Source of the DNA: an uncultured Actinomycetes bacterium
GTDB taxonomy: Bacteria; Chloroflexota; Dormibacteria; Dormibacterales; Dormibacteraceae
Length of the DNA stretch: 64,000 nucleotides
Assembly (NCBI GenBank): GCA_964640005.1
Contig: CAZXGB010000001.1
Location: 103,456-167,455 of the forward strand
Direction: 5' to 3'
Part shown: one piece after another, positions 1 through 64,000 of the stretch
Layout of the letters: every line of letters begins with the position of its first letter
Numbering within the stretch: position 1 is the first letter of the stretch
Notes under the pieces: generated by a model
Database searches by the model: none
What the model saw: only the letters and a program-made list of their open reading frames with translations
Told to the model about the DNA's origin: nothing
Position numbers and translations under genes: made by a program

Positions 1-525
1 AGCATCAACTACCGGCCCAACACCGACGCGGTGGACCATTTCACGCGCCACGTCTTTCCCTCGATCCGAAGGCTTCGGCCCTCGGCCCGTTTTGTCGTGG
101 TCGGCCAGGGGGCGCCGGACTGGCTGGTTCGCGCCGCCCCGCCGGGAGTCGAGTTCACCGGGTTCGTCGACGACGTCCGGCCGTACCTGCGCAAGGCGGC
201 GGTGGTGGTGGCGCCGCTCCGCTCCGGCAGCGGAACGCGCCTCAAGATCCTGGAGGCGCTCGCCATGGAGAAGGCCGTCGTCACCACCAGGATCGGGTGC
301 GAGGGACTGGCCGTGGTCGACGGCGAGCACCTGTCCATCGCCGACGAGCCGGACACGTTCGCACAGCGCGTGGTAGGGCTGATGAGCAGCCCGGATCTCG
401 CGGCAGAATTGGGCGCGCGCGGGCGGGAGCTCGTCGTGCGCGATTACAGCTGGAGCGTCGCGGCGCGGCGGCTCGAGCAGTTCCACGCCCAGCTGATTGG
501 CAAGGCAGAGGAGATGAGACTTTGA
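1..525 (+). CDS. Glycosyltransferase family 4 (GT-B fold), C-terminal part; 5' end lies outside the window
   Basis: Frame 1 is open from base 1. The translation ...FVVVGQG...VVVAPLRSGSGTRLKILEALAMEKAVVTTRIGCEGL... matches the C-terminal nucleotide-sugar-binding half of GT4/GT1 enzymes. Stop TGA at 523-525. Confidence 0.8.
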   Translation, partial: SINYRPNTDAVDHFTRHVFPSIRRLRPSARFVVVGQGAPDWLVRAAPPGVEFTGFVDDVRPYLRKAAVVVAPLRSGSGTRLKILEALAMEKAVVTTRIGCEGLAVVDGEHLSIADEPDTFAQRVVGLMSSPDLAAELGARGRELVVRDYSWSVAARRLEQFHAQLIGKAEEMRL

Positions 526-1364
526 TCGGCGAAAACAACGCGGTCGCACCGGTTCAGGCCGGGGTCGCCCGAGTGTTCGACGAGGCCGCCGGCTATTACC
601 GGCAGCTGCGCTGGGAGAAGAACCGGTTGACCCGGTTCGAGAAGCACGTGACGCGGGTGGCGCTCGAGGACGGCCTCGGTTCGGAACGTGCCGCCAGCGC
701 GCTCGAGCTGGGGTGCGGACCCGGAACGTGGACCGAGATTCTGGCCGAACGGGCCGAGCGGGTCACCGCGGTGGACATCTCGACCGAGATGCTCGCCCAG
801 GCGCGGCATGCGCTTGCGTCCCGTCCCAACGTGAGGTTCGTTCATTCCGACGTCGCCCGCTTCCACTCTCAGGGCGAAAGGTTCGAGCGGTTGATCAGCG
901 TTCGGGTCCTCGAATACGTGCCCGAATGGCGGAGCGTCGTCGAGGGCTTCGGCGACCTGCTGGCGCCGGGCGGCCGGGCCGTCGTCATCACCAAGACGCC
1001 TCTTTCGGTCTGGCGAGGAACCGGCCGGGAGCGCTGGTTCGGCCCCCGGACCTTCGCCCGGCGGCTCACCGGCCGGACCCTGAACCGCGACTTCTGGCAG
1101 CGCTACATCCCCGTGCGGGCCATGGTGGACGCCTTCCGGCGCGCCGGCCTGACGGGCATCACGGTGCGCCCGGTCATCTTCGGCCTTCCTATTTATATGC
1201 GGGGAACGAAGCAGTACCCGATCGTCCCGCCGCAGGCGGAGCGGCCGTTGCTGTGGGCGACGCTCAGGTCGTGGGAGTGGGTCTCCGCCGGCTCGCAGGC
1301 TCGGCGCTTGACGTTCCTGCCTCTTTCCGAGTCGTACGCCGTATCCGGGCGCCGGTCAGGCTGA
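522..1364 (+). CDS. Class I SAM-dependent methyltransferase
   Basis: Glycine-rich SAM motif LELGCGPGTW, then VTAVDIS and LISVRVLEYV blocks. TTG at 522 overlaps the upstream stop (TTGA). The ORF-track extension back to 297 overlaps the previous gene and is Arg-rich. GTG 573 is an alternative start. Confidence 0.75.
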   Translation: MIGENNAVAPVQAGVARVFDEAAGYYRQLRWEKNRLTRFEKHVTRVALEDGLGSERAASALELGCGPGTWTEILAERAERVTAVDISTEMLAQARHALASRPNVRFVHSDVARFHSQGERFERLISVRVLEYVPEWRSVVEGFGDLLAPGGRAVVITKTPLSVWRGTGRERWFGPRTFARRLTGRTLNRDFWQRYIPVRAMVDAFRRAGLTGITVRPVIFGLPIYMRGTKQYPIVPPQAERPLLWATLRSWEWVSAGSQARRLTFLPLSESYAVSGRRSG

Positions 1365-1423
1365 ACAGGGTCGGGGCGAGGGCTCGCCCCCCGTCAAAGG
1401 AGCGAGCCCTCCCGAAAGAGCTT

Positions 1424-4420
1424 TCAGAGATGAGTCGGCTGAGGCGACGGTCCGAGCGCCACCGGGGTGCCCGTGGTACCGACCTTTGTCACGGTGACGC
1501 TCCCGAACGACACCGGGTCGTTGGCCTCGAGCGCGATGCCACCGGAGTTGAATGAGCCATCGCTGACCTGCGTCACGCGGAGTGAGCCGACGTAGGCCGA
1601 AAGGGTTCCGCCGGACATCGATACGGAAATCGTGTACCAGGTGTTCGCGCTGAAGGAGTAAGCCGCGCTGGCGAGCGTGGACTCCGTGCCTGAGATCGTC
1701 TTGGTGATGACGAGCCGGTTGCCTCCGACGATCTTCAAGCTGTAGTGATTCGAGCCGTTGACGGCGAACGTCACACCGTCCACCTCGCTGGCCCAGGCGC
1801 TTGGCTTCACCACGACGCTGACGTCGTAGCTCGACCATCCGGAATTGCCGGCGGCCAGTGTTCCGGACCACCCGCTGTGGGCCACGCACCGGGTTGGGTC
1901 GCCCGTGACGGACCACGTCGAGTTGAGACCCGACGGCACCCATCCCGACGGTGTTGATCCGACCGCGTCCGCGGCAAAGTTGTCCGAGAAGATCACCGAT
2001 CCGCCAGGTACGGGCGAGGGTGACGGCACCGGTGAGGGCGACGGTACCGGCGCGGGGGTGGGGGACGGTGACGGCGAGGTTGAAGGCGACGGCGATGGCG
2101 CCGGTGCCGGCGAAGGTGACGGCGAAGGTGCCGGCGAAGGTGCCGGCGCGGCCCCGATGGGAAGACCGCTCAACCAGGCCTTGTACGCCACCCCTTCACC
2201 GGCGGTCGGCGTCCCGGCCTGCATGTCGGTGACCAGGACGTCGCTGCTGTCCGCCCATGCGTTCCAGGTCCAGGCGGTGACATCGAGGCCGTGGGCCTTT
2301 GCGTACGGAAGGAAGGTGGGCAGGTATGTCTCGGGACCCGCGGTGGAGTCGCCGGTCTCGCCGACGACCACGGGCACCTTCTGCGCGAGCGGTGCGATGA
2401 CCTGGTCCCAGCACCACTGCGCGGCGCACTCGCTGACCAGGCTGGGATTCGCGGACGGGTAGCTGTGCCACGACGCGATCGTGTTCGGGTCCGCCGGCCG
2501 ATGGGCCAGCCAGCCTGAGAGGTCACGAGCCCAGTTCGTGCCACCCGCCATGATCACGTTCCTCGCGCCGGTCGCGCGGATGTCAGTGATCAGCTCGTTG
2601 AATCCGGCGGAACGCCAGTTCGCGGTGATCGTGAACGGAGTGCCTCCGGTCTCGTACTGCGTCAGGGTGCACCCGCTCCACAGGCAGGTGTTTTCGTCGG
2701 GACCGCCGGGGGCGATCCAGTAGAAGAACGGTTCGTTGTACAGGTCGAAGATCACCCCGGGGTCGGACGCGAAAGCGGCCGCTGCCGACTTCCAGAACGC
2801 GGGCGAGTGGTCCTCGTCGGGGGCGGGGTTCTGGCTCAGCGCCAGCTGGGTGCCCGGAGCCGACCAGTGGAGGTCGACGATCACGTAAAAGCCCGCCGAT
2901 CGCAGGTCCGTGACGAGCTTGGTCACGGCCGCCTGGTAGGTCGAGGCGGAGATCTTCGCCCCGTTGATGCCGAGCCAGCAGTCCTCGTTGAGCGGAACGC
3001 GAACCGCGTTGACGTTCCATGAGCGCATGGCGGCAAACGTGGTGGGGCTGTCTTCAGGCTGGCCGCCGAACGGATCCCCGCTCCAGCCCTGTGCGCACAC
3101 GAACTCGGTGCCCGCCATATCGGCGCCGTGCAGCAGGACTGACTTGCCGGTCGCGTCGACGAGCTGGTTCCCGCTCACGTGAAGACCCGCACCGCCCGTC
3201 GCGACAGGTGTGGGCGAAGGCGCGGGCGTGGGCGATGGGGCGGGCGAAGGCGTCGGGGAAGGCGTCGATGAAGGCGACGGTGGCGGGGTCGGAGCGACGC
3301 TCGGCGACGGGGCCGGCGCCGAACCGGCGAGGAGCGACTGCATGGTCGTGAATCCCGCCTTCGGTGCATACGTGGACGTCATGACGCCCCAGTGCGCCGA
3401 CACTGCCGCAACGGCCGGACAGCAGTTGTAGGCGCTGTCGTCGCGCAGGTTGTACCACTGGGCCATGGCGATCGGCCCGGCACTGGTCAGCGTGCTGGTG
3501 ATCAGCGCGGACTGATCGCCGATGGTGGAATCGACGCTGTATTCACCGAGCCAGATCGGCCGGTTGTCGCCGTGGCTCGCCATCGCGGACTGGATCGCCT
3601 GGGCTTCCGAGGACGCCCCTCCGGCGTAGTTGTGGAAGGCCATGATGTCGTACTGGGCTCCCAGCGAATAGAGCGTCGACAACCAGCCGTTGGTCGTCGG
3701 GTCGTTCGCCGTGCCGCTGACTTCCACCTTGATCGCGGGGTCGACGGCTTTCACGGCCTGATATCCGGGATTCAAGATCGCCGTGACGTATGACGATTCG
3801 CCGGAGTTCCAGTAGTGACCGTGGTCGGCCTCGTTCCACATCTCGATGACGGGGACCTGATGGTCGTACCGCCGGGCGAATGCGGTCACGAATCCAGAGA
3901 ACGCGCTCGCGGGCGGCGCCACCGTCGTGTTCGATCCGGCCCAGGCCGGCGTGAACACCAGGACCGGTTGGATCGTGACTCCTGCGGATTTCGCGGCCGC
4001 CATGATCTGGTCCGACCTGGACCAGTCATAGACGCCATTTCCCGGCTCGATCAAGAACCACGGGAACTCGAGCCGCACGTCGGCGACTCCCAGCTGATGG
4101 GCGTACCCGAGCTCAGCCTGCATCTCCGATGTCGGGTTGGAGATGCAGTTGGGTGCAACACACCACCACGAGTCCGGATTGGCGCCCACGTATCTCCATG
4201 GACGCGCTGACGGCTCGACGTTGATCCCGGCCTGCCGCACCGCGGCGACGGGTTTCGCAGCGGCCGGCCCGCTCCCCACCACCCCGCCCGCGATGAGCGC
4301 GCCAAGCGCCATCAGCACGACGCCGAAGTTGAGCGACCGAGAGAGTCGAAGGCTCGAGCGCCTCCCGTCCTGTGATCGGTAAGGCCTTACCTCTGGCCTC
4401 TCGAAGCTGTTTGCGTGCAA
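1424..4420 (-). CDS. Secreted multidomain glycoside hydrolase: signal peptide, clan GH-A TIM-barrel domain, Pro/Thr/Ser linker, GH5 cellulase-type domain, Pro/Ser linker, LamG/ConA-like C-terminal domain
   Basis: The N-terminal hydrophobic segment MALGALIAGGVVGSGPAAA reads as a signal peptide. Domain 1 carries EMWNEAD (acid/base) and WLGEYSV (nucleophile) motifs. Domain 2 carries LYNEP and VVGETGD motifs typical of GH5. Linkers lie at about 3200-3322 and 2006-2152. The C-terminal approx 190 aa is a jelly-roll-like module (NFAADAVGSTPSGW...WYTISVS...). The start is uncertain (TTG at 4420). Confidence 0.9.
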   Translation of the reverse strand: MHANSFERPEVRPYRSQDGRRSSLRLSRSLNFGVVLMALGALIAGGVVGSGPAAAKPVAAVRQAGINVEPSARPWRYVGANPDSWWCVAPNCISNPTSEMQAELGYAHQLGVADVRLEFPWFLIEPGNGVYDWSRSDQIMAAAKSAGVTIQPVLVFTPAWAGSNTTVAPPASAFSGFVTAFARRYDHQVPVIEMWNEADHGHYWNSGESSYVTAILNPGYQAVKAVDPAIKVEVSGTANDPTTNGWLSTLYSLGAQYDIMAFHNYAGGASSEAQAIQSAMASHGDNRPIWLGEYSVDSTIGDQSALITSTLTSAGPIAMAQWYNLRDDSAYNCCPAVAAVSAHWGVMTSTYAPKAGFTTMQSLLAGSAPAPSPSVAPTPPPSPSSTPSPTPSPAPSPTPAPSPTPVATGGAGLHVSGNQLVDATGKSVLLHGADMAGTEFVCAQGWSGDPFGGQPEDSPTTFAAMRSWNVNAVRVPLNEDCWLGINGAKISASTYQAAVTKLVTDLRSAGFYVIVDLHWSAPGTQLALSQNPAPDEDHSPAFWKSAAAAFASDPGVIFDLYNEPFFYWIAPGGPDENTCLWSGCTLTQYETGGTPFTITANWRSAGFNELITDIRATGARNVIMAGGTNWARDLSGWLAHRPADPNTIASWHSYPSANPSLVSECAAQWCWDQVIAPLAQKVPVVVGETGDSTAGPETYLPTFLPYAKAHGLDVTAWTWNAWADSSDVLVTDMQAGTPTAGEGVAYKAWLSGLPIGAAPAPSPAPSPSPSPAPAPSPSPSTSPSPSPTPAPVPSPSPVPSPSPVPGGSVIFSDNFAADAVGSTPSGWVPSGLNSTWSVTGDPTRCVAHSGWSGTLAAGNSGWSSYDVSVVVKPSAWASEVDGVTFAVNGSNHYSLKIVGGNRLVITKTISGTESTLASAAYSFSANTWYTISVSMSGGTLSAYVGSLRVTQVSDGSFNSGGIALEANDPVSFGSVTVTKVGTTGTPVALGPSPQPTHL
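2111..2146 (-). repeat. 12-nt tandem repeat x3 inside the Pro/Ser linker coding region
   Basis: cgaaggtgacgg / cgaaggtgccgg / cgaaggtgccgg, read directly. It encodes part of the PSPS linker on the minus strand. Confidence 0.7.
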
Positions 4421-4884
4421 CGCGTTGTACCCCCTTGGTCCACCGTCACAGGCATGACAGAGCCATCCCTGTGAGCAGCTCGCATCAACGGCGCGTACGG
4501 CAATGCGAAAGCGCGGTGGACGTAATGCGTTACGGCCGGTATGTCAGCGGTCTCTAGATTGCCCAGTCCCACATCGGGCGACTTTCACCGCGCGTTTTCT
4601 GCGTTGGTGATTCGAAGAGAGCCTCAGATTTTCCCTTCGTGCTTGTCCCCGACGGCCTAGGCCTGACCGCCGGGCGGCAGTCTAAAAGACTCATCAGGCA
4701 AAGGTCAACTGTCCTTAACCGCGAATCTTGTGTCCATGCGCGGTTACGTTCCGCGCTGACGCGTCCAGGCCCCTTGGAATCGCACGAGTGATCGCATGCG
4801 TGGAATCGAGGATCACATTGCCGTTGCAGCACGGCATAGCCGTGATGAGGAGCGAAACAATTTTTTACCCGAATTTCGCGTGAA

Positions 4885-6444
4885 TCAGCGAATCGGCAGG
4901 AACACCACTGCGGCAACCGCGATGAACAGCCCGATGGCGACTACACCCACACCGACCGCGGATCTGCCCTGTCCGAGTCGAGCCGCGACTCGGAAGCGCC
5001 CGAGAACGGGCACGTCACCGACCAGCGCGACACCCGACGCCGCCAGGCCGAGGCCCAATAGGGCCACCACGGCGAGCAGAGCTTCGAGCGCCACCGCGCC
5101 ACCCTGGTGATTGGATACGAAGCTCTGAACTGCGGATGCGGGAGGCTCGGTGCCGCCGCCCGCGCTCCCGTAGCCGCCTCCTGAGGTCCCCGTCGAATTC
5201 AGGGACGTGGACGACGATGGAGTCGGCTTGCCTGGTTTCTTTCCGTTGGCCGGCGTCGGATTGGCCGGCGTGGACGGCCGCACCGACGCGGGTGCGGGAT
5301 TGTCTGACGTGGGTGTCGGGCTCGATTGGGGCGGGGCCGAAGATGGCGGCGGCGGGGGCGGCGGAGGCGACGAGCCGCCGAGCAGCGACTGCATGGTGTA
5401 GAAGCTCGACTTCTTCGTGACGTCGTCCGCGGCGACGACGCCGTACTGCTTGTGCTCCCCGGTCGCGGCCGGAGGGCAGCAGGTGTAGACCGATTCGTCG
5501 CGCAGCGTGTAGAACTGCGCCATCGCCAGGCCCGGCGTCGCGGTCAGCGCCGCGTTGATCAGCGAGGACTGCTGGCTCCCGGTCGAGTCGCTCACGCCGT
5601 ACTCGCCCATCCAGATCGGCTTGCCCCCCTGGCCGTGGGCGCTCAGCACTCCGCGGTATGCCTGGACCACCGAGCCGTAGTTGCCCCCGTAGTCGTGGAA
5701 GGCGGCGATGTCGAAGTAGCTGCCGCCGCCGGCGGCGTAGATTCCGCTCAGCCAGGGGCAGCAGACCCCTGAGTCGTTGATGCTGCCGCCCTCGATCACC
5801 CGCACTCCGGGATAAGGGCTTGCTTTGACCGCGTTGTAGCCCGGGATCAGGATGTCCTGGACGTACTGGGCCGGGTTGTTGGCGACCAGCGACTGCCCGC
5901 CGTCCGGCTCGTTCCACATCTCGACGGCGTTGATCCGGCTGCCGTAGCGGCCCATGAAGGCGCTCACGAAGGCGCCGAAGTCAGCCGGGTGGGGGAAGGC
6001 GTTGTAGCCGCCGTCCCAGGCCGGGGTGTAGACCAGGATGGGCTGGAGCACGATGCCGTGACCGGCCGCGCTGCTGAAGATGTAGTCGGCCCGGGTCCAG
6101 TTGTAGCCGCCGTTGGAAGGCTCGACCAGGAACCAGGGGATCTCGATTCGAATGTTGGCCACGTGGAGCTGCTGGGCGAGGGCCATCTCGGTGTCGATCC
6201 GGCCGAGCGGGTTGGAGGTGGTGCAGGCGCTGGCGCTGGGGCACCACCAGCCGTCGGGGTTGGCGCCCACGTACTGCCAGGGCCGGGCCGCGGGTTCGAC
6301 GTTGATGCCGCCCGCCGCGCTCGTGGAGGCGTGAACCGTCACCGGCGGAGCAGCTCCGGCGGCAAACGAGTAGGCGAGCAGGACCAGGAGGAAACGCCAC
6401 GAAAAGGCGGAAAGGCGGATGAGGGGTGAGGGCTTCCTGTGCAT
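4885..6444 (-). CDS. Membrane-anchored clan GH-A glycoside hydrolase paralogue (signal peptide, GH-A domain, Pro-rich spacer, C-terminal TM segments)
   Basis: The catalytic domain is paralogous to domain 1 of 1424-4420 and 16670-19375 (GINVEPAARPWQYVGANPDGWW, EMWNEPD, WMGEYGV). It has a poly-Pro stretch and C-terminal hydrophobic segments. ATG 6444 gives the signal peptide MHRKPSPLIRLSAFSWRFLLVLLAY. The ORF track extends to TTG 6483. Confidence 0.85.
   Translation of the reverse strand: MHRKPSPLIRLSAFSWRFLLVLLAYSFAAGAAPPVTVHASTSAAGGINVEPAARPWQYVGANPDGWWCPSASACTTSNPLGRIDTEMALAQQLHVANIRIEIPWFLVEPSNGGYNWTRADYIFSSAAGHGIVLQPILVYTPAWDGGYNAFPHPADFGAFVSAFMGRYGSRINAVEMWNEPDGGQSLVANNPAQYVQDILIPGYNAVKASPYPGVRVIEGGSINDSGVCCPWLSGIYAAGGGSYFDIAAFHDYGGNYGSVVQAYRGVLSAHGQGGKPIWMGEYGVSDSTGSQQSSLINAALTATPGLAMAQFYTLRDESVYTCCPPAATGEHKQYGVVAADDVTKKSSFYTMQSLLGGSSPPPPPPPPSSAPPQSSPTPTSDNPAPASVRPSTPANPTPANGKKPGKPTPSSSTSLNSTGTSGGGYGSAGGGTEPPASAVQSFVSNHQGGAVALEALLAVVALLGLGLAASGVALVGDVPVLGRFRVAARLGQGRSAVGVGVVAIGLFIAVAAVVFLPIR
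5519..6309 (-). repeat. 791-bp block, 100% identical to 18378-19168 (direct orientation, inside paralogous GH-A domains)
   Basis: Base-by-base reading at a constant offset of 12859 bp found no mismatch across 791 bp. There are 12 substitutions in the adjacent 5450-5518. Confidence 0.9.
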
Positions 6445-6502
6445 GGCGGTATGCCTGATGGGACGAGCGCGACTTCGTCCCAACCCGACGAGGAAGAATA
6501 CC

Positions 6503-9500
6503 TTAAGGCGAGAGGACTATGTTCGCCGGCGCCGTCGTGCCGGTCGCGGGCACCACCTGGACCGAGGCCGAAGTCTCACCCGGTGCCGACGCCGTGACGG
6601 TGTAGCTCGAGCCGCCGAACAGGTTCGTGAACGTGTACGACCCCGAGCCGTCCGTGGTCGTGGTCGCGCCATTGCTCAGCGTGACGGTCGCGTTCACGAT
6701 GGGCGCGCTCGTCGACTGCGACGTGACGATGCCCGAGATCTGCGTCACCGGGACCTGCTGGAAGTTCGCGTACTGCGCGTACGCGCCGGTGGTGCGCAGA
6801 CCGCCCTGCCCGCCGCCCGTGAGGAGCTTCTGCGTCGCGGTGATCTGCCATCCCGGCTCGGCCGTGCCGAACTGCCAGATCTTGCCTTCGACCAGGCTGC
6901 CGATCGTGGCGAGCTTGGCGTGGTACCAGACGTTCGTCGCCACGGGTTGCGAGATCGCGACGAGCTCGGTCCAGTTGTTGTTCACGGCGACCCACAGCTC
7001 GAGATCCTGCGCGGTCGGGTTGATCGACATGAGCACCCAGGTCGTGGAGTTCTGGACGCGGGCCAGCAGGCGCGCTCCGTGCTGGTACACGGGGTCGACC
7101 AGGATGGTGCTCATGTCGAGGTCGACGGTCACGACCTGGTTCACGTACTGGTAGCCCATCCAGGTGTCGAAGTCGGTCTGACTCGATGCCTGGGCGTCGA
7201 CCCACGCCTGGCTGTTCGTGATCCCCGCCTGAGCGCCCGGATACACGCCCAGGTCGCTCGACCACACGTGGCCGTCGCTCGCCGTGCCAAAGCCGTTGGA
7301 CTGGTTCGGACGCGTGTATGCGTCCATCGCGACCTGCAGCGGGATCGGGGTCAGCGCCTGGTTGGCGGAGACGGTGCCGTTGATCGGCGCCTGCACGTTG
7401 TTGACGAAGTTCGCGTTGTAGCCGGCCGACGAGCCGGTGAAGACGACCGTGAAGTTGCCGGCCGGGAGGTTCAACGTGTAGCTTCCGGACGAGCTCGTGA
7501 CGGCGGTCGTCGTCAGGGGCAGGGTGGAAACCTGCACGCCGGCCACGGGAAGCGTGGTCGTCGCGTCGGTGACAGTGCCGGTGATGGTCGAGTTCGGCAC
7601 CGGGTTGCCGACGGCCGACACCGAGAAGTTGTCGAATTGCACCGGCGTCCCTGAGGCCGCGTAGGCATACAGGCCCATGAGCCCGGCCGAGCTGATGCCG
7701 CTCACGCTTCCGGTCCAGGCCCATCCCGCGGGCTCAGCCGTTCCGTACTGCCATGCCTTGAGGCTCACGTTGGTGGCCTGGACCTGGAAGCGCATCCAGT
7801 AGAACGTGTTCGCCGCCGGCGTGAAATTCACAAGCGAAACATGAGTCCAGCTCGTGCCGATCCTGTACTCGAACTGCAGGTGTCCCGCCCCGTCGTACCG
7901 GCCGAGATACACGTTGCCGTTCGACTGCATGCGAAGCGCGATGCCGGCCGTGTCCGACGTCGAGGCCAGCGAGAACCTGACGAGACCGTTGCCATCGACC
8001 GTCGTTCCGCTGCCGAGAGTTCCGAACAGGCTGCTGGCGGTGTTGGAGATCACGCCCTCGTTGCTCGCGATCGACATCGCCGAGCTCGAGGGCGACCACA
8101 CCATGCCGTTCGACGCCGTGCCCCAGGTGCTCTGGTTCGCGCGGACGAATGTGTCCTGGACGAGGATCCCGGAGGACACGGTGACGGACGCGGTGGCGGT
8201 CCCCGTGTTTCCCTGCGTGTCCGTCACCGTGAGTGTTGCGGTGAACTTTCCAGGGCTCGCGTACACATGGCTCGTCGTGGCGGCGGACTGTGGGCCGACG
8301 ACCGCCGTGCCGTCACCGAAGTTGAAGGTGTAGCTCGAGATGGCGAAGGAGCCTCCGGCCGAACCGGTCCCGTCGGCGGTCACCGTGAGCGGCGCGTACC
8401 CGGAGATCGGCGACTCCATCAGCGATGCCGTCGGAGGAGCGAGCACGTCGATCGCCGCAGTCGCGGTGGAGCCGGCCGATGCGTTGTCGAGAACGGTCAC
8501 GGTGAGCGTGAAGTTCCCCGCGGTGCTGTAGCTGTGCGTGGCTTTCGCCGCCGCCTGCGGCCCGATCACCGGCGAACCGTCTCCGAAGTTGAACGTGTAT
8601 GAGGCGATCCCGACGGGGTCGCTCGACCCAGACGCGTCGGCCGTCACGGCCAGCGGGGCCGCGCCGCTGTTGGGCGTGGCGTTGAGCACCGCGTTCGGCG
8701 GATTCACCACGGTGACGGTTGCGCTGGCGCTCGACGAGACGCCTGCCGTGTCGGTCACGATCACGGAGGCCGTGTACGTGCCGACGCTGGAGTAGACGTG
8801 TCCGTACGAGGGCGTGGACGTTGGCGGTTCCGGCAGGGAGCCGTCACCGAAGCTGAAGGTGTACGACGCGATCGGGTAGGTGCCGGGCGCCGACCCCGAC
8901 GCGTCGGCCGTCACCGAGAGCGGCACCCCGCCGGAGGGCGGTGTCACGGTGAGCCGGGCGCTGGGCGGCGTCACCGCCTGGACCGTCGCCGATGCGTTCG
9001 AGCTAACGCCCTGCGTGTCGGTCACCGTGACCTTGACGGTGTAGCTGCCGGCCGATGAATAGGTGTGGGTGGCGGTGGCGGCGGTCTGCGGTCCGAGCGT
9101 CGTGCCGTCGCCGAAGTCGAACGTGTAGCCGGTGATCGGGTTCGTTCCGGGCGTCGACGCCGACGCATCCGCGGTCACGGCCAGCGGTACGGCGCCGAGG
9201 TTTTTCGAGAGCGAGAGAGCCGCCTTCGGCGGGTTGACAGCCGAGATCTGCACGGTCGCGCTGGAGGTCGCCCCTACGGAGTCGGTCGCCGTCACGGTCA
9301 CGAAGTAGGCGCCCGCGGACGTGTAGGTGTGCGCCGCCGCCGACCCGGCCTGCGGGCCGAGCACGGTCCCGTCGCCGAAGTTGAAGGTGTATGTCGTGAG
9401 GCCGATGGGGTCGGTCGAGGCAGACGCGTCGGCCGTCACCGCGAGCGGAACCGCGCCCACGGACGGTGTGACTGAAAGTTTGGCGCTGGGCGCGCCCACG

Positions 9501-12500
9501 GTGACGGTCCGTGTGGTCGAGGCCGAGTATCCGCCCGAGTCCGTGACCGTGACGCGGACCGTGAACACGCCGCCTGCCGTGTACGCGTGCGAGGCTGTCG
9601 CGGCGGCCTGGGGACCCACGGCGGCGCTTCCGTCACCGAAGTCGAACTTGTAAGAGGCGACCGGGTTCGTGCCGGCCGACGAAGCCGAGGCATCGGCGGC
9701 GACGGTGAGGGGCGCTCCGCCGGAGCTGGGCGACACGGACAGCGCGGCCGTGGGCGGAGCTGCCGCGCTGACGGTCTTGCCGGCCGTCGCGGTGGCCGAG
9801 GACGTGTCGGCGACGGTCACGGTGACCACGAACGTTCCGGCTGCGCTGTAGACATGGGACGCGGTCGGCGAAGCCTGTGGTCCGACCGCGGCACTTCCGT
9901 CGCCGAAGGAGAACGTGTAGGACGCGATGGGGTTGGAGCCGGGCGTGGAGGCCGACGCGTCGGCGGTGACCTGCAACGGCGTCGCCCCCGAGGAGGGTGA
10001 GACCGAGAGCGTGGCGGTGGGCGGAGCGGTTGCCACCACCGATGTGGAGGCCTTAGAGCTGATTCCCGAGCTGTCCGCGACCGTCACCGTGACGGTGAAG
10101 TTGCCGCCGGCCGTGTACGTGTGAGATGCGGTTGAGGCCGCCTGCGGGCCCACCTTCGTACCGTCACCGAAGTCGAACGTGTAGGACGAGATCGGGTTTG
10201 TTCCGGCCGTCGAGCCAGAGGCGTCCGCGGTGACGGCCAGCGGGGCCGGTCCGCTCGAAGGGCTCACCTTCAGGGAGGCGGCCGGCGGCACCGTGACGGT
10301 GACCGTGGCCGAGGCCGAGGCGGTGGCGCCCGCCGAGTCGGCCGCGCTGACCGTGACGGTGTACGGGCCGCTGATCGTGTACACGTGGGTCGCGGTCGCT
10401 GCGGCCTGCGGACCGACGATCGTGCCGTCGCCGAAATTGAACGTGTACGAGGAGATGCCGATCGGGTCAGTGGACGTCGAAGCGTCTGCCGTCACGTTCA
10501 GAGGAGCGCCGCCGGATGACGGAGTGACGGTGAGCCTCGCGACGGGCGCGCCGACCGACACGGTTCGGGTGGCGCTCGAGGTCGCTCCAGCGCCGTCGGT
10601 GACCGTCACCTTGATCGTGAAGGTGCCTCCGGCCGAGTACACATGGCTTGCCGTCGCCGCCGGCTGCGGTCCTGTGACGGGGCTGCCGTCGCCGAAATCG
10701 AAGGTGTAGCCGGTCACCGGAATGGAGTCGGTCGAGCCGGAAGCGTCGGCCGTCACGGTCAGCGGGGCGGCGCCGCTCGACGGCGAGACGGTCAGCGCCG
10801 CCTGGGGCGCCCCGACCGTCACGGTCGCGGAAGCGCTGGCCGTGGCGCCCGACCCGTCCGTGATCGTGACGACGACCGTGTACGCGCCTCCGGTGGCGTA
10901 GCGATGGGTGGCCGTGGAGCCGGCCTGCGGGCCTACGGCGGCAGTGCCGTCGCCGAAGTTGAACGTGTACCCGGTGATCGGCAGCGCGTCCGTCGAGCCT
11001 GACGCGTTGGCCGTGACGGACAGCGGTGCGGCGCCGGCCGCGGGGCTGACCGTGAGGGCGGCGCTCGGCGAGCCGACCGTGACGGGCTTGCTGGTCGACG
11101 CCGAGTAGCCGGCCGAGTCGGTGACAGTCACCTTCAGGGTGTAGGTACCTCCGGCGGCATAGGAATGAGTGGTGGTGGCGCCGGCCTGCGGGCCGGCTGA
11201 CGTCCCGTCGCCAAATGCGAATGTGTAGCTGCTGATGGGATTCGACCCCGCGGTCGAGGCGGACGCGTCGGCCGTCACCGAGAGAGGCGCCGGTCCGGCG
11301 GCCGGCGTGACCGTCAGCGCGGGGTTCGGCGGCGCCTGCGTCACCACTGTGGCCGTCGCGCTGGAGCTCGCTCCGGCACCGTCCGTCGCGGTCACGGTGA
11401 CGGTGTACGTACCCGCTGTGACGTAGGTGTGAGAAGCGCTGCTGCCGGACTGCGGGCCGACCTTCGCCGACCCGTCGCCGAATGTGAACGAATAACCGGT
11501 GATTCCGATCGGATCGGTCGACTTCGACGCGTCGGCCGTGACGAAGAGTGGCGTCGCGCCGCCGCTGGGAGTGACGGTCAGCGAGGCGACCGGCGCGCCG
11601 ACGGCCACCGGGGCGGTCGCCGTGGAGGTGGCGTTCGCGCTGTCGGCGATGGTCACCTGCACGGTGTAGCTGCCGCCCGCGCTGTAGGTGTGCGTGGCTA
11701 CGGCGCCCGTCTGCGGTCCCACCGTCGTGCCGTCACCGAAGTTGAAGGTGAAGGAGGTGATCCCGATGGGGTCTGTCGAGCTGGACGCATCCGCGGTCAC
11801 GGCCAGCGGGGCCGCGCCGGACGCCGGGGTGACCGTGAGGCCGGCTTTGGGGGCTGCGGTCGGCGCCGCCTTGAACACCGCCACGATGGCGCCGTAGTAC
11901 GTGCTGGCGGTCGACTTCATCGTGATCGTCTGGCCCGCGCTCGACGTCGAGAGCGCGTCTTCGATTCCGTTGGCCTCGACGTAGGCCACGGTCGCCTGCA
12001 CGCGCATCGTGAAACCGGTGCCGGCGGTGAACTGGGTCGCCGATGAGGAAGGCCCCGGATCGCCGCCGATGCCGACCACCAGCTCGCCGGCGCCGCCTAT
12101 AGCGGTGGTTGGGCCGGCGGTCGGAGAGCTCCCGCTGCTGGCCCTGGTGGCGAACTGGTCGACGGCCACGCCTTGCTGCACGCCGCTGTACTCGGCGATG
12201 TCGAACGCGGCCTGGCTGCCGGCGAACGTGACGTAGTCGATCCCGGCGGCCGTCCCGGCGAAGTAGTACAGCTCGACGTGGCCGTTGCCGTACCGCAGCG
12301 ACGTCACCTTCGTCCACGCGCCGTTCAGGGTGTCCGAAACGCCCGTGATCGGATCCGTCCCGCCGTCGTTCGTCGTGATCCCTGCGACGAGCAGGTCACC
12401 CGCGGCGACCGCGGAGGCGAAGGCGAACTTGGTCTTCGTCGTGGAGCCGGTGGACTGCACGAACGAGGGCCCGGCCGACGCGGCGGCGGGAATGTGCTGG

Positions 12501-12655
12501 CCCTGGACCATGAGCGTGCTGAGGAGGACGGCCACGCCGGCAAAGGCGAGGCGTCGAATCCACCTGAACGCCGGCCCCGGGTGCGATATCGCATCCTGCG
12601 GAGCCGAACGCGGCCTGCCTACGGCACGGATCCAGGAGCGGACGTCATCGACCAC
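6503..12655 (-). CDS. Giant secreted surface protein (2050 aa): N-terminal unknown beta domain, 14 tandem PKD domains, then two LamG-like modules each followed by a CarboxypepD_reg-like domain
   Basis: Signal-like [17 protein letters not shown]...AAASA. There are 14 repeats of about 87 aa with the pattern [65 protein letters not shown]. The C-terminal part has two DTFxRxNQSxWGTASxGxxW...[10 protein letters not shown] modules and two ITGTVTD...SGSYT..L..G.YTV units. GTG start at 12655. Confidence 0.9.
8170..11845 (-). repeat. Coding tandem array of 14 PKD-domain repeats (period about 260-270 bp)
   Basis: Boundaries come from residue counting (about residue 271 to 1495). The recurrent DNA motif gtcrccgaagttgaaggtgta is the reverse complement of the YTFNFGDG coding block. 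Confidence 0.85.
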
Positions 12656-12766
12656 GGTCCGAAACAGGGTGGCGCAGAAGCCCGCCGACTTCCATAGGCC
12701 GATACCCCACCGCCCCGGGACAATGTGGAGCCCTGGTCGTTCGGCGACCCAACGGTCCGCAGGGGA

Positions 12767-13465
12767 TCAGGCGTCGGTCAGCCCCATGCGCGCCGCCCAG
12801 AGGACGGCTTCGGTCCTTCCGTGCAGCTCGAGCTTCCGGTAGATCTTCGCCAGATGGTTGCGGACGGTCTTGTGGCTGATGCCTCGGCTCGCCGCGATCG
12901 TCGGTATCGATTGCGCCTGACCGATCATGGCCAGGATCGCGAGCTCGGTGGGGGACAGCTGGCCGGCGTTCGCCGGCACCGCCGCCGGCGAGGCGGCCGG
13001 CCGTTCCAGCAGCTCCAGCAGCACCTCCGCCGCGATTGCCCGGTGGCCCGCCAGGACCGCCTTGACGCCGACCAGGAACGCGTTCAGCGCGGAGCTCTTC
13101 GAGAACGCGCCGGCGGCGTTCAGGCCGACCGCCGACACGAGCTTGCGCTCTTCACCTTCTTCGCCGAGGAGAACGACAGGGACTCGGACCCCCTCCGCTT
13201 GCAGCGTGCGCACGAGGTCCACGCCCGACAGCGGCTCCGCGGAGATCTCGCAGAAAAGGATGTCCAGCGGTCGGGTTCGCACCAGCTCGAGCGCCACGTC
13301 CGAGCGCGTGGCCGAGATGACCTCGGCGCAGATCGGCGGCGCCTCCAGCAGTGAGGCGAGCGCGGCCAGGAAGAGCGGCTGGCGGTCGACGATCAGGGCG
13401 TTGACCGTCGGCGGCGCGTGATCTTCGATCCCCGGACCGGATGTGGACGCAGGAACCACGATCAC
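12767..13465 (-). CDS. Atypical NarL/LuxR-family response regulator (degenerate receiver + LuxR HTH)
   Basis: The C-terminal HTH reads LSPTELAILAMIGQAQSIPTIAASRGISHKTVRNHLAKIYRKLELHGRTEA. The receiver-like N-terminus has DR instead of DD (ALIVDRQ), Glu in place of the phospho-acceptor Asp (LDILFCEIS) and Gly at the Thr/Ser position (VVLLGEE). GTG 13465 is chosen as the start, but the ORF is open to 13639. Confidence 0.8.
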   Translation of the reverse strand: MIVVPASTSGPGIEDHAPPTVNALIVDRQPLFLAALASLLEAPPICAEVISATRSDVALELVRTRPLDILFCEISAEPLSGVDLVRTLQAEGVRVPVVLLGEEGEERKLVSAVGLNAAGAFSKSSALNAFLVGVKAVLAGHRAIAAEVLLELLERPAASPAAVPANAGQLSPTELAILAMIGQAQSIPTIAASRGISHKTVRNHLAKIYRKLELHGRTEAVLWAARMGLTDA

Positions 13466-13853
13466 GTCCGAACTGTATGGTCCGATCGGAGCGGACCGTA
13501 ATGGGATCGTAGTACTAGGCTCAAGACACGGCGTCAAATCGATTCGGGACCGACCGGCTCCGCGGAAGACCACGCCATGAGGCGGCACCCCGGCTGTGGG
13601 ACCTGTCCCGGTAGCAATGAGGACTGCCTTGGAAATCACAAGGTTTTAGGGCGGTGATTGGGTCCAAACCGGCGGCGTGCGGAGTAAAGGGTCCCGAACT
13701 TACGGAGGGGCGACCCGGGGGCCGGGCCCGGCGGAACACCGCTTTAGCGGCTCCGCGGTCCCGTTCGGGTCAGGCGACCGCTCGCGGCCGCTGCTCCCGG
13801 GGCGGGACATTTGTCTCATTTGAATCGGCCAGGCGACGTGCCATCCTCTCGCC

Positions 13854-14231
13854 ATGGAGTTGGGGGAACGGATGGTCGCCGGCGTGCGCGAATCGAGAAG
13901 CCAGCGACTCTTCTACTCTGTGTTCCTACCGCTCGGAGTGGTGGCGAATTTTGGTCTCGGGCTGGTCATCCTGGCTGGGCTGAACCCCTCCAGATGGTCG
14001 GACTGGCTCCAGGTGGCGACCGGCGCGCTCTGCTGCGCGATCGCCGGCTGGCTTGCCGCCGCCGCATGGTCGAAGTTCTACTGGCACCGTAGCATGGCCC
14101 GGCAGGTCGCCGTTTGGCGGCGGATCGCGGACGCGTTCTTCGTCTGGGTCGAGGAGGCTCCGGTGCCGGCCGAGTCGCTGAAATCCCTCAAGTCAAACCT
14201 CGAGGAGGCGGTTCCCGGCGCGCGGCGTTAG
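13854..14231 (+). CDS. Small hypothetical membrane protein (2 predicted TM helices)
   Basis: 125-aa ORF with two hydrophobic segments (LFYSVFLPLGVVANFGLGLVILAGL and VATGALCCAIAGWLAAAAW). There is no recognisable SD, so the start is uncertain (ATG 13872 is an alternative). Confidence 0.45.
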   Translation: MELGERMVAGVRESRSQRLFYSVFLPLGVVANFGLGLVILAGLNPSRWSDWLQVATGALCCAIAGWLAAAAWSKFYWHRSMARQVAVWRRIADAFFVWVEEAPVPAESLKSLKSNLEEAVPGARR

Positions 14232-14371
14232 CTGAGACCGACGGGCCGCGCCGGCGCGTTACGTCTTGACGATGCCTCAAACAGCAAGCGGCGGGCCCGG
14301 CGGCATGGCGGCGTTGTATCGTTCGCGCCAACAGGTGCGACGCGGATCGCGCTGAACCGGAGGGGTTTGGG

Positions 14372-15022
14372 CTGATTCGGCTTGGGATCGTCGACGACCA
14401 CCCAGTCTTCAGGCTGGGTTTGATCCGCGCACTGGAGCGCGAGACCGACCTTTCCGTGCTCTGGGAGCTTCCCGGGGTGGACGACCTCTTCTCCATGATC
14501 GAGAACTTCCCGGTGGACGTGATCCTCATGGATCTGAGCCTGGGTCCCGGCCAGGATGCGCTCGCCGCGATCTCCCGCATCCGCGAGTCCCAGGACCTGA
14601 TCAAGGTGATCGTGGTCTCGGCCTCGCTGGACTGGGAGGCCGCCTCCGCCGCCCGGGCCGCGGGCGCGAGCGGATACCTGCCGAAGGACCTCTCGATCGC
14701 GGACATGGTGGCCACGATTCGGGGCCTCTCGTCACCGAACTTCGGGCGTTTCGGTTTTCGGGATCTGCTGGAGGCGAGGGCCCGGACGAACGGGGCCGCA
14801 CAGAGGTGGCAGGCGGGCCTCAGCCGCCGCGAGCTCCAGGTGCTCGCCGAGCTGCGCCGGGGACGCTCGAACAAGGAGATCGCCGCTCGGCTCGGCGTCT
14901 CCGTCACCACCATCAACAAGCACGTCCAGAACGTGTTGAAGAAGCTGAACGTGAGAACCCGGTCGCAGGCGGTTGCCATGGTCACGGCCGAACCCTGGGC
15001 GCAGGCGGCCGGCCGGCGCTAG
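14372..15022 (+). CDS. NarL/LuxR-family response regulator, probable non-canonical CTG start
   Basis: Canonical receiver (GIVDDHP, DVILMDLSLGPG, VIVVSAS, GYLPKD) plus HTH (LSRRELQVLAELRRGRSNKEIAARLGVSVTTINKHV). The DD pocket is encoded upstream of the first ATG/GTG/TTG (TTG 14420). This frame is open only from 14270. GGAGGGG at 14359-14365 lies 6 nt upstream of CTG 14372. Confidence 0.8.
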   Translation: MIRLGIVDDHPVFRLGLIRALERETDLSVLWELPGVDDLFSMIENFPVDVILMDLSLGPGQDALAAISRIRESQDLIKVIVVSASLDWEAASAARAAGASGYLPKDLSIADMVATIRGLSSPNFGRFGFRDLLEARARTNGAAQRWQAGLSRRELQVLAELRRGRSNKEIAARLGVSVTTINKHVQNVLKKLNVRTRSQAVAMVTAEPWAQAAGRR

Positions 15023-15092
15023 CCCGGCGCCCTCCACAGTCGCCGCTTAACGTCGATCTTCACCAATCGCAAAAGATGGTCATTTCGCACCA

Positions 15093-15121
15093 TTGACCCG
15101 CGCCGTCTGGGCAGTTAGCCT
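15093..15121 (+). promoter_or_regulatory. Candidate sigma70-type promoter for the kinase/regulator operon
   Basis: TTGACC (15093-15098), 17-bp spacer, TAGCCT (15116-15121), in a lower-GC intergenic stretch upstream of 15251. Confidence 0.3.
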
Positions 15122-15250
15122 CATATCCGACACGAGAAATCAGGGCAAAGGGAGGGAGGTTGCCCTGGTAAAAGCAAGGCCTGTCCCGTGGGCGTTGCTC
15201 CGTGCGGGTTCTCCCATCGGAATTCCGCCAACTATTGGGAGGAGCAAGGG

Positions 15251-15955
15251 GTGGCTACGCAGCTTGGGGTCGTCAGTCCTCTGGAGCTGACGACAGAGAC
15301 CCAGGCTGCGGGGGTTGAGGATGAGGTGAAGCGGCTCCTCGCCAGGGAGCTGCATGACCGCGTAGCTCAGACCCTGACCGGGCTGCTCGTCGACGTCGAG
15401 AACTTCAAGTCAGAGCAGGTGGGGTGGTCGGATGTCGTTCGGGAGCTCGACCAGATCCAGGGTGCCACGCGCCAGGTGCTGGCCAGCATTCGCCAGCTGC
15501 TCCACGACCTGCGTGGAGAATCGGTGCTCGAAGGATCCTTCGTCGACGAGGTGAGGGCCCTGGCCGGGCGGTCGCGCGACAAGACCGGCATCAAGGCGAC
15601 CGTGGAGGTCGCGCACTCCTGGCCCGACCACCTGTCGCAAAACGCCTCGCTGAACCTGTACCGGATCGTCGAGGAGGCCCTCGCCAACGTCCGCATGCAC
15701 AGCGGCGCCGAGAGCGTCCGCATCGCGTTGAGGGTGCGCTCGACGACGGAGCTCGAGGTTGCGATATCCGACGACGGTCGAGGCGTCGACACGGACCCCG
15801 ACCGCCCGGTCGGCCTCGGCACGATCGGGATGCGGGAGCGCGCACTGCTCCTCGGCGGCAACGTCGCCGTCGAGAGCCAGAACGGGCGGGGCACCACGGT
15901 GCGCGCGATCTTTCCCAGGGAATCGGTGATGGAGCTCGGACGATCCGCGGATTAA
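15251..15955 (+). CDS. Soluble (sensor-less) histidine kinase, HisKA_3 + HATPase_c
   Basis: H-box LARELHDRVAQTL, N-box LYRIVEEALANVRMHS, G-boxes DDGRGV and GLGTIGMRERA. No TM segment or sensor domain. GTG 15251 is preceded by GGGAGGAG (15237-15244). The ORF is open from 15188. Confidence 0.85.
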   Translation: MATQLGVVSPLELTTETQAAGVEDEVKRLLARELHDRVAQTLTGLLVDVENFKSEQVGWSDVVRELDQIQGATRQVLASIRQLLHDLRGESVLEGSFVDEVRALAGRSRDKTGIKATVEVAHSWPDHLSQNASLNLYRIVEEALANVRMHSGAESVRIALRVRSTTELEVAISDDGRGVDTDPDRPVGLGTIGMRERALLLGGNVAVESQNGRGTTVRAIFPRESVMELGRSAD

Positions 15956-15966
15956 AGGAGGAGTTT

Positions 15967-16623
15967 GTGAGCGTAGCAGTCAGGGGTGCACGGGTTCTGG
16001 TGGTCGACGATCAGACGCTGTTCCGGACAGGCTTGACCAGCCTGCTCGCGCAAGACGAGCGGGTCGACGTCGTCGGCCAAGCGGTTGACGGGCTGGACGC
16101 GGTCAAGCAGGCCATCAAGCTGAAGCCAGACGTCGTCCTGATGGACATCAAGATGCCGAACCTCGACGGCATCGAGGCCACGCGCCAGATCGTCGAGGCG
16201 GCGCCCGACGTCAAGGTCCTCATGCTGACCACCTTCGAGACCGACAGCCAGGTGATACAGGCGCTCAAGGCGGGAGCGAGCGGCTATGTGCTGAAGGACT
16301 CGTCGGCCGCGGCGATCGTGAGCAGCATCGCGGCCGTGCTGTCCGGCGAGCGTGTGATGGCGAGCGTCGTCGCCAATCGCGTGTTGGAGATGCTCACGGG
16401 CACGACAACTCCCAAGGAGTTCTACGACGGACTCACGAACCGGGAGATCGAGATCCTCAAGCTGCTCGCGAACGGGATGGCGAACAAGCAAATCGCCTTC
16501 CGCCTGAAGATCAGCGAGAAGACGGTCCGCAACCACGTCAGCAACACGTACGAGAAGCTCGGTATCTACGACCGGTCGCAGGCGGTGCTCTACGCCGTCA
16601 AGAAGGGTCTGGTAGAGGTCTGA
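15967..16623 (+). CDS. NarL/LuxR-family response regulator (canonical)
   Basis: VLVVDDQTLF, DVVLMDIKMPNLDG, VLMLTTF, GYVLKD and HTH LTNREIEILKLLANGMANKQIAFRLKISEKTVRNHV. GTG 15967 follows AAAGGAGGAG (15954-15963). Confidence 0.9.
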   Translation: MSVAVRGARVLVVDDQTLFRTGLTSLLAQDERVDVVGQAVDGLDAVKQAIKLKPDVVLMDIKMPNLDGIEATRQIVEAAPDVKVLMLTTFETDSQVIQALKAGASGYVLKDSSAAAIVSSIAAVLSGERVMASVVANRVLEMLTGTTTPKEFYDGLTNREIEILKLLANGMANKQIAFRLKISEKTVRNHVSNTYEKLGIYDRSQAVLYAVKKGLVEV

Positions 16624-16627
16624 GCCC

Positions 16628-16657
16628 GGCGGCGCGAGGCTCTCGGCCTCCGCCGCC
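16628..16657. terminator. GC-rich hairpin between convergent genes (possible bidirectional terminator)
   Basis: ggcggcgcgaggc / tctcg / gcctccgccgcc forms a 7+5 bp stem with a one-base bulge. It lies between the stop at 16623 (+) and the stop at 16670 (-). There is no U-tract. Confidence 0.45.
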
Positions 16658-16669
16658 AGGTCGATCTCC

Positions 16670-19375
16670 TCAGATCGGGTGTGGAACGGCCGGGCGCGCG
16701 AGCCTGGCCGTCACCGCGGCGATATGCGCCGCGCCCCAGATCGCGGCCGCCAGGCCGATGAAGGCGAACCCCAGGTAGATCGCCCGCAGCCCGAACTCGT
16801 CCGCGGCGCTCAGCGTGAAGGCCACGGTCTGCGGGTCGGTCCGCGCCTTGACCGGATCCACCGGGCCGGACACGGCCTTCTTGGGCGGAGCGGAGGTGGC
16901 ATGTCCCGCGGTCGGGCGGGCCGTCGGGTGGGCTGCCGCGACCGGCGGTTTCGTGGACGCCGGGGTGGGCTTGCTCGGGGATGTGACGCCTCCGGCCACC
17001 GGCGCTGGAACCGGACCCGGCGTGTAGGAGGTGGAAACCGGCGCGGGGCTCCCCGCCGGCTGAGCGCCGAGCCAGGCGCGATAGGTCACGCCCTCGCCCG
17101 CGGTTGGCGAGCCGGAAACCATGTTCGTGACGAGCACGTCGTCAGGGTTGGTCCAGGCGTTCCAGGTCCAGGCGACGACGCTCACGCCATGGGCGGAAGC
17201 CCAGGGAAGGAATGCCGGCAGGTACGTCTGGGGTCCTGCCGCCGAGTCGCCGGTCTCGCCGGTGACGACAGGCACCGCCGCCGCCACGCGCGCCACGACC
17301 GCGTCCCAGCAGGACTGGGCGGCGCACTCGGAGGTGAGGCTCGGATTGGCGCTTGGATAGCTGTGCCAGGCTGCCGCGATGTTTGACCCGGAGGGCCGGT
17401 TGCCCAGCCAGCCGGAGAGGTCGCGCGCCCAGTTCGTGCCGGCGACCATCAGGACGTTCTGCGCGCCGGTGGACCGCACGTCGGCGATGAGCTCGTTCAT
17501 GCCCGCGGACCTCCAGTTGGCCGTCACCGTGAACGGCGTGCCGCCCGTCTCGTACTGCGTCAGCGTGCAGCCGCTCATCAGGCAGCTCCACTCGTTCGGT
17601 CCGCCGGGCGCGATCCAGTAGAAGAACGGCTCGTTGTACAGGTCGTAGATGACGCCCTGGTCATTGGCGAACGTGGCGGCGACGGACTTCCAGAAGGCCG
17701 GCGAGTGGTCCTCGTCGGGTGCGGGGTTCTGGCTCAGCGCGAGCTGTGTTCCGGGCGCCGACCAGTGGAGATCGACGATGACGTAGAAGCCCGCGGCGCG
17801 GAGGTCGTGCACGAGCTTGATCACCGGGGCCTGATAGGCGGAGCCGCCGATCTTCGCGCCGTTGATCCCGAGCCAGCAGTCTTCGTTGAGGGGCACGCGC
17901 ACGGCGTTGATGTGCCAGGCGTGCATCGCGGCGAAGGTCTGCGCGCTGTCCTCTGGCTGGCCGCCGAATGGATCGGAGCTCCAGCCCTGCGCGCACACGA
18001 ACTCCGTGCCGGCCATGTTGGCTCCGTGGAGACGAACCACCGCGCCGCTGGTGTCGACGAGTTGATTGCCGCTGACCCTCAGCCCGGCCCCGGTGGGACT
18101 CGTCGATGGGGGCGGAGGCACGGGCACGCTGCTCGGCTGCGGTACCGCCGAGGGAGCCGGTACCGGTGCCGGTGCTGTGGTCGGCGAGGGTGCGGGCGGC
18201 GGCGCGGCGCTCGGGGGAGGAGGCGGCGCGGCTCCCGTGAGCAGGGACTGCATGGTGTAGAAGCTCGACTTCTTCGTGACGTCGTCCGCGGCGACGACCC
18301 CGAACAGCTTGTGCTCGCCGGTCTGGGCCGGAGGGCAGCACAGGTAGACGGATTCGTCGCGCAGCGTGTAGTACTGTGCCATCGCCAGGCCCGGCGTCGC
18401 GGTCAGCGCCGCGTTGATCAGCGAGGACTGCTGGCTCCCGGTCGAGTCGCTCACGCCGTACTCGCCCATCCAGATCGGCTTGCCCCCCTGGCCGTGGGCG
18501 CTCAGCACTCCGCGGTATGCCTGGACCACCGAGCCGTAGTTGCCCCCGTAGTCGTGGAAGGCGGCGATGTCGAAGTAGCTGCCGCCGCCGGCGGCGTAGA
18601 TTCCGCTCAGCCAGGGGCAGCAGACCCCTGAGTCGTTGATGCTGCCGCCCTCGATCACCCGCACTCCGGGATAAGGGCTTGCTTTGACCGCGTTGTAGCC
18701 CGGGATCAGGATGTCCTGGACGTACTGGGCCGGGTTGTTGGCGACCAGCGACTGCCCGCCGTCCGGCTCGTTCCACATCTCGACGGCGTTGATCCGGCTG
18801 CCGTAGCGGCCCATGAAGGCGCTCACGAAGGCGCCGAAGTCAGCCGGGTGGGGGAAGGCGTTGTAGCCGCCGTCCCAGGCCGGGGTGTAGACCAGGATGG
18901 GCTGGAGCACGATGCCGTGACCGGCCGCGCTGCTGAAGATGTAGTCGGCCCGGGTCCAGTTGTAGCCGCCGTTGGAAGGCTCGACCAGGAACCAGGGGAT
19001 CTCGATTCGAATGTTGGCCACGTGGAGCTGCTGGGCGAGGGCCATCTCGGTGTCGATCCGGCCGAGCGGGTTGGAGGTGGTGCAGGCGCTGGCGCTGGGG
19101 CACCACCAGCCGTCGGGGTTGGCGCCCACGTACTGCCAGGGCCGGGCCGCGGGTTCGACGTTGATGCCCGCCGCCGCGCTCGTGGAGGCGGAAGCCGGGA
19201 CCAGCATGAAACCTGTGGATGCGACGGCGAACAACGCAAGGCCGAGCAACATCAGGCCGATGTGCGCTGGTTTGGGCAGGGATCCTCGATGCCTCTCTGA
19301 GGCAGGCCTCTTCGATTCCAACGTAATTACCCCTTCCTTGTCGCGATGGGAGCTTGCAACGGCGTTCGGGCTCAA
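16670..19375 (-). CDS. Membrane-anchored bifunctional glycoside hydrolase: signal peptide, clan GH-A domain, Pro-rich linker, GH5 cellulase-type domain, Pro-rich stalk, C-terminal TM anchor
   Basis: The GH-A domain is nearly identical to that of 4885-6444. The GH5 domain is paralogous to domain 2 of 1424-4420 (LYNEP, VTGETGD). The C-terminal hydrophobic segment is IYLGFAFIGLAAAIWGAAHIAAV. TTG 19321 is an alternative start, preceded by AAGGAAGGGG. Confidence 0.9.
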   Translation of the reverse strand: MSPNAVASSHRDKEGVITLESKRPASERHRGSLPKPAHIGLMLLGLALFAVASTGFMLVPASASTSAAAGINVEPAARPWQYVGANPDGWWCPSASACTTSNPLGRIDTEMALAQQLHVANIRIEIPWFLVEPSNGGYNWTRADYIFSSAAGHGIVLQPILVYTPAWDGGYNAFPHPADFGAFVSAFMGRYGSRINAVEMWNEPDGGQSLVANNPAQYVQDILIPGYNAVKASPYPGVRVIEGGSINDSGVCCPWLSGIYAAGGGSYFDIAAFHDYGGNYGSVVQAYRGVLSAHGQGGKPIWMGEYGVSDSTGSQQSSLINAALTATPGLAMAQYYTLRDESVYLCCPPAQTGEHKLFGVVAADDVTKKSSFYTMQSLLTGAAPPPPPSAAPPPAPSPTTAPAPVPAPSAVPQPSSVPVPPPPSTSPTGAGLRVSGNQLVDTSGAVVRLHGANMAGTEFVCAQGWSSDPFGGQPEDSAQTFAAMHAWHINAVRVPLNEDCWLGINGAKIGGSAYQAPVIKLVHDLRAAGFYVIVDLHWSAPGTQLALSQNPAPDEDHSPAFWKSVAATFANDQGVIYDLYNEPFFYWIAPGGPNEWSCLMSGCTLTQYETGGTPFTVTANWRSAGMNELIADVRSTGAQNVLMVAGTNWARDLSGWLGNRPSGSNIAAAWHSYPSANPSLTSECAAQSCWDAVVARVAAAVPVVTGETGDSAAGPQTYLPAFLPWASAHGVSVVAWTWNAWTNPDDVLVTNMVSGSPTAGEGVTYRAWLGAQPAGSPAPVSTSYTPGPVPAPVAGGVTSPSKPTPASTKPPVAAAHPTARPTAGHATSAPPKKAVSGPVDPVKARTDPQTVAFTLSAADEFGLRAIYLGFAFIGLAAAIWGAAHIAAVTARLARPAVPHPI
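18378..19168 (-). repeat. 791-bp block, 100% identical to 5519-6309
   Basis: See the partner feature. Verified line by line. Confidence 0.9.
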
Positions 19376-19464
19376 ACCTTGCGCGCCGGGTCGGGGTCTG
19401 GAGAACCGGGAAACCGGGCGACGCGGTCGCCCGGTTTCGGTCTTCTGGTGACGATGCCCCTGGG

Positions 19465-21420
19465 TCAGGACAACGGACAGCCGCCGGCTCCGTTGTTGGC
19501 GCTGTCGATCTGGGTGGCGAGATTGAGGATGGTGTTGCGGTCGCCGCTGGCGAGCGCTGCGTTGACGGACGAGATGATCTGCGACGTGGTCATCGAGTAG
19601 GCCACGCCCGAGCTGGTCGAGTTGAGGAGGCCCGCGACCGAGGCGCGGAGCAGGATCTGAGCCGCCCCGTTGATGGTGCTACCACCCTGGAAGGCGAGTG
19701 CTCCGGCGAGTGAGCTTCCGGCCAGTGACGTGCCGTTGCTCCCGTCCGGGAAGGTCGCGGGTACCGTGAAGACGGAGCTCACGAGCTGGCTCGGCGAATA
19801 GCCGGTCCAGAGCGCGAAGTGCTTGGGGTTCTTCCAGAATCCGGGGGTGCAGCCCTGAACTCCGAGCGGCTTGGTGATGACGACCTGCTCGGCGCCGCAT
19901 GGGCTGGTCACGGACTTGTTGTTCGCGTCGCCGTTGTACGTGGCGACCCAGTTGTAGGTTCCGACCGCGGTGGCCGAGAACCCGGCCGAAGCCGCGGTGC
20001 CGGCGCTCAGCGCTGCGTTGGCGAATCCGACCGCGCCGGACACGAAGTTCGTCCCGCTGCAGGTGGAGTCGCCCGGGCCGTAGAGCGCGAAGCTCACGGT
20101 GCCGGTCGGGTTGAACCCGCCGCTGACGGTGGCGCTGTCGGAGATGCTGGTGCCGATCGTGCCTGTCCCGGGGTTCGGAACGGTGACGATCGAGGGAATG
20201 GCCTGCTTGATCACGACCGTCTCGTCGCCGCAGTTGCTGGCGACGGCGTTGTTGTTGAGGTCTCCGTTGTACGTGGCCACCCAGCTGTACGTGCCGGCCT
20301 GGCTGGTCGGGAAGTCGGGCGACGTCGCGACGCCGCCGCTCAACGCAACGTTGGCGAACCCCGCCAGGCCCGACACGAGGTTCGGACCGGCGCAAGCCAG
20401 GTCGCCCGGCCCGTAAAGCGCGAAGGTGACGGTGCCGGTCGGGTTGAACCCGCCGCTGACGGATGCGGAATCGTGGATGGAGATGCCGACGGTTCCGCTC
20501 GCCGGCGTGGCGGTCGTCTGGATCACCGGCGTCGTCGGAACGATGACGACCTGCTCCGAGGCGCAGCCGCTGGAGACAGCCGCGTTGTTGACGTCACCGT
20601 TGTAGGTAGCGATCCAGCGATAGACGCCTGTCTGCGTCGCCACGAACGTGGGCGACGAGGCCTGCCCCGAGCTGAGCGCGATGCCCTTGAAAGCCGACCC
20701 GCTGACGTCCGTCGAGCACGACGGGTCGCCCGGCGCGAACAGCGAGAAGCTGACCGTACCGGTGGGGTTGATCCCGCCGGTGACATAGGCGGTGTCGGAA
20801 AGAGGGGTGCCGACGAAGCCCGACGTCGGGGTGGCGTTGGTCGTGATGCTGGGGGCGCCACAGCCGAGGACACGGATCTCGAAGGCCGCGAGGCCGGTCT
20901 GGCCGGCGAGTCCCTGCTTGAAGATGTCGACCTGGTAGTAGCCGCAGGCCGTCAGCGTTCGCGTGAACGACAACGTCGTGGTCGCGTGCGGCGCGATTGA
21001 GAATGCCGTGATCGTGCCGCTCGGGTCCTGGACCTCGGTCGCGAGCGTCTCGTTGAAATGACCATCGACGATCGCGCCGCTCAGGACGCCGGGCTGGCCG
21101 TCCGAGATGTCGGTCTGCACTCCGTTGATCGGATAGGACGTGATGTGGTCCAGGTTGAGCTGAAGGTTCATCGACTGCGTCCCGTCAGTCAGATTCGTCA
21201 CGTTCACGTTGAAGGTGAGCGTCTTCTGACCCTGGGCGAGCGAGTACCACTGGGGCGAGGGCGTGAAGCCCGTTGGAGGGGTGGACGACAGGATGCCGAG
21301 ATAGCTGGAGTTGCCCTCCGACGCGATGACACCTCCCTGGGCGAACAAAGACATCGCGCCGACCAACCCTGCGCCCAGGGTTAATCTCAACCACCGAGAA
21401 CTGATCCTGATTGACGCCAC
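19465..21420 (-). CDS. Secreted protein: N-terminal beta domain, three tandem Ig-like repeats (about 108 aa each), C-terminal CTPGFWKN-containing domain
   Basis: GTG 21420 lies 6 nt downstream of AGGAGGG (reverse complement of 21427-21433). Signal-like LTLGAGLVGAMSLFAQG. The repeats follow the pattern SGGFNPTGTVSFALYGPGDxxCSGxxxxSG...GTYxWVATYNGDxNNxxVxSxCGxExVVI. Confidence 0.8.
   Translation of the reverse strand: MASIRISSRWLRLTLGAGLVGAMSLFAQGGVIASEGNSSYLGILSSTPPTGFTPSPQWYSLAQGQKTLTFNVNVTNLTDGTQSMNLQLNLDHITSYPINGVQTDISDGQPGVLSGAIVDGHFNETLATEVQDPSGTITAFSIAPHATTTLSFTRTLTACGYYQVDIFKQGLAGQTGLAAFEIRVLGCGAPSITTNATPTSGFVGTPLSDTAYVTGGINPTGTVSFSLFAPGDPSCSTDVSGSAFKGIALSSGQASSPTFVATQTGVYRWIATYNGDVNNAAVSSGCASEQVVIVPTTPVIQTTATPASGTVGISIHDSASVSGGFNPTGTVTFALYGPGDLACAGPNLVSGLAGFANVALSGGVATSPDFPTSQAGTYSWVATYNGDLNNNAVASNCGDETVVIKQAIPSIVTVPNPGTGTIGTSISDSATVSGGFNPTGTVSFALYGPGDSTCSGTNFVSGAVGFANAALSAGTAASAGFSATAVGTYNWVATYNGDANNKSVTSPCGAEQVVITKPLGVQGCTPGFWKNPKHFALWTGYSPSQLVSSVFTVPATFPDGSNGTSLAGSSLAGALAFQGGSTINGAAQILLRASVAGLLNSTSSGVAYSMTTSQIISSVNAALASGDRNTILNLATQIDSANNGAGGCPLS
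19867..20850 (-). repeat. Three tandem coding Ig-like repeats
   Basis: Residues about 203-530 of the 663-aa ORF. Each repeat has two conserved Cys residues. Confidence 0.75.
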
Positions 21421-21699
21421 TGCACACCCTCCTGCTGGTTGACTTGCGCGCGCCAAGGCGCGTCAGGCAAGAGAACCGCAGCGAAGGTGCCGGCGCAATC
21501 CGTGGTTCCGGAGTCGATGGGGCATTTGACTCGGGCATGCTCCCGAGCCGGCGGGCGATGTGCCCACCGCGTCGCTCAAACCGTCACGACTGTCCCGTGT
21601 CCGGAGGCCTGGGTACCGCCATGCAGTGGGCGCTCAGCCCCGGCGGGCACTCAGCGCGTTTGGCGCACAACGCGCGCAATGCCGCGCGGATTCCGCTCG

Positions 21700-21722
21700 T
21701 GTGGCGCGAAACGCGCGCCACA
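21700..21722 (-). terminator. Hairpin 17 nt downstream of the M20 gene stop (candidate intrinsic terminator, no U-tract)
   Basis: tgtggcgcg / aaacg / cgcgccaca forms a 9-bp GC-rich stem. A second hairpin follows at about 21653-21675 (gcgcgtt..aacgcgc). Confidence 0.4.
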
Positions 21723-21738
21723 TTCCGGCGACCCGGGA

Positions 21739-22923
21739 TCAGCGCCGGGCCAGGTAGTCCAGGGCCACGCCGGCCAGCGTCGAGCTGCCCACCGGCAGCG
21801 CCGACTCGTCCAGGTCGAACGTGGCGGTGTGCAGCGCCTTCGGCTCGGCCCACGCCGGGTCCTTGACCCCGAGCCAGAGCATCGCTCCCGGCACCTTCTG
21901 CAGCACGAACGCGAAGTCCTCGGCGCCCATCTCCGGATACGACTGCAGCACCGCGTCCGGACCCAGCAGCGAGCGGGCGCTGGCGCCGAGCTGCTCCGCC
22001 ATCTCAGGATCACACACGGACGGCGGATAGCGCATCTCGAAATCGAAATGAACCTTCGCCCGAAGCGCCGCCGCCACGCTGCCGGCCACCTCCCGCAGCC
22101 GCTGCTCGAGGTGCGCGAACAGAGCGTCGTCGAAGGCGCGGATGGTGCCTTTCAGCACGGCGCGATCGGGGATCACGTTGGACTTGTTCCCCGCGTTGAA
22201 GGCGCCGATCGTGACCACGGCGGGCACGGTCGGATCCACCTCCCGAGCCACCAGCGTCTGAAGCGCCATGACGATCTGCGCGCCGGCGACGATCGGATCG
22301 ACCGTCGCGTGCGGCGCCGCCGCATGGCCGCCGTGACCCTCGATGGTGATGGTGAACGCGTCCGATCCCGCAAGCAGCGGCCCTGGTCCGTACGAGACCT
22401 GGCCCGCGTCGAGCTCCGGCCGGACGTGGAGCATGAACGCGGCATCGACCTTCGGATCGTCGAGCACTCCGTCCTCGATCATGCGCGCCGCCCCTGCGCC
22501 GCCCTCCTCCGCGGGCTGGAACATCAGCTTCACCGTCCCCGCGAAGCTGGAGCGCCGCTCCAGCAGCAGCTGCGCCGCCCCCAGGAGCATCGCCGTATGC
22601 GCGTCGTGCCCGCACGCGTGCATCACGCCGGGAATCTCCGAGGCGAAGGGCACGCCCGATTGCTCATCGATGGGCAGGGCGTCCATGTCGGCGCGCAGCA
22701 GCACGCACGGCCCGTCGCCCCGCTCGCCCTTGATCTCGGCCACGACCCCGGTGGTGGCGAGCCCGGCGCGGAACGGGATGCCGAGGTTCTGCAGGCGCGC
22801 TTGCACGAGCGTCGACGTCTGCCGCTCCTCGTAGCCCATCTCGGGGTGCGAGTGGATGGTGCGACGGTCGGCGACCATCTTCGGCCCCAGCGCGCGCGCG
22901 GATTCAAGCAGTTCGGAGCTCAC
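21739..22923 (-). CDS. M20D-family amidohydrolase (N-acyl-amino acid amidohydrolase / hippurate hydrolase-like)
   Basis: RRTIHSHPEMGYEE, LLRADMDALP, MHACGHDAH, MFQPAEEGGAGA and GGHAAAPH motifs across the full length (394 aa). Confidence 0.9.
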   Translation of the reverse strand: MSSELLESARALGPKMVADRRTIHSHPEMGYEERQTSTLVQARLQNLGIPFRAGLATTGVVAEIKGERGDGPCVLLRADMDALPIDEQSGVPFASEIPGVMHACGHDAHTAMLLGAAQLLLERRSSFAGTVKLMFQPAEEGGAGAARMIEDGVLDDPKVDAAFMLHVRPELDAGQVSYGPGPLLAGSDAFTITIEGHGGHAAAPHATVDPIVAGAQIVMALQTLVAREVDPTVPAVVTIGAFNAGNKSNVIPDRAVLKGTIRAFDDALFAHLEQRLREVAGSVAAALRAKVHFDFEMRYPPSVCDPEMAEQLGASARSLLGPDAVLQSYPEMGAEDFAFVLQKVPGAMLWLGVKDPAWAEPKALHTATFDLDESALPVGSSTLAGVALDYLARR

Positions 22924-22965
22924 GTCTGCGCGACTATCGTCGCACGACCAGGCGGTCGACCTGGT

Positions 22966-23400
22966 CTAGGCCACGATGGGCGGAGTCGGCGGCGTGCTCG
23001 GGCCGTCGAGCGCGGCGATGATGTAGCCGGCCAGGTCCTGCGGCGTCGTGCGCGACTTGACCAGCCAGCGGATCGGGCGCCCGCACACGATCGCACCGGC
23101 GACGAGCGGATCGTCGGCCGGAAAGTTGCTCAGGAAGAGGACGCGCAGCTCGCGCGTGTCCGCATCCTGGCGCAGCACGTCTAGCAGCTCGTCCCCGCGC
23201 ATCTCGGGCATCTGCCAGTCGAGGACGGCGACGTCGGGATGCTCGTGCCGGATCGCCATCAGCGCGGCCTGGGCGCTGCCGGCGACCGTCACCGCAAAAC
23301 CCGCCGCCGTGAGTCCGGCCTGGTACATGCCGGATACGGCCGGGTCATCGTCGACCAGCAGAACGTTCTGCTTCTCTCGCGTTCTCGAGCTCATGCTCAT
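22966..23400 (-). CDS. Stand-alone CheY-like receiver protein
   Basis: VLLVDDDPAV, DVAVLDWQMPEMRG, VLFLSNF, WLVKS. No output domain (144 aa). Confidence 0.85.
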   Translation of the reverse strand: MSMSSRTREKQNVLLVDDDPAVSGMYQAGLTAAGFAVTVAGSAQAALMAIRHEHPDVAVLDWQMPEMRGDELLDVLRQDADTRELRVLFLSNFPADDPLVAGAIVCGRPIRWLVKSRTTPQDLAGYIIAALDGPSTPPTPPIVA

Positions 23401-23486
23401 GTCTCCCGCAATAGAGAACGCGGAGGGTAACCGGCCCGACGCAAAAATCCCCGCCTATTTGGCTCCGGTGAGGCAGTCGCGCCCCC

Positions 23487-25079
23487 TCAGAGGCCCAGCT
23501 CGGCGAGACGCTGGGCGGCGTCCGAGTAGTACGGGTCGATCTCGAGCGCCCGGCGGTACGCCGCGCGGGCCGCGCCCCGATCGCCGCGGTCGAGCTCCAG
23601 ATCGCCCAGTTGCACGTACATGCCAGGCTCCGACTCGCCCAGCGCGGCCGCGAGTTGAAGCTCGGAGATCGTGCCGAGCTGCCAGTGGTACTGCGCCTGC
23701 AGCGGATCGACCGTGACCGAGCGCGACGCCAGGCCGTGGAAATACCACGTGTCGGCGAGCATGGGCAGGAAGCCGAACGCGACCGCGAGCAGCGCGGCTG
23801 GCACCGCCGCGACCGCGCCGACCATGGGTCGCGCGGCGACAGTCCGAGGCGTTGCGGCGGTCGCGGGCCGCGGCCCGGACGTTGCCACCCACAGGACGCC
23901 CGCGAGCACCCAGAACATTCCGGTCACCGGCGCCCAGTCGAAGTTGACCAGCACCCACGCCGAATATCCGGCCAGCGCGCTGGCGAGGGCCCGCACGGCG
24001 GGGTCCCTGCGGCGGCGCCATGCGAAGTAGGCCAGGACGGCCAGCACCGAGCCCGTGGCCAGCAGCCCGAGCAGGCCCTGCGTCGCGGCCAGGTCGATGG
24101 GCCCGGAGTGGATGCGGTCGAACGTCACGCCGGTGGCATAGTCCCGGTGCAGGAAATGGCCGAGGTTCACGCCGGTCGTGTCCTCGCCGAAACCGGTGAG
24201 CGGCCGTGCCGCAACCATCTGCAGGCCGTCCGCCCAGAGGTGCAGTCTCAGCTTGGGCGGGTCGCCGTTGAGCCGGCGCAGCGGCGAGTACACGAGGACG
24301 ACGAGCCCGATCGGAACCAGGGCCGCCGCGAGGGCCCCGGCGAGCGCGACCAGCCGCAGCGGCAGCGCCAGCACAACCATCACCGCCAGCGCCACGGCCA
24401 CGGCCACGAAACCGCTTCGGGAATTGCTGACGTAGAGGCCGAAGCCGAGCAGAACCAGAGACCCGGCCCACGCCCACAGCGGCCGGCCGCGCGAGCGCCA
24501 CACGCGCTCCACCGCGAGGGGAGCCGCCATGGCCACGAGAGCGGCGAGCATGTTGGCGTTGCCGAGGTCTCCGTCCGGCCGGAAGGGAACGTGCTGCGCC
24601 CACTGGGCCCACGCCTTGAGGCAGGCAACGCTCGTGCCCGCGACGAACGCGGCGATCAGCCAGTCGCGCTGGCGCGCGTCGCGCAGCAGCCATACCGTGG
24701 AGGCCAGGAGCCCGAGGTAGCCGAGCCGCACCGGCAGCGTCTCGTACCGGAAGTAGGACCCCGCCAGGCCGAGCGGCCACGAGGTCGAAAACGCGAAGGC
24801 GAGCAGGGCCGCCGCCGCCGAGGCGATGAGCGGCCACCGCAGCGCTCCAAGCGTGCCGTCGCGCCCGAACTGGAGCGCAAGCGCGATTCCGAGGCAGGCT
24901 CCGCCGATCACGAGGGCGGCGCGGGGCAGGATGAACCGGTCCGCCATCCAGGGCGCCACGAAGACCGGCAGGGCGGCGGCGAGGAAGGCCGGCAGGTACC
25001 CGCTCAGAGCGGCCGCGGAGAGGCGGCTCGCACGGCCCGCCTCAATCGGCGTGCCGGCCGCCCCCGTGATCGCGCTCAC
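23487..25079 (-). CDS. O-antigen ligase/polymerase-like (Wzy_C) polytopic membrane protein with C-terminal TPR-like tail
   Basis: At least 10 hydrophobic segments. It has a LYVSNSRSGFVAVAVALAV block typical of the O-antigen ligase family, and the C-terminus reads GDRGAARAAYRRALEIDPYYSDAAQRLAELG. Confidence 0.75.
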   Translation of the reverse strand: MSAITGAAGTPIEAGRASRLSAAALSGYLPAFLAAALPVFVAPWMADRFILPRAALVIGGACLGIALALQFGRDGTLGALRWPLIASAAAALLAFAFSTSWPLGLAGSYFRYETLPVRLGYLGLLASTVWLLRDARQRDWLIAAFVAGTSVACLKAWAQWAQHVPFRPDGDLGNANMLAALVAMAAPLAVERVWRSRGRPLWAWAGSLVLLGFGLYVSNSRSGFVAVAVALAVMVVLALPLRLVALAGALAAALVPIGLVVLVYSPLRRLNGDPPKLRLHLWADGLQMVAARPLTGFGEDTTGVNLGHFLHRDYATGVTFDRIHSGPIDLAATQGLLGLLATGSVLAVLAYFAWRRRRDPAVRALASALAGYSAWVLVNFDWAPVTGMFWVLAGVLWVATSGPRPATAATPRTVAARPMVGAVAAVPAALLAVAFGFLPMLADTWYFHGLASRSVTVDPLQAQYHWQLGTISELQLAAALGESEPGMYVQLGDLELDRGDRGAARAAYRRALEIDPYYSDAAQRLAELGL

Positions 25080-25089
25080 GGAACCGCGT

Positions 25090-25833
25090 TCACTCGTGCT
25101 CGTACAACGTCACGCGAGCGACGGTGCCCTCGAGCGTGCCGCCCGCGGTGAGCCGCGCGCCGAGGTCCACGAACCACGGAGTGGAGGGCCGCGCCAAAGG
25201 AGTGGCGATGGCCGGCATCGGCACGCTGAGGGCAGCGAACTGCTGTCCGTTCACGTTGAGCGCGAGCGAGACCTCACGGCTGGTCGAACCGCCGGCGCAC
25301 TTGAACTGCACATCGTTCAGGTGGCCCCCGGACTTGACGTACTGGCGCATCTGCTCCTCCTGGTCCGCGCCCACGAGGTCTTGCGGGTGGTGCACGTCGT
25401 TCACCTCGTCCACGTTCCAGTGGCCGTCGGCGGAGACCCAGAACCAGAACTGCGCGCGCGGCGACAGGCGGCAGATCACCATCACCTTCGAGTCCGCCGG
25501 CCCGCGCACGCCCAGGCTCGCGGTGCCCACTACCTCGGAGACCGAGTAGTCGCCGCCGTCGGTCGCGAACAGGTCGGCCGGCGTGCTGATGTTGAAGAGA
25601 CACCCGCCGGTCACCGGCAGCGTGTTGTCTCCGGGGCTCACCACCTGCATGAACTGGCAGTAGCTTCCGGCGTGGAGGACGGTGCCGGTGCGGACCAGGG
25701 GCAGCGCTCCGGAGGGCGAGCTGGGAGAGGGAGCCGGCGATGTGTCGCTCGCCACCGAAGGGTCGGCACACGCGCACAGAGACGTCGCCGCAAGAGCGAA
25801 AAGCAGGACACGAAGCCCGCGAGAAGCACCCAC
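25090..25833 (-). CDS. Hypothetical lipoprotein
   Basis: Signal plus lipobox LLFALAATSLCAC, followed by a Pro/Ser-rich spacer. I recognised no known domain. Confidence 0.65.
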   Translation of the reverse strand: MGASRGLRVLLFALAATSLCACADPSVASDTSPAPSPSSPSGALPLVRTGTVLHAGSYCQFMQVVSPGDNTLPVTGGCLFNISTPADLFATDGGDYSVSEVVGTASLGVRGPADSKVMVICRLSPRAQFWFWVSADGHWNVDEVNDVHHPQDLVGADQEEQMRQYVKSGGHLNDVQFKCAGGSTSREVSLALNVNGQQFAALSVPMPAIATPLARPSTPWFVDLGARLTAGGTLEGTVARVTLYEHE

Positions 25834-25957
25834 CGCTCGCGGATTCTAGGGCGCATTTTGCGGCGCGGCAGGAAGCCACAAACCGTTAACCGGCCGATCG
25901 CTTGGCGTTCGCAAGCCGTTCCCCTGCCCTGGCCATGCTCCCCGAGGGAAGACGTGG

Positions 25958-28489
25958 GTGGGTAAGTCAAACGGACGGTCGGTTGGGGCCCGTGGACGCG
26001 TCCGTGTCGACGGCAAGTTTCTTGCCCTGGACGGTGAGCGTTTCACCGTCCGCGGTGTGACCTATGGCACCTTTGCGCCTCGCGCCGACGGCGCCCTGTA
26101 CCCCGACACGGAGCAGATTCGCGCGGATCTCGAGGCGATGCGGTCGGCCGGATTCAACACGCTCCGCACCTACACCGCGCCGCCTCCCGACCTCCTGAGC
26201 ATCGCGGCCGAGCAGGACCTGCACGTCATCGCCGGCATCTTCTATCCCGACTGGCGATACCTCGTCGGCGACGGGCGGCGACGCCGGGCGCGCATCGCGT
26301 CCGAGGCCGCGGCGCAGGTGAGGGCGGACATGAAGCGGCTGGCGGGCCATGCCGAGGTCCTCGCCGTCTGCATCGGAAACGAGGTCCCCGCGGATGCGAT
26401 TCGCTGGGTGGGAAAGGGCGCTGTCGCGTCCGTGCTGGAAGGCCTCGCCGACCTGGCGCACGGGATCGATCCCGGGATGCTCGTCACCTACGGCGGCTAC
26501 CCCACGGGCGAGTACCTGACGCTCGAGCGTACAGACGTCGTCATGTTCAACGTCTTCCTCGAGCGGAGTGAGGACTTCCGCCGTTACCTGAACCGCCTCC
26601 ACAACCTCGCCGGCGACCGGCCGCTGCTGCTGGGTGAGCTCGGGCTGCACGCCGGGGCTTCGGCCGCCGACGAGGAGGCGCAGGCCGTGCTGATCGAGGA
26701 GCAGGTGAAGGTGGCGCTCGAGCGCGGCGCGGCCGGCACATGCCTGTTCTCCTGGACGGACGACTGGCACGTCGGAGGGAATCGGGTCGAGGGGTGGAGG
26801 TTCGGACTGACCCGCGCCGATCGCACCCCCCGGAGTGCGCTCGCCCGCGCGGCGAAGGCCCAGGCGATGACCGTCCGCGACCTGGACTGGGCGTGGCCCT
26901 CGATGAGCGTCGTGATCTGCGCGTGGAACTCGGCCGCGACGATCGACGAATGCCTGCAGCACGTTTGCGCGCTCGATTACCCGAACCTCGAGGTGATCGT
27001 GGTCGACGACGGCTCGACCGACGCGACCGCGGAGATCGCACGCCGCCACCGGCGGGTGCGTGTGCTCTCGGTGCCGCACGCCGGTCTGTCGGTGGCGCGG
27101 AACGCGGGCCTGGCCGCGGCCCGGGGCGACGTCGTCGCGTATCTGGACGCGGATGCATATCCCTCGCCCGAGTGGCCGTACTACCTGGCGCTCGGCATGG
27201 ACCGCGCCAACGTCGCCGCCGTGGGCGGCCCCAACCTGCCTCCCCCATCAGACCCGCTCAAGGCGCAGGCCGTGGCGCGGGCCCCGGGCGGCCCCTCGCA
27301 CGTGCTGCTCACGGACGACCGGGCCGAGCACATTCCCGGCTGCAACATGGCGTTCTGGCGGCAGATGGTGATCGAGATCGGGGGCTTCGACCCGATCTAC
27401 ACCGCGGCGGGCGACGACGTCGACCTCTGCTGGCGGCTGCTCGACCGCGGATACGCGATCGCCTTCCATCCGGCCGCGACCGTCTGGCACCACCGTCGCG
27501 GCGGCCGGCGCGCGTATCTGCGCCAGCAGCAGGGCTACGGGCGGGCTGAAACCCTCGTCGCCGCCCGCCACCCCGACCGTTTCACGAGCCTGGGCGGAGC
27601 GAGATGGCGCGGCGCCCTCTACAACGGCTTCCCACCGCTGCTCGCCCGCCAGCCGGTGTACCGCGGCCGCTTCGGCACGGCCGCCTTCCAGTCGATCTAC
27701 CGCGGCCAGGACCATTCCTTCGACCTGGCGCACCAGGCCGGCATCCCGCTGGCCGTGGCCCTCGTGCCCTTCCTCCTCAGCAACGTGCCCGGGATTCGCG
27801 GCGCGGGGCTGGTGGCGCTCGGGCTGATCGCCGGCCTGTTCGCGGTCGACGCGGCGCGGATCCGGCCTCCTCGCACCATGCCCCGCCTGAGCCTCGGCTT
27901 CCGGCTCGAGGTCGCGACCCTTTTCGTGCTGCAGCCGGTGGCCCGCCTGCTCGGCCGCCTGGCGTACTTCGACGACGCGAGCCGCGGCGTGCAGGCCGCC
28001 CCGTGGAGCAGCGCGGGATGGGCGACGCGAAAGCGAAACATGGTCATGGTCGCGACGCAGACGCCGCGCGTCGACCTGGCGGCGGAGCTGGTGCGGCACT
28101 TCCGGCGTAGGAGCTTCGCGGTCATCACCTCCACCGGCTGGGAGGAGCACGACTGCCGGGTGCTCGCCTCCACGCTGGTGGCCGGCGACGTCACCTCGAC
28201 GGCGCACGTGCCCGGCGTGGTCCAGTTCCGCGCCCGGAGCCGGCTCCGCGCGGCGCCGCTGGCGGGATTCCTGGTCCTGGCCGCGCTCGCGGCGACCGCC
28301 ACTCCGATCGCCGCGCTCATCGTGCTGCTCGCGGTCGGGGTCGAGCTGGCGCGAGGTTTGTGGTGCACGTGGTTCGTCATTCCATCCCTCGTGGTCGAGG
28401 CGATCGGCGTCACGCGCCAGGGGGCCGCTCACCCCGCGGAGGGCGCGATCACGTCCACCCCGCGCATCGGGGAGACGGCCAACTCATGA
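25958..28489 (+). CDS. Fusion protein: clan GH-A (GH2-TIM-like) hydrolase domain + GT2 glycosyltransferase + C-terminal membrane domain
   Basis: N-terminal part: FTVRGVTYG, FNTLRTY, CIGNEVP, LLLGELG. GT2 part: MSVVICAWNS, VIVVDDGSTD, AYLDADAY, GCNMAFWR, GDDVDLCWR. Several hydrophobic segments follow residue ~590. GTG 25958 is the start, and the stop overlaps the next start (ATGA). Confidence 0.85.
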   Translation: MGKSNGRSVGARGRVRVDGKFLALDGERFTVRGVTYGTFAPRADGALYPDTEQIRADLEAMRSAGFNTLRTYTAPPPDLLSIAAEQDLHVIAGIFYPDWRYLVGDGRRRRARIASEAAAQVRADMKRLAGHAEVLAVCIGNEVPADAIRWVGKGAVASVLEGLADLAHGIDPGMLVTYGGYPTGEYLTLERTDVVMFNVFLERSEDFRRYLNRLHNLAGDRPLLLGELGLHAGASAADEEAQAVLIEEQVKVALERGAAGTCLFSWTDDWHVGGNRVEGWRFGLTRADRTPRSALARAAKAQAMTVRDLDWAWPSMSVVICAWNSAATIDECLQHVCALDYPNLEVIVVDDGSTDATAEIARRHRRVRVLSVPHAGLSVARNAGLAAARGDVVAYLDADAYPSPEWPYYLALGMDRANVAAVGGPNLPPPSDPLKAQAVARAPGGPSHVLLTDDRAEHIPGCNMAFWRQMVIEIGGFDPIYTAAGDDVDLCWRLLDRGYAIAFHPAATVWHHRRGGRRAYLRQQQGYGRAETLVAARHPDRFTSLGGARWRGALYNGFPPLLARQPVYRGRFGTAAFQSIYRGQDHSFDLAHQAGIPLAVALVPFLLSNVPGIRGAGLVALGLIAGLFAVDAARIRPPRTMPRLSLGFRLEVATLFVLQPVARLLGRLAYFDDASRGVQAAPWSSAGWATRKRNMVMVATQTPRVDLAAELVRHFRRRSFAVITSTGWEEHDCRVLASTLVAGDVTSTAHVPGVVQFRARSRLRAAPLAGFLVLAALAATATPIAALIVLLAVGVELARGLWCTWFVIPSLVVEAIGVTRQGAAHPAEGAITSTPRIGETANS

Positions 28490-31400
28490 TCCGGCGCTAC
28501 TGGCGCGCAGCGTGGACCTTCGTGCCGTACCTGGGCCGCTACAAGCGGCTGGCGGCGGGATCGATCGTGCTCACGGTGTTCGGCGCGCTGGCCGACCTGG
28601 CCTCGCCGTGGCCCTTCGCCCTCCTGGTCGGCTACGTGCTGGTGCGCAAGCCCCCGCCCGCGCCCATCAGCGACATCTTCGGCCTCAACGCCGGCGTGCT
28701 GATCACGGCGGCGGTGACCGGTGGCTTCCTCCTCGTTTTCATCGTGCACGGCATCGCGGTGCTCAGCGAATGGATCAACACCAGGCTCGACCTGTCCATC
28801 GCGCTGGACTTCCGGAGCCGGCTGTTCGCGCACTGCCTCGAGCTGAGCGACTGCTTCACGGACGAGGCGGCGCCCGGTGACTTCATGTACCGCATCAACT
28901 ACGAGGCGCGGTCCGTCGGCGCGATGGCGGTCGCGGTCCCACCGCTGGCGCAGAGCCTGATCACACTGATCGGCTATTTCGTGATCGCGCTGAGCCTCGA
29001 TCCCGTGCTCGCGCTGCTGGCGCTGACGGTCGTGCCCTTCATCTACTACTCGACCGGCTATTACGCGAAGCGCATCGAGCCGCGCCTGGTCACGGTCCGG
29101 GGCCTGGAGGGCATCTCGCTGACGATGGTCAACACAGCGATGTCGATGATCCACGTCATCACGTCGTTCAACCGGCAGCGCGACGAGCACCTCCGCTTCA
29201 GACACCAGGGCGAGCGCGCGCGGGACATGCGCGTCGGCGTGACGGTGCGCCAGACGGTCTTCTCTCTGGTGGTCGCCCTGATCACGGCCGGCGGCACCGC
29301 GGCCGTGCTGTACGAGGGAGCGCAGCACGTGCTCAGCGGGCGCACGTCCATCGCCGCGCTCCTGGTGCTGATGGCGTACATCGCGTCGATGTACAAGCCG
29401 CTCGAGGCCCTGGCGCACACGGCCTCCCAACTCCAGGTGCTCTGCGTGAGCATCATGTTCTCCCGCCAGCTGCTCGAGCGGCAGCCGCTGGTCACCGAGC
29501 GGCACGGCGCCGTCGACATCCAGCGGGTCGCGGGCCACGTGCGATTCAAGCAGGTCGGCTTCGATTACCCGGGCCGGTCCGGAATCCTGCAGGACATCGA
29601 CTTCGAGGTCCAGCCGGGCGAGATGGTGGCCGTCGTGGGCATTACCGGCGCGGGCAAATCGACGATGCTTCAGCTGCTGCCGCGCTTCTTCGATCCGACG
29701 ACGGGCTCGATCGAGATCGACGGGCACGACCTGAGGGACCTCAAGCTCATGTCACTCCGTCACCAGATCGCGATGGTCAGACAGGAGCCGCTGCTGTTCC
29801 CGCGCAGCGTCGCGGAGAACATCGGCTACGCCAGGCCCGACGCGACGATGGAGGAGATCCAGGCCGCGGCCAGGGCTGCCAACGCTCACGACTTCATCGA
29901 GGCCCTTCCGCTCGGATACGAGACGGTGCTGGGCGAGCGGGGCGCGCGCATCTCCGGCGGCGAGAGGCAGCGCATCGCGCTGGCCCGGGCGTTTCTGAAG
30001 GACGCGCCGATCCTCGTGCTCGATGAGCCCACCTCTTCGATCGACTCGCAGACCGAGGCCGGGATCCTCGAGGCGCTGGAGCGCCTGACCGCCGGGCGGA
30101 CCACGTTCATTGCCGCGCACCGGCTGTCCACCATCCGGGCGGCGGACCGAGTGCTCGTGCTCGATCACGGGCGGCTGATCGAGAACGGCACGCCCGCCGA
30201 GTTGATGGGGAGGGACGGCCAGTTCGCCATGTTCAGCCGGCTGCAGAGCTTCGTCCCCAACCGTGAGGCGGCCGGCGCGAACGGCGCGAACGGGCACCAT
30301 ACCGTCGGGGAAGAGGAGCCGGAGGAGATCGCGGCCCCGAAGGCCGGCCGGCTCCTCGAGCGCAACACGCTGGTGCAGCTGGTCGACCGGGCCCAGACCC
30401 GCGGCGGCCGATACACCGGCAGCATCCGGTTGAAGCACCGGAAGGGAAGCGGAGTGATCTTCGCCGAGAACGGCGATTTTCACTCAGCCGACGGCGAGCT
30501 GGCCTCGGGCGACGAGCTCGTGATCCTCGCCCTGACGTGGCGGGACGACGAGTTCACTCTGACCATCGACCCCGAGGCTCCCCTGCCGGGAACCCGGAAC
30601 ATCACGATGTCGTACCGCGACATGCTGGCCGAGGCCGCCCGCCGGCAGACGGCGGCCTGGAGGCCGGGCCGCTCCGGTCGCGGGCGAAAGACGGCCGCGC
30701 CCGCCCCGCCCGCCCCGCCCGCGCCCCGGACCCCGGCGACCGAGCCGCCGGCCAGGCCGCAGCCGCCGCCCGCGCTCACCCTCTCCGTCGCCCTGCCGTC
30801 CACGCGGCCCAGCGTCGTCCTCCTGGGCAGCATGAGCCCGATGCCGGTCGGCGGCGTCATCTGGCAGACCCTGCAGTACATCGTCGGCTTCCAGCGCTTG
30901 GGCTATGACGTGTACTACGTCGAGACGCACGGCCGCTACCCGCACGAGATCACGCGGCGCTCAGACGAGGACGGCACCGCGCTCGCGGTCGAATTGATCC
31001 GTTCGGCGATGGCCAGAGTGAACATGGCCGGCCGGTGGTGTTACGTCGACGTGCACAACGAAGAGCGGCACCACGGAATGACGAAGGCCGAGCTCGATCG
31101 TCGCTACGAGGAGGCCGCGGCGCTGATCAACCTCCACGGCGGCACAGTCCCGCTGCCTCAGCACACAAAAACGGGGCGCCTCGTCTACCTGGAGACGGAC
31201 CCGGTGCCGATCCAGGTGGGAGTGGCCAACGGCAACCAGGTCGACATCGACTTCCTGGCTATGCACGACGCGCATTTCTCGTACGGCGAGAACTACGGCG
31301 CGCCCGACTGCCGCGTCCCGCAGTCGCCTCGCTTCGACTTTCAGCCCACGCGACAGCCGATCGTGCTCGAGTACTGGCCGTTTGCCGGCCAGACGTCACG

Positions 31401-31998
31401 GCCGTTCACCAGCGTCGGCAACTGGAACCAGCATCAGGACGTGACGCTCGACGGCGAGATTTACACGTGGAGCAAGCGGGTCGAGTTCCTGAAGTTCATC
31501 GACCTGCCGCGCCGGTCCGGCGCGCGCATGGAGCTCGCGCTGTCGCAGTGCGGACCCGACGATGCCGCGCTGCTGCGGGTCCACGGCTGGAACGTGCTCG
31601 ACGCGCTCGAGTTCTCGTACGACGCGGACGCCTACCGCGCGTATATCGCGGGCTCGCGCGCGGAGTTCACCGTCGCCAAGGACCAGAACGTGAGGCTGCG
31701 CAGCGGCTGGTTCAGCGACCGCAGCGCGAGCTACCTCGCCTCGGGCCGGCCGGTGGTCACGCAGGACACCGCGTTCGGCAACATCCTTCCGACCGGCGCC
31801 GGACTATTCGCCTTCTCGACCATGCAGGAGGCGGCGGAGGCGGTCAGGCGCATCGAGTCCGACTACGACCGGCAGCGGCGGGCCGCCCGCCGGATCGCCG
31901 AGGAGTGGTTCGACTCGGACATCGTGCTCGGCCGCCTGCTGCGCGATCTCGGCCTGCCCGTCACAGGCCGGCGCCGCACCCTCGCCGCGGCCCGCTAG
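28486..31998 (+). CDS. Tripartite fusion: type-1 ABC exporter (TMD+NBD) + DUF4388/PATAN-like domain + Pro-rich linker + GT-B-like domain (paralogue family)
   Basis: Six N-terminal TM segments. Walker A GITGAGKST, signature ISGGERQRIALARA, Walker B ILVLDEPTS, H-loop IAAHRL (to about 30250). The segment at 30343-30570, YTGSIRLKHRKGSGVIFAENGDFHSA...ELVILALTWRDDEFTL, reads as DUF4388-like. PAPPAPPAP linker at 30685-30774. From 30808 to the end it is homologous to 33256-34392, 34389-35501 and 42124-43296. Confidence 0.9.
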   Translation: MIRRYWRAAWTFVPYLGRYKRLAAGSIVLTVFGALADLASPWPFALLVGYVLVRKPPPAPISDIFGLNAGVLITAAVTGGFLLVFIVHGIAVLSEWINTRLDLSIALDFRSRLFAHCLELSDCFTDEAAPGDFMYRINYEARSVGAMAVAVPPLAQSLITLIGYFVIALSLDPVLALLALTVVPFIYYSTGYYAKRIEPRLVTVRGLEGISLTMVNTAMSMIHVITSFNRQRDEHLRFRHQGERARDMRVGVTVRQTVFSLVVALITAGGTAAVLYEGAQHVLSGRTSIAALLVLMAYIASMYKPLEALAHTASQLQVLCVSIMFSRQLLERQPLVTERHGAVDIQRVAGHVRFKQVGFDYPGRSGILQDIDFEVQPGEMVAVVGITGAGKSTMLQLLPRFFDPTTGSIEIDGHDLRDLKLMSLRHQIAMVRQEPLLFPRSVAENIGYARPDATMEEIQAAARAANAHDFIEALPLGYETVLGERGARISGGERQRIALARAFLKDAPILVLDEPTSSIDSQTEAGILEALERLTAGRTTFIAAHRLSTIRAADRVLVLDHGRLIENGTPAELMGRDGQFAMFSRLQSFVPNREAAGANGANGHHTVGEEEPEEIAAPKAGRLLERNTLVQLVDRAQTRGGRYTGSIRLKHRKGSGVIFAENGDFHSADGELASGDELVILALTWRDDEFTLTIDPEAPLPGTRNITMSYRDMLAEAARRQTAAWRPGRSGRGRKTAAPAPPAPPAPRTPATEPPARPQPPPALTLSVALPSTRPSVVLLGSMSPMPVGGVIWQTLQYIVGFQRLGYDVYYVETHGRYPHEITRRSDEDGTALAVELIRSAMARVNMAGRWCYVDVHNEERHHGMTKAELDRRYEEAAALINLHGGTVPLPQHTKTGRLVYLETDPVPIQVGVANGNQVDIDFLAMHDAHFSYGENYGAPDCRVPQSPRFDFQPTRQPIVLEYWPFAGQTSRPFTSVGNWNQHQDVTLDGEIYTWSKRVEFLKFIDLPRRSGARMELALSQCGPDDAALLRVHGWNVLDALEFSYDADAYRAYIAGSRAEFTVAKDQNVRLRSGWFSDRSASYLASGRPVVTQDTAFGNILPTGAGLFAFSTMQEAAEAVRRIESDYDRQRRAARRIAEEWFDSDIVLGRLLRDLGLPVTGRRRTLAAAR

Positions 31999-32002
31999 GG
32001 CG

Positions 32003-33259
32003 ATGTCTGGAGCCGCTTTCCCGCCAGACCTGGACCTGCGGCTGGTGTCCAAGCGCCCGGCCAGGCTTGCGGCCGAGACCGAGCGGTTCGTGCTGGACGC
32101 GCCGGCTCCGGCGCCTCCCGCGCCGGCCCCGGCGGGCGAGCCTGCGGCGTCGATCGTGGTGCTCACGCACGACAACCTGGCGTTCTCCCGGCTCTGCCTG
32201 GAGAGCGTGCTGGCGTCGCCTGAGCAATGTCCCTTCGAGCTGGTCGTGGTCGACAACGCATCGCGGGACGGCACCCCGGCCTACCTGCTCGAGCTCGCGG
32301 CGCGCGACGCCCGCGTGCGTCCGATCCTCCTGGGCACCAATCTCGGCTTTGCGGCCGGCGTGAACCTCGGACTGGACGCGGCGCTGGGCGGCGCCTTCGT
32401 CCTGCTGAACAACGACACCGTGGTGGCCCCCGGCTGGCTGACGCGGCTGCTGCGCCACCTGGACGAGCCCTCGGTCGGCCTCGCCGGCCCGGTGACAAAC
32501 GAAGCTCCGGGCCTGGCCCGCGTCGGCGTCTCCTACCGGACGTACGGCGAGTTCCTCGAGGCCGCGCGCGCCCGCGGCCGCGAAGGCGCTGGGGTCGATA
32601 CGGACCGGCTGACGCTGTTCTGCGCCGCGCTCAAGCGATCGGTGTACGAAGCGGTCGGCCCGCTGGACGAGCGCTTTGCCGTCGGGATGTTCGAGGACGA
32701 CGACTACTGCCTGCGCATCGAGGCCGCGGGCCTGAGGTGCCGGCTGGCGGAGGACGTGCTGGTCCACCACTTCGGCGAGGCGTCGTTCGGGCGGCTCGTG
32801 AGCGGAGGGGCGTGGAAGTCGATCTTCGCCGCGAACCGGCTGCGCTTCGAGGAGAAGTGGGACCGCGAATGGCCCGGGCACACCGCCCGCGACGAGCCCT
32901 CGTACCTGGACCTCGTGCGGCGCATGCGGTCGCTGGTCGAGACGCTTCCCGATAGCGCGCGCGTGCTCGTGGCGACCCGCGGCGACGACCGCATGTGCGC
33001 CATCCCGGGCCACACCGCGGGCCACTTCCCGCAGCTCCCCGACGGCACGTACGCGGGCAGCTACCCGGCGGACGACGACGCCGCGATCCGGCAGCTCGAG
33101 GATCTGCGCTCGCGCGGATGGACGCACATCGCGCTTCCCAACCCCGCGCGCTGGTGGCTCGACCACTATCCGCTCATGTCGCTGCACCTGGAGCGCTCCG
33201 GGGGCGCCGTGCTGGACGACCCGGCCACAGGCGTCGTGTTCCGGCTGGCGCCGTCGTGA
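32003..33259 (+). CDS. GT2 glycosyltransferase with C-terminal ~115-aa accessory module
   Basis: SIVVLTHDNL, VVVDNASRDGT, LLNNDTVV, FEDDDYCLR. The C-terminal module is homologous to the repeats of 48409-49131. Confidence 0.85.
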   Translation: MSGAAFPPDLDLRLVSKRPARLAAETERFVLDAPAPAPPAPAPAGEPAASIVVLTHDNLAFSRLCLESVLASPEQCPFELVVVDNASRDGTPAYLLELAARDARVRPILLGTNLGFAAGVNLGLDAALGGAFVLLNNDTVVAPGWLTRLLRHLDEPSVGLAGPVTNEAPGLARVGVSYRTYGEFLEAARARGREGAGVDTDRLTLFCAALKRSVYEAVGPLDERFAVGMFEDDDYCLRIEAAGLRCRLAEDVLVHHFGEASFGRLVSGGAWKSIFAANRLRFEEKWDREWPGHTARDEPSYLDLVRRMRSLVETLPDSARVLVATRGDDRMCAIPGHTAGHFPQLPDGTYAGSYPADDDAAIRQLEDLRSRGWTHIALPNPARWWLDHYPLMSLHLERSGGAVLDDPATGVVFRLAPS

Positions 33260-34392
33260 GCATCGCGATCGTCGCGAGCGCCCTGGCCAACAAGCCGCGC
33301 AACGGCGGCTTCGCCTGGGTGCCCCTGTCGTATGCCCTCGGTCTGCGCCGCCTTGGATTCGACGTGTACCTGTTCGAGCAGATGCGGACCGAGGGCCCGG
33401 CCGGCCCGGAGTTCTTCCAGGACGTCGCGCGGGATTTCGGCTTCGAAGGGCGCAGTGCGCTGCTGCAGGGTGAGCGGGCCCTCGCGGGGCTCGAGCCTAC
33501 GCGGGTACGTGAGGTCGCCGTGGAGGCCGAGCTCCTGGTCAACGTCAGCGGCCACGCGACGCTCGACTGGATCGTGAACGGGCCGCGGCGGGCGGTGTAC
33601 ATCGACACCGATCCCGGCTTCACGCAGGTCTGGCACCGCGACGGCCTGCTGCACCGCAGCATCGCCGAGCACGACGTCTTCTTCTCGGTCGGCTGCAACC
33701 TCGGCCGCGGCGGCTCGTCCTCGGTGCCAGAGGACGGCGTGGACTGGTGGCCCCTTCCGCCTCCGGTCGTGCTCGACGAATGGCCCGTGGTCGAGGAGCC
33801 GGCCGGTGAGGATGTCCGTTTCACCACCGTGTCCACGTGGCGCTGTCCGTCGGGGACGGTCAGCCTCGACGGAGTGACCGACCTTCCGGCCAAGCATCAC
33901 GAGTTCCGCAAGCTGCGGACGCTCCCGGGGCTGGCGCCCCGGGCGCGCTTCGAGATCGCCCTCGACATCGCGCCCCAGGACGCGGCCGATCGGGACGCGC
34001 TCCTGTCGGGCGGCTGGTCGCTCGTCGACCCGGACGCCGTGGCCGGCGACCCCGCCTCGTTCCGGCGGTACGTCGGAGGGTCGGGTGCGGAGCTCTCGCC
34101 CGTCCAGGGTGTGTACTCCGCGGCGAGAACGGGGTGGATCAGCGATCGCAGCGTCCGCTACCTCGCCAGCGGGCGGCCGGTGCTGGTCCAGGACACGGGC
34201 GTATCGCCCGATATCGCGCGCGGCGAAGGCCTGCTCACCTTCACGGATTTGGCGGAGGCTCGCTCGCAGGCCGAGCGGATCCTGTCCGACTACGGCGCCC
34301 ACGCGGCGGCGGCCCGGGACCTCGCCGAGACCGTCTTCGACTCGGACCGGGTGCTCGGCGAGATGCTCGAGCGGGCGGGCGCGAAGCCGTGA
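33256..34392 (+). CDS. GT-B-fold-like putative glycosyltransferase (unassigned family, CgeB/Glyco_trans_1_2-like C-terminus), paralogue 2
   Basis: GTG 33256 overlaps the upstream stop (GTGA). N-terminus IAIVASAL..GGFAW..LGLRRLGFDV. Conserved blocks VYIDTDPGFTQVW, PPPVVLDEWP, GWISDRSVRYLASGRPVLVQDTG, GEGLLTF, FDSDRVLGEML. Confidence 0.7.
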   Translation: MSIAIVASALANKPRNGGFAWVPLSYALGLRRLGFDVYLFEQMRTEGPAGPEFFQDVARDFGFEGRSALLQGERALAGLEPTRVREVAVEAELLVNVSGHATLDWIVNGPRRAVYIDTDPGFTQVWHRDGLLHRSIAEHDVFFSVGCNLGRGGSSSVPEDGVDWWPLPPPVVLDEWPVVEEPAGEDVRFTTVSTWRCPSGTVSLDGVTDLPAKHHEFRKLRTLPGLAPRARFEIALDIAPQDAADRDALLSGGWSLVDPDAVAGDPASFRRYVGGSGAELSPVQGVYSAARTGWISDRSVRYLASGRPVLVQDTGVSPDIARGEGLLTFTDLAEARSQAERILSDYGAHAAAARDLAETVFDSDRVLGEMLERAGAKP

Positions 34393-35501
34393 GGGAAAGA
34401 AGGGGGACGGTCGCAATCGCCGGCGCGATCGCGCAGCGTCCCGGACGCGGCGGACATGCGTGGGTGTTCCTGCAGCACCTCCTCGGCCTGCGCCGGCTCG
34501 GCTGGGACGTGGTCTTCATCGACCGCGTCGAGCCGGGGATGGCGGCGGACGTCGATTACGTCGCCGCGGTGATGGACGAGTTCGAGATCCCTTATTCGGT
34601 GCTCGACGGCGCCGGCGGCGCGTTCGGCCTCGGCCGCGAGGCGCTCGCGCGCAGGTTGAAGGGCGCCGCCATGCTGGTGAACGTGATGGGCTATCTCGGA
34701 GACGAAGACCTCCTGGCGCTGCCCGAGCGGCGTGTCTTTCTCGACCTCGATCCGGGCTTCACGCAGATGTGGCACGCGCTGGGCCTCGCTCAGATGGTGC
34801 GCGGCCACGACGCGTACGTGACCGTCGGCGAGAACATCGGCCGCGAGGGCTGCGCCATCCCGACCTGCGGCGTGGAGTGGGTCACCACCCCGCCTCCGGT
34901 CGTGCTGGACGAATGGCCGTGGAGCGGCGAGGAGGGGCGCTCGGTCACCGGCATCGGAAGCTGGCGCGGCCCCTACGGGCCGGTCCGCTACGGCGACGTG
35001 GACTACGGCCTGCGCGTGCACGAGTTCAGAGCTTTCGCCGGCGTGCCCGCGCGCTGCGCGGCCCAGGCGTTCGAGTACGCGCTCGACATCGATCCGATGG
35101 AGGTCGCCGACGTCGACCTGCTGACGCGCGGCGGCTGGCGGCTGCTGCCCCCGGACGCGGTCGCGGCCACGCCGAGCCGGTACCGCGAGTTCGTTCAGGG
35201 CTCCATGGCCGAGTTCATGGTGGCGAAGGGCATGTACGTCAAGTCCCGCAGCGGCTGGTTCAGCGACCGCAGCGCGTGCTATCTCGCCAGCGGCAGGCCC
35301 GTCATCGCGCAGGACACCGGCGGCGCAAAGCACGAGGCGGGACTGCTCTCGTTCGCCACCGCGGAAGAGGCGGTCGAGGCGGTCGGCCAGGTGATGGCCG
35401 ACTACCCGCGCCACCGGCGCGCCGCGCGCGATATCGCCGAGGGCTGTTTCGACTCCGACCGCGTGCTCGGGCGGCTCGTCGACCGGGTGCTCGCGGCATG
35501 A
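34389..35501 (+). CDS. GT-B-fold-like putative glycosyltransferase, paralogue 3
   Basis: GTG 34389 overlaps the upstream stop (GTGA). It has the same conserved blocks (FLDLDPGFTQMW, PPPVVLDEWP, SGWFSDRSACYLASGRPVIAQDTG, FDSDRVLGRL). Confidence 0.7.
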   Translation: MRERRGTVAIAGAIAQRPGRGGHAWVFLQHLLGLRRLGWDVVFIDRVEPGMAADVDYVAAVMDEFEIPYSVLDGAGGAFGLGREALARRLKGAAMLVNVMGYLGDEDLLALPERRVFLDLDPGFTQMWHALGLAQMVRGHDAYVTVGENIGREGCAIPTCGVEWVTTPPPVVLDEWPWSGEEGRSVTGIGSWRGPYGPVRYGDVDYGLRVHEFRAFAGVPARCAAQAFEYALDIDPMEVADVDLLTRGGWRLLPPDAVAATPSRYREFVQGSMAEFMVAKGMYVKSRSGWFSDRSACYLASGRPVIAQDTGGAKHEAGLLSFATAEEAVEAVGQVMADYPRHRRAARDIAEGCFDSDRVLGRLVDRVLAA

Positions 35502-36505
35502 ACCCGGCGGTCCGCCGGCGGGTGGCGGCGGCGGTGAGCGACTGGGTGGCAGACGAGCATGGAGCCGCGGTCGAGCGGATGAGGATCACCCGTTCCGCAT
35601 ACGCGAGCAGCGCTTCGATCCTCAACGTGCACCTGACGCTCGCCGGCGGGGAGCGCGTGCGCGCCGTCTACAAGGCGGCCGGCGCGGGCGCGCAGCTGCC
35701 CGCGGCGCGCGGGGTCAAGCCGGAGGCCGTCTGCGACCCGGGCCGCGAGACGTGGGTCTACGAATCGGTGCTCGCCGGCGACGGCGTCGCGGACGCCCCG
35801 CGCCTCCTGTCCTCCGGCACGCTCGCGGACGGCGGGCGCTGGCTGCTGCTCGAGTGGGCCGGCAGCGTGGACCTGGGGCAGGTCGGCGACCGGGCGGTCT
35901 GGAGCGAGGCGGCCGCCCGGCTGGCGCGGATGCACGCCTGGGGCGAGGCGCGGGTCGACGGCCTGGTTCGTGGATCGGCGCTGCGCTGGGACGACCCGGC
36001 CCTGCACCTGATGTGGGCCCGGCGCGCCCGAGACTCCTACGCGGGCGAGAAACGCGATCCGCTGGCCCCGCTCTGGGACCGGTATGCCACCGTCGCCGAA
36101 CGGGTCGCGGCCCTGCCCGGGACGCTCGTCCACGGCGATCTCAACGCGGCCAACGTCCTGGTCACGCGCTCCCCGGCGGGAATGCGCATCCGCTTCATCG
36201 ACTGGGAGACGGCGGGCGTGGGCCCGGGTCTGCTCGACCTCGCCTCGCTGACCAGCGGCAGGCTGCCGGAGAAGCATCGGGCCGCGATGCTGGCCGCGTA
36301 CCGCGCGAACCTGGGCCCGAGCCGGCTGGGCGCGCTGCCCGCCGCCGACTTCGACGAGGCGCTCGCCTGGTGCCGGCTGGCGCTCGCCGTGCAGTGGCTG
36401 GGCTGGTCGCCGGGCTGGTCGCCGCCGCCCGCGCACGCGCACGACTGGCGCGCCGAGGCGCTCGGGCTGGCGCGGAGACTCGGCGTGGTGGAGGTGGCGG
36501 AGTGA
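35498..36505 (+). CDS. APH/choline-kinase-fold small-molecule kinase
   Basis: ATG 35498 overlaps the upstream stop (ATGA). Catalytic loop LVHGDLNAANVLV and FIDWETAGVGPGLLDLA (Brenner/DFG-like) motifs. Confidence 0.8.
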   Translation: MNPAVRRRVAAAVSDWVADEHGAAVERMRITRSAYASSASILNVHLTLAGGERVRAVYKAAGAGAQLPAARGVKPEAVCDPGRETWVYESVLAGDGVADAPRLLSSGTLADGGRWLLLEWAGSVDLGQVGDRAVWSEAAARLARMHAWGEARVDGLVRGSALRWDDPALHLMWARRARDSYAGEKRDPLAPLWDRYATVAERVAALPGTLVHGDLNAANVLVTRSPAGMRIRFIDWETAGVGPGLLDLASLTSGRLPEKHRAAMLAAYRANLGPSRLGALPAADFDEALAWCRLALAVQWLGWSPGWSPPPAHAHDWRAEALGLARRLGVVEVAE

Positions 36506-37323
36506 GCGCGGCCGTGCACCCGCGTTCCTTCCTCTTCGTGACGCTGGACTCCTGCCGCTACGACACGTTCGTGAGCGCCTCGACGCCGGCCTTCGATCGA
36601 GTCGGTGTGACGCATCGCGCGATGGCGCCGGGCAACTACACGTACGCGTCGCACGCGGCGATGTTCGTCGGCTTCACCCCCGGCGTCTTCGAGGTCGACG
36701 AGCCCTTCGTCAACCCGAAGTTCGGGCGCATCTTCAAGATGGCCTATCCGCCGCCGCTGCACACGCGCCGCGATTTCGTCGCGCTCGAGGGCGCCAACAT
36801 CGTCGAGGGCTTCGGCCGGCTCGGCCACACGACGATCGGCACCGGCGCGGTGGGCTGGTTCGACCCCAAGGCGCCCACGGCCCACGTCCTCACCGGCTCG
36901 TTTCAGCGCTACCTCTACCCTGGCAACCCGTGGTCGCTGCGCCGCCAGGTGGCCTTCGTGGAGGAGGAGCTTGACCGCGCCGGCGACGCGCCCGTTCTCG
37001 TGTTCGTCAACGTGGGCGAGACGCACGTCCCCTACTACCACGAGGGCGCGCCGTGGTCGCCCGACGACAACCCGTGCGTCCCGTTCTCCAAGACCAACGA
37101 CGCAGCCGAGTCCCGCCGGCGCCAGACCGCCTGCCTCGAGTGGGTCGACCGGGAGCTCGCGGGGGTCGTGGAGCGCTTCGCCGGGGCGAACGTCCTGATC
37201 TGCGGCGACCACGGGGACGCGTGGGGCGAGGACGGCCTGTGGGAGCACGGAATCCATCATCAGAAGGTGCTCGAGGTGCCGCTTCTGATGAAGCTGTCCA
37301 ACCCTCCGGCGCCGGTCCGGTAG
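36502..37323 (+). CDS. Alkaline-phosphatase-superfamily enzyme (type I phosphodiesterase/phosphotransferase-like)
   Basis: GTG 36502 overlaps the upstream stop (GTGA). FLFVTLDSCRYDTF (metal-site Asp block), NYTYASHAAMFVGFTPG (candidate nucleophile Thr), ICGDHGDAWGEDGLWEHG. Confidence 0.65.
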   Translation: MSAAVHPRSFLFVTLDSCRYDTFVSASTPAFDRVGVTHRAMAPGNYTYASHAAMFVGFTPGVFEVDEPFVNPKFGRIFKMAYPPPLHTRRDFVALEGANIVEGFGRLGHTTIGTGAVGWFDPKAPTAHVLTGSFQRYLYPGNPWSLRRQVAFVEEELDRAGDAPVLVFVNVGETHVPYYHEGAPWSPDDNPCVPFSKTNDAAESRRRQTACLEWVDRELAGVVERFAGANVLICGDHGDAWGEDGLWEHGIHHQKVLEVPLLMKLSNPPAPVR

Positions 37324-37382
37324 CGCCCGGCGTTCGCCGTCCGATTACCCGCCCTTAGCCATCGGGCGGATAGCCTCCCAAC

Positions 37383-39119
37383 GTGGGCGGGGACTTGGAT
37401 CCGCCGGCGCACGTCCTCCGGGGTGAGCCCCTTCCGGACGGGGCAGAGGCGTCGCTCCTGGACGCGATCGACCGCCACGCGGTCGAGATGCCGGAGCGAA
37501 GGGCGCTCGAGCTTCCCGAGCAGGGCATGACCATCTCGTGGCGGGAGCTCCGGCAGAGATCGCTCGAGGTCGCGGCGGCGCTGCGGGACTCCGGCGTGCG
37601 CCGCGGCGAGCTGGTGGGCCTGATGCTGCGGAACGACGAGCTGTTCGTGCCCGGGCTCCTCGGCATCCTCCATCTGGGCGCCGTCGCGGCGCCGATGCCG
37701 ATTCCGGGCGCGTTCGCGGACGTCGAGGTGTACGCCGAGCACATCCGCGGGATGATCGCGGCGGCCGGCCTGCGCCACGTGCTGCACGACTCGTCGCTGC
37801 CGAGCGAGCACACGCAGGCCGCGGTGCGCGGCAGCGCCGAGATCACGTGGATCGACGGCTCACCCCGGCGGCCGGAGCGCGAGTTCGAGCCCCGCGAGCG
37901 TCCGGCGCCCGGCGACCTGGCGCTCGTCTCCTACACCTCCGGCAGCACGTCCGCCCCGAAGGGGGTCGAGCTGACCCACGCCAACGTGTCGACGGCGATC
38001 AGCGCCTTCGGCGTGGCGACCGGCCTCGGCCCGGACGACGCGTGGGGCGTGTGGACCCCGCTCTTCCACGACTTCGCCCTGATCTCGATGCTCACCGCCC
38101 TGGTCTTCGGAGCCGCGGTCTGGATCTGGTCGCCCACGCGGTTCATCCGCAACCCCGGGCGCTGGCTCGCCGAGTTCGGGCGCGGCGGCTGCACGCACTA
38201 CTCGGGCCCGAACTTCAGCTTCGATCTGATGCGCGACTCGGCCACGGACGAGGGCCTCGCGGGCGTCAGCCTCGCCGCCTGGAGGGTGGCGGTCAGCGGC
38301 GGGGAGCCCGTGAGCGCCGCCACCGTGAGTCGCTTCACCGAACGCTTCGCCCCCTACGGCGTGCGCCCGGAGACGATCGTGCCCGGATACGGCCTCGCCG
38401 AAGCCACCCTGGCCGTCTCGGTGCCGGCTCGGAACACGCGGCCGCGCGTGGTCACCGTCAGCCGCGAGGGCCTGACGGAGCGGCGGCGCGTGGAGCACGT
38501 CGAGCCAGGAGATCCCGGAGCCCGCGCCCTCGTCTCGGTCGGCAGGGCCGCGCCCGGGATCGAGGTGCGCATCGTGGACGGTCTGCGTCAGGACCTCCCC
38601 GACGGCCATGTGGGCGAGATCGAGGTCCGCGGCCCCTCGGTCACGCGCGGCTACCGCGGGCACCCGGACGCGGCCCCTGACGGCTGGTTCAAGACCGGGG
38701 ACCTGGGCTTTGTCGAGGACGGAGGACTCTTCATCTGCGGCCGGATCAAGGACGTGGTCAACGTGCGCGGGACCAAGTACCACCCCGAAGACCTCGAGCC
38801 GATCGCCGGCGAGGTGGAAGGGGTGCGCAAGGGCCGCTGCTGCGTCGTGGGCGAGGGCGAGACGCATGAGCGCATGGCGGTCATCGCCGAGACGCGCCTG
38901 CGTGGGGAGGACCTGGGTCGCCTCCGGACCGAGATCGAGGAACGCCTCACGCGCCGGCTGGGCATCGGGGACATCAGGGTGTACCTGGTCGAGCCCCGCA
39001 CGATCCAGGTGACGAGCAACGGCAAGGTGCGGCGCCAGCTCATGCGGCGCCGGCTCGAGAGCGGCGAGCTGGCCGACCTGGAGAGCGTGGCCCGCGAGGC
39101 TGAGGTCCCGGTCGCATGA
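37383..39119 (+). CDS. Fatty-acyl-AMP/CoA ligase (adenylate-forming enzyme)
   Basis: Motifs VSYTSGSTSAPKGVELTH, PLFHDF, YGLAEATL, FKTGDLGF, GRIKDVVNVRGTKYHPEDLE and a terminal SNGKVRR. The start is uncertain (GTG 37383). Confidence 0.85.
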   Translation: MGGDLDPPAHVLRGEPLPDGAEASLLDAIDRHAVEMPERRALELPEQGMTISWRELRQRSLEVAAALRDSGVRRGELVGLMLRNDELFVPGLLGILHLGAVAAPMPIPGAFADVEVYAEHIRGMIAAAGLRHVLHDSSLPSEHTQAAVRGSAEITWIDGSPRRPEREFEPRERPAPGDLALVSYTSGSTSAPKGVELTHANVSTAISAFGVATGLGPDDAWGVWTPLFHDFALISMLTALVFGAAVWIWSPTRFIRNPGRWLAEFGRGGCTHYSGPNFSFDLMRDSATDEGLAGVSLAAWRVAVSGGEPVSAATVSRFTERFAPYGVRPETIVPGYGLAEATLAVSVPARNTRPRVVTVSREGLTERRRVEHVEPGDPGARALVSVGRAAPGIEVRIVDGLRQDLPDGHVGEIEVRGPSVTRGYRGHPDAAPDGWFKTGDLGFVEDGGLFICGRIKDVVNVRGTKYHPEDLEPIAGEVEGVRKGRCCVVGEGETHERMAVIAETRLRGEDLGRLRTEIEERLTRRLGIGDIRVYLVEPRTIQVTSNGKVRRQLMRRRLESGELADLESVAREAEVPVA

Positions 39120-39772
39120 GGCGTGCCCTGGCCCGTCTTCTGCTCGCGTCCGCGAGCGCGGCCGTGCTCGGCGCCTGTGGTGGCGCCCAGCCCGGTGCTC
39201 CGGACTTCCGGCAGGCCTTTGGCGTGATCGACGCTCCTTGCGCCGCCGGGCTCGCGCCGTCGACGGCCGTGCAGCATTGCGTCGCGCACGTGGTGCTGCA
39301 GGACGCGGGCGGTGAGGGAATCGGGCACGCCACCCTCCAGGTCCCGCTGAAGGCCGCCAGGACGGGCTCGCCCCTGGCCCCCGCCGTCTGCGGGATGGCC
39401 ATCCCCGACACTCCCGCGGGCGGCTACTCCGACCTCGTGTGCAACTTCGACGTGCCGCCTGGCGACACCATCGCCGGCTTTCCCGTCATCGGGTCCATCG
39501 ACTACGCGACGGGCAGCACGCGCACCTCCGCCGGGTTCGACTTCGGGGGCGCCGGCTCTCTGATTCTGGCCGCGGCCACGCTGCTGCTCGCGCTGGCGCT
39601 GCTGCTCGCGGCGCCCTGGCGGCGGGGCACGCCCGCGGTCCTTCTCGCTCCGGCCGCCTCGGCAGACGAGCTCGGGCCCGACCGGTCGCCCGAGTCCCGG
39701 CCGGCGCCGCGTGTGATGGAACGGAGGCGCGACGTGGACGCCGAGTACGACCTTCCCTCGATTCCCCGCTGA
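39116..39772 (+). CDS. Cys-rich lipoprotein with C-terminal TM anchor (paralogue A)
   Basis: ATG 39116 overlaps the upstream stop (ATGA). Lipobox AAVLGAC. Conserved HCVAHVVLQDAGGEGIGHATLQVPL...CGMAIPDT...DLVCNFDVPPG, then the hydrophobic segment LILAAATLLLALALLLAAPW and a charged tail. Confidence 0.7.
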   Translation: MRRALARLLLASASAAVLGACGGAQPGAPDFRQAFGVIDAPCAAGLAPSTAVQHCVAHVVLQDAGGEGIGHATLQVPLKAARTGSPLAPAVCGMAIPDTPAGGYSDLVCNFDVPPGDTIAGFPVIGSIDYATGSTRTSAGFDFGGAGSLILAAATLLLALALLLAAPWRRGTPAVLLAPAASADELGPDRSPESRPAPRVMERRRDVDAEYDLPSIPR

Positions 39773-39773
39773 G

Positions 39774-41498
39774 GTGGCGTTGGGAGAACCGGCCGCGACC
39801 CTGACCGGCGCGAGGCCTGAGATCGACGCCGGCTTCGAGGTCGAGGCGGGCGAGGAGCGCGTGGCCTGGTGGAGGAGGGTGTCGCCGTGCAGGGGGGCCG
39901 AGATCCTGGTGGCTGTCGTATCGGCGGCGATCGCCGTGGCTTGGATCCTGGTGGACCGCACGACTCCGCCGTGGGACGAGGCCCGGTACCTGCTTGACAC
40001 GCTCCAGTGGGTCCAGGCGCTTCACTCCGGCGGCCTTGGCGGCCTGGTCAACGCCTTCTTCACCGTGGACACGGCCTACGGCCCGGGCTATCTGGCGGCG
40101 GTGTTTCCGATCTTCCTCGCCTTCGGCCCTTCGGACCAGGGCGCGCTGGCCGCGAACGTGGTGCTGTGGATCGTGCTGCTTCTGTCCGTCGGCTCCATCG
40201 CGAGGCAGCTGTTCGGCCCGGTCGCCGGCCCGGTCGCGATGGCCGTGACGGCCATCAGCCCCATCCTTCTCTGGCTCCTCCATCACGCGCTCGTGGACCT
40301 CGGGGCCGCCACGTGGACCTGCCTCTCGGTCGTGGCAATGCTGCGGAGCCGGCACTTCACCCGCCCGCTGCCGGCGGCGCTCGCCGGCCTCTGCGCAGGC
40401 GTGGGCCTGCTGACGAAGGTCAGCGTCGTGATCTTCCTGGCGGGACCTGCCCTGGTGATCGGGGTTCGGGCGCTGGTCCGGCTGCGCAGCGCGTCGACCG
40501 CGAAGCGGTGGCGGGTCATGGGAAACCTGGCGCTGGCCCTCGCGACCCTGCTCGCCGTGGCCGGGCCCTGGTACCTGACCAACCTGCAGAGCACGATCGG
40601 CTACATCCATTCGGCCGCGTTCGGCGTCGGCGCCGCCGGCACCGGCCCGGCCAACCCGCTGGCCCCCTCGGCGATCGCGCAGGTGATCCTGATGATCGTG
40701 AGCGATACCCCCTGGATCGTCGTCGCGGCGAGCCTGCTGCTGGCCGCCCTCCTGGTGTGGGAGCGCCGGGGGGCGAAGAGCGTGAGCAGGCCGGGCCGGG
40801 TCTGGTCGTGGCTGGTCCTGCTCGCGATGGCGGGGCTGCCGGTGGCCGCGGTCGCCACCTCACAGGACCAGGCTTCGCGGTACGCGGCCGTCACCTTCCC
40901 GGCGCTGGCGATCATCTTCGCCGCGCTCGTCGCCACCACGCGACGGCGCCCCGTCCAGGTGGCGGCCGTGGCGGCGGTGCTGGCGTTCGGCGTGGCGCAG
41001 ATCGCGGTGTCGCAGATGCCGATCGGCAACTCCTATCAGCGCGGCAAGCTCGTCTGGGTGAGGCACGGCTGGTATGGCATGGACTTCTTCGGCCCGGCCT
41101 ACCCGTACGCGAACTCAGCGGGCGACGACGGGACTCCGATCATGGCCGCGCTCGAGTCGGTGGCCAAAGCCCGCCCGCTTCGCGTGATGATCGCCCAGGA
41201 CGACCACACCACGAACCTGAACACCCTCAGGTGGCTGTCGGCGACGCGGCACGACGACTTCACCTTCGAGCTGCCGCCTGTGGTGGTCGCGGACCCAGCA
41301 CAGCTGAGCACGTACGACGTCGCGCTCTACATTCCGAGCGCCGAGGTCGTGCGGCGCAACAACACCGCGCGAGCGGACATCCTGAACGCCGAGACGCCCT
41401 CGACGGTCTTTGGAGCCCAGCTCTTCACGATCTTCGCCCACGCCCGCCACGAGGTGAGGCTGCCCGGCGGCACGACGGCCTGGGTTCTGGAGCGCTGA
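39774..41498 (+). CDS. GT-C-fold glycosyltransferase (ArnT/PMT_2-like, polyprenyl-phosphate-sugar dependent)
   Basis: At least 10 TM segments. A first-loop acidic motif TPPWDEARYL follows TM1, and there is a C-terminal soluble domain. GTG 39774 is the start. Confidence 0.75.
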   Translation: MALGEPAATLTGARPEIDAGFEVEAGEERVAWWRRVSPCRGAEILVAVVSAAIAVAWILVDRTTPPWDEARYLLDTLQWVQALHSGGLGGLVNAFFTVDTAYGPGYLAAVFPIFLAFGPSDQGALAANVVLWIVLLLSVGSIARQLFGPVAGPVAMAVTAISPILLWLLHHALVDLGAATWTCLSVVAMLRSRHFTRPLPAALAGLCAGVGLLTKVSVVIFLAGPALVIGVRALVRLRSASTAKRWRVMGNLALALATLLAVAGPWYLTNLQSTIGYIHSAAFGVGAAGTGPANPLAPSAIAQVILMIVSDTPWIVVAASLLLAALLVWERRGAKSVSRPGRVWSWLVLLAMAGLPVAAVATSQDQASRYAAVTFPALAIIFAALVATTRRRPVQVAAVAAVLAFGVAQIAVSQMPIGNSYQRGKLVWVRHGWYGMDFFGPAYPYANSAGDDGTPIMAALESVAKARPLRVMIAQDDHTTNLNTLRWLSATRHDDFTFELPPVVVADPAQLSTYDVALYIPSAEVVRRNNTARADILNAETPSTVFGAQLFTIFAHARHEVRLPGGTTAWVLER

Positions 41499-41512
41499 AC
41501 CCTAGGGCTTCG

Positions 41513-42130
41513 TCACCAGGTGCCGTCGTCGTCGCGCCGGTCGTCGGGCGATTCGCCCGCCTCCTGTCCTTCGACCGCGGAGGAGCCCCGCTCCGGGCCT
41601 GACGATGACGGCGCGAGCCGCCCGGCTGCCGCCGCGCCCAGCGTCACCAGGGCGAGGACGGCCGCGACCAGGGCCAGCGCGAAGGTCCCCATGCCGCCGC
41701 CGGCACTCGACGACCCGCCCGCGGCGGCGGCGGAGAAGTCGACCGCCTGCAGGATCGGGACCGAGGCGACCGTCTTGCCCGCGGGCAGGTCGAAGTCGCA
41801 TGTCAGGTCGACCCCGCCACCCCCGGCCGTGTCTGGGATCGAGCGTCCACACGTCGCGGCCGAGGCCGTTCGGGCCGAGGTGGCCGCGCTGGAATCCCTG
41901 AGCGGAACGACGATCGTGGCGTGGCCGATCCCCTCGCCGCCGTGGTTGACCAGCAGCACGTGAGCGGTGCAGTGCGTCGCGGCCCCGGTCGCCCCGACGC
42001 CGCAGGGCCGGTCGACGGTGCCGTACGCCTGCACGAATTCGGGCGGCCCCTGCAGCGACCCGCCACACGCGGCGGCCAGGGGCAGCAGCAACAATGCGAC
42101 CGCCGGGACCCGGCGGAGAGGCCTCAGCAC
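41513..42130 (-). CDS. Cys-rich lipoprotein with C-terminal TM anchor (paralogue B)
   Basis: GTG 42130 overlaps the stop of 42124-43296 by 7 nt. Lipobox LPLAAAC. It has the same HCTAHVLLVNHGGEGIGHATIVVPL...CGRSIPDT...DLTCDFDLPAG core, a TM segment and an acidic tail. Confidence 0.7.
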   Translation of the reverse strand: MLRPLRRVPAVALLLLPLAAACGGSLQGPPEFVQAYGTVDRPCGVGATGAATHCTAHVLLVNHGGEGIGHATIVVPLRDSSAATSARTASAATCGRSIPDTAGGGGVDLTCDFDLPAGKTVASVPILQAVDFSAAAAGGSSSAGGGMGTFALALVAAVLALVTLGAAAAGRLAPSSSGPERGSSAVEGQEAGESPDDRRDDDGTW

Positions 42131-43296
42131 CGCGCCACCTCCCTGGTGAACGCCGCGTCGAGCATCTCTCCCAGGACCCTGTCCGAGTCCAGGTGCTCCA
42201 CGGCGATCGCTCGCGCCGCGGCCGAGTGGCGCGCATAGTCCGAGTTGACGGCGGCGATGCACTCCGCGGCTCCCTCGGCGTCCTCGAAAGCCAGCAGGCC
42301 CTCGCCCACGGGCAGATGGCGCTCGAAGCCGGTCGACGCGGTGACCACCGGCCGGCCGGCTGCCAGGTAGCAGGCGCTCCGGTCGCTGAACCAGCCGGAG
42401 CGCGAGTCGACATAGCCGCTTTTTGGGATCCCGATCTCGGCCCGCGACGAGCTGACGAAGTCCCGGTACGAAGAGGTGTCGAACGCAACCGACGCGGGTG
42501 AGATGATGCGCCACCCGCTCGCGGCCAGCGCCTCCAGGTCGGGCGTCTCTTCGGCGTGGATGGCCAGGGCCAGGAGCAGCGGCTGGGACGTGAGACTCGG
42601 GAGCGCCATCAGCCTGCGCATCGTGTGCACGCGCTGTCCGTAGCGCAGGCCCGCGTGCTCGATCGAGCCGTAGCCGCGCCAGTGTCCGACGGTCGTCATC
42701 TCGGGCCGCGCCTCGGCCGGAGCGGCAGGCCACTGCTCGAGCACGACCGGCGGTGCGATCTTGATCCAGTCCAGGCCGCAGGTGGGGATGGAGCACCCGG
42801 CCTCGCCGATCCCCCGCCCCACGGTCACGAAGCGGTCGTGGCGGCCGAGGCCCATGTCGATTCCCACGGCCGAGTGCCACAGCTGCGTGAAGGCCGGGTC
42901 GAGGTCGACATAGACACGGAGCCGGGGAGTCCCGAGGAGCGTCTCTTCCGTCAGGACGCCGGAGAGGTTGAGGAGCAGGTCGGCGCCGCCGCTGAAGCGT
43001 CGGAGCTCCGATGGCGGGACGCCCGCGCTGGAGCCGCCGCCGCGCTCGAGCAGCGTCCACGAGTAGTCCAGGCCGAACTCAGCCATGGTCGCCGCCAGGT
43101 AGGCGGCGTTTTCAGAGACCTCCAGCGCCGCGCCCGCCGGGCGCAGCGACCGGCGGTCGAGCGTCTCCACGAAGTGCACCTTCCAGCCCAGGCGCCGCAG
43201 CCCGAGCAGGAACTGCAGCACCGCCCATGTCGCGCCACCCTGGTGGGGCTCCGCGCAGATCATGCCGCTGACCAGTGCCCGTCCGGCGGAGGTCAT
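42124..43296 (-). CDS. GT-B-fold-like putative glycosyltransferase, paralogue 4
   Basis: GGATWAVLQFLLGLRRLGWKV, VYVDLDPAFTQLW, APPVVLEQWP, SGWFSDRSACYLAAGRPVV, GEGLLAF, LDSDRVLGEML. Confidence 0.7.
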   Translation of the reverse strand: MTSAGRALVSGMICAEPHQGGATWAVLQFLLGLRRLGWKVHFVETLDRRSLRPAGAALEVSENAAYLAATMAEFGLDYSWTLLERGGGSSAGVPPSELRRFSGGADLLLNLSGVLTEETLLGTPRLRVYVDLDPAFTQLWHSAVGIDMGLGRHDRFVTVGRGIGEAGCSIPTCGLDWIKIAPPVVLEQWPAAPAEARPEMTTVGHWRGYGSIEHAGLRYGQRVHTMRRLMALPSLTSQPLLLALAIHAEETPDLEALAASGWRIISPASVAFDTSSYRDFVSSSRAEIGIPKSGYVDSRSGWFSDRSACYLAAGRPVVTASTGFERHLPVGEGLLAFEDAEGAAECIAAVNSDYARHSAAARAIAVEHLDSDRVLGEMLDAAFTREVARC

Positions 43297-43297
43297 A

Positions 43298-43561
43298 TCA
43301 GAGTGCCCTTGCGGCGGCCAGCTTCGTGGTCACGAAGCGGGTGATGGCCGCGACGCTTTCGAAGTTCGTCCAGGTGAGCTCCTCGTCGGGCACCTCGATG
43401 TGAAAGGTCTGCTCGAGGAAGGCGACCAGCGTGAACACGCCCACCGAGTCGAGGATGCCGGCCCTGACCAGCGACCCCGTGTCCGTCAGCTCGAGGTGAC
43501 GCTTGTCCGCCGGACGCGTGGCCAGGATATGGGCGCGGACCTGCTCGGAGATCGAGGTCAT
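43298..43561 (-). CDS. Acyl carrier protein
   Basis: 87 aa. The phosphopantetheine site context is GILDSVGVFTLVAFLE. ATG 43561 overlaps the upstream stop (ATGA). Confidence 0.8.
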   Translation of the reverse strand: MTSISEQVRAHILATRPADKRHLELTDTGSLVRAGILDSVGVFTLVAFLEQTFHIEVPDEELTWTNFESVAAITRFVTTKLAAARAL

Positions 43562-45177
43562 GGCGCCACGCCGTCCAGCCACCGGAGGACGATGTCGACG
43601 GTCGCCTCCTGTCCCGACACCGTCATGTAGCCGTGGATCCGCTCGTCGGTCAGCGTCTCGGTCACGCGGTCGCCCGCGGCCTTCAACATCGCCCCGAGGT
43701 CGCCCTCCATGGCCGCCGTGTACGAACGAAAGCCCTCGTCGTGCACCCCGTAGGCGATCAGCAGCGGCGTCCTCGACCGCGCCACGCGGTCGAACGCGGC
43801 GCGCATCCGCGGGTGCACCGGGCTCAGCGCGTCGCACGGCTCGCCGCCGGCCTCCTCCGCCTCGAAGCGTTCCGCCACCGGCGGCGCGAGCAGAACCAGG
43901 CCGGTGAGCTCGGGCGCGTGGTCGGCGGTGTTGAGAGCGGCCACCGCGCCCTGGCAGGACCCGATCGTGAGCACACGGGAGAGGCCGCGGGCGCACAGCC
44001 ACGCGTAGGCGGCCCGGGCGGCCGCGAAGACCGCGAGCTTGGAGGGCTCGTCGATGGGGTCGGTCGGTTCGGGCCCTGGGCTGTCGCCTCGCCCGGGATG
44101 GTCGACCTGGAGGACGTGGTAGCCGCGCGAGGCCAGGCGCCGCGCCAGCGTCGTCGCCACCTGGTTGCGCCCGAAGGCGGGCATTCCGCCGCCGCCCCAC
44201 AGCAGCAGCGCCGCTTCGCCGCGCGGCGGCCCGGACGGAGGCGTCAGCAGGGCGAACACCTCAACGCCCTCAGCCGCGATGAAGGTGCATTCTGCGCTGC
44301 CGGCCTCCGGAGCCCCGCCGACCGGCACGGGATCCTCCGAGCGCGGCAGCCACGGTGAAATCACACCGGCCAGGCCCTCCGCCAGGGCGGGGGAGTCGGC
44401 CTGCTGGGTGCGATGAAACCACCATCCCTCGGCGACTCCGACCGACGCCGTCGTCACGCTGCCTTCGAGCGTGGCCAGCTCGCGGGGCAGCCCGCTGCCG
44501 ATCGCCAGGACACGCCTGCCCGCTCCGGCCGCGACCACGTCGCCGAGGAGCAGGCCGCGAAGCGAGGCGGCCAGCCGCTCGTGGAGTGAGTATCCGAGCA
44601 GGTCCACGCGGCCTTCACGGCGGAGCTCCTCGTCCAGCTCGGCGGCGGTAGGCGGCCGCCTCCGCAGCTGTCCGCCGTCGGCGATCATGCGCGCGCGGAA
44701 ACCCTCGCGCACGAACGCGGCACCGTCGACCACCGGCTCCCACAGCACCAGCGGCAGGCCTTCGGCGGCCGCGGCGGCCACGAGCGCGCCGCACCTGGTG
44801 CCGCCGACCGTCACCGGCGCGTCAGTGGCAGACCGCGCGGCGCGCACGACCGCCTGCGCGTCCGCGACCAGCGTGGCGAACGAGACGCCGGCGGGCGAGC
44901 CCGCGCTGTAGCCCGTGCCCGCGTAGTGGAAGCGCCAGACCGCCACCCCGCGGCGGGCAAGGGCGGCTGCGGCCAGCACCTCGCGCCTGTAGCTGAAGGG
45001 GTGGTCGGCGAGCAGCGGCGGGCACATCACCAGGGTCGCCGTCGCGCCGGTCGAGGGGGCGTGGACGGTGTGGAAGAGGTCGCCTGAGGGGCCGGGCAGG
45101 AACCCGACCCGCTGCTCGACCTCGGCCTCCGCGACCTCGACGGCCGGCGCCGGCCCGGTCCGGGTGACGGGGGTCAC
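43558..45177 (-). CDS. Fused tandem alpha/beta-hydrolase-fold protein (N-half hydr2_PEP-like, C-half hydr1_PEP-like)
   Basis: GTG 45177 overlaps the upstream stop (GTGA). N-half: TVGGTRCGALVAAAAA...LVLWEPVVDGAAFVREGFRARM. C-half: VLQVDHPGRGDSPG...LTIGSCQGAVAAL...GLVLLAPPV, a GxCxG elbow. Confidence 0.7.
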   Translation of the reverse strand: MTPVTRTGPAPAVEVAEAEVEQRVGFLPGPSGDLFHTVHAPSTGATATLVMCPPLLADHPFSYRREVLAAAALARRGVAVWRFHYAGTGYSAGSPAGVSFATLVADAQAVVRAARSATDAPVTVGGTRCGALVAAAAAEGLPLVLWEPVVDGAAFVREGFRARMIADGGQLRRRPPTAAELDEELRREGRVDLLGYSLHERLAASLRGLLLGDVVAAGAGRRVLAIGSGLPRELATLEGSVTTASVGVAEGWWFHRTQQADSPALAEGLAGVISPWLPRSEDPVPVGGAPEAGSAECTFIAAEGVEVFALLTPPSGPPRGEAALLLWGGGGMPAFGRNQVATTLARRLASRGYHVLQVDHPGRGDSPGPEPTDPIDEPSKLAVFAAARAAYAWLCARGLSRVLTIGSCQGAVAALNTADHAPELTGLVLLAPPVAERFEAEEAGGEPCDALSPVHPRMRAAFDRVARSRTPLLIAYGVHDEGFRSYTAAMEGDLGAMLKAAGDRVTETLTDERIHGYMTVSGQEATVDIVLRWLDGVAP

Positions 45178-47105
45178 GAGCCCGACGAGGTTCCGGCCGC
45201 GACCAGGTCCCCGAGCTTGCGCGGGCGGACCGCCGGCTTCGGCGCGCGCGCGATCAGCGCGACGTCGGGACCGCCGAGGGCCTCGAGCCGCGTCCCCCAC
45301 AGGTGCGTGTGGAACCAGCGGTTGAACGCGTCGTGCAGGCGGCGGCGCTCCGGGTCGTAGGACGAGGCTTCGAGGTGATAGAGCGCCACGTCGGCGAAGT
45401 ACCAGTTCTGGCGCCCCGCCTCGAGCAGGCGCAGGCACAGGTCCGAGTCCTCGAAATCACCCTGCACGTAGTCGCCGGACAGGCCGCCGAGCCGCTGATA
45501 GAGCTCGGTCGCGATCATCATGCAGGCGCCGGTGACCGCGGGGACGGGGCGCGACACGGCCGCCGCCGGCAGGTCGCGGTGCATGCCCTTGAAGAAGTGC
45601 TCGTTGTTCCAGGGCAGCGTGTCGCTCAGCCGCTCGAAGAACATCCCCGCGTGCTGCAGCGTGTCGTCCTCGTAGAGCAGCTTCGGGCCGATCGCGCCCG
45701 GGCTGGCGAGCCCGTCGTAGAACCGCGCCATCGCGCCCAGCCAGCCGGGCTTGTCGGGAAAGACGTCCGAGTTCATCAGGAGGAGCAGCCGGCCTCGGGC
45801 GATCGAGGCTCCGAGGTTGTTCGCGCCCGCGAAGCCGACGTTCGCGGAGAGGATCGCGACCCGGAAGGGCTGGCCGTAGAGGGGGAAGAGGCGGCGGGCG
45901 CTGTCGAGCAGCTCGTCCTCGAGCTCCGGCGAGTCGAGCACGTAGATCAGCTCCGCCGACCGCATCTCGGGGTCCCCGGCAAACTGCGTCAGCTGGTGCT
46001 CGATGAGGTCGATTCGGCGGTAGAGCGGGACCACCACCGAAACCGCCGGAGACGCGATCGGAGGCCCGAACTGCTTGACCGTCTCGATCGCGGCCGCCCG
46101 CTGCCTCGCCCGCTGCAGCCGCCTGATGGCTGGAACGATCTGGCCGGTGCGCAGCGTCGAGGCCGGCAGGCGCTCGGCGACGAGGTCTTCGAGGACGATC
46201 CGCACCACGTCGGACGCGCTGGTCGAAACCTTCGGCGCGCCCACCTCGAGGAGTGCGCCCGCCCTTGTCTCGAGCTCGACCAGCCATCCCTCCGGCCGGG
46301 CGCTGGGCGCGCAGCTGACGAAGGCGGCGAAACCCTTCCACGCGCTGTCCTGGGCCTCGCGCGAGGGCGCGAGGTCGTACCAGTAGGCGCGCTCGAGGAT
46401 CTCGACCCGGCTGCCCTCCGGTGACACCACCGTCACCCGGAGCGGGCGCGAGCTCCCGGGCCGGATCCGGCCGCGGATGAAAAAGGCATCGCGGTCGAGC
46501 CTCGCCACCGCGTCGACCAGGGCCATCGGTCCGCCCGGGGCCAGCGTCACGGGGAGCCGCTCCCGCAGCGCTTCCCGCAACGCATGGAGCGAGGCGCTCA
46601 AGCGGACCTCGCGCTCGGTCCCGAACAGCGAGCCTCGATCGTCACGCCGGCGGGGTGCGGGTTCGGGCCCGGAGGCACCCTCGACGAGAAACTCGAGGAC
46701 CGCGGCCCTGGTCTCCGGCGCCATCCACGCCAGGCTTTCGCGGGCCAGATCCTGCTCGGTTCCCAGCACCCTTTTCACCGCCGAGGCGGCGACCGTCCCG
46801 GACGGGGATCCCGCGGTCGACAGGGTCGCGGGCAGGTCGCCGTCACACAGGCGCCAGTGCACCAGGACGCGGGCGATACCGGCGACCGACTCGCCGCGCC
46901 GGAAGGGCAGGACCATGAACCGCGGCCCATCGGGGCCGGAGTCAGACCGGGCCGCGGCGCTCGCCACCTGGGCCGGCAGGCGTCCGGTCAGCAGGAGATC
47001 CGAATCGCTGAGCCAGGCCGCGATTTCGGGCTCGAGCTCCGCGTGCACCCTGGCCCGGATCCCGGCGCGGGCCGCCGGCCTGGTCGTGGCCGTCCGCCGC
47101 TTCAT
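45174..47105 (-). CDS. GT2 glycosyltransferase with ~330-aa N-terminal domain of unknown function
   Basis: ATG 47105 overlaps the upstream stop (ATGA). GT2 blocks VSVVVPLYRR, YVLDSPE, NVGFAGANN, LMNSDVFP, FEDSDLCLRL. Confidence 0.8.
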   Translation of the reverse strand: MKRRTATTRPAARAGIRARVHAELEPEIAAWLSDSDLLLTGRLPAQVASAAARSDSGPDGPRFMVLPFRRGESVAGIARVLVHWRLCDGDLPATLSTAGSPSGTVAASAVKRVLGTEQDLARESLAWMAPETRAAVLEFLVEGASGPEPAPRRRDDRGSLFGTEREVRLSASLHALREALRERLPVTLAPGGPMALVDAVARLDRDAFFIRGRIRPGSSRPLRVTVVSPEGSRVEILERAYWYDLAPSREAQDSAWKGFAAFVSCAPSARPEGWLVELETRAGALLEVGAPKVSTSASDVVRIVLEDLVAERLPASTLRTGQIVPAIRRLQRARQRAAAIETVKQFGPPIASPAVSVVVPLYRRIDLIEHQLTQFAGDPEMRSAELIYVLDSPELEDELLDSARRLFPLYGQPFRVAILSANVGFAGANNLGASIARGRLLLLMNSDVFPDKPGWLGAMARFYDGLASPGAIGPKLLYEDDTLQHAGMFFERLSDTLPWNNEHFFKGMHRDLPAAAVSRPVPAVTGACMMIATELYQRLGGLSGDYVQGDFEDSDLCLRLLEAGRQNWYFADVALYHLEASSYDPERRRLHDAFNRWFHTHLWGTRLEALGGPDVALIARAPKPAVRPRKLGDLVAAGTSSGS

Positions 47106-48412
47106 GCCGGAACCCTGGAGGCGAGCCCTGCGTACAGCTCCCGCAGCCGAGCCGCGTGGTGGTCCATCGAGTAGTCGGGTGGAGGCGCGGTCCGCAGCTT
47201 CTCCCACAGCTCCTTGTCGCCCGCCGCGCGGGCCATCACGTCGGCGAGGCTCCGCGCGCTGCCGGCGCGGAAGTGCAGCCCGTTGACGCCGTCCGTCACC
47301 TTCTCGGCCATGCCGCCGATGTCGCTGCAGATCACCGGCCGTCCGTACATGAAGGCCTCCTGGATGACCAGGGGGGAATTCTCCCACCAGATCGACGGCA
47401 CGACGACCCAGTCGACGTCGGCCATGATCTCGCGCAGGTCCTTGGGCGCGTACCGGCCGACCAGCGTCACGTTCGTCGCCTTGTCGAGCAGGTCCTTGAG
47501 CTCGCGCTGGAACTCTCCGCGCTGGATGTCGAGATTCGCCCCATGCAGGTACAGGTGCGGCTTCGGGTCGGCCCCGCGACGCGGCGCCTTGCGTGACGAG
47601 CCGTCATCCTCGCCCTCGTCGGCCAGCAGCGACATGGCGCGGACGGCGAGGTCGACGCCCTTGTACCTGCTCAGCTGGCCGAGGAACGCGAAGCGGTCGG
47701 GGAAGTGGCGCCGCGAGCCGCCGACGCGAGCCGGGATCGAGAGCCGCCCGTACTCCTCGACCTGGATCTTGGCCGGGTCGACGCCCCAGTCCACGTAGCG
47801 GTCGCGCAGAAACTTGCTCGGGGCGATGAACCGGTCGACCAGCGACATCTGGGACTGGATGAACCGGCGGCGGATGAAGAAGGTCTGAGGCGCGATCTGC
47901 GGGAAGCACTCGTGGCAGCGCTGAGGCGACGCCTCGAGGCAGGGCTTTTCGTCGACGGTGCGGACCATCTGCCCGTCGCGATGGCAGATGGGCAGGTACT
48001 CGTGCAGCGTGTACAGGATTCCGGCGTTCGGGGCGGCCTGGCGGACCGCCCGGATCAGGTCGTAGCCCATGAACTGCGTGTGCTGGAAGTGGACGATGTC
48101 CGGGGCGAACGCTTTGACGAAGCCGGCGATGTGGCGGGTCAGGAACTCCTTGTCGCTGACCGTGCCGTAGACCCAGTCGTAGTGATAGCCGGTGGTGTGG
48201 ACGAAGTACTGGCCCGAGTCCTCCCCGACCAGCGAGAACAGGGTACCCGGCCGCGGCCCGTATCCAGTGTCTCCGGCGCGGCAGACCAACGCGGCTTCGA
48301 CGCCGCTCTGGCCGCGCATCGACCGGTAGAGCTCGTAGGCATACTGCTCGGCGCCTCCGGGGCGGACCGTGGGATGCCCGTGCGCGAAGTACAGGACGCG
48401 GAGCTGGCTCAC
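47102..48412 (-). CDS. GT4-family (GT-B) glycosyltransferase
   Basis: GTG 48412 overlaps the upstream stop (GTGA). LRVLYFAHGHPTVRPGGAEQY, FLGQLSRYKG, PSIWWENSPLVIQEAFMYGRPVICSDIGGMAEKV (EX7E region). Confidence 0.85.
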   Translation of the reverse strand: MSQLRVLYFAHGHPTVRPGGAEQYAYELYRSMRGQSGVEAALVCRAGDTGYGPRPGTLFSLVGEDSGQYFVHTTGYHYDWVYGTVSDKEFLTRHIAGFVKAFAPDIVHFQHTQFMGYDLIRAVRQAAPNAGILYTLHEYLPICHRDGQMVRTVDEKPCLEASPQRCHECFPQIAPQTFFIRRRFIQSQMSLVDRFIAPSKFLRDRYVDWGVDPAKIQVEEYGRLSIPARVGGSRRHFPDRFAFLGQLSRYKGVDLAVRAMSLLADEGEDDGSSRKAPRRGADPKPHLYLHGANLDIQRGEFQRELKDLLDKATNVTLVGRYAPKDLREIMADVDWVVVPSIWWENSPLVIQEAFMYGRPVICSDIGGMAEKVTDGVNGLHFRAGSARSLADVMARAAGDKELWEKLRTAPPPDYSMDHHAARLRELYAGLASRVPA

Positions 48413-49131
48413 CGGCCGGACGTCCTCGCGGGCGGCAGCGCGAACACGGCGCAGACGTGGCGCTGGTCGATCACGGTCCGCCACGTCGATCGACACTTCG
48501 CGACGAGCTCGTCGGTCGGCTGACCGGACGTCGAGGCGGGGAAGACCACGTACTCCGCGCCCGCGCTCCTGACCGCCGTCGCGAGGTCCGGCAGGCGCGA
48601 GCCGGCGGCCAACTCGACGGGCGGCGACTCGAGCACCCTGAACTCGTCGCCGGACAGCGCGGCGCCCGACCAGCCGAACGCGACGACGGCGGTCCCCGCC
48701 GGCAGAACGGCCGCCACGAGGTCGCGCAGCTGCCGCTCGACGGCCGTGCTCGTCGGCACCGTCGAGGCGGGTCGCCGGGCCAGCGCGTAGATCGTGCACG
48801 CTTCGCTCCGGTGGACCAGCTCGCCGTTCCGGTTGAGGTGGGCGCGGAGGTCGGTGTAGTAGTCGAGGAACCACGAATAGGTGGCCGGGATCACGAGATA
48901 CTGCGCCCCGCGCTCCCGCAGCGATTCGAGGTGAGCCACCGCGGCGGCACCGGTGTCTGGGTGATGGCCCAGGTACTGGCCGGTGGTGGTCTGCGGATAG
49001 TGCATCCCGTGACGCTGGTCGAAAAGGATGATCGCGGGGTCTCCTTTGCTCACGACCGCCACGGCCGACCCCGCTGGGACGTGCTCCCAGACGAGCTCAC
49101 GCACGCGGTGGACGACGGCCGCGTAGTCCAT
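48409..49131 (-). CDS. Hypothetical protein made of two copies of the ~115-aa accessory module also found at the C-terminus of GT2 32003-33259
   Basis: Copy 1: VRELVWEHVPAGSAVAVVSKGD...AHLESLRERGAQYLVIPATYSWFLDYY. Copy 2 is more degenerate: LRDLVAAVLPAGTAVVAF...AVRSAGAEYVVFPAS. Confidence 0.6.
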   Translation of the reverse strand: MDYAAVVHRVRELVWEHVPAGSAVAVVSKGDPAIILFDQRHGMHYPQTTTGQYLGHHPDTGAAAVAHLESLRERGAQYLVIPATYSWFLDYYTDLRAHLNRNGELVHRSEACTIYALARRPASTVPTSTAVERQLRDLVAAVLPAGTAVVAFGWSGAALSGDEFRVLESPPVELAAGSRLPDLATAVRSAGAEYVVFPASTSGQPTDELVAKCRSTWRTVIDQRHVCAVFALPPARTSGR

Positions 49132-49151
49132 CTACCTTTTCCGACCCCTTC

Positions 49152-50234
49152 TCAGTGCGGCCGGCCGTTCGCGCCGGCGCCGGCCGCCTCGACGGCCGAA
49201 AGCCGGTCACTGATCTGCGGCAGCGCCTGCCCGATCTGGTCGAGCTGCGCCCCGAGCCCGGGCAATTCATGGGTGCGCTGATAGTCGAGCTGGGCGGCGA
49301 TCCCGGCCAGGTCCGCGCTCCGGATGAAGCCGATCTCCGCCTCGAGCCGCGCGACCACCGCCGCCAGCCGGCGCACGTCGACGTGCACGTCGCGGATGGC
49401 CAGGTCGAGGGCGGAGAGGGCGGTCGCGATCGGGTCCGCGTTTTCGGCCGCGCCGGCATCCGGGTGATGGATCGACTCGGCGCGCAGGCTCGCATAGAGC
49501 GCGACCACGTCAGGTGAGGCGTTCCCACCGGCAAGCTCGGCCGGTGTCACGCGATGGTGCCGGAGCGGCACGCGCACGGACTGAACCGCCAGTTCCGGGT
49601 CCACGGTGCGAAGCCAGGGGAGTCGAGAGAGGAGGGCCTGCGCCGAGCCGACGGGGTCCGCGCACAGCGTCTCGTACTCGATCACGATCCGCGACTCCCT
49701 CGTCGTGTTGTCGAGGAGGGAGCGGTAGTGGGCCGCCCACAGCCGCATGCCCTCGTCCAGGGGCATGCCGTCTCGCCGCTGCAGCGAGCGCGCCGTCTCG
49801 AGCGGGTTCCTCAGCGTCACGATGACCGCCATATCGCCCCAGGCCGCGCGCCAGAAGGGAAGGGTCACCGCCGTACGGGGGTCCTTGAATCCCCAGGGCG
49901 CCCTTGCGTCCAGGCGGTCGCCGCGCGTTCGCGCGTCTATATATATGTGGTCGAGCCGGGGGTCCTCGGTCCAGCCGGCGGTGAGCTCGGGCGGCGCGCT
50001 CCACGTGCCCCCGAAGGCGGCGAGAATGGCGTCGTTCAGCTCGACCAGGCGGTTGTTCTCGAAGTATCCCGCCGGGTTGTAGGGATCGGCAGGCATGATG
50101 TCCGCCTCGTCGCCGAGCCACAGACCGTGGCGCTGCAGCAGGCCGGCCACGACCGACGTTCCGGTCCGGTGCATGCCTGTGATGCACACGCAGCGCAAAG
50201 CCGTGCGGGAAGCATCCATCGCCCCTCCATCCAT
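49152..50234 (-). CDS. Sulfotransferase-family protein with C-terminal helical/coiled-coil tail
   Basis: 5'-PSB-like loop ITGMHRTGTSVV, then FKDPRTAVTLPFW and TLRNPLETARS (3'-PB-like). ATG 50219 is an alternative start, 4 nt after GGAGG. Confidence 0.75.
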   Translation of the reverse strand: MDGGAMDASRTALRCVCITGMHRTGTSVVAGLLQRHGLWLGDEADIMPADPYNPAGYFENNRLVELNDAILAAFGGTWSAPPELTAGWTEDPRLDHIYIDARTRGDRLDARAPWGFKDPRTAVTLPFWRAAWGDMAVIVTLRNPLETARSLQRRDGMPLDEGMRLWAAHYRSLLDNTTRESRIVIEYETLCADPVGSAQALLSRLPWLRTVDPELAVQSVRVPLRHHRVTPAELAGGNASPDVVALYASLRAESIHHPDAGAAENADPIATALSALDLAIRDVHVDVRRLAAVVARLEAEIGFIRSADLAGIAAQLDYQRTHELPGLGAQLDQIGQALPQISDRLSAVEAAGAGANGRPH

Positions 50235-50246
50235 GGACAGCGCAAC

Positions 50247-50336
50247 GCTAAGGCCGGCGAGTTAAGGGCAGGACGGCCGCCAGTTAAGGCTTCCCGGCCC
50301 GGCCCGCGGCCGGGAAGTAGATAACCCGCAGATAAC
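50247..50336. promoter_or_regulatory. Repeat-rich divergent control region (sulfotransferase operon / pstCAB)
   Basis: Three TAAGG-core repeats (50249-50253, 50263-50267, 50285-89; the last two are 22 bp apart). Perfect 10-bp inverted repeat cttcccggcc (50290-50299) / ggccgggaag (50308-50317). Direct repeat AGATAAC at 50319-50325 and 50330-50336 (11-bp phasing). Confidence 0.4.
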
Positions 50337-50383
50337 TATCGCTACGCATCCTCTTCACGGAGGGTGCGTACATTCGCTAGCCG

Positions 50384-51427
50384 GTGCGTCCGCCTCAGCG
50401 GTCGCCGTCTGCAATCACGGGGTTTTGGGAGTTTGGCTTGGCAGTAGGTGTGGCTCCGGCCGCCCAGCGGGTGGGTGCGCCTCGGGCGATCAGAGTCCGG
50501 AGGGCCTTCTCTGACGTCCTCTACCGTTGGCTGTCATCGGGCGCAGGGCTTCTCACCCTGGTGCTGCTGGTCCTGATCGGGATCTTCCTGGTCCTCCAGA
50601 GCGCGCCCGCTTTCCGGCTCGCCGGCTGGACCTTTCTCACGACGCAGACGTGGTCGCCGGACGGCCTGTCGCACCGCTTCGGCGTTGCGGCGGTCCTCTA
50701 CTGGACGGTGGTGATCGCGGCGATCGCGCTGGTGATCGCCGTCCCGGTGTCCATCACCACGGCGCTCTTCATCAACGAGTACGCGCCGCGCCGGATTCGC
50801 CGGGCGCTCACCGCTCTCGTCGACCTCCTGGCCGCGATCCCGAGCGTGATCTACGGCATATGGGGCCTGGCCTTTCTCGAGCAGTACCTGGTGCTGGTCT
50901 CCTCCTGGCTCGCCGAGAACGCGTCCTTCATCCCGATCTTCAAGACCGACGTCCCGCTGTACGCGGGCTCCGCCTTCATCGCCGGCGTGGTCGTGTCCCT
51001 GATGGTGCAGCCGATCTGCACCTCGGTGATGCGGGAGGTCTTCGCCCAGACGCCGCCCGCCGAGCGCGAGGCGGCGTTCGCGCTGGGCGCAACGAGGTGG
51101 GGCATGATCCGGATGGTCGTCCTGCCGTTCGGCACGGGCGGCATCATCGGCGGCGCGATGCTCGGCCTCGGCCGGGCGCTCGGCGAGACCATCGCCGTGG
51201 CGCTGGTCGTCTCGCCGGTCTTCATCATCTCGCCGCAGATCCTCCAGACCGGGACCAACTCAGTCGCCGCGCTGATCGCTCTCCAGTTCGGCGAGTCGAG
51301 CCGCCAGTACGGCATCCCGGCGCTCATGGCGGCGGGGCTGTCGCTCTTCGTGATGACCCTGCTGGTGAACTTCGCCGCCTCGCTGGTGGTGGCGCGGTCC
51401 CGCTCGGGCAAGGGCGTGGAGATCTGA
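50384..51427 (+). CDS. pstC: Phosphate ABC transporter permease PstC
   Basis: Six TM segments. The EAA-like region [37 protein letters not shown] is typical of PstC. The start is uncertain (GTG 50384, or TTG 50438 lying 6 nt after GGGAG). Confidence 0.9.
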
Positions 51428-52548
51428 TGGCGGCGACGCAGCTGCACGACGAGCCGATCCGCATCCGCACCGTCAAGCCCGACGACCTCCTCGTGGTGGC
51501 CGCGGCTGCGGTCTCCTCAGGCTGCCTCACCTGGCTGGTCTACTGGCAGCTGGCGCCGCAGCCTGGCGTGCTCGGCTTCGTGCTCGCGTGGTTCGCGACG
51601 TTCTCGGTCATGTACTGGCTCGCGACGCGCCGCACCCTTGGCAAGCTGTTCGCGGAGGACAGGCTGACCGCGGTGGTGATCACGGCCGGCGCGGTGGTGA
51701 TGCTCGGTCCGCTGGTCCTGATCATCAGCTTCGTCGCCGTCAAGGGCTTCGCGGTGATCACGCCGCACTTCTTCACCGATACCGCGCAGTTCTGCGGCCA
51801 GCTCGACTCGGCCACGTGCGGCGGCGTCGGGCACGCGATCGTCGGAACCGTGGAGCAGGTCGGGATCGCGGCCGTCATGGCCGTGCCGCTGGCCGTGCTC
51901 TGCGCGGTGTTCCTGAACGAGATCGGCGGCGTGCTGACGCGGCCCGTCCGGCTCTTCGTGGACGCGATGAGCGGCGTCCCGTCGATCGTCGCGGGTCTGT
52001 TCATCTACGCCGTGTGGGTGGTCGCGTTCCAGCGCGGCTTCAGCGGAATCGGCGCCTCCTTCGCCCTGGCCATCCTCATGCTGCCGACGATCACCCGCAC
52101 GACCGAGGTGGTGCTCCGGCTCGTGCCGGACGGGCTTCGCGAGGGCTCGCTGGCGCTGGGCGGCACCGAATGGCGGACCGTGTGGCTGGTGGTCCTGCCC
52201 ACGGCCGGAAGCGGCATCATCACCGCCGTCATCCTCGGCGTGGCCCGCGCCGTGGGCGAGACGGCGCCCCTGCTGCTCACGTCCTTCGGCTCATCCGTCA
52301 TGAACACGAATCCGCTCAGCGGGCCCCAGGAAGCCCTGCCTCACTACGTCTACCAGTACATCAAGTTCAATCCCGGCACCGGCCCGTATCAGCGGGCATG
52401 GGCCGCCGCGGCGGTGCTGACCGCCCTGGTGCTGGCGCTGTTCACGCTGGCGCGTCTTTTCGGAGCCCTGACGTCGATCGAAGCACGCCAGGCGCGCGCC
52501 ATGCGACGTCTCCGCCGGCACGCTCAACCCTTGGAGGCCAAAGCCTGA
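51427..52548 (+). CDS. pstA: Phosphate ABC transporter permease PstA
   Basis: ATG 51427 overlaps the pstC stop by 1 nt. Block [42 protein letters not shown]. Confidence 0.9.
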
Positions 52549-52550
52549 CC

Positions 52551-53402
52551 ATGTCGCAAGCGAACCTCGCCCGCAAGCCCGCGCTGCAGCCCGCTGAGGG
52601 GCAGAAGCAGGTGCCCGAACGGCCGGCGCCCCGCGCCGTGGGCATCGAGGCGGTCGCCGTCGGCGCGTGGTTCGGAGGCCACAAGGTGCTGTCCGGCGTA
52701 ACGCTCGAGATGCGCGCCCGTCAGGTCACCGCCCTGATCGGGCCCTCTGGCTGCGGCAAGTCGACCTTCCTGCGGATCCTGAACCGGATGCACGAGCTCG
52801 TGCCCGGCGCCTCGATGTCGGGCGAGGTGAAGCTGGACGGCGTCGACATCTACGGCCTGGACCGGCGTCCGACCGAGACGCGGCGCCAGATCGGGATGGT
52901 GTTCCAGAAGCCGAACCCGTTTCCCGCGATGAGCATCCGCGACAACGTGCTGTCAGGCCTGCACCTCTCGGGCATGAAGGTCCGGTCCGCGGACGCCCTG
53001 GTGGAGGAGAGCCTGGTCAAGGCCGGCCTCTGGAAGGAGGTGCGCAACCGCCTCGGCGCGCCGGGTGGCAGCCTGTCGGGCGGTCAGCAGCAGCGCCTGT
53101 GCATCGCGCGCGCCCTCGCCGTGAAGCCGCAGGTGCTCCTCATGGACGAGCCGTGCTCGGCGCTGGACCCGGCGTCGACCGGCCGGATCGAAGAGACGAT
53201 CGCCGACATCGTGCACGAGGTGACCGTCGTCATCGTCACCCACAACATGCAGCAGGCGCGTCGCGTCTCCGACACGTGCGCCTTCTTCATGGTCGACGAG
53301 GGCTCGCCCGGCACGGTGGTCGAGGTCGGGCCCACGGAGAAGATCTTCACCAGCCCGGTGGATCCCCGCACCCTGGACTACGTGCAAGGAAGGTTTGGCT
53401 AG
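52551..53402 (+). CDS. pstB: Phosphate ABC transporter ATP-binding protein PstB
   Basis: [48 protein letters not shown], plus the PstB-specific FPMSIRDNV-like block. Confidence 0.95.
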
Positions 53403-54950
53403 TTGAAGCGCTTGATCCGATTGCTGGCGGTGGTGGCCTGCGCGGCCGTCGTCGCGCCCGTTCCGCTCACCGCGCAGGCGATCGGACCGACCATCACCGG
53501 CGCCGGCTCGACCTGGGTTCAGATCGCGCTCGACCAGTGGCGGGCGGACATCGCGCGCCAGGGCTATTCGATCAACTACCAGGGCGTCGGCTCGAGCGCC
53601 GGCCGGACGCTCTACATCATCAACGAGGTCGATTTCGCGGCCAGTGAGATCCCGTTCCAGCCCGATGAGCTCAACCAGCTGAGGGGCTCGGGCAAGCACT
53701 ACCAGTACATGCCCGACGTCGCCGGTGGAACCTCGCTTATGTACAACCTGCACCAGCCGGACGGCAGCCGCATTACCAACCTCAGGCTGAACGCGGATGC
53801 CGCGGCCAAGATCTTCACCGGCGTCATCACTCGGTGGAGCGATCCCGAGATCGCCTCCCTCAACCCCGGCCTTCAGACGCGCGAGTCGCGGATCGAACCC
53901 GTCATCCGTTCCGACGGATCGGGCACGTCCGCCCAGTTCTCGCTGTACCTCGCGAACCAGGCGACCTCGGTCTGGAACGCGTTCGTCAACTCGGCGGGCT
54001 GTCCCGCCCCGTGCTCTCAGTGGCCGCCTTTCACCGGCAGCATCAACGCCGCATATTCCGACGGCGTCGCCAACTTCGTGGCCAACGACAGCATCGGGTC
54101 GGGGTCGATCGGATACGTCGAAGCCGGCTACGCCTTCGGTCGCGGCTTCCCCGTGGCGTCGCTGCACAACGCGAGCGGCAACTTCGCCCAGCCGACGGCG
54201 ACCAACGTGGCCACCGCGCTGCGTCACGCGACGCTCTACTCGGACCTCACGCAGAACCTCACCGGCGTCTACGCGGCTCCCGAAGCGAACGCGTATCCGA
54301 TGTCCAGCTACAGCTACATGATCCTGCCCTGCGTAGCGCCCTCCACCGTGTTCCCGACGTGCTCCCCCACGGCCCCGGCGGGTTTTGGCGCCGACAAGGG
54401 TGCGGTGCTCGGCACGTGGATCCTCTACATCGCGTGCGGCGGTCAGCGGCGGGCGGCGCCGCTGGGCTACTCGCCGCTGCCGCCCAACTTGATCCAGGCC
54501 GACTTCGACGCGGTGAGCCGCCTGCCGGGCCATCCCCCCATACCGCCGCTCGACTACCAGCACTGTCCGAACCCGACCCTGGCGGGCAGCACCGGCGCAA
54601 GCGGGGGCGGCGGGACGGCGGTTTCGGCCGGGTCCACCGCGGGCTCTGCCACCTCCGCGGGATCGACCTCGGCGTCGGCCGGCGGGACGGCAGCGGACGC
54701 CGGAGGGACGCTCGACACCTCCGCCGCCGACCAGGGCGGTTCCGCCGCGGTGCTTCCGCCCGGGACCGCGCGGGTGACCGTGCTCGACTCGGCGGCGCGG
54801 ACGCAGCAGCTGAACAGCGCGCTGGCCTCGGCGGCCCGGGTGCCATCGCCCTCCCGGGCGCCGCTCTGGGGCGCCCTGCTGACGCTTCTCGTCGCCGTCT
54901 TCGCTCCGATGCTCGTGGTCACGGCACGGGGGAGGATGGGCGGTGGGTAG
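53403..54950 (+). CDS. PstS-family (PBP_like_2) substrate-binding protein with Gly/Ser/Ala-rich stalk and C-terminal TM anchor
   Basis: Signal LLAVVACAAVVAPVPLTAQA. Motifs GAGSTWVQIALDQW, YQGVGSSAGR, VDFAASEIPF, SDGSGTSAQF. The C-terminus reads LWGALLTLLVAVFAPMLVVTARGR. TTG start at 53403. Confidence 0.75.
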   Translation: MKRLIRLLAVVACAAVVAPVPLTAQAIGPTITGAGSTWVQIALDQWRADIARQGYSINYQGVGSSAGRTLYIINEVDFAASEIPFQPDELNQLRGSGKHYQYMPDVAGGTSLMYNLHQPDGSRITNLRLNADAAAKIFTGVITRWSDPEIASLNPGLQTRESRIEPVIRSDGSGTSAQFSLYLANQATSVWNAFVNSAGCPAPCSQWPPFTGSINAAYSDGVANFVANDSIGSGSIGYVEAGYAFGRGFPVASLHNASGNFAQPTATNVATALRHATLYSDLTQNLTGVYAAPEANAYPMSSYSYMILPCVAPSTVFPTCSPTAPAGFGADKGAVLGTWILYIACGGQRRAAPLGYSPLPPNLIQADFDAVSRLPGHPPIPPLDYQHCPNPTLAGSTGASGGGGTAVSAGSTAGSATSAGSTSASAGGTAADAGGTLDTSAADQGGSAAVLPPGTARVTVLDSAARTQQLNSALASAARVPSPSRAPLWGALLTLLVAVFAPMLVVTARGRMGGG

Positions 54951-56949
54951 GCCCAAGGCCTTTCGGCTGCGCCACCTGGCCATGGCCGCCGGCGCGGTTA
55001 CGATCGGGCTCGAGTTCGCCCTCGGCGCGATGACGGTCGGGGCCGTCGCGTCGCCGAGCCCGACGGCCGGCGCCAGCCCGACGGCGAGCGTCAGCCCGAC
55101 GGCGAGCGCCAGCCCCACGGCCAGCCCGAGCCCCAGCGCCAGCCCGAGTTCCAGCCCGAGCCCCAGCCCGACGCCGGTGGCCGGCATCTCGGTGCAGCCG
55201 GCGGCGGGCCTGTCCGACGGCCAGTACGTGAGGGTGTCGCTTCAGAACCTCGCGCCCGGTGAGGCGGTCTTCTTCCGCCAGTGCATCGCCATCCCCGTCC
55301 ACCTGACGACCGACTGCACACGCATCAACACGCAGATCTATGCCCGCGCCGACGCGCAGGGCGGCGGCAGCACCTACCTTCCGATCGCCGCGTACGGCAG
55401 CGATCTTTTGACCAACGCCGCGCTGACGGGCAAGATCCAGTGCGACAAGGACCACGACTGCTCGATCCTGGGGACGAGCACCCTCCGCCACACCTACAGC
55501 GCGCTCCTCAGCTTCGCGCCCTCGCCCGATGCCTGCCCGACCCAGCCGGCGGACACGCCGCTCGGCAGCGGCAGCGCCGCGGCCGCCCGGGCGATCTACC
55601 GCTGGGAGGCCTCGGTATGCGTGCCTCCCCGGTCGCTGCCGATCGGCTACACGCCGCACAACGACCAGGACGCGTACAAGGATCTCGACGCCGGATCCAC
55701 CCAGTTCGGCGTCGCTTCGATCGTCCCGCCGCCGCCTGGGTCGGGCGCGGCGGCCAGCCCCTCACCCCAGGCGGGCGCGGCGACCTACCGGCTCGCGCCG
55801 CTCACCGCGTCCGCCGTGGTCCTGGCCTACCGGGCCTACGACCTCCGGGGCAACCAGATCACCACCCTCACGCTCACCCCTGACCTCATCGCCCAGCTCT
55901 ACATGGGCAACATCAACAATTTCGGCGCCACGCCGGCCATCACCGCGCTAAATCCCGGGATCCTGTTTCCGCCCCGGGTCTCGGTGGTGGCTCGGGCCGA
56001 GCACAACACGGAGACGTACCTGTTCACGTCCTGGCTCGCGACCGTCGCGCCCGGCTCATGGAAGCCGCCCAAGTCGCCGGCGCCGGACATCTTTCCCTCG
56101 TCCCCGGGCCTGGACCTGAAGTTCGGCGAGTCCGCCGCCGCCCTCGAGATCGTCAACCCGCCCTCCACGGGGTTCGATTCGTTCGTCCTGCACATCGGAG
56201 TCATCGATTCCAGCACCGCTGCCTTCTACGGGCTGCCCACCGTGAAGATCGCGTACCCGGACGGCACGTCGGTGTCCGCGACCCAGGACACGATCCTCGA
56301 AGGGATCGCCGACTCGCAGGTGGCGCCGGACGGAACGCTGATCCCACGCTGGGGCGACACCGCCGACCCGGACGGGTGGTACCAGCGGGGCGGCGCGGCC
56401 TACCCGATGCCGCTGCTCACGTACATGGTCACGCCGACAAACAAGATCGACCCCGCCCAGGGCGATATCCTCGCCAAGTTCCTGAGGTTCGCGGTGCAGG
56501 ACGGCCAGACGCTCCTCACCGCGGAGGACGGCTATGTCCGGCTGCCGCAGAACCTGGTGAAGGCTAGCCTGGCGATCGCCGACCTCATCCCGGTGCCCGC
56601 GCCTCCGCCGGTCCCAAGCCCGACCCCGCCGCCTCCTCCACCCCCGCCGACCTTGCCGCCGCTGCCTCCCGTCAGCTCGGGCGGGGGCGGCACGGTGGGA
56701 GGCGGGACGGGAGGAGGCGCCACGTCCGGGGGAATCCAGTCGCACCACGCCACGCCCGCCCGCACCGCGCTGGCCACTCTGACCTCGAGCCAGGGCCTCG
56801 AGCTCGCGGGGGCGGTCCAGGGCGAGCTCGGGTTCCTGCCCGAGGACTACGCGCTGCCGGGGCTCGTGGGGCTGGTGGTGCTGCTGGTCGCCGGAGGCCT
56901 CGGCCTCAGGCTGTGGGCCCTGCGCGCGGCGGCGAGGCGCGGCGCGTGA
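54943..56949 (+). CDS. Surface-anchored protein: Ser/Pro/Thr linker, neocarzinostatin-like Ig domain, divergent PBP_like_2 domain, Pro- and Gly-rich stalk, C-terminal TM anchor with basic tail
   Basis: ISVQPAAGLSDGQYVRVSLQNLAPGEAVFFRQC (NCS-like). LGSGSAAAARAIYRWE and later blocks resemble PstS-like binding proteins. PPPPPPPPTLPPLPP and GGGGTVGGGTGGG stretches. Tail LPEDYALPGLVGLVVLLVAGGLGLRLWALRAAARRGA. Confidence 0.7.
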   Translation: MGRPKAFRLRHLAMAAGAVTIGLEFALGAMTVGAVASPSPTAGASPTASVSPTASASPTASPSPSASPSSSPSPSPTPVAGISVQPAAGLSDGQYVRVSLQNLAPGEAVFFRQCIAIPVHLTTDCTRINTQIYARADAQGGGSTYLPIAAYGSDLLTNAALTGKIQCDKDHDCSILGTSTLRHTYSALLSFAPSPDACPTQPADTPLGSGSAAAARAIYRWEASVCVPPRSLPIGYTPHNDQDAYKDLDAGSTQFGVASIVPPPPGSGAAASPSPQAGAATYRLAPLTASAVVLAYRAYDLRGNQITTLTLTPDLIAQLYMGNINNFGATPAITALNPGILFPPRVSVVARAEHNTETYLFTSWLATVAPGSWKPPKSPAPDIFPSSPGLDLKFGESAAALEIVNPPSTGFDSFVLHIGVIDSSTAAFYGLPTVKIAYPDGTSVSATQDTILEGIADSQVAPDGTLIPRWGDTADPDGWYQRGGAAYPMPLLTYMVTPTNKIDPAQGDILAKFLRFAVQDGQTLLTAEDGYVRLPQNLVKASLAIADLIPVPAPPPVPSPTPPPPPPPPTLPPLPPVSSGGGGTVGGGTGGGATSGGIQSHHATPARTALATLTSSQGLELAGAVQGELGFLPEDYALPGLVGLVVLLVAGGLGLRLWALRAAARRGA

Positions 56950-57776
56950 GCCCCCGCTTGCTGGGGATGGCCGGGGCGGCGCTCGGCGGGGCCGGGGTGC
57001 TGGTCCTGTTCGCGCTCGTGTTCGAGTTCGGCCTCAGCACGCTGACCGCGCAGCAGTCCCAGGACGGCCTGCTGCCCACCTTCAAGGCGGCGTCCCAGAC
57101 GACCGTGCTGGACGAGCCGAGCGTCAACGCGCCCCAGGGCAGCCCGGTGGCCCTCCTGCGCGTCCCTCGGCTCGGGCTCGACGAGGTGGTGGTCGAAGGT
57201 TCGAGCCCGGAAGAGCTCAAGGCCGGCCCCGGCCACCTGAGCGTGTCCCCGATGCCCGGCGAGTTCGGCAACGCCGTCGTGCTGGGCCGGCGCACCACCT
57301 ATGGCGGGCCCTTCCACGACCTGAACCACCTGCGCAGGGGCGACACCATCTCCGTGACGACCGGCCAGGGCACGTTCAGCTACGTCGTGACGCAGGTCGG
57401 TCGAGTGCCGGCGGGTGACGGCGGGCCGCTGCAGGGTACCCTGGACAGCCGCCTGACGCTGGTCACCTCCGACCCGACGTACCTGTTCACCGGCCGCCTC
57501 GTGGTGATCGCGATGCTGCAGGGACAGCCGCTGGCGGTGAGCACGCGCAACCCGCCCCGGGTCACCGCGTACGACCTCGGTCTGGCGACCGATCCGCTGT
57601 GGCTGGCGCCGGCCGCGCTGCTCGCGCAGCTCCTGGTGTTGACGATCTGGGTCGCCTTCCGCATGCGGCGGCGGTGGCCGGCCTCGATGACCTACATGTT
57701 CGCCGGACCGGTGATCGTCGCCCTGACGATCCTCACCGTGACCACGCTCGATCGCGGATTGCCTGGAACCTTATGA
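56946..57776 (+). CDS. Class E sortase homologue with substituted catalytic His and Cys (pseudo-sortase)
   Basis: GTG 56946 overlaps the upstream stop (GTGA). There is an N-terminal TM segment. The sortase core is LLRVPRLGLDEVVVEG..GPGH..PGEFGNAVVLGRRTTYGGPF..LRRGD..LTLVTSDP..GRLVV. The GHR His is Arg (cgg 57288-57290) and the TLxTC Cys is Ser (tcc 57468-57470). Confidence 0.8.
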   Translation: MSPRLLGMAGAALGGAGVLVLFALVFEFGLSTLTAQQSQDGLLPTFKAASQTTVLDEPSVNAPQGSPVALLRVPRLGLDEVVVEGSSPEELKAGPGHLSVSPMPGEFGNAVVLGRRTTYGGPFHDLNHLRRGDTISVTTGQGTFSYVVTQVGRVPAGDGGPLQGTLDSRLTLVTSDPTYLFTGRLVVIAMLQGQPLAVSTRNPPRVTAYDLGLATDPLWLAPAALLAQLLVLTIWVAFRMRRRWPASMTYMFAGPVIVALTILTVTTLDRGLPGTL

Positions 57777-57796
57777 AAGCTGGGAGGAAGTTCGAG

Positions 57797-58231
57797 ATGA
57801 AGGGCCGCATGCTCTTGCTGTTGATGGCGCTGCCGTCGGCGCTGATGCTGGCCGCGTGCGACAGCGGCGGCACGGTGGCGTTGACCACCCCGAAGTCGTC
57901 GCCGGTGCCCGTCGCCACGGTTCCGGACCCGGCCATCAAGGAGGCGGTCAGCGCCGCGCCGTCCTATGACGTCGGCCACACCGTTCACATCACCAAGGAT
58001 GGCATTCGGCCGAGGTCGTTGGCGAGCCTGTGCTGTGCGCCCGTGGTGTTCGTCAACGAGACCGCCCAGCCGCTGGCGGTCCAGTTCTTCACGTACAAGA
58101 TCGCGTCCGGCCCGATCGCCCCCGGGAGCAGGTGGCAGTGGGTTCCACCCAACCCCGAGAGCGTCGGCTATCACCTCGTGAGCGATCCGACCGCCACCGG
58201 GCAGATCCAGGTCGAGTCGCCGGACTGGTAG
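57797..58231 (+). CDS. Small lipoprotein (cupredoxin-like size, unknown function)
   Basis: ATG 57797 follows GGGAGGAAG (57782-57790). Lipobox ALMLAAC. ATG 57773 is an alternative start overlapping the sortase stop. Confidence 0.6.
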   Translation: MKGRMLLLLMALPSALMLAACDSGGTVALTTPKSSPVPVATVPDPAIKEAVSAAPSYDVGHTVHITKDGIRPRSLASLCCAPVVFVNETAQPLAVQFFTYKIASGPIAPGSRWQWVPPNPESVGYHLVSDPTATGQIQVESPDW

Positions 58232-58281
58232 CCCCGATCCTCGACGAGGCGCCGGCACCCACGGCCACCACGCAGCGGCCG

Positions 58282-59070
58282 GTGCGCAGGCGGATCGCCA
58301 TCGTGGGGAACTCGCACGTCCTGGCCCTGTTCCAGGGCTTCGAGGAGATCCATGCTGCGCTGCCCGAGAACGTGGAGTTGACGTTCATCGCCCGCGGCCG
58401 CTACAAGATCGGATACGCGGCCGGCTCCGCTGCGGGCTACACGGTGAGCTCCCCGGCGGGGACTCTCGCCGACCTCATGGCCGGCGCCAATCCCACCCAC
58501 GTCTTCGTCGTATGGCAGGGCAACCAGGTGAACGTCCGGGCCCTGCTCCTGCTGGACGGCCCTCCGTTCGACGTCGTCCTCCCGGAGGACGGCGAGCGCG
58601 CGCTCGATCCCGACGTCCAGCTGATCCCGACCTCCGCCGTGCGGGCCCACGTGCGGGCCTCGCTGGAGGATGCGGAGCTGACCGAGCTGCTGGTCCGGGC
58701 GGCGGGGCTGGGCGCCAGGGCGTGGCTGATCGGACCTCCGCCGCCGCTGCCCGAGGCCGCGGTCAGGGAGCGCCTCAACCAGGAGGCGCACTTCGCCGAC
58801 CGGCTCGTGGCCACCGGGCTCGATGCCGCCGGCGTGGCGATCGTGCCCGAGGCCGTGCGGGTGCGGCTGCGCGCGCTCCTGCTCGAGGCCTACCGAGACT
58901 TCGCCGTCGAGCGGGGCGTGGGGTTCTGTCCGCCGCCCGCCTCCGTGGCGGACGAGGCGGGGCTGCTGCTGCGGCGCTGCTGGGGCCGAGACATCACCCA
59001 CGGCAACGGCGCTTACGGCGCCGCCTACCTGGAGCGCATCGTCGCGACCGCGCTGGCGCCCGATGCCTGA
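58282..59070 (+). CDS. SGNH/GDSL-like hydrolase-fold protein
   Basis: GTG 58282 gives an N-terminus RRRIAIVGNSH (block I GxSx). VVWQGNQ is block III-like and GRDITHGN is a block V DxxH. The ORF-track extension to 58030 overlaps the preceding gene. Confidence 0.55.
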   Translation: MRRRIAIVGNSHVLALFQGFEEIHAALPENVELTFIARGRYKIGYAAGSAAGYTVSSPAGTLADLMAGANPTHVFVVWQGNQVNVRALLLLDGPPFDVVLPEDGERALDPDVQLIPTSAVRAHVRASLEDAELTELLVRAAGLGARAWLIGPPPPLPEAAVRERLNQEAHFADRLVATGLDAAGVAIVPEAVRVRLRALLLEAYRDFAVERGVGFCPPPASVADEAGLLLRRCWGRDITHGNGAYGAAYLERIVATALAPDA

Positions 59071-60124
59071 GCACCCCTACCGCCGGGCCGGCGACCGGGC
59101 CTTCTGGTCGAGGTCTGTGGCCGCCGGCTATCGCCCCATCACCGTCCCTGACCCGCCCCCGTTCCGGCTGAGCCGCGACGACCGGTTCATGTCCGCGGGC
59201 TCCTGCTTCGCGGCGAACGTCCGCCGCCACCTCGAGGGATGGGGCTTCGACTACACCGTGACCGAGCGGGCGCATCCCCAGTGGCCCGACGAGCGGGAAT
59301 CGATGTTCTACGAGGCGTACAGCGCGCGCTACGGCAACGTGTACACGGCCCGGCAGATGGTGCAGCTCCTGCTGCGGGCGGTGGGCGAGTTCTCTCCTCG
59401 AGAGGACCACTGGGCGGCGGCGGACGGCAGCTTCGTCGACCCGTACCGCCCTGGCCTGACCCATCGCGCGGCCTCGCTAACGGAGCTCCGCGCGCTGACG
59501 CTGCAGCACCTGCGGGCCGTGAGGCGTGCGGTCGAGGCGTCGACCGTCCTGGTCTTCACGCTCGGGCTGACCGAGGCCTGGGAATCGGCGGACGACGGCG
59601 CCGTGTTCCCGGCCTGCCCCGGAACCGTCGCGGGCGAGTTCGACCCGGACCGGCACCGCTTCGTGAACTTCTCCTACGAGGACGTTTCGGCCGATCTCGA
59701 CGCCATGCTGAGCCTCCTGCGCGCCCTCAACCCCGGCCTTCGCGTCGTCCTGACCGTGTCACCGGTCCCGCTCGTGGCGACCGCCTCAGGACGGCACGTG
59801 CTTACGGCCACCACGTACAGCAAGTCGGTGCTCAGGATTGCCGCGGAAGACGTCGCCAGGCGCCGCACCAGCGTGGCGTACTTCCCCGCCTATGAGATGG
59901 TGCTGGGCCCCCAGCACGAGCAGTCGCCGTTCGACGCGGACCTGCGGACGGTGCGTGAGCCCGTCGTGGCGGCGGTGATGGAGGCGTTCCGCGCCGTATA
60001 CATCGAGCAGCCGGTCGAGCTGCCGGCCACGTCGCCCCCCCGCACACCGGCCGTTCCAGGCCGTGCGCACCTGGTGGCGGAGGCGACCGAGGACGAATGC
60101 GAGGAGATGTTCGCCGAGTCTTGA
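59063..60124 (+). CDS. GSCFA-family protein
   Basis: The name-giving motif FMSAGSCFAANV is near the N-terminus. TLGLTEAW and LTVSPVPL blocks follow. ATG 59063 overlaps the upstream gene by 8 nt. Confidence 0.75.
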   Translation: MPEHPYRRAGDRAFWSRSVAAGYRPITVPDPPPFRLSRDDRFMSAGSCFAANVRRHLEGWGFDYTVTERAHPQWPDERESMFYEAYSARYGNVYTARQMVQLLLRAVGEFSPREDHWAAADGSFVDPYRPGLTHRAASLTELRALTLQHLRAVRRAVEASTVLVFTLGLTEAWESADDGAVFPACPGTVAGEFDPDRHRFVNFSYEDVSADLDAMLSLLRALNPGLRVVLTVSPVPLVATASGRHVLTATTYSKSVLRIAAEDVARRRTSVAYFPAYEMVLGPQHEQSPFDADLRTVREPVVAAVMEAFRAVYIEQPVELPATSPPRTPAVPGRAHLVAEATEDECEEMFAES

Positions 60125-60128
60125 GCCG

Positions 60129-60827
60129 CTAGGGCGAGTGATCGAACGGCGCGGCGTTGTCCCCGAGCTCGGTCGTCCCGAGCACGGTGTTGTCCACCAC
60201 GCGCTTGGGTGAGCTGCCGGTGTTGCCGGTCACGACCAGCCAGCCGCCGACCTGGTTGCCCGACACGTCGAGCTCGCTCGCCGTGACGTTGTCTTGGGCC
60301 ACGAGGTCGCGCCTGACCCTGTTGCCGAGACAACCCGCCGCGGGGTCACCGAGCAGCACGTCCGGCCCCGAGCGGCGCACCTCGATCCCGCCGGCCGTCG
60401 TGTCACAGACCTGAACATGGCCGTAGCCCGGCGCGCGGGAGTCGGCGACCCGCACGGTTCCGCCCACCGCCGTCTTGTACAGAAAGAGCTGGGCGGCTCC
60501 GTCGACCTCGACCGATCCCGCCACGTCCGTCCCATCGTGCAGGAAGACGGTGAGGGCGCCCGAGGCCCTGATCGAGCCTGTGACCTTCGTCGCCGACGCC
60601 TCGAAGTACGCATCGCGCAGCACGGTGACGGATCCCTTGAGGGTCGAGCCGCTGACGCGGCAGACCGCGCCGACCGGCACGGTCACGTCCGCCGTGGCCA
60701 TATTGATCAGCGTTCCGCTGCAGATGGTGCTCGTGTCCCGCTTGGCCAGCACCTGGGGGGCGACGGTCAAAAGCGCGACCAGCGCCGCGTAGAACACGAC
60801 CGGAACGACCAGTGCCCGCCGCCTCAT
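60129..60827 (-). CDS. Secreted beta-helix-like repeat protein (paralogue 1)
   Basis: Signal ALVVPVVFYAALVALLTVAPQVLA. It has degenerate ~20-aa V/G-rich repeats. The core SRAPGYGHVQVCDTTAGG...GPDVLLGDPAAGCLGN is shared with 62416-63204. Confidence 0.65.
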   Translation of the reverse strand: MRRRALVVPVVFYAALVALLTVAPQVLAKRDTSTICSGTLINMATADVTVPVGAVCRVSGSTLKGSVTVLRDAYFEASATKVTGSIRASGALTVFLHDGTDVAGSVEVDGAAQLFLYKTAVGGTVRVADSRAPGYGHVQVCDTTAGGIEVRRSGPDVLLGDPAAGCLGNRVRRDLVAQDNVTASELDVSGNQVGGWLVVTGNTGSSPKRVVDNTVLGTTELGDNAAPFDHSP

Positions 60828-61024
60828 CTCCGGTCGACTCTACTGGCCCAGAAACGACCGGTCAATTCGGATTCGGGGCCTGCACCAAGATGTCATGAAG
60901 AGTTCGAAATCCGTTCAATCGGCCGCCGCTTCGCCGCCGAACTGCCCACTCATGATGGCGACACCGGATGTCCTGGGTCTGCCGCGAGGCGACCCGCGGG
61001 GTTATTCAGTTGAGGAGGCAGTTA

Positions 61025-62332
61025 ATGCGGATGACAGGGAACTGGCGTAAGTTGCTGGCCATCGGGGGCGGCGCCGCGTCGGCGGCGGCACTGATGGTGG
61101 GCGCAACGCTCGTCTATGCGGGGCCCAACGGCACAGGTGGCGGGCCCACCGCCGAGAAGATCCTCGGCAGCGGTTCGGACACCGACCAGATCGCGATGAT
61201 GCACCTGGACGGGCTCTACATGGTCTCCGAGGGCTGCGCGAAGTTCACGAGCACCTCGAAGCCGCTCGACTTCAGCTGTATAGCGCCGGACCCGGCCGGC
61301 ACCATCACCACCGAGAACTACGAGCACGACCAACTGTCGGAGGCCGACTTCCTCGGCTCCTCGATCGGTATCAAGCAGCTCTGCACGCAGGGCGTCGCCG
61401 GCACCGCCTACATCGACTTCGCCCGTTCCTCGCGCGCCCCGAAGGCCGGTGACTGCACGGGTCTCCACTTCGTCGCGTACGCGCGCGACGGGATCTCGCT
61501 CGAGGCCCACTCGGACGGGACCGTGAACAGCGGCATCTTCAACATGGCCAACACCGACCCGCTCTGCACGGGCCTCGGCTACTGCCTGACGCAGACCCAG
61601 GTCAAGGGCATCTACGCGAACTGCACGATCACCAACTGGAGCCAGGTCGGCGGCCAGAACCTGACCATCCAGATCTACACGCCGCAGTCCGGTTCGGGCA
61701 CTCGCGCACAATTCGAGACGTTCCTGGGCATCGCCGACTCGTCGGTCTGCATCACCGCGGACGGACAGCCCTCCTCGCACTTCAACGTTCCCGAGAACCA
61801 GAACACCGGCATCGCGTCCACCGACACCAACACGTTCATCTTCCCGTTCTCGTACGCGATCTTCCACACGGAGGTCGGGACCGGCGGCGGTTACTCGCTC
61901 GCCGCGATCGACGGAGTCGCGCCGAGCTCCTCGACGATCGGCTGCATCACCGGTGTGGGCTGCACGATCTTCCCCTACAGCCGTTACATCTACAACGTGG
62001 TGTGCACCGCGGTCACCGCGCCTCCGGCCGCGCCGGCCTGCGGCAACGCTCCGGGCCACCTCGTCACCACCAAGACCGCCGACTACGTCGGTGAGGAGGG
62101 CTGGATCTGCAAGCCCGGCGCCAACGAGAACGCGGCCTGGGTCGGCAACCAGAACGTGCCGGCGCTGGACACTCGATCCCAGTCGCCGCACAGCACGAGC
62201 CCGCACTACGGCGCCAACTGGGCGACGCTCATCTCGAAGAAGATCACGGCCCGCGGATTCGCGCCGCTGGCGATCGACATCATAGGCGGCGGCAACACCA
62301 ACAGCGACCACTGCCGCCTGACCACGACCTAG
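61025..62332 (+). CDS. Secreted Cys-rich PstS-like (PBP_like_2) domain protein
   Basis: ATG 61025 lies 6 nt after GGAGG (61014-61018). Signal LLAIGGGAASAAALMVGATLVYA. Motifs ILGSGSDT, DFARSSR, QSGSGTRAQFETFLG. There are many paired Cys residues. Confidence 0.7.
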   Translation: MRMTGNWRKLLAIGGGAASAAALMVGATLVYAGPNGTGGGPTAEKILGSGSDTDQIAMMHLDGLYMVSEGCAKFTSTSKPLDFSCIAPDPAGTITTENYEHDQLSEADFLGSSIGIKQLCTQGVAGTAYIDFARSSRAPKAGDCTGLHFVAYARDGISLEAHSDGTVNSGIFNMANTDPLCTGLGYCLTQTQVKGIYANCTITNWSQVGGQNLTIQIYTPQSGSGTRAQFETFLGIADSSVCITADGQPSSHFNVPENQNTGIASTDTNTFIFPFSYAIFHTEVGTGGGYSLAAIDGVAPSSSTIGCITGVGCTIFPYSRYIYNVVCTAVTAPPAAPACGNAPGHLVTTKTADYVGEEGWICKPGANENAAWVGNQNVPALDTRSQSPHSTSPHYGANWATLISKKITARGFAPLAIDIIGGGNTNSDHCRLTTT

Positions 62333-62356
62333 TTCGGTTCGACAGGCAGCGACTCG

Positions 62357-62381
62357 GAGGGGCCCCGGCCCGGGGCCCCTC
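62357..62381 (+). terminator. GC-rich hairpin downstream of 61025-62332
   Basis: gaggggccccgg (62357-62368) is complementary to ccggggcccctc (70-81), followed by ttccagaaaaaag. There is no real U-tract. Confidence 0.45.
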
Positions 62382-62415
62382 TTCCAGAAAAAAGATGCGG
62401 AAGGAGATGAGGTCA

Positions 62416-63204
62416 ATGCGAGGTAGGTTCCTGGTCGGGCTGGCCGTGGTGGTCACGGCCCTCGGCCTCAGCGCGGTCCCGGCCGGGGCGAACAGCTCCG
62501 GCGGAGGCGGCACGTTCCACTGCGACCAGACGGTCAACGGCGGCACCATCAGCCAGAACATCACGGTGCCGAACAACGCGACGTGCATCCTGAACAACGT
62601 GACCGTCACCGGAAACGTGAACGCCAACACCAACTCTTACTTCGAAGCCAATGGGTCCACGATCCACGGCAACATCAACGGATACCAGTCCCTGACCCTG
62701 TACGTCTGGGGCAACTCCGTGGTCGACGGCACGGTCTCGGGCAGCTACACGCCGCAGGTGTTCGTCTACGACAGCACCGTCGGCAAGAACATCGGAGCGT
62801 TCAACGCTTCCGCCCCGGGATACGGCCACTTCCAGGTCTGCGGCACCACCGTGGGCAGGGAGATCGGCGCCGCCTTCATGGGCCCGGACATCCTGATCGG
62901 CGACCCGGCCGCGGGATGCGCCGGCAACACCACGCAGACCAACGACATCCTGGTGGCCTACAACAAGGCTGACAGCGAGGTCCATGTCATCGGCAACACC
63001 GCTGTCGCGGGCGACATCAACATCTACAACAACACCGGCGTGGGCGACTTCCAGATTCACGCCAACAACGCTCCGTACGGCGACATCTTCTGCAGCGGCA
63101 ACACCGGCTCGACGTTCAGCGGCACCGGCAACGGTACGGTGGGCGACGCGGCCGGCGGCCAGTGCACGGCCACGAAGATCACCGGGATGGACGCGGACGA
63201 GTAG
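62416..63204 (+). CDS. Secreted beta-helix-like repeat protein (paralogue 2)
   Basis: ATG 62416 lies 9 nt after AAGGAG (62401-62406); ATG 62395 and 62407 are in frame. Signal FLVGLAVVVTALGLSAVPAGA. It shares the core ASAPGYGHFQVCGTTVG...GPDILIGDPAAGCAGN. Confidence 0.65.
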   Translation: MRGRFLVGLAVVVTALGLSAVPAGANSSGGGGTFHCDQTVNGGTISQNITVPNNATCILNNVTVTGNVNANTNSYFEANGSTIHGNINGYQSLTLYVWGNSVVDGTVSGSYTPQVFVYDSTVGKNIGAFNASAPGYGHFQVCGTTVGREIGAAFMGPDILIGDPAAGCAGNTTQTNDILVAYNKADSEVHVIGNTAVAGDINIYNNTGVGDFQIHANNAPYGDIFCSGNTGSTFSGTGNGTVGDAAGGQCTATKITGMDADE

Positions 63205-63240
63205 ACCGAACGAGCGATTGATTCGAACGTATCCCCCTCT

Positions 63241-63268
63241 GGAGGCCCGGTGCCGGCACCGGGCCTCC
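63241..63268 (+). terminator. Perfect 28-nt palindrome downstream of 62416-63204
   Basis: ggaggcccggtg ccgg caccgggcctcc, with a 12-bp stem. No U-tract. Confidence 0.45.
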
Positions 63269-63313
63269 GCACTTCGTATACCGGCGATTGACCACCAAGG
63301 AGGTCGTTTGCTC

Positions 63314-64000
63314 GTGAAGCGTTGGGGTGGGGCAGCCTTGATCGGCCTTGCGCTCGCGGCGCTGGCCGCGTGCAGCGGCGGCGGTGATTCCGGCTCGAGC
63401 CAGGGTCAGCTCGTCGGGGCGTCCGGCGACGGGTCGGTGGAGGCCGCGCAGCAGGGCGAACAGCTCAGCCAGGCGGCGGCGGCCACCCTGGAGAAGAAGC
63501 TTCAGGCGACGCCCGGCGATCTCACCAGCCGGGAGCAGCTCGTGGGCTTTTACTTCGTGAGCCAGGCGCTGCTCCCGGAGCAGGAGGACAAGGCGATCGA
63601 CCCCCACGCGCCCGTCATGGCGCGCGATCGTCACCTGCTGTGGCTGATCCAGAACGCTCCCGCGCTCGAGCTGCTGGGCACGAGTCCGGTGGGCGTCGTC
63701 GCGCCGGCTCCCGACCCGCCCGGCTACGCGGCGGCCAGGGCCGAATGGTCGAGCAAGGTGGCCGGCCCGGCGCCGCCTCAGGTCAGGGGCAACGCCGGCA
63801 TCTTCTTCGCCCAGACGCAGGACCCGCGAGCTGCCGCCTTGCTGGAGGCGGCCGAGGCGGGGGATCCTCAGAACGCGGCATGGCCCGCCGCCCTCGGCGA
63901 GCTCGACGCCCGCCTGGCCAGGAGCGCCGCGGGCTCCCCGGCCTCGCGGCAGGACGCGGCGGCGGCGGTGCGAGAGCTGGAGAGCGCGTGGAGGCTCAGC
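63314..64000 (+). CDS. Hypothetical lipoprotein (helical-repeat-like), 3' end outside the window
   Basis: This ORF is not in the ORF track because it has no stop. GTG 63314 (or TTG 63308) follows AAGGAGG (63297-63303). Lipobox LALAALAAC. My own translation finds the frame open to base 64000. Confidence 0.6.
   Translation, partial: MKRWGGAALIGLALAALAACSGGGDSGSSQGQLVGASGDGSVEAAQQGEQLSQAAAATLEKKLQATPGDLTSREQLVGFYFVSQALLPEQEDKAIDPHAPVMARDRHLLWLIQNAPALELLGTSPVGVVAPAPDPPGYAAARAEWSSKVAGPAPPQVRGNAGIFFAQTQDPRAAALLEAAEAGDPQNAAWPAALGELDARLARSAAGSPASRQDAAAAVRELESAWRLS

Follow-up and report, generated by a model that had tools for sequence, protein, structure and literature searches.

Sortases are defined by a His-Cys-Arg triad, the His of which protonates the leaving group, and several of them are dedicated to partners of their own operon: class B SrtB to IsdC, the class C pilus sortases to pilins and class D SrtD to spore proteins. 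The protein described here is closest to the class E sortases, such as S. coelicolor SrtE1 (5cuw), S. avermitilis SrtE (5go5/5go6), C. diphtheriae SrtF (5uus) and T. fusca SrtE. It has in common with them the fold, the N-terminal transmembrane (TM) anchor, the GxGH, PGxxGN, xRxTYG and TLxTx motifs and the conserved Arg. However, the Cys, His and Tyr of those enzymes are Ser, Arg and Leu in our protein, no LAxTG substrate of the kind they use is encoded beside it, and its C-terminus is extended by two TM helices and a conserved LPxT tail. We know of no description of C-terminal TM helices with an LPxN/S tail for the studied class E enzymes, nor of any sortase-anchored phosphate-binding protein. 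Literature searches returned none of the latter and no account of a Cys-less sortase homologue in a pst operon. As an analogy of mechanism only, iRhom and Derlin of the rhomboid superfamily are likewise conserved proteins with a membrane peptidase fold minus its catalytic residues, tied to membrane-anchored clients; their fold and lineage are unrelated, however, and client binding by the sortase relic is only putative.

We analysed a 64-kb stretch of DNA (the window), in which all features given below lie on the + strand. The Cys-less sortase homologue, which we call the pseudo-sortase, is encoded at 56946..57776 and is 276 aa long. Its GTG start and the TGA that ends the preceding gene (54943-56949) overlap in four bases (GTGA), as the initial annotation had read from the sequence, and a GAGG lies 8 nt 5' of the GTG. 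There is an alternative in-frame GTG at 56913. We prefer the start at 56946 because the gene calls of relatives show the identical 4-base overlap (L003, L085, L087 and L088); in the gene calls of L001 and L002 the overlap is 1 base.

The protein matches Pfam Sortase (PF04203) over residues 71-191 (E=4.1e-22; 78.7 bits against a cutoff of 26.6) and covers profile positions 1-124 of 125. The best-scoring NCBIfam class is class_E_sortase (NF033747), with 89.3 bits against a cutoff of 160 bits, which is missed. The best sequence match in the PDB is also a class E enzyme (5go6, E=1e-17). The AF2 model is confident (pLDDT 89.7, pTM 0.84) and predicts an eight-stranded sortase beta-barrel; in a Foldseek search of the PDB the best 50 listed matches were all sortases, including the class E structures 5go5/5go6, with TM-scores normalised to the target of up to 0.78. 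The layout consists of an N-terminal TM helix, an extracytoplasmic sortase fold (residues ~65-195), two further TM helices (217-240 and 246-271) and a tail. In the model the N-terminal anchor appears as a helix spanning residues 3-50, the core of which is hydrophobic. An RMRRRW loop connects the second and third TM helices, and by the positive-inside rule the sortase domain and the tail are both predicted to be extracytoplasmic. The gene thus probably encodes a three-TM pseudo-sortase with a class-E-type fold and a peptide groove.

The residues of the active site were assigned by a phmmer alignment to S. avermitilis SrtE (5go6). Here G-R115-R stands against G-H-R, T-S175 against T-C and R184 against the conserved Arg. 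The catalytic His is replaced by Arg115 (cgg, 57288..57290). Val173-Thr174-Ser175 (gtc acc tcc, 57462..57470) gives TLVTS for TLTTC and places Ser175 (tcc, 57468-57470) at the catalytic Cys, and Arg184 (cgc, 57495..57497) is retained. The initial annotation had proposed a class E homologue along the whole core with exactly these two replacements and the Arg kept, and the profile match, the fold model and the 5go6 alignment all bear this out. It had also named an alignment placing His and Cys elsewhere as a finding that would overturn it. As there is no Cys anywhere in the 276 aa, no other alignment can supply the catalytic one. The only His residues are 97, 124 and 128, and the conservation of His97 is equal in active relatives and in the Cys-less clade. 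On this residue pattern the pseudo-sortase should no longer be capable of thioester transpeptidation.

The changes extend to the substrate site. Leu98 (ctg, 57237..57239) stands where class E enzymes have the S3-subsite Tyr (Tyr229 of SrtE1), and the window protein has GHL instead of the class E GHY. This Tyr lies in the beta3/beta4 loop and has been proposed to select Ala at P3 (PMC5148588). In the Cys-less clade the position is L in 85% and Y in 1% of cases, compared to Y in 90% of the Cys-type relatives. Val173 corresponds to T196 of S. avermitilis SrtE, and 5go6 is itself the T196V mutant of that enzyme. Overall, the changes that distinguish the two clades are Y to L98, A to V111, H to R115, T to V173 and C to S175, whereas GPGH, PGxxGN, RTTYGxPF, TLxT, P177 and R184 are common to both.

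Two substituted codons could come from a sequencing or assembly artefact, or from the decay of a normal class E sortase into a pseudogene, and nothing other than the codons themselves speaks for this. In the 120 database homologues closest to the window protein, Ser stands at the Cys position in 113 cases, Ala in 5, Thr in 1 and Cys in none (0/120). The His position is Arg in 104 and His in 16, these 16 having His together with Ser, and Arg184 is kept in 110 and Glu or Gln in 9. An exhaustive profile search, counted on the best 150 representatives at 50% identity, gave 136 without the Cys (105 Ser, 24 Ala, 4 Gly and 3 Thr), so that the clade comprises at least 136 clusters at this identity. 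The same substitutions recur in orthologues, a point that the initial annotation had wanted checked, and since hundreds of independent assemblies of several origins share them they are not read errors. The ORF is uninterrupted, its neighbours and its translational coupling are conserved, and dN/dS is 0.17-0.35, similar to the neighbouring genes (PstS1 0.34, PstS2 0.24-0.40, pstC and pstB 0.15-0.19). The pseudo-sortase is under purifying selection. Homologue counts and dN/dS refute an artefact or decaying pseudogene, to which we assign practically no probability.

In a neighbour-joining (NJ) tree computed without the catalytic columns all Cys-less forms fall into a single clade. The hosts belong to hundreds of lineages, mostly uncultured soil Acidimicrobiia, other Actinomycetota and Dormibacterota, and some members carry a peptidoglycan-binding PASTA domain. 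The closest active relatives are Acidimicrobiia sortases with GHY...GHR...TLTTC...R.

The genes preceding the pseudo-sortase encode components of a phosphate importer. The first is pstC (50384..51427; TIGR02138, 270 bits against a cutoff of 196), the stop of which overlaps the start of the second permease gene pstA (51424..52548; TIGR00974, 250.7 bits against 193). They are followed by the ATPase gene pstB (52551..53402; TIGR00972, 322.8 bits, just below the cutoff of 343) and two genes for PstS-like proteins. PstS1 (53403..54950) matches PBP_like_2 (E=3e-31) and, slightly below the equivalog cutoff, TIGR00975 (175 bits). Its N-terminus is a signal peptide, it contains a low-complexity linker, and at the C-terminus a TM helix is followed by a short basic tail (the sequence there reads ...SRAPLWGALLTLLVAVFAPMLVVTARGRMGGG). 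Compared to the solved PstS 8ods it keeps the GAGS, GSS, VDF and RSDGSGT motifs, which we take to be the phosphate site, as in E. coli PstS structures. Next to the membrane it has a conserved P-L motif, plus a Pro deep in the TM helix. PstS2 (54943..56949) combines a neocarzinostatin-like domain (Neocarzinostat PF00960, E=3e-7), a divergent PstS-like domain (TIGR00975, 77 bits; E=4e-10 against PstS of the PDB, with RAEHNTE in place of RADGSGT), a Pro-rich linker, a C-terminal TM helix and a basic tail. Its TM helix starts with a conserved motif of the ALPG/VLPS type, [YF][VIL][LV]P[SAG]. The Leu-Pro of this hydrophobic stretch could be a mere helix-capping Pro.

These results agree with the initial annotation, according to which both upstream proteins are PstS-like and end in a hydrophobic segment and basic residues without LPXTG or LAXTG. 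Neither L[PA]xTG nor LxxTG occurs at the C-termini of the window PstS1 and PstS2, LxxTG is found in 0/44 PstS2 homologues (40 of them with a complete C-terminus), and no ORF of the 64-kb window has an LAxTG-type sorting signal. Directly downstream of the pseudo-sortase, and conserved there, is the gene of a small lipoprotein (57797..58231; lipobox LAAC) with a cupredoxin-like domain. It begins 20 bp past the pseudo-sortase stop and in homologous loci often overlaps it. An alignment of eight orthologues has 18 invariant columns, and profile matches were obtained to the cupredoxin domain of nitrite reductase 9cck (E=1.5e-7) and to amicyanins (~0.02). A third PstS-family protein, PBP3 (60968..62332; PBP_like_2, E=6e-15), lacks a C-terminal anchor and recurs near the operon in L001, L003, L008, L014, L085, L086 and L090.

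With pstC, pstA and pstB homologues adjoining a PstS1 that carries PstS motifs, the window operon is by its sequence a Pst transporter operon. Like the known importer PstSCAB, it encodes PstC and PstA that pass the NCBIfam equivalog cutoffs and clear homologues of PstB and PstS1. It differs in the gene order, which is CAB-S-S and not SCAB, in binding proteins that a TM helix at the C-terminus anchors in place of an N-terminal lipid, in having a neocarzinostatin-like domain joined to a second, divergent PstS, and in the addition of the pseudo-sortase and the cupredoxin-like lipoprotein, both conserved.

Whether orthologues keep the same neighbours had been raised as a check, and pst genes and long PstS-like proteins do adjoin every Cys-less locus with flanking sequence. 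The closest relatives agree with the window in the exact gene order: the full order pstC-pstA-pstB-PstS1-PstS2-sortase homologue-lipoprotein was also observed in L001-L003, L008, L014, L085, L086, L088 and at the P0019 place, and part of it in L004-L007, as far as the contigs reach. PstS1 is divergent in L087 and L090, and in L090 the permeases are divergent too. The more distant loci L009-L011, L031, L053 and L066 adjoin pst or PstS-like genes in other arrangements. This synteny spans Acidimicrobiia, other Actinomycetota and Dormibacterota, and related loci also neighbour ppk, ppx, CHAD, PhoU and two-component genes.

Four further loci (L032, L037, L091 and L092) encode sortases with intact His, Cys and Arg directly behind PstS-like genes. 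Three of them have the full order pstCAB-PstS-like-PstS-like-sortase, and the contig of the fourth, L091, ends inside the PstS-like gene. Their PstS-like proteins (PBP_like_2) end in LGRTG, LAFTG, LGHTG, LALTG, LAFTG, LARTG and LATTG, and each of these class-E-type signals is followed by a TM helix and RRR. These loci (L091 up to the contig end) are a further example of operon-dedicated sortase pairs, with PstS-like substrates, and the window clade differs from such pairs in having neither the nucleophile nor the cleavage motif. The partners encoded by the Cys-less clade have retained the TM helix and the basic tail, and LxxTG is never present. Since the signal is found at the Cys-type loci and was lost alongside the Cys, enzyme and substrate signal appear to have degenerated together, and the degenerate sortase/substrate pair suggested at the outset gains support. 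In the NJ tree the pst-linked L032 and L037 are not the immediate sister of the Cys-less clade, so the argument for the ancestral state rests on shared synteny and not on a resolved phylogeny. The lipoprotein gave no BLAST match in either of these two loci.

Loss of the Cys does not by itself mean loss of catalysis. Ser175 might serve a peptidase or transpeptidase together with Arg115 and Arg184 or with His97, acting on a new motif in the PstS-like proteins or on the protein's own tail. Ser is isosteric with Cys, it is present in 113 of the 120 close homologues that make up the window's subclade with Thr174 and Arg184 conserved alongside, and this pulls towards a chemical or ligand role; the 16 of 120 members with His next to Ser, the conserved juxtamembrane motifs of the partners and the LPxT tail fit as well. 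Yet 28 of the 136 Cys-less representatives (21%) have Ala or Gly in place of Ser in an otherwise unchanged protein, tail included, and the Ala-type locus L066 is still pst-linked. The His that would protonate the leaving group is Arg in 87% of the members, no conserved Thr-Gly-like scissile pair was found in the partners, and His97, being equally conserved in active relatives, is no newly recruited catalytic residue. L011, L031 and L066 have lost Arg184 and still adjoin PstS-like or pst genes. Given the Ala and Gly forms, the predominance of Arg for His and the lineages without Arg184, we favour a non-catalytic partner and regard a Ser-based enzyme as unlikely.

The C-terminal tail of the pseudo-sortase, Leu-Pro-Gly-Thr-Leu (LPGTL-COOH, 57759..57773), is directly followed by the stop codon. 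We found the pattern xP-x-T-hydrophobic-COOH in 203 of 254 Cys-less sequences (80%). The active Acidimicrobiia relatives also have the two C-terminal TM helices, with an LPxN/S tail: among 80 Cys-type relatives the Thr position is never Thr (N in 44, S in 15). This strict co-variation with the state of the active site suggests that the tail reaches the active site and that a Thr can be afforded only if no cleavage can take place. It would also fit a different role, in which the old active site has become an anion pocket formed by Arg115, Arg116, Arg184, Ser175 and Thr174. Its ligand could be phosphate, a phosphorylated wall component or the carboxylate of the tail itself, and the protein would be a sensor, a regulator or a self-capped Pst subunit and not a holder of PstS tails. 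The change from His to Arg puts a second guanidinium beside the retained Arg and a hydroxyl, the operon is that of a phosphate importer, with ppk, ppx, CHAD, PhoU and two-component genes near related loci, and the PASTA domain of some members also speaks for it. However, the argument is compositional only, the pLDDT of the tail is modest (~63), and both the His in 16 and the Glu or Gln for Arg184 in 9 of the 120 homologues fit poorly; a pocket of this kind seems to us quite improbable.

We consider it probable that the pseudo-sortase is a former dedicated class E sortase that has been kept as a non-covalent, non-catalytic binding partner of the PstS-like proteins. Its ancestor would have been an active, operon-dedicated class E sortase which used L[AG]xTG signals to fix the two PstS-like proteins of the Pst importer to the cell wall, a state that persists in some Acidimicrobiia. 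One lineage would then have lost the nucleophile, Cys changing to Ser and later in some lines to Ala or Gly. The catalytic His would mostly have become Arg, and changes would also have affected the Tyr of the S3 subsite and the Thr located two positions ahead of the Cys. In parallel both partners would have lost the cleavage motif, while the retained TM helix and basic tail would maintain their C-terminal membrane anchoring. The pseudo-sortase is now translationally coupled to PstS2 and, in homologous loci, to the downstream lipoprotein. Its groove, its TM helices or both may bind a short juxtamembrane segment containing Leu-Pro, the candidates being the hydrophobic-LP motif where the TM helix of PstS2 begins, the P-L motif found in PstS1 and its own LPxT tail. 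In this way it could keep the anchored binding proteins in place, or arrange them, at the PstCA permease.

More tentatively, the members of the Cys-less clade might be obligatory non-catalytic subunits of the Pst importer, in which the Arg-Ser-Arg site and the retuned groove clamp an LP peptide and so bring the binding proteins together at the permease or keep them there. The clamped peptide may be the protein's own LPxT-COOH tail, the PstS juxtamembrane LP motif or both. If true, this would be the first case of a functional pseudo-sortase, and Pst substrate-binding proteins would have their first dedicated accessory subunit.

Cys-less proteins of this clade are labelled "sortase A" or "class E sortase" in the databases, with no mention of the lost chemistry, and surface-proteome predictions for these phyla are therefore wrong at the pseudo-sortase locus. 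The loci together offer a traceable path from active sortases dedicated to PstS-like proteins to a state in which enzyme and signal would have decayed jointly with the gene still under selection, and the Cys-less clade is a natural experiment on what a sortase fold can do without catalysis. The co-variation of the tail (LPxT or LPxN) with the state of the active site suggests that this sortase subfamily has a pseudo-substrate tail which had escaped notice. For the abundant, mostly uncultured soil bacteria that carry it, the locus points to an unrecognised way of arranging phosphate-binding proteins on the envelope and thus of scavenging phosphate.

The initial annotation read the open reading frame at 56946-57776 (+) as a sortase homologue, and its product indeed matched the whole Pfam Sortase model with E=4.1e-22. 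The nearest NCBIfam model was that of the class E sortases, but the score of 89 bits stays below its cutoff of 160. We obtained a confident AlphaFold2 model using 120 homologues as input (pLDDT 89.7, pTM 0.84), in which a beta-barrel follows an N-terminal helix and precedes two helices at the C-terminus; in a Foldseek comparison of this model with the PDB all 50 of the top 50 listed matches were sortases. Both catalytic residues had been described as replaced and the conserved Arg as kept. In the phmmer alignment with S. avermitilis SrtE (5go5/5go6) Arg115 lies under the His of GHR, Ser175 under the Cys of TLxTC and Arg184 under the conserved Arg, and we read the same codons from the sequence, cgg at 57288-57290 and tcc at 57468-57470. 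A scan of the whole protein found no cysteine anywhere, so re-alignment cannot restore the catalytic Cys and the concern that a formal alignment might place it elsewhere does not apply to that residue.

The gene is the sixth in a closely packed, partly overlapping operon of seven: pstC (50384-51427), pstA (51424-52548), pstB (52551-53402), the PstS-like PstS1 (53403-54950) and PstS2 (54943-56949), the sortase homologue and a small lipoprotein (57797-58231). As annotated, its GTG start overlaps the TGA stop of PstS2 (GTGA), with GAGG located 8 nt 5' of the start. We found the full seven-gene order in eight homologous loci of other genomes (L001-L003, L008, L014, L085, L086, L088) and at the place of the homologous protein P0019, and in L004-L007 as far as their contigs reach. 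PstS1 is divergent in L087 and L090, and in L090 the permease genes are divergent too. More distant homologues without the catalytic Cys (L009, L010, L011, L031, L053, L066) are arranged differently and adjoin pst or PstS-like genes. The sortase homologue overlaps PstS2 in most loci, and the lipoprotein start overlaps its stop in L003, L008, L087, L088 and L090; these overlaps indicate translational coupling on both sides.

Aligned with PstS proteins of known structure, PstS1 retains their motifs GAGS, GSS, VDF and RSDGSGT, which we take, from the E. coli PstS structures, to be the phosphate site. PstS2 consists of a neocarzinostatin/apoprotein-like domain fused to a divergent PstS domain in which the anion-binding loop reads RAEHNTE instead of RADGSGT and no alignment of the N-lobe motifs was obtained. 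Judged from these changes, its ligand may be other than orthophosphate. The domain carried by the lipoprotein is cupredoxin-like and matches 9cck with E=1.5e-7. By eye its Cys/Met copper ligands appear to be absent from the positions that we presume for them, and an adjacent Cys-Cys pair (LCCAP, DCCHA) occurs in five of eight aligned orthologues. It had no BLAST match in L032 and L037, two loci in which a canonical sortase follows the pst genes.

The 64-kb window encodes no other sortase homologue and no LAxTG substrate. Between the lipoprotein and the remaining conserved neighbourhood, 58258-60124 holds two ORFs, one of the GSCFA family (E=3e-51) and one weakly SGNH-like; both are missing at that position in L085 and are thus probably a local insertion. 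Further downstream two secreted paralogues with 34% identity, 60129-60827 (-) and 62395-63204 (+), flank a third PstS-family gene at 60968..62332 (+). They are by eye rich in Gly, Asn, Thr and Val and had no match in Pfam or NCBIfam, and the same positions in L085 hold genes of similar size and strand. Genes of the pstSCAB-phoU type lie near the sortase-linked operon, complete in L087 (12537-19173) and partly seen in L090 (1-7678), together with Pho-type two-component genes, so that the sortase-linked system is an additional Pst system. We also considered P0176 (980 aa), which joins neocarzinostatin, PBP and sortase domains, as a Rosetta-stone gene fusion. As the assembly that holds its locus, L090, contains other split genes and the junction is without the PstS2 TM helix, we rejected this in favour of a frameshift as the likelier cause.

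The window protein is not a single aberration: its relatives, as the initial annotation had suggested checking, share the Cys loss, mostly the change of His to Arg, and the pst neighbours. Among the 120 best matches in a collection of 5.8 billion proteins the Cys position was occupied by S (113), A (5) or T (1) and the His position by R (104) or H (16), and the Arg was retained in 110. In an exhaustive profile search over 1.84 billion 50%-identity representatives, 136 of the best 150 were Cys-less (S105, A24, G4, T3) and the first Cys-bearing sequence appeared at rank 100, although most of these sequences are metagenome-derived and their counts do not equal independent events. The source annotations call the Cys-less proteins "sortase A" or "class E sortase". 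Their hosts are chiefly uncultured Acidimicrobiales/Acidimicrobiia, other Actinomycetota and Dormibacterota. In a neighbour-joining tree of the sortase domain, the only tree method used and with the three catalytic columns excluded, all Cys-less sequences formed one clade nested within canonical GHR...TLTTC...R sortases of Acidimicrobiia; the pst-linked Cys-type sortases did not come out as the sister group of this clade. Pairwise dN/dS of the sortase homologue gene was 0.17-0.35, inside the range of its neighbours for the same genome pairs (pstC 0.15, pstB 0.19, PstS1 0.34, PstS2 0.24-0.40). With the substitutions present clade-wide and this dN/dS, we rejected an artefact or a pseudogene.

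Some members of the clade depart from the window protein in architecture. Four (P0222, P0239 in L089, P0244 and P0246) carry, after the first TM helix and before the sortase-like domain, a PASTA domain, which binds peptidoglycan or muropeptides, and many others have a helical cytoplasmic N-terminal extension of 100-200 aa that the window protein does not have. An intermediate-looking member is encoded at 163-981 of L021, a contig of only 2 kb from the cultured actinomycete Actinomadura roseirufa LMG 30035. It has Thr for Cys (LTLLTTAP), retains GHY, GHR and the Arg, and ends in the tail LIPSTF.

Four loci of the same subfamily encode a canonical His/Cys/Arg sortase directly behind PstS-like genes. 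L032, L037 and L092 contain in full pstC-pstA-pstB, two PBP_like_2 proteins and the sortase; the contig of L091 starts inside a PstS-like gene and contains one PBP_like_2 protein. The C-termini of these proteins read LGRTG, LAFTG, LGHTG, LALTG, LAFTG, LARTG and LATTG, each followed by a hydrophobic helix and RRR. By sequence these endings are class-E-type sorting signals, and the active relatives appear to be dedicated to PstS-like proteins. The upstream proteins in the window had been noted to lack LPXTG or LAXTG while keeping a hydrophobic segment and basic tail, and this was borne out there and in the Cys-less relatives. We found no LxxTG in the PstS1 and PstS2 orthologues of the window, of ten more Cys-less loci or among 43 database PstS2 homologues (40 C-terminally complete); helix and basic tail are retained in all of these proteins that are C-terminally complete. 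At the helix start the PstS2 proteins share [YF][VIL][LV]P[SAG]; the PstS1 proteins have P-L there and another Pro close to the cytoplasmic end. The chemistry and the cleavage motif thus vanished together, and the genes of the sortase homologue and its PstS-like partners stayed physically linked.

Other genes of the Cys-type loci deserve mention. In L092 (9501-12917) an Exosortase_EpsH-family gene and proteins with PEP-CTERM-like ends (VPEAG/VPETS, then helix and RRR) come after the pst-linked sortase, and the locus also has a neocarzinostatin-domain protein with LPFTG, so that two different C-terminal sorting systems stand side by side. The gene after the sortase in L032 (10546-11703) and L037 (10573-11259) resembles by eye an NlpC/P60 wall hydrolase at its end; in Cys-less loci the cupredoxin-like lipoprotein occupies this slot.

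A column-by-column comparison set 134 Cys-less sequences against 67 relatives of the Cys type. GPGH, PGxxGN, RTTYGxPF, GD, TLxT, P177 and R184 are common to both groups, and nine columns are conserved within each group yet differ between them. Five of these are of particular interest (Cys-type to Cys-less: Y to L98, A to V111, H to R115, T to V173, C to S175); the remaining four are Q to E27, L to F28, I to L71 and Q to E106. In class E sortases position 98 holds the Tyr directly after the beta3 His (GHY motif); for this residue of SrtE1, Tyr229, a role in selecting Ala and disfavouring Pro at P3 of LAxTG has been proposed (PMC5148588). The counterpart of position 173 in S. avermitilis SrtE is T196, and a crystal structure exists for the T196V mutant of that enzyme (5go6); we infer a role of T196 solely from the existence of that structure. 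Taken together, the substrate site appears to have been altered in a co-ordinated way. More speculatively, R115, R116, R184 and S175 might now clamp an anion or a carboxylate, be it phosphate, a phospho-ligand or the C-terminus of the protein itself.

An enzyme based on Ser175 would be another way to explain the replaced Cys, and the near-invariance of this Ser in the subclade of the window does argue for some residual role of the hydroxyl. Against catalysis, 21% of the Cys-less representatives carry Ala or Gly at the nucleophile position, and the Ala-type homologue of L066 is still pst-linked. The catalytic His is replaced by Arg, the conserved Arg is lost in L011, L031 and L066, and the partner proteins are without a scissile-type motif.

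Across the window, the Cys-type loci within L012-L084 and the homologous proteins P0001-P0297, Cys-less proteins and active Acidimicrobiia-type relatives alike have two extra C-terminal TM helices, followed by a tail of five residues (x-P-x-x-hydrophobic; 57759-57773 in the window) and the stop codon. Judged from the RMRRRW loop that joins the two helices, the tail would lie outside the cell, on the side of the sortase domain. Thr filled the fourth tail position in 203 of 254 Cys-less sequences (LPGTL, LPATL, LPSTL) and in 0 of 80 Cys-type sequences (N44, S15). The Cys-less tails follow LLP[GAS]T[LM]; the Cys-type tails follow LLPAN[YFIL] or LLPS[NS]F. We rejected the LPGTL tail as a clade-specific mimic of LPXTG, since the active relatives also have the helices and an LPxx-hydrophobic tail (LLPANF); only the Thr is clade-specific. 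The tail, with a pLDDT of ~63 in the AlphaFold2 model, may serve as a built-in pseudo-substrate or lid ending in xP-x-x-hydrophobic-COOH. On one reading it would visit the active site, an LPxT tail being tolerated only where it cannot be cleaved.

The homologue is related to class E sortases by fold and ancestry but lacks what defines the class: it has neither the Cys, the His and the S3 Tyr nor a cognate LAxTG substrate in the window, and it scores below the HMM cutoff. In our literature searches we found neither Cys-less sortases or pseudo-sortases, nor PstS proteins anchored by a sortase, nor comparable accessory subunits of Pst systems described. The sequence evidence is best explained by a pseudo-sortase that descends from a class E sortase dedicated to the pst operon and is catalytically inactive. 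It would have been kept to bind the C-terminally anchored PstS-like proteins non-covalently, in a probable role that resembles, purely by analogy, that of pseudoproteases which keep client binding; the lipoprotein or PstCA may be further partners. The Actinomadura roseirufa member offers a possible experimental entry point to this family.
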